Under the pieces are notes generated by a model that ran no database searches, had not been told where the DNA came from, and saw only the letters and a list, made by a program, of their open reading frames with translations. The position numbers were made by a program, and so were the translations under genes. From contig JBHIAH010000083.1 of assembly GCA_046758505.1 (NCBI GenBank), positions 1 through 11,130 on the forward strand: 11,130 nucleotides of DNA, given 5' to 3'. Source of the stretch: Candidatus Methylomirabilales bacterium (GTDB taxonomy: Bacteria > Methylomirabilota > Methylomirabilia > Methylomirabilales > CSP1-5). Shown here piece after piece: positions 1-11,130 of the stretch (within the stretch, counting starts at the first letter, position 1; each line of letters opens with the position of its first letter).

Positions 1-2
1 AT

Positions 3-791
3 CTTGCCAAGGAAATGGGGGTCCTGGCGGTTGGCGTGGTGACCAAGCCCTTCCATTTTGAGGGGAAGGTGCGCATGGCGCAGGCCGAGCGGGGCCTCCA
101 GGAGCTGAAGGAGAGGGTCGATACCCTGATCACCATTCCCAATCAGCAACTCCTGAGCGTGGCCGAGAAGACCACCACCTTCCTCGAGGCCTTCAAGCTG
201 GCGGATGACGTCCTCCGTCAGGCGGTCCAGGGGATTTCTGATCTCATCGTGATCCCTGGGCTCGTCAATGTGGATTTCGCGGACGTCCGGACGATCATGG
301 CCGAGCGGGGGTTGGCCATGATGGGAACCGGATACGCCGTTGGGGAGGAATGCGCCGTCGAGGCGACCCAGCAGGCCATCAACAGCCCTCTCCTGGAGAG
401 TGTCTCGATCGAGGGGGCGCGCGGGGTCCTGCTCAATATTACCGGGGGGCCGGACCTCTGCCTCCACGAGGTCGAGCTGGTCGGACAGACGATCTCCGGA
501 GCCGCCGATCCCGATGCCCACATCATCTTCGGGGCGGTGATCGATGAGCGGATGAACCGCGAGGTGCGGGTGACGGTCATTGCCACCGGCTTTGATGACC
601 AGCAGGCCCGGGCGGGCGAGCAGGCCAAGATCGCCGACATTAAAGCGTACGCGACCAAGGTCGTCGAGCGGCCCACCTATTTGAGGCGTCGGGCCGGGAA
701 GGCGGAGGTGGCCGCGGCGCAGCTGTCGCTGCAAGAGGTGGACGAGGAGGAACTGGACATCCCGACCTTCCTCCGTCGCCAGGCCGATTAG
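3..791 (+). CDS. ftsZ: Cell division protein FtsZ, C-terminal part (5' end lies before the window)
   Basis: Motifs [22 protein letters not shown]7 loop [30 protein letters not shown] and the conserved C-terminal peptide [13 protein letters not shown]. The frame is open from position 3, so the ATG at 15 is internal. Confidence 0.98.
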
Positions 792-946
792 GGGCCCGCA
801 CCGGTCCTCCGGGGTCCCGGCGCGGAGGCGTGCGCGCGCGGCGCATCCATTCACCGCGCGCTCCATGGTGCGGGAGGCGGCGACGCGGCTGTGGCATCCT
901 GGGCAAGGGGGCGGTCCGCGGGTTGACGGGTGGTATAGCGAACCGT

Positions 947-1774
947 ATGGAACTCGCCGACACAGGAATTCGCGAGAGTCTCGAGCCGGGACTGCTGCGG
1001 CTTCCCTCTCTTGAGCAGTTTTCCGTTCGCCTTGCCTTTAGCACCCGGAAGGGTGGGGTGAGCGCCCGGCCCTATGACACCCTCAATCTCGGCCTGAGCG
1101 TCGGGGACGACCCTGCCGCGGTCCACGAAAACCGCCGCCGCTTCTTCACCGCCCTCGGACTCGACCCCTCCCGCATTGTCCGGGTGCGCCAGGTCCACGG
1201 GAACGATGTTTTGGTCGTTGATCGGGCCCTGGCCGGGCAGGCACGGTTCCCCCGACTCCTGTTGGATGATGACTACCTGTACGATGCGATCGTGACCGAT
1301 CTCGCCGGCCTCGGCCTCGCCATCAGCACCGCCGATTGCCTCCCGATCTTTATCGTTGATCCTCGCCATCGCGCCGTCGGGGCGGTCCATGCCGGCTGGC
1401 GGAGCAGCGTGAAGGGCGTCGTCGAGCACGCCCTCAGGACAATGGGCGGCGTCTACGGCACCGACCCGGCGCAGTGCTACGCCGCGCTCGGTCCGGGCAT
1501 CCGAGGCTGCTGTTACGAGGTGGATCAGCCGGTCATGACCGCTGTTCATCGTGCCTGCAAGGAGTGGCAGGCGTGCGTGGCTCCGGCGGGAAGAGATCGG
1601 TGGATGCTGGACCTGGCCCGACTCAACATCGCCCTCCTGCACGGGGGAGGGCTCAGTCCGGATCGGATCATTGACACGGGTCTCTGCACCGCGTGCCGCA
1701 GCGATCTCTTCTATTCATACCGCGCCGAGAAGCTCAAGACGGGCCGGATGATGAGCCTGATCGCCCTCCTGTAG
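947..1774 (+). CDS. pgeF: Peptidoglycan editing factor PgeF / YfiH-YlmD laccase-domain (purine nucleoside phosphorylase-like) protein
   Basis: Motifs FSTRKGGVS..YDTLNLGLSVGDDPAAVHENR, QVHG, TADCLP, AVHAGWR, GPGIRGCCYEV, CTAC, YSYR, GRM. Typical position after ftsZ. Start set at ATG 947 because the 830-946 extension is Arg-rich and lacks family motifs. Confidence 0.93.
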   Translation: MELADTGIRESLEPGLLRLPSLEQFSVRLAFSTRKGGVSARPYDTLNLGLSVGDDPAAVHENRRRFFTALGLDPSRIVRVRQVHGNDVLVVDRALAGQARFPRLLLDDDYLYDAIVTDLAGLGLAISTADCLPIFIVDPRHRAVGAVHAGWRSSVKGVVEHALRTMGGVYGTDPAQCYAALGPGIRGCCYEVDQPVMTAVHRACKEWQACVAPAGRDRWMLDLARLNIALLHGGGLSPDRIIDTGLCTACRSDLFYSYRAEKLKTGRMMSLIALL

Positions 1775-1783
1775 TTCGCGGTG

Positions 1784-1876
1784 GAGGGTTTAGAGTTGAG
1801 AGTTCAGGACTGCGGAATTCAATGATCCAGGCTTTTCAGCCGTCAAATCCGAAATCCGAAATCCGCAATTCGAAAT
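1784..1876. repeat. Intergenic short tandem heptamer repeats
   Basis: GAGGGTT TAGAGTT GAGAGTT (1784-1804), then AAATCCG x3 + CAATTCG + AAAT (1845-1876). TGCGGAATTC (1811-1820) is a 9/10 inverted match to GAAATCCGCA (1858-1867). Confidence 0.8.
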
Positions 1877-1907
1877 GCTCATGGTCACCGGTCATCGGTA
1901 CGCGGCG

Positions 1908-1936
1908 TTGACACTTCCCAGGGCCTCTGTTAGGTT
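1908..1936 (+). promoter_or_regulatory. Putative sigma70-type promoter for yggS
   Basis: TTGACA (1908-1913), 17-bp spacer, extended -10 TGtTAGGTT (TAGGTT 1931-1936), 35 nt before the yggS ATG. Confidence 0.7.
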
Positions 1937-1971
1937 ACCTTCAGGAACGAGTTTCCCCGGGGCGGGGCCCG

Positions 1972-2661
1972 ATGACCATCAAGGAGCGAGTCGAGCGCGT
2001 TCGGGAGGCGATCGCGGCAGCGGCGTTGCGAGTGGGCCGGGACCCGGGAGAGGTTCTCGTGGTGGGCGTGGCAAAGACCTTTCCCGCGCGGGCGGTTCAG
2101 GAGGCGGTCGCCGCCGGCCTCACCGATATCGGAGAGAATCGGGTTCAGGAGGCGAAGGCCAAAATTGCCGAGGTCGGTGCCCCCTGTCGTTGGCACATGG
2201 TTGGACACCTGCAGACCAACAAAGCTCGATTAGCGGTGCAACTGTTTGACTGGATTCAGTCCCTCGATTCCCTGAAGCTTGCCCACGAGGTGGAGAAGGC
2301 GGGGTCCGGGCTTGGACGGCGGGTGAAGACGTTGGTAGAGGTCAATCTCGCCCAGGAATCCAGCAAGACGGGGGTGGGAGAGGCCGAACTCCTCCCGTTC
2401 CTGGAGCAGGCCGGGTCGTTACCGCACGTGAGCATCGAGGGATTGATGGCCATGCCTCCGTTCGATCCAAACCCGGAGGGGGTTCGCCCTTACTTTCAAC
2501 GAATGCGGAGGCTTCGGGACGAGGCCGCCTCACGCTTCCCGCGACTCGGGTTGTCGCATCTCTCCATGGGCATGAGCCACGACTTCGAGGTTGCCGTCGA
2601 GGAGGGGGCGACTGTAGTTCGGATCGGGACCGCCATCTTCGGGCCGCGTCCGGCGAAGTAA
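1972..2661 (+). CDS. yggS: PLP homeostasis protein YggS/PROSC family
   Basis: PLP-binding Lys in VGVAKT, plus IGENRVQEA, WHMVGHLQTNKA, EVNLAQESSKTG, GLMAMPP, LSMGMSHDFEVAVEEGATVVRIGTAIFG. Syntenic with ftsZ-pgeF. Confidence 0.97.
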   Translation: MTIKERVERVREAIAAAALRVGRDPGEVLVVGVAKTFPARAVQEAVAAGLTDIGENRVQEAKAKIAEVGAPCRWHMVGHLQTNKARLAVQLFDWIQSLDSLKLAHEVEKAGSGLGRRVKTLVEVNLAQESSKTGVGEAELLPFLEQAGSLPHVSIEGLMAMPPFDPNPEGVRPYFQRMRRLRDEAASRFPRLGLSHLSMGMSHDFEVAVEEGATVVRIGTAIFGPRPAK

Positions 2662-2663
2662 AT

Positions 2664-2856
2664 GCTAGGAGGCTGGGAAGTTAGAAGGCTAGAACGCTGG
2701 GAGGCGAGGAAACGAGCACGCCAGCACGCTGGGAAGCCAAGAGGCTAGAAAGACAGGGAGATTGCGGCGCTTCCCCTTTTGGCCCTCGGATGTTTTTGGG
2801 GTGTATGCTTCGAAGCCTTCAAGCATTCCAGCCTCCTAGCGTACTTGCCTTCTAGC
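2664..2856. repeat. Inverted array of degenerate 8-bp tandem repeats (consensus ~GCTRGRAR)
   Basis: 12 in-phase octamers at 2664-2759 (gctaggag gctgggaa gttagaag gctagaac gctgggag gcgaggaa acgagcac gccagcac gctgggaa gccaagag gctagaaa gacaggga), a ~49-bp spacer, then 6 reverse-complement octamers at 2809-2856 (ttcgaagc cttcaagc attccagc ctcctagc gtacttgc cttctagc). Confidence 0.88.
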
Positions 2857-2862
2857 TGGCAC

Positions 2863-3174
2863 ATGCGGTTGGATCTTTTCCTCAAAACATCCCGGTTGGT
2901 CAAGCGGCGGGGGCAGGCGAAGGCCTTGTGTGATGCGGGACGGGTCCTGGTCGACGGGTTGCCGGCGAAAGCCGCCCGCCAGGTTCGAGTGGGGAACCGG
3001 ATCACCCTGGACCTTTTCCGGCGCCAGCTGGTGATCGAGGTTCGGGAGATTCGAGGAGTAGGAGGAGGTCGGGGGAAGTCCGCAGCGCTCTACACAGTGG
3101 TGGCGGAGCGACGATCTGGCCGAGGAGCGGCAGAATGGGGAGAGGAGGCGGGTGATGCAAATATTCATGGATAG
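2863..3174 (+). CDS. S4-domain RNA-binding protein, RqcP/YabO (Hsp15-like) family, 103 aa
   Basis: N-terminus [49 protein letters not shown] matches the S4/YabO pattern MRLDKFLKxSRLIKRRxxAKxxxDxGRVxxNGxxAK. The true start is ATG 2863; the upstream extension is repeat sequence. Overlaps the next gene by 20 nt. Confidence 0.88.
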
Positions 3175-3820
3175 CGCCAACGTCAAGATGATCCAGGATG
3201 CCGTGGACCACGGGCTCGTCGATGGGGTGACCACCAATCCATCCCTGATCGCCAAAGAAGGGGCGGACTTTCGGGGGGTGATCGAAGAGATCTGCCGTCT
3301 CGTCCCCGGCCCGGTCAGTGTGGAGGTGGTGGGGAAGACCCACGGGGAAATGATGGCCGAGGGCCGGGAAATCGCCAAGATCGCCGACAATGTCGTGGTG
3401 AAGATCCCCATGCTCAAAGAGGGCCTCCGCGCAGTCCGGGAGCTCACCCTGGACGGCATCCGCGTGAATGTGACGCTGGTCTTCTCGGCCGCGCAGGCGC
3501 TGCTCGCGGCCAAGGCAGGGGCGACATACGTGAGTCCCTTTGTGGGACGCCTGGACGATTATGCCCATGTCGGCATGGATGTCGTTCGGGACATCGTGAC
3601 AATCTACAAAACCTATGCTCTCCCAACGCAGGTCTTGGTGGCCAGCGTCCGGCACCCCCTCCATTTTGTCGAGGCGGCCTTAGCGGGTGCTCACGTGGCG
3701 ACCATCCCCCCCTCCGTCCTTCAGCAGCTGGTAAAACACCCCCTGACCGACGTGGGGCTCGAACGATTCCTGGCCGATTGGGCCAAGGTCCCGCAGGGGG
3801 TCTTCGGCCTCCCCCGGTAG
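3155..3820 (+). CDS. tal: Transaldolase (small FSA/TalC-type)
   Basis: Motifs [31 protein letters not shown] (Schiff-base Lys), [46 protein letters not shown]. Glu in SVEV and Phe in SPFVGR are the transaldolase-type residues (FSA has Gln/Tyr). SD AGGAGG at 3143-3148 favours ATG 3155. Confidence 0.93.
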
Positions 3821-3832
3821 GGTGTGTGATCC

Positions 3833-3868
3833 GGGGTTCCCCTGGGACCCCCCCCTGTTTCATTTTTT
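3833..3868 (+). terminator. Possible intrinsic terminator after tal
   Basis: GGGGTTCC-cct-GGGACCCC stem (one G-U pair) followed after a few nt by TGTTTCATTTTTT. The U-tract is not directly adjacent, so the call is weak. Confidence 0.35.
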
Positions 3869-3870
3869 GC

Positions 3871-3899
3871 TTGACAAGAATAGAACAAGATTTTACATT
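3871..3899 (+). promoter_or_regulatory. Putative sigma70-type promoter for the IclR/CoA-transferase operon
   Basis: TTGACA (3871-3876), 17-bp spacer, TACATT (3894-3899), with an AT-rich tract upstream. Confidence 0.75.
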
Positions 3900-4048
3900 A
3901 TGCACGCCTTTGCAGTTTCGCAGGGGATCAGCCCCCCACACACGTCGTAGACAAATCCTTTTGTATCAGAAAGTCCCGGCAAAGTGCGTAAGACCCTGGT
4001 TATAGGCCCCTTCACAGAGCAAAATCCCGGATAGAAGTAGGCGGGCGG

Positions 4049-4873
4049 ATGTCTCATCGCCGTAAGGAAAAGTCGGAGTACATCGTCCAGTCGGTCGACC
4101 GGGCCTTGGATATCCTGGAGGCCTTCAACTATGAGGAAGAAGAGTTGGGGGTGACCGAGCTGAGTCAGAAGCTGGGGCTCCATAAGAACAACGTTTTTCG
4201 GCTGCTCGCCACCCTGGAATGCCGGGGGTATATCGAGCAGGATAAGCGGACGGGGAACTACCGCTTGGGGATGAAGACCTTCGAGGTGGCCAACATTTTC
4301 CTTCATCATCTGGGGTTGAGGCGTCAGGCCCGCCCCATTTTGGAGGAGCTCGTCAATGGGTGCGATGAAACGGCGTATCTCGCCATCCTGGATGGTCCCG
4401 AGGTCGTGTACGTCCTGATGCATGAGACCTCCCAGACGGTTCGGATTGTCCCGCGCCTCGGGCACCGTCTGCCCGCGTACTGCACCGCCTCTGGGAAGAT
4501 CCAGCTGGCGTATGAATCCCGGGATCATCTGGCCCAGATCTTTGAGGGGCACGTGCTGCAGCGGCACACCGGGAACACCATCGACAACCTTGACAAGCTG
4601 GTCAATCACCTGAAAGAGGTGGCCCGGCTCGGGTACGCCGTGGACAACGAGGAATGGGAAGAGGGGGTCCGGTGTATCGCTGCGCCCGTCAGGGATTACT
4701 CCCGTCGGGTGGTGGCGGGGGTGGGGCTCTCGGGACCCGTCTCTCGGTTTACCATGGAGCGGATCGAGAAAGAACTGGTCCCGCTGGTGAAGGAGGCGGC
4801 ATCCAAAATCTCCCAGCGCCTGGGCTACGAGCTGCATTCCGTCAGCCCCCAGGTCGTGGACGAGAGGAGGTGA
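4049..4873 (+). CDS. IclR-family transcriptional regulator
   Basis: N-terminal HTH VQSVDRALDILEAF...GVTELSQKLGLHKNNVFRLLATLECRGYIEQD...YRLG. Effector domain ETAYLAIL, GHRLPAYCTASGKIQLA, GYAVDNEEWEEGVRCIAAPVRD, GLSGPVSRF. Confidence 0.97.
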   Translation: MSHRRKEKSEYIVQSVDRALDILEAFNYEEEELGVTELSQKLGLHKNNVFRLLATLECRGYIEQDKRTGNYRLGMKTFEVANIFLHHLGLRRQARPILEELVNGCDETAYLAILDGPEVVYVLMHETSQTVRIVPRLGHRLPAYCTASGKIQLAYESRDHLAQIFEGHVLQRHTGNTIDNLDKLVNHLKEVARLGYAVDNEEWEEGVRCIAAPVRDYSRRVVAGVGLSGPVSRFTMERIEKELVPLVKEAASKISQRLGYELHSVSPQVVDERR

Positions 4874-4960
4874 GAGAGAGGAAGGACGGCACCGACAGAG
4901 GGATCCTGCACGAGCAACCGAACAGCTTTACGGCTACTGAGAAAAGGGAGGGAGGTCAGC

Positions 4961-6364
4961 ATGGCAAAGAATTATCCGGTTCTACCATGGCCGGCTGTTC
5001 CGACGCCGACGCCGGACGAGGTCTACAAGGGCGAAAGTGATGCGGCGAAGGAGTACGCCCTGTGGCTCGAGGCCAATCTCCGGCAGAGCGAAAACTTCAA
5101 GAAGCCTGAGGCCTTAGGTAACATCCGGGTCCTCGACTGCACCTCGATGATGATCATCGGCCACTGGTGCTCGTCCCTCTTCTCCGAGTTGGGGGCCGAG
5201 GTCATCATGGTCGAGCCGGCCGGCGGTGATCCACTGCGCAAGGTCAGCCCATTCGGTCGGAAAGAGTACATGTTTACGGATAGCGAGACCGGAGAGGCGG
5301 TGGGGGCGCGGTTCCTGGCGGAGTGTCGGAGCAAGCAGTCGATTACCCTGGACCTCACCAAGCCCGAGGGGCGCGAAATCCTGAAAAACCTCGCCATGCA
5401 CGCCGACGTGATCATCGAGAACGCCCCCCCCGGCCAATGGGATGAGTGGGGGATCGGCTACCGGCAGCTCAGTGAGCTCAACCCCCGGCTGATCTACTGC
5501 TGGGTCGGCCAGCTCGGCCAGTGGGGGCCCCTCAAGGATAAGCCGGGCAACCTCGATCCCACTGCCCAGAACGCCTGCGGCTTCACCCACGGCACCGGGG
5601 CGCCGGTGGCCTTCGGCGGTACGCCGACCCGGTCCGGCTGGTGGATGTGCGACCAGGTGGGCGGCACCGGCGCGGCCATGGGAATCGTGACGGCGCTCTA
5701 CTACAGGGAACGGGTGTCAGGGCGCGGACAGTTCGTGGAAGGGACCGCGGCGGCCGGGGTGATGCGGATCCTCGACTACAACTGGGGTTGGTATGGGGTG
5801 GACGGGAGCATCCGACCTCGCTACGGCAACTGGGATCTTGCCATCAACATTTACGCCGTCAATCCGTGTAAGGACGGGCAGATCATGGTCGGTGGGGGCC
5901 ACGACCGGCTCTGGTACCGGATCTGGCGGACCGTCGGCAAGGATCGGGCCGAGCTCGAGCAGCACATCGTGGAGGACCCCGGGCTCAAGGTGGTGACCGA
6001 CCGGCTGCCGCACTATCGGCAGGTGGAAACGTACACCACACTCTGCGAGTGGATGAAGGATAACACCCGGTCCGAGGCCGAGACCAAGCTCCAGGCCGAA
6101 GAGGTGGCCTCCGGCGGTGTTTCGTTCTTTGATGAGGTCTGCGAGTTCCCCCATTACAAGTACCGGGGGCACCTCGAGATCATCGATGACGTCCTGTACG
6201 GCAAGATCCTCCTGGGGGCCTCCGCCTTCCTCGGCCAGCGGACCCCGGGCCGGGTCAAGTGGATCGGCCGGCCGACCGGCTACGATAACGAGGATGTCTA
6301 CCGCCGGCTGTTAGGCCTCACTAAGGCCGACATGGACGGTCTCAAGAAGAAGGGGGTGATCTAA
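4961..6364 (+). CDS. Family III (CaiB/BaiF) CoA-transferase, subunit 1
   Basis: LGNIRVLDCT...ELGAEVIMVEP.GGDPLR, KQSITLDLTKPEGREILKNLAMHADVIIEN, WGIGYRQLSELNPRLIYC, catalytic-position Asp231 in PTRSGWWMCDQVGG, SGRGQFVE, C-terminal PTGYDNEDVYRRLLG...KKGVI. SD GGAGGT upstream. Confidence 0.92.
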   Translation: MAKNYPVLPWPAVPTPTPDEVYKGESDAAKEYALWLEANLRQSENFKKPEALGNIRVLDCTSMMIIGHWCSSLFSELGAEVIMVEPAGGDPLRKVSPFGRKEYMFTDSETGEAVGARFLAECRSKQSITLDLTKPEGREILKNLAMHADVIIENAPPGQWDEWGIGYRQLSELNPRLIYCWVGQLGQWGPLKDKPGNLDPTAQNACGFTHGTGAPVAFGGTPTRSGWWMCDQVGGTGAAMGIVTALYYRERVSGRGQFVEGTAAAGVMRILDYNWGWYGVDGSIRPRYGNWDLAINIYAVNPCKDGQIMVGGGHDRLWYRIWRTVGKDRAELEQHIVEDPGLKVVTDRLPHYRQVETYTTLCEWMKDNTRSEAETKLQAEEVASGGVSFFDEVCEFPHYKYRGHLEIIDDVLYGKILLGASAFLGQRTPGRVKWIGRPTGYDNEDVYRRLLGLTKADMDGLKKKGVI

Positions 6365-7707
6365 TGGCGACCATGTCCTTCGAGCAGTACTGCCGCGAGG
6401 TCTTTGACCCGAAAAAGGCGTTTGCCAAGCCGGAGCCGCTCAAGGGGGCGCGGTTTCTGAGCTGCACGCAGTACATCCTCGGTCCCTCCTGCGCCAATTA
6501 TTTGGCCGAGCTCGGGGCCGAGGTGATCAAGGTCGAGCTGCCCCGGCGGGGGGAGCCGATGCGCCACACCACCCCCTTCAACGAGCCCAAGCTCTACCCC
6601 TGCTCCAAGTGGTTGCCGGACACGGGGACCGGGCTCGGCTTCTTCGGGGCCAACCACAACGAGTACTTCCTCTCGGTCGATTTCCACAAGCCGGAGGGGC
6701 AGGAGATCATGCGGATGCTCGGCGCCAAGTCGGATGGCGTCGTGGAAAACTACCGGGCCGGCACCTTCGACCGGTGGGGGATCGGCTACCGGCAACTCAG
6801 CCAGATCAATCCCCGGATCATCTACCAGTGGTTGGGGGGCTTTGGCGGCTGGGGCCCGGGCCGGAAGCGGGCCAGCTACGACATCCTGGGCCAGGCCCAG
6901 GGGGGCTGCTTCTCGGTGACCGGCTGGCAGCTCGATAAGGGAGGCCTTCCCTCCAAGCAGACCATCTGGATCATGGATTACTGGGGGGGGATGATGGGGG
7001 CCTTCCAGATCATCGCCTGCATGTACTGGCGGGATCACATCTCCGGCCAGGGCAACTTCATGGAGTACTCCCAGGTGCAGGGGGCCCAGCGGCACCTCTC
7101 CGACTGCATTGCGCTCTACGGCCGTCACGGGCTCGTTGCGCAGCGGTTCGGTAATTGGGACATCCTCCTCTGCGTTCACGGGATCATCGCCTGCGGCAAA
7201 TCGTCGTATCCCGGCTCGAAAAACCCGCAGGAGCAGGAGGTGGGCTACATCCTCGTCAGCGCGTACACCGACGCCGACTTCGCCAAGCTGATGAAGCTCA
7301 TCAAGAAGGACGACCTGGCGAAGAAGTACGCCACGCACGATGAGCGGGTCAAGGCAGAGAGCCAGTACGAGATCTACCCGGCCCTCGAGGAGTGGGCCAA
7401 GGACAAGACCAAGGAGCAGGTCCGGGATATCCTGAACAAAGAGGGGATCAACAACCAGCCGGTCTGGAACTCGAAGGAGGTCTCGACGCAGGAGCACTTC
7501 CACCTTCGGGGGGAGCTTGAGTGGCTGGATGATCCGACCTTCGGGGACCTCCAAAGCCAGGGGCCTGCCTTCCATCTGTCCGACTCCCCGCCCCGCCACA
7601 AGTGGGCCTTCAAGCCGGTGGGGGCCGACAACGAGTATATCTTGGGCAAGCTCTGTGGCTTCTCCAAGACCAAGATCGCAGAGCTCGAGGCGGACGGGGT
7701 CATCTAA
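6364..7707 (+). CDS. Family III (CaiB/BaiF) CoA-transferase, subunit 2
   Basis: PLKGARFLSCTQYILGPSCANYLAELGAEVIKVE, DGVVENYRAGTFDRWGIGYRQLSQINPRIIY, RASYDILGQAQGG, catalytic-position Asp205 in IWIMDYWGG, SGQGNFME, PVGADNEYILGKLCG...GVI. TAATG stop/start overlap with subunit 1. Confidence 0.93.
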   Translation: MATMSFEQYCREVFDPKKAFAKPEPLKGARFLSCTQYILGPSCANYLAELGAEVIKVELPRRGEPMRHTTPFNEPKLYPCSKWLPDTGTGLGFFGANHNEYFLSVDFHKPEGQEIMRMLGAKSDGVVENYRAGTFDRWGIGYRQLSQINPRIIYQWLGGFGGWGPGRKRASYDILGQAQGGCFSVTGWQLDKGGLPSKQTIWIMDYWGGMMGAFQIIACMYWRDHISGQGNFMEYSQVQGAQRHLSDCIALYGRHGLVAQRFGNWDILLCVHGIIACGKSSYPGSKNPQEQEVGYILVSAYTDADFAKLMKLIKKDDLAKKYATHDERVKAESQYEIYPALEEWAKDKTKEQVRDILNKEGINNQPVWNSKEVSTQEHFHLRGELEWLDDPTFGDLQSQGPAFHLSDSPPRHKWAFKPVGADNEYILGKLCGFSKTKIAELEADGVI

Positions 7708-7736
7708 GGCAGCGCTGACGGGAAGGAGGAACGCGC

Positions 7737-8153
7737 ATGACAGACTTCAAACAGTGTCACCTGATTCTGGAGTGTGCCAAGTGCTCGATGCTCAACTACA
7801 TGGACCCCTTCACCTTCTGGAACTTTTCGGGGAAGACCAAGTGTGCGGGGTGTGACGCGGTCTACGCGGTCACGTACTCCAATGGGCAGAAGATGAAGGG
7901 CCCGGACGCGGCTGAGGGGAAGCCGGATCGGCTGCCCGGGTTCGCCCAGACCAAGGATTTCAAGACCCAGGTTACGACGTCGGGCAAGGTGAGCCCCCCT
8001 TCGTACGCCCGGGACCCCGAAAATAAGCACGGACCGACGTACAAGAATGTCCGGGGCAACCTGGTGGCGGCCGGAAAGCTATCGGCCGCGGACCTGGTGG
8101 GGAGTCGCGCTCGGTTCATCGCCGAGCGGACGCCCTATAAGCCGGCGTCGTAG
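7737..8153 (+). CDS. Hypothetical Zn-ribbon protein (CxxC-x19-CxxC), 138 aa
   Basis: Strong SD AAGGAGG before ATG 7737; C13AKC16 and C36AGC39; GC3-rich codons like its neighbours; 29 nt after the transferase stop. Confidence 0.85.
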   Translation: MTDFKQCHLILECAKCSMLNYMDPFTFWNFSGKTKCAGCDAVYAVTYSNGQKMKGPDAAEGKPDRLPGFAQTKDFKTQVTTSGKVSPPSYARDPENKHGPTYKNVRGNLVAAGKLSAADLVGSRARFIAERTPYKPAS

Positions 8154-8236
8154 GCGAAGGTGCGGGGGCGCTCGGGATGGGGCGCCTCCGCCTTCCGTGG
8201 GTCTGCTTGTGACTTGACAGAGAGGAGGCATGCGGA

Positions 8237-8449
8237 ATGGCAAAAGGGACCTGGCCGACCGAAACGTATCCCTTTGGGTGTCCCCACTACGCGCGGGCGC
8301 TCGATCCCTATATTGCGCACGTGTACTGGGGCTACGATGTGGTGAACGACTGGCCGTATCAGAAAATCGTTCCCAAGGGGAGCGAGCCCAAGGAGTGTGA
8401 TTACTGCAAGGGGACGGCCCCGATTCGGAAAGGGTTTCCCTTCGAGTAG
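8237..8449 (+). CDS. Hypothetical 70-aa aromatic-rich microprotein with CxH..CxxC
   Basis: SD AGGAGG (8223-8228) 8 nt before ATG; C15-P-H17 and C54-D-Y-C57; protein-like composition; followed by a strong hairpin. Confidence 0.75.
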   Translation: MAKGTWPTETYPFGCPHYARALDPYIAHVYWGYDVVNDWPYQKIVPKGSEPKECDYCKGTAPIRKGFPFE

Positions 8450-8470
8450 CTGTACCTCATCGAGGGATGG

Positions 8471-8510
8471 TAAACACATCACGACCGCCCCGGCGGTCGT
8501 GATGTGTTTA
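8471..8510. terminator. Perfect 19-bp inverted repeat (probable terminator or processing hairpin)
   Basis: TAAACACATCACGACCGCC-cc-GGCGGTCGTGATGTGTTTA with a T-rich 3' end (GTGTTTATGTTT), 21 nt after the stop at 8449. Confidence 0.7.
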
Positions 8511-8522
8511 TGTTTCGGTCCG

Positions 8523-8551
8523 TTGACGGATGTGTGTTCGCGTGCTAGGGT
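8523..8551 (+). promoter_or_regulatory. Putative sigma70-type promoter for the Trx-like protein/CoA-ligase unit
   Basis: TTGACG (8523-8528), 17-bp spacer, extended -10 TGcTAGGGT (TAGGGT 8546-8551). Confidence 0.6.
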
Positions 8552-8601
8552 GAAGTGTCTGCTTCATTCCCAGCTTTTCTTCAGCCAAAAAGGAGGTCGT
8601 G

Positions 8602-8976
8602 ATGAAGGTCGAGTTTTATTACAGCAGCAAACATGCAGTCGGGTCCCAGTTCCCGTGTGATAATCAAAAGGCCCTCGACCTGTGCAAGCAGTTACAGGCA
8701 AAGGGGGTCGCCGTCAAGACGCAGGACTGTGGAGAGGAGGCGGCTGCCTTCATGACGTACAATGCGGCGGTGACGGGGCCCCCTGCGGCCAAGCGCCCGG
8801 TCTTCGGGGCCAAGGGAGCGTTGGAGGAGGATTTTGGCAAGACGGTCCCGGCGCTGCTCATCTTCGAGAAGGAAGGGGACCGATATCCGACCGAGGTCTT
8901 TCCGCGGTCGGATCGGGAGCTCAGTAAGCTCGTCGGCATCGAAGAGGCCCTCCAGAATCTGCTGAATCAGGCCTAG
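8602..8976 (+). CDS. Hypothetical protein, possible thioredoxin/glutaredoxin-like fold without CxxC, 124 aa
   Basis: SD AGGAGGT (8591-8597) favours ATG 8602 over GTG 8599. beta1-like KVEFYYS, helix NQKALDLCKQLQAKGV, strand VAVKTQD and a Grx-like cis-Pro motif GKTVPALLI. The ORF is well supported; the fold is an inference. Confidence 0.8.
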   Translation: MKVEFYYSSKHAVGSQFPCDNQKALDLCKQLQAKGVAVKTQDCGEEAAAFMTYNAAVTGPPAAKRPVFGAKGALEEDFGKTVPALLIFEKEGDRYPTEVFPRSDRELSKLVGIEEALQNLLNQA

Positions 8977-8992
8977 GGAAGGAGGAGGCGTC

Positions 8993-10657
8993 ATGGGAAA
9001 AATCCCGGAAGGATATCTTCCCTCAAAGGAGCTGTGGCCGACGCGGACCTACACGCTCCCCGAGTTCCAGGCCTACCCTCAAAAATTCAACAGCACCGAG
9101 GAGTTCCTGGACAAACAGGTGACTGCCGGGAGAGGGGATCGCGTCGCCATCCTCTTTGAGGATAAGAAGGTCCCCTATAAGGCACTGCTCGGCATGGTGA
9201 ACAAACTCGGGAGCAGCCTGAAGGCCTTGGGCATCGGAGAGGCGGACCGGGTCGCCCTGCGCGCCCCGAATATTCCCCCCGCCCTGGTGACGAATCTTGC
9301 CGTCCTGAAGATTGGCGCCGTCTTCCTCCCGACATCCGGCCTCTTCTCGCGGGCCGAGATCGCCCACGTCTTCAACAATGCAGAGGTCAAGGCGGTCGTC
9401 GTGGCGGCTGCGTTGCTCGAGGAATTGGAGAAGGCGAGACCCGACCTCAAAACCATGCAACATATCATCGTGCTCGGGGGCACGCCCGAGCAGCAGGCCG
9501 CGTGTAAGCAGAAGGGCTATCTCCTGTACCAGGAGCTTCTCGATGGCGGGCAACCGGAGTGTGACCCGGTCCGCCGCGATCGGATGGATGTCTCCGTCCT
9601 GCTGTACACCTCCGGCACCACGGGTCTCCCCAAGGGGACGGCCCATTTTCTGGAAGAGGCCCTCATCGTTCCGGACAGCTTCGGCAAGCACTGCTGGGGG
9701 GTCACGGAGAACGATGTCATCCTGAGTGCCGCTCCGATCGCCATGGCGGCCGGGTACTCCGCCGTAGCCACCATCCCGTACCGGTTCGGGGCGGCGGTTT
9801 CTATCTTTCCCCGGTTCACCCCCGAGGGGATGTTGGAGCAGATTCAAAACCATAAGGCGACGATCCTCTCGGCCTTGCCGACGGCCTACCGGAAGATGCT
9901 TCAGGTCCCGGACGCCGAGAAGAAGTTCAACCTGAGTTCCCTCCGGATCTGTACGGGTGGGGGGGAGTCGCTGACGGCCAAGACCTACCACGACTGGAAG
10001 GCCAAGTTTGGTCAGGAGATCTTCGAGGGGCTGGGCACTACGGAGATGATGTTCGTCTTCATCTCGTCTGCGGCGACGAAAAAGGTCAAGCCCGGCTCCA
10101 TCGGTCCGGCGATCCCGGGATACGAGGTCAAGGTGATCAACGAGGAGGGGCAGGATTGCAAGCCGGGCGAGACGGGACAGCTCGTGGCCCGGGGCCCCAC
10201 GGGGACTATCTACTGGCGCGATCCCGAGAAGCAGCGCTCCGTCGTCAAGGACGGCTGGTGTCGGGCCGGTGACATGGTCACCATGGACGAGGATGGCTAT
10301 ATCTGGTTCCTCTCGCGCGAGGATGACCTGATCAAGTCCTCCGGCTACCGGATCGGCCCGGAAGAGATCGAGGATGTCCTCGTCACCCACCCAGCCGTGG
10401 CGGATGCCGGGGTGGTCGGGGTTCCGGACGCGGTGATGGGGCAAAAGACCAAGGCCTACGTCCAGCTCAAGGCGGGCCAGCAGGGCTCGGAGGCTCTCGA
10501 GCAAGAGCTGATCGAATTCTGCCGCGGCAAGGTGGCGGTCTACAAGCTCCCGCGGGTGGTGGAGTTCATTGACAAGATGCCACGGGCCCCTGGGCCGGGA
10601 GGCCCGGGGACCGGGAAGCTCCTTCGGCGCGTCTTGAGGCAGCGGGAGACAGGATAA
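8993..10657 (+). CDS. AMP-forming acyl/aryl-CoA ligase, 2-aminobenzoate/benzoate-CoA ligase-like
   Basis: A3 YTSGTTGLPKG, A5 EGLGTTE, KPGSIGPAIPGYEVKV, A7/A8 AGDMVTMDEDGYIWFLSREDDLIKSSGYRIGPEEIE, A10 TGK(542)LLR. The N-terminus (LPSKELWP..TLPEF..PQKFNSTEEFLDKQVTAGRGDR..RVALRAPN) resembles the AbmG-type pattern. SD GGAGGAGG. Confidence 0.92.
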   Translation: MGKIPEGYLPSKELWPTRTYTLPEFQAYPQKFNSTEEFLDKQVTAGRGDRVAILFEDKKVPYKALLGMVNKLGSSLKALGIGEADRVALRAPNIPPALVTNLAVLKIGAVFLPTSGLFSRAEIAHVFNNAEVKAVVVAAALLEELEKARPDLKTMQHIIVLGGTPEQQAACKQKGYLLYQELLDGGQPECDPVRRDRMDVSVLLYTSGTTGLPKGTAHFLEEALIVPDSFGKHCWGVTENDVILSAAPIAMAAGYSAVATIPYRFGAAVSIFPRFTPEGMLEQIQNHKATILSALPTAYRKMLQVPDAEKKFNLSSLRICTGGGESLTAKTYHDWKAKFGQEIFEGLGTTEMMFVFISSAATKKVKPGSIGPAIPGYEVKVINEEGQDCKPGETGQLVARGPTGTIYWRDPEKQRSVVKDGWCRAGDMVTMDEDGYIWFLSREDDLIKSSGYRIGPEEIEDVLVTHPAVADAGVVGVPDAVMGQKTKAYVQLKAGQQGSEALEQELIEFCRGKVAVYKLPRVVEFIDKMPRAPGPGGPGTGKLLRRVLRQRETG

Positions 10658-10808
10658 GCCAAGGCCTGGCCCTTCGATTTATACGTTCGATGATGAACGT
10701 ACTCCCTCAGGAGTTGCTGGTGAGGGAGCAAAGGTGTTCATCATACGTGTAGGAATGCGGCACGGTATTTGCGAATCAAAGCACGAGGGCTGCACGAATG
10801 AGGGAAAA

Positions 10809-10978
10809 AGCAGTCAGCGGTCTGCTGTCAGCGGCGACAGGCCAACGGCTAGAACGCTGGACAGCGCGAACGCGAGGATGCTGAGAGAATTATCAGTCTT
10901 TGGCCTTTCAGTCCTGCGAGCCTCCCAGCATTCCAGCGGCTGGTTGCTGACGGCTGAGTGATAGCTGACGGCTGACTG
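10809..10978. repeat. Nested inverted 7-mer/8-mer tandem-repeat element (long hairpin)
   Basis: Outer heptamers agcagtc agcggtc tgctgtc agcggcg pair with (g/t)gctgac units; 10811-10826 versus the reverse complement of 10963-10978 matches 14/16. Inner octamers gctagaac gctggaca gcgcgaac gcgaggat gctgagag face ctttcagt..ctcccagc attccagc. Confidence 0.85.
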
Positions 10979-11038
10979 GTGTTTTTAGGGGAGCACTCCG
11001 GAGAGTGACCCCGCAGGAATCGAGAGGCAAGAAAGGGG

Positions 11039-11074
11039 AGGGGCCCGGCACTGTCGGGGCCCCTTTTCTATTTT
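11039..11074 (+). terminator. Intrinsic (rho-independent) terminator
   Basis: AGGGGCCC-GGCAcTGTC-g-GGGCCCCT stem followed by TTTCTATTTT. An A-rich tract upstream (AAGAAA) may make it bidirectional. Confidence 0.8.
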
Positions 11075-11130
11075 GGGGTCTGTTGCATTTTCGGTGCAGT
11101 CCGACCTAGGGAAATTTCCCGCCAAGATAC

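Follow-up and report, generated by a model that had tools for sequence, protein, structure and literature searches.

Why should a pair of CoA-transferase genes be accompanied by genes for small, apparently metal-binding proteins? This question is raised by the window (the whole stretch of 11,130 nucleotides that we analyzed), in which an IclR-family regulator, two family III CoA-transferases (CTa and CTb), three small proteins, and an acyl-CoA ligase are encoded in the same direction. A first-pass annotation of this DNA had called these seven genes, and all of them are real and correctly placed (Table 1). We propose that the locus encodes a multi-subunit enzyme, likely undescribed so far, that would attach coenzyme A to some organic acid.

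Table 1. Genes, candidate promoters, and hairpins of the window (positions are counted from its first nucleotide).
Feature	Position	Strand	Basis or remark
Sigma-70-type promoter candidate, TTGACA-17-TACATT	3871..3899	+	10/12 matches
IclR-family regulator, 274 aa	4049..4873	+	PF09339 and PF01614
Family III CoA-transferase chain alpha (CTa), 467 aa	4961..6364	+	PF02515, E = 8e-81; Asp231 retained
Family III CoA-transferase chain beta (CTb), 447 aa	6364..7707	+	PF02515, E = 8e-76; Asp205 retained
138-aa CxxC-x19-CxxC zinc-ribbon (or rubredoxin-type) protein with long tail	7737..8153	+	
GC-rich intergenic hairpin (138-aa/70-aa)	8165..8190	+	z = -2.74; 2/200 shuffles as good
70-aa protein of a predicted HiPIP-like family	8237..8449	+	Family alignment and model of a four-Cys orthologue
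Perfect 18-bp hairpin, then a T-rich run	8471..8510	+	z = -8.99
Second promoter candidate, weak, TTGACG-17-TAGGGT	8523..8551	+	Readable in the sequence; below scan threshold
124-aa protein of predicted thioredoxin/glutaredoxin fold, without CxxC	8602..8976	+	Atlas model and conserved positions
AMP-forming acyl-CoA ligase, 554 aa	8993..10657	+	PF00501 and PF13193
Terminator-like hairpin with a T run	about 11031..11074	+	z = -3.97; 0/200 shuffles as good

GGAG or AGGAG purine-rich motifs precede five of the seven starts, in line with an earlier claim of strong Shine-Dalgarno sequences on most of the genes; the IclR start has no such motif, and the start of CTb overlaps the stop of CTa. For the 138-aa, 70-aa, and 124-aa proteins, neither Pfam nor NCBIfam gave a family at E = 0.1. 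The first-pass annotation also saw no dehydrogenase, hydratase, thiolase, decarboxylase, or transporter in the unit, which the open reading frames and their Pfam matches confirm, and it knew of no described pathway with this gene set. Our literature search, which took in few subscription papers, likewise found no paper describing the module.

CTa and CTb match the PF02515 family profile over its full length (272 and 256 bits; cut-off, 23) and are 34% identical to each other. The pair is not of the BbsEF kind, in which one chain lacks the catalytic Asp: in solved members this Asp falls in the same column as Asp231 of CTa and Asp205 of CTb, each of which is invariant across 38 aligned sequences. 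The catalytic Asp is present in 164 of 172 distinct transferase sequences, and the eight that lack it all come from Rokubacteriales-type loci, where they represent one chain of an additional pair. In a quick version of the transferase tree, whose joins between deep clades are unsure, CTa and CTb each have a clade of their own (13 sequences and SH-aLRT of 100 in both cases); the two clades are separate, and the subfamilies are mirrored between them. Both chains carry N-terminal extensions and insertions, some of which are contacted by the predicted third subunit. All of their NCBIfam scores are far below cut-off (the best is 165 of 442 bits), and a plasmid collection held generic CoA-transferases only (about 30-33% identity at best). 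We rejected a link to the propionate CoA-transferases of Syntrophobacter, as these are called family I in three reports (PMC5947623; PMC8691401; PMC10579422).

The small genes stay with the transferases across genomes. CTb precedes the 138-aa gene in 108 of 110 informative loci, drawn from 114 related loci that are non-independent samples, and the order downstream is kept as well: the small Cys protein in 106/111, the thioredoxin-fold protein in 100/105, and the ligase in 78/82 informative loci. (These counts leave out a chance match, L006, and the window itself, L108. Because the CTa query also matches CTb, the count of 104/104 for CTa lying upstream is invalid and was not used.) Among 201 genomes of Methylomirabilota, 36 of the 39 that carry the 138-aa family also have CTa, and 153 have neither. 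Seen from the other side, the 138-aa family is present in 36 of the 45 genomes with CTa; the other nine have no match, several of them at contig ends. The first-pass annotation was prepared to give up its proposal if the small genes did not accompany this transferase clade elsewhere; they do accompany it.

The same annotation treated the seven genes as one fixed unit, which they are not. Two other subfamilies keep only the transferase pair, the zinc ribbon, and the HiPIP-like protein, and their other accessories differ; in two subfamilies no such ligase adjoins the core. The zinc-ribbon and HiPIP-like genes lie directly 3' of the pair in each subfamily that we inspected. The invariant core is the two transferases plus the 138-aa and 70-aa proteins, and the ligase, the thioredoxin-fold protein, and the IclR regulator are subfamily-specific. 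The regulator is a lineage-specific accessory, with an orthologue of more than 60% identity in 16 of 54 long loci.

Other genes recur around the module. OFA-type MFS transporters are found in 12 of the 54 long loci and U32-family genes in 23; AAA+/vWA genes and uncharacterized proteins also recur, and another uncharacterized gene, outside the window, tracks the module. We rejected the U32 genes as an obligate part, since five genomes of genus g3 have close U32 orthologues but not the module. (A pattern for the U32 cysteine motif matched none of five sequences and was uninformative.) No downstream enzymes are consistently linked to the module, and neither are beta-oxidation genes. The operon is conserved and its carriers are mostly uncultured bacteria, from the Methylomirabilota (39 of 201 sampled, or about a fifth) and the Desulfobacterota. 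The cultured genera Desulfacinum, Desulfosoma, and Geoglobus contain distant paralogues of the zinc-ribbon protein.

Modeling predicts that the 138-aa protein acts as a third subunit that clamps the CTa-CTb heterodimer. The predicted complex of CTa, CTb, and this protein scored 0.76, and the best of three controls scored 0.00; the mark for such scores is reached by 116 of 157 solved complexes and by 2 of 215 mismatched pairs, counts that are only a rough guide for a three-chain job with custom alignments. At least 79% of contacts agreed between runs, the pLDDT of the partner was at least 74, and swapping out CTa abolished the score. The predicted contacts span clade-specific segments of both transferases. 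Recall of a solved complex is unlikely because the 138-aa protein has no clear solved relative: a fold search with its model (pLDDT 87) gave no match at E < 0.001 and none with Z of 5 or more, and the zinc-ribbon matches were weak (LysW, Z = 2.9). The protein has no match to DUF35. Within the family (65 sequences), Cys13, Cys36, and Cys39 are invariant and Cys16 is conserved in over 90%. The first-pass suggestion that this protein is a transferase subunit thus holds up as a prediction.

For the 70-aa family, modeling predicts a HiPIP-like fold that resembles the small subunits of glycyl-radical enzymes. We compared folds using a four-Cys orthologue (L003:2039-2209, model pLDDT 77). Of these four Cys, two are absent from the copy in the window, which has Cys15, His17, Asp34, Cys54, and Cys57 in place of the four-Cys set. 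The best five of ten Foldseek matches, and five of the five VIA matches listed, are HpdC, BssB, or Mas small subunits or HiPIP; the individual matches are weak (Foldseek E of 1.7-6.9 with TM of 0.52; VIA Z of 2.2-3.5 with rmsd of 2.5-3.2 over 42-44 residues). No match between the family and the glycyl-radical-enzyme small subunits was found at the sequence level, and nothing significant came from searching PDB sequences with the 57-aa orthologue, with its alignment, or with the cl5 alignment. The metal ligands vary across the family, from four-Cys (in many orthologues) to Cys-His-Cys-Cys to the window's three-Cys type, and the non-Cys core is kept. The 70-aa protein is likely a fourth subunit that would cap the transferase pair; a point against this is that its fusion partner in relatives is the thioredoxin-fold protein. 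We found no glycyl-radical enzyme among the module's recurrent neighbors, and a search for PF02901 (PFL-like glycyl-radical enzymes) that was positive in 3 of 14 control genomes found none in the window's own genome.

The 124-aa protein had been called thioredoxin-like, and its Atlas model (pLDDT 0.61) is in keeping with this fold, with TM of 0.51-0.55 (by query) to models of SH3BGR, ArsD, and glutaredoxin. It has no CxxC redox motif, and a single Cys is conserved in 96% of 98 sequences. ESM Atlas features gave unnamed clusters only. In 17 of 99 distinct loci, the 124-aa and 70-aa families occur as a fusion. Where the two genes are separate, the DNA between them often has a hairpin, which the first-pass annotation did not mention: in the window it is the 18-bp hairpin of Table 1, it is conserved in relatives, and its arm motif, CACG(A/G)(C/T)(C/T), is found in 63 of the 82 loci where the genes are separate and in none of the 17 where they are fused. 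This hairpin is likely a terminator or attenuator; neither it nor any other part of the window matches Rfam. Together with a possible second promoter, it stands between the core genes and the genes for the thioredoxin-fold protein and the ligase. Both candidate promoters had been noted before, and they fared differently. The upstream one passes our scan, which found two promoter-like sites in the window where 2.0 are expected by chance, and its -35 box and spacer are kept in all four relatives whose aligned stretch covers the site; the second can be read in the sequence but fails the scan. A downstream terminator had also been claimed, and a T-run hairpin does lie 370 nt 3' of the ligase, although the terminator scan did not list it.

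Among solved structures, the ligase is closest to anthranilate- and benzoate-CoA ligases (PDB 4wv3, E = 1.8e-79), and its adenylation motifs are intact (P-loop, GxGxTE, GD, and the C-terminal Lys). The pocket positions that we compared are hydrophobic (Met251, Ala253, Phe354, and Val355). In acetyl-CoA synthetase, a Trp closes the substrate pocket; the ligase has Gly348 at that position. The segments FFAYG or FFTFG and TEMLH, which we take to be the aromatic substrate pocket of benzoate- and anthranilate-CoA ligases, were not found; the window has AMAAG and TEMMF, and its relatives have close variants. (The full segments are APIAMAAGY and TEMMFVF, versus AKLFFAYGL and TEMLHIF.) Three of these positions are Met/Ala/Phe in the ligase and Phe/Tyr/His in benzoate ligase. 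It scores 332 of 375 bits on TIGR02262, which is below the cut-off. So the earlier description of this enzyme as aryl-CoA-ligase-like suits its overall sequence but not its pocket, and searches of its own genome (96.8% complete) turned up no BcrB, Oah, or BoxB gene. The "aryl" label for its substrate is weakly supported.

On balance, we lean towards the following reading. CTa and CTb would form one interlocked family III CoA-transferase heterodimer, with a catalytic Asp in both chains, that is predicted to be clamped by the 138-aa protein and likely capped by the 70-aa protein. This assembly would transfer the CoA of a downstream acyl-CoA to what is probably a hydrophobic monocarboxylic acid, and the ATP-dependent ligase would prime the pathway by making the first thioester. 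Family III CoA-transferases use Asp-anhydride ping-pong chemistry, and we would expect the same here. The metal subunits may be structural or gating rather than redox, given the analogy to the small subunits of BSS and MASS and given that the ligands of the 70-aa protein vary with its core kept. Priming would not be general, because two subfamilies have no adjoining ligase and because the hairpin and the possible promoter split the ligase from the core. An imported acid would fit with the OFA-type transporters nearby. This reading leaves the retention of the metal subunits unexplained, since a plain CoA transferase needs none.

The complex might do more than this: CoA could be relayed internally between the two live sites, with the Fe-S and zinc/iron subunits aiding an isomerase, lyase, or redox step on the thioester, and the module would by itself convert one acid into another. 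Asp is kept in both chains despite their divergence, the metal subunits adjoin the pair in every subfamily inspected, and beta-oxidation genes are not consistently linked. The recurrence of AAA+/vWA, U32-family, and uncharacterized proteins also agrees with this idea, as does the presence of family III folds with other chemistry (AMACR/MCR) among the PDB matches. We nevertheless consider it unlikely: the freely swapped ligands of the 70-aa protein fit a structural site better than a tuned redox center, no flavoprotein or ferredoxin partner is linked, and the U32 orthologues in genus g3 occur without the module. We give a similarly low chance to a four-subunit class of enzyme in which a heterodimer with two different live sites, capped by a zinc/rubredoxin-type ribbon and a HiPIP-like [4Fe-4S] protein (an accessory set known so far from glycyl-radical enzymes), would perform a new metal-dependent transformation of a CoA ester. 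The pathway would then be distributed among anaerobic and groundwater-dwelling bacteria and archaea.

If the ligase's best solved relatives are a guide to its substrate, then the acid that the module activates might be aromatic (benzoate, anthranilate, or a substituted relative), with the genes for anaerobic breakdown of the ring located elsewhere, in the manner of BbsEF or PhtSab. A BcrB-like gene is present in 11 of 16 carriers from families f9 and f10, versus 35 of 126 others, and in most of these carriers there is another transferase pair of which one chain is Asp-less, the BbsEF pattern. However, all of the BcrB-like matches are under the family cut-off, and there are none in the window's genome or in the 14 and 18 genomes of families f1 and f2, many of which are carriers. 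The ligase's pocket residues also argue against an aromatic substrate, and no aromatic beta-oxidation or ring-reduction genes are among the module's neighbors. Oah had no match at E = 1e-60 in the 201 genomes, which is weak evidence as the controls were blank too. Geoglobus ahangari has a distant paralogue of the 138-aa protein (GAH_01562) and is reported to lack benzoate degradation genes (PMC4600277). Overall, an aromatic substrate seems quite doubtful. We think it very unlikely that the module is a variant of the Frc/Oxc system acting on oxalate, glycolate, formate, or another C1-C2 acid. Some loci do neighbor OFA-type transporters, glycolate-oxidase-type genes, isocitrate lyase, and ADP-forming acyl-CoA synthetases, and formyl-CoA transferase models are the best NCBIfam matches for CTb, but far below cut-off (on TIGR03253, the two chains score 104 and 154 of 504 bits and both miss it). 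The hydrophobic, Trp-less ligase pocket does not suit so small an acid, and the window's genome has no oxalyl-CoA decarboxylase above cut-off (best Oxc score, 256 of 739 bits). That genome's Oxc/HACL-like TPP enzyme was rejected as a partner, with no match at E = 1e-110 in 7 of 7 g3 carriers and 7 of 7 Desulfobacterota carriers. Least probable of all, in our view, is that the small proteins are co-transcribed helpers, with the 70-aa/124-aa pair serving the ligase, assembly, regulation, or U32 electron transfer. The fusions of these two families and the nearby U32 genes would be explained, but the 138-aa protein passes the complex prediction, and HiPIP-like genes trail the zinc-ribbon gene even in subfamilies with no thioredoxin-fold gene or ligase.

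If the preferred reading of a clamped and capped heterodimer is true, then HiPIP-like and zinc-ribbon subunits on an unrelated, non-radical enzyme would provide an independent test of clamp, gate, and electron-carrier roles. The module would also mark an uncharacterized organic-acid pathway in its Methylomirabilota and Desulfobacterota carriers. Proteomics across growth substrates is feasible because the cultured Desulfacinum, Desulfosoma, and Geoglobus carry the distant paralogues.

Among known systems, the BbsEF-type heterodimer (9fn0, E = 3e-25) likewise consists of two different family III chains whose genes are adjacent. Its chain A lacks the catalytic Asp and chain B has it, whereas CTa and CTb both have it; we saw the one-Asp-less-chain trait only in the extra pair of Rokubacteriales-type loci. 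Also, 9fn0 has two chains only among the matches listed, and we know of no accessory metal subunits in BbsEF-type heterodimers. The homodimers Frc, SUGCT, YfdE, and CaiB share the PF02515 fold and the catalytic Asp with CTa and CTb, but differ from them in the N-terminal extensions, the insertions, and the predicted third subunit. SmtAB (succinyl-CoA:L-malate transferase), Mct, and DddD are two-chain or non-standard family III enzymes; on TIGR04253 (Mct), the module's transferases score 26 of 725 bits. The BbsAB thiolase is an acyl-CoA enzyme with a Zn-finger subunit. The ligase's best solved relatives, the anthranilate-CoA ligase 4wv3 and the benzoate-CoA ligases 2v7b and 4eat, differ from it in their pocket segments. 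Finally, the 70-aa family would resemble HpdC/HPAD gamma, BSS beta/gamma, and MASS beta/gamma/delta in its predicted HiPIP-like fold and in the four-Cys spacing of many orthologues, but its partner would be a CoA-transferase. For glycyl-radical enzymes, the small subunits are described as covering hydrophobic patches and are thought to be mainly structural, and MASS carries both HiPIP-like and rubredoxin-like subunits (PMC13450708), which is the combination that the module's operon seems to have.

The first-pass annotation described seven co-oriented genes, and gene and domain searches found all of them exactly as described: an IclR regulator, two PF02515 CoA-transferases (CTa and CTb, which share 34% identity), three small proteins of 138, 70, and 124 amino acids, and an AMP-forming ligase. 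None of the small proteins matched a family in Pfam or NCBIfam. Upstream (5') of this unit, the window contains ftsZ-like, laccase-domain, YggS-like, S4, and transaldolase genes. Among named relatives, a Candidatus Methylomirabilis MAG is the nearest (~89% protein identity), so we place the genome in Methylomirabilota. The annotation knew of no described pathway with this gene set, and we found no published description of the module in mostly non-subscription literature; the supplements of proteome studies may list its genes.

A first search with the 138-aa protein gave 112 homologues. Using a profile of these homologues, we retrieved 30 genome loci and, from 572 confirmed metagenome matches, the best 80. 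In a set of 114 loci, which are not independent and from which the window itself and a chance match were dropped, the gene for CTb was immediately 5' of the 138-aa gene in 108 of the 110 loci with sufficient sequence. The next gene after the 138-aa gene encoded a small Cys protein in 106/111 loci, the Trx-fold gene was in the expected order in 100/105, and the ligase was in 78/82. In the five loci where the small and Trx-fold genes are missing from this order, a second transferase pair is inserted; longer stretches of these genomes contain a fused small/Trx-fold gene downstream, and the ligase as well where the contig extends that far. Among 201 Methylomirabilota genomes, 39 contain the 138-aa family, 45 contain CTa, 36 contain both, and 153 contain neither. 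Within genus g3, the module is present in 7 of 18 genomes. In the phylum of another genome, G201, 8 of 61 genomes had matches, two of them marginal. Gene order is kept in related loci and the families co-occur across genomes, so the lack of co-occurrence that was named as counting against a joint role for the small proteins and the transferase pair is not what we see.

The seven genes do not form a single fixed unit, as had been assumed. Two further subfamilies, which are found in Desulfobacterota-type genomes and also as paralogues in some carriers of the module, keep the order CTa-type, CTb-type, zinc-ribbon, and small four-Cys gene, while the Trx-fold, ligase, and IclR genes are replaced by uncharacterised proteins, a metallo-beta-lactamase-fold protein, and a PAS/sigma-54 activator. 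Judging from these gene orders, the core of the module is four genes: the transferase pair, the zinc ribbon (the 138-aa protein in the window), and the small Cys protein. In a quick tree of 32 transferases, the 13 CTa-type and 13 CTb-type sequences form separate clades (SH-aLRT of 100 each) with the subfamilies mirrored, so the pair is old. A distant zinc-ribbon paralogue is present in the cultured Geoglobus ahangari, Desulfacinum infernum, D. hydrothermale, and Desulfosoma caldarium.

Some related loci differ in other ways. Loci L117, L118, L137, L138, and L144-L146 hold a paralogous operon with a transferase pair, a 155-161-aa zinc ribbon, a small four-Cys protein (in L145, its gene was not listed by the gene caller we used), two uncharacterised proteins of about 100 and 140 aa, and an MBL-fold/TPR protein, frequently under a PAS/sigma-54 activator. 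Genomes G201, G202, G112, and G254 each contain two subfamilies. In L119-L128, from Rokubacteriales-type genomes, the second transferase pair lies 3' of the zinc-ribbon gene and has one chain without the catalytic Asp, and a gene for a small secreted or membrane protein often comes next; in L119, L120, and L127, the operon is interrupted by small toxin-antitoxin-like gene pairs. A chaperone-like pair of AAA+ ATPase and vWA-domain genes adjoins the module in L013, L014, L018, L020, L023, and L134, and also in L117 (1788-3800). The bss operons likewise hold an AAA+/vWA-type pair.

Another uncharacterised family, cl5 (about 110-135 aa), tracks the window's subfamily: among 76 genomes selected by hand, it was present in 31/39 carriers versus 1/33 non-carriers, and in 0/4 carriers of other subfamilies. 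Glu, His, and Trp residues near its end are invariant, and in L075, L084, and L085 it lies inside the operon. In the window's own genome, cl5 lies across the point where contigs C31 and C99 meet. The first 55 bases of the reverse strand of C99 are the same as window positions 11021-11075; beyond these, window 11021-11130 and reverse-complemented C99 diverge, and this divergence just after the terminator-like hairpin may reflect an assembly branch, a repeat, or an insertion. On its reverse strand, C99 encodes an IclR-like gene, three U32 genes, a TPR protein, and a 451-aa uncharacterised protein, and this gene set resembles the genes 3' of the ligase in L001, L007, and L008. The 451-aa, TPR, and U32 genes probably lie immediately 3' of the window. 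In genus g3, the 451-aa protein and the module occur together; in genus g6, the protein is also found without the module.

Features in the window, on contigs C31 and C99 of the same genome, and in related loci
Feature	Location	Remark
Hairpin	8165-8190	z -2.7
Hairpin	8471-8510	z -9.0
Hairpin (terminator-like)	11031-11074	z -4.0
cl5, own genome	C31:26664-26818 + C99:1-242 (L136:3-242)	spans contig junction
cl5, related locus	L004:5013-5417	
cl5, related locus	L085:10560-10943	
451-aa protein, TPR protein, three tandem U32-family genes	L136:433-2789 and 3765-7156	own contig C99

The candidate promoter at 3871-3899 fared unevenly: promoter-like sites were no commoner than chance in our scan, but the -35 box and spacer are conserved in all four relatives whose aligned stretch covers the site. 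In the 370-nt spacer from the ligase stop to the terminator-like hairpin (10657-11030), GCTGAC/GGCTGA-like words recur, with no match in Rfam; similar low-complexity spacers lie at 1775-1880 and 2660-2860.

The 124-aa protein had been described as Trx-like. Its Atlas model resembles models of SH3BGR, ArsD, and glutaredoxin (TM 0.51-0.55); it has no CxxC. Of 99 distinct loci, a script counted 17 in which the 70-aa family and the Trx-fold protein are fused; L065 and L114 have the fusion as well. Where the genes are separate, a conserved-arm hairpin lies between them in 63/82 loci, versus 0/17 of the fused loci. Orthologues of the 70-aa protein have variant ligands around a common core: CxxC...GxC...C, Cys-x2-His-x4-Cys...C, or the window's type (Cys15/His17/Asp34/Cys54/Cys57). 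In L039 (5640-6068), L046 (10426-11328), and L118 (8543-9046), the small protein has a long in-frame N-terminal extension that is rich in Lys, Ala, and Arg and is histone-H1-like.

Four Cys are conserved in the 138-aa family, and the window's protein is modelled (pLDDT 87) as a beta ribbon that carries a long, extended tail. A fold search gave no clear solved relative; the weak matches include the LysW and ZitP zinc ribbons (Z 2.5-2.9). When we predicted its complex with CTa (5-446) and CTb (2-428), the score was 0.76, and the best of three controls scored 0.00. The score mark was reached by 116/157 solved and 2/215 mismatched pairs, counts that are only approximate for this three-protein job. 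Across runs, contact agreement was at least 79% and partner pLDDT at least 74. Residues 21-28 and 68-69 are predicted to contact CTa 352-363, and the tail is predicted to contact CTb 71-88, 285-289, 387-397, and 417-421. The prediction supports binding of the 138-aa protein to the transferase pair, so the idea that the small Cys proteins are transferase subunits gains ground for this one. A similar short LDP motif is found in both the 138-aa and 70-aa families, and the two proteins might dock at pseudo-symmetric sites of the heterodimer.

We lean slightly towards a family III CoA-transferase of several subunits, in which a zinc-ribbon and a HiPIP-like (70-aa) subunit would clamp or gate the two Asp sites and which the ligase would prime. 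That the small proteins are helpers instead of subunits seems to us very improbable, and it is unlikely, though less so, that the complex performs chemistry beyond CoA transfer. The ligase, previously called aryl-CoA-ligase-like, is indeed closest to anthranilate- and benzoate-CoA ligases, with intact adenylation motifs, but its pocket differs: Met251, Ala253, Phe354, and Val355 replace the Phe, Tyr, His, and Ile of the benzoate ligase, and Gly348 replaces the Trp of acetyl-CoA synthetase. Given what is known of such pockets, these residues suggest a hydrophobic monocarboxylate above the size of acetate, not necessarily benzoate. Near the C-terminus, a Gly/Pro-rich insertion (window 10576-10620) precedes the catalytic Lys542; it is absent from the L003 homologue and from solved ligases.

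Activation of an aromatic acid is only one candidate role, and we consider it rather improbable. A sub-threshold BcrB-like gene is present in 11/16 carriers from families f9 and f10 versus 35/126 other genomes, but in 0/32 genomes of families f1 and f2. Furthermore, the window's own genome (96.8% complete) has no match to BcrB, Oah, or BoxB, although the Oah controls were also blank, and one study reports that benzoate genes are absent from G. ahangari (PMC4600277). A C1-C2 acid is less probable still: for oxalate, the genome has no oxalyl-CoA decarboxylase above the cut-off, and the distribution of the nearest TPP enzyme does not match. Recurrent but not constant neighbours of the module include OFA-type MFS transporters (12 of 54 long loci), U32 genes (23/54), thioesterases (6/54), glycolate-oxidase-type genes, and ADP-forming synthetases.

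To return to the multi-subunit transferase, CTa Asp231 and CTb Asp205 fall in the same alignment column as the catalytic Asp of solved members and do not vary across 38 sequences each. The Asp is retained in 164/172 distinct transferase sequences, and the eight without it represent one chain of the extra pair. Neither CTa nor CTb reached an NCBIfam equivalog. By profile and by these Asp residues, the pair is a family III CoA-transferase and would work like one; it is a member of neither BbsEF nor Frc. The benzylsuccinate transferase BbsEF (9fn0) lacks the Asp in chain A and has it in chain B, whereas both of the window's chains have it, so the pair is not of the BbsEF type that had been suggested.

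A suspected likeness of the 70-aa family to HpdC and BssC led us to compare folds. Sequence searches with this family gave no match. The fold comparison used the model of a four-Cys orthologue (pLDDT 77), not the window's own copy. With Foldseek, the top 5 of 10 matches were small subunits of HpdC, BssB, and Mas type (weak, E 1.7-6.9); with VIA, all five matches listed were such subunits plus one HiPIP (weak, Z 2.2-3.5). These small subunits of glycyl-radical enzymes are described, in one review, as HiPIP-like and chiefly structural, with one rubredoxin-like subunit noted in MASS and the part played by the iron cofactors termed enigmatic (PMC13450708). The 70-aa family may resemble them in fold; in the window's own genome, we detected no glycyl-radical enzyme.
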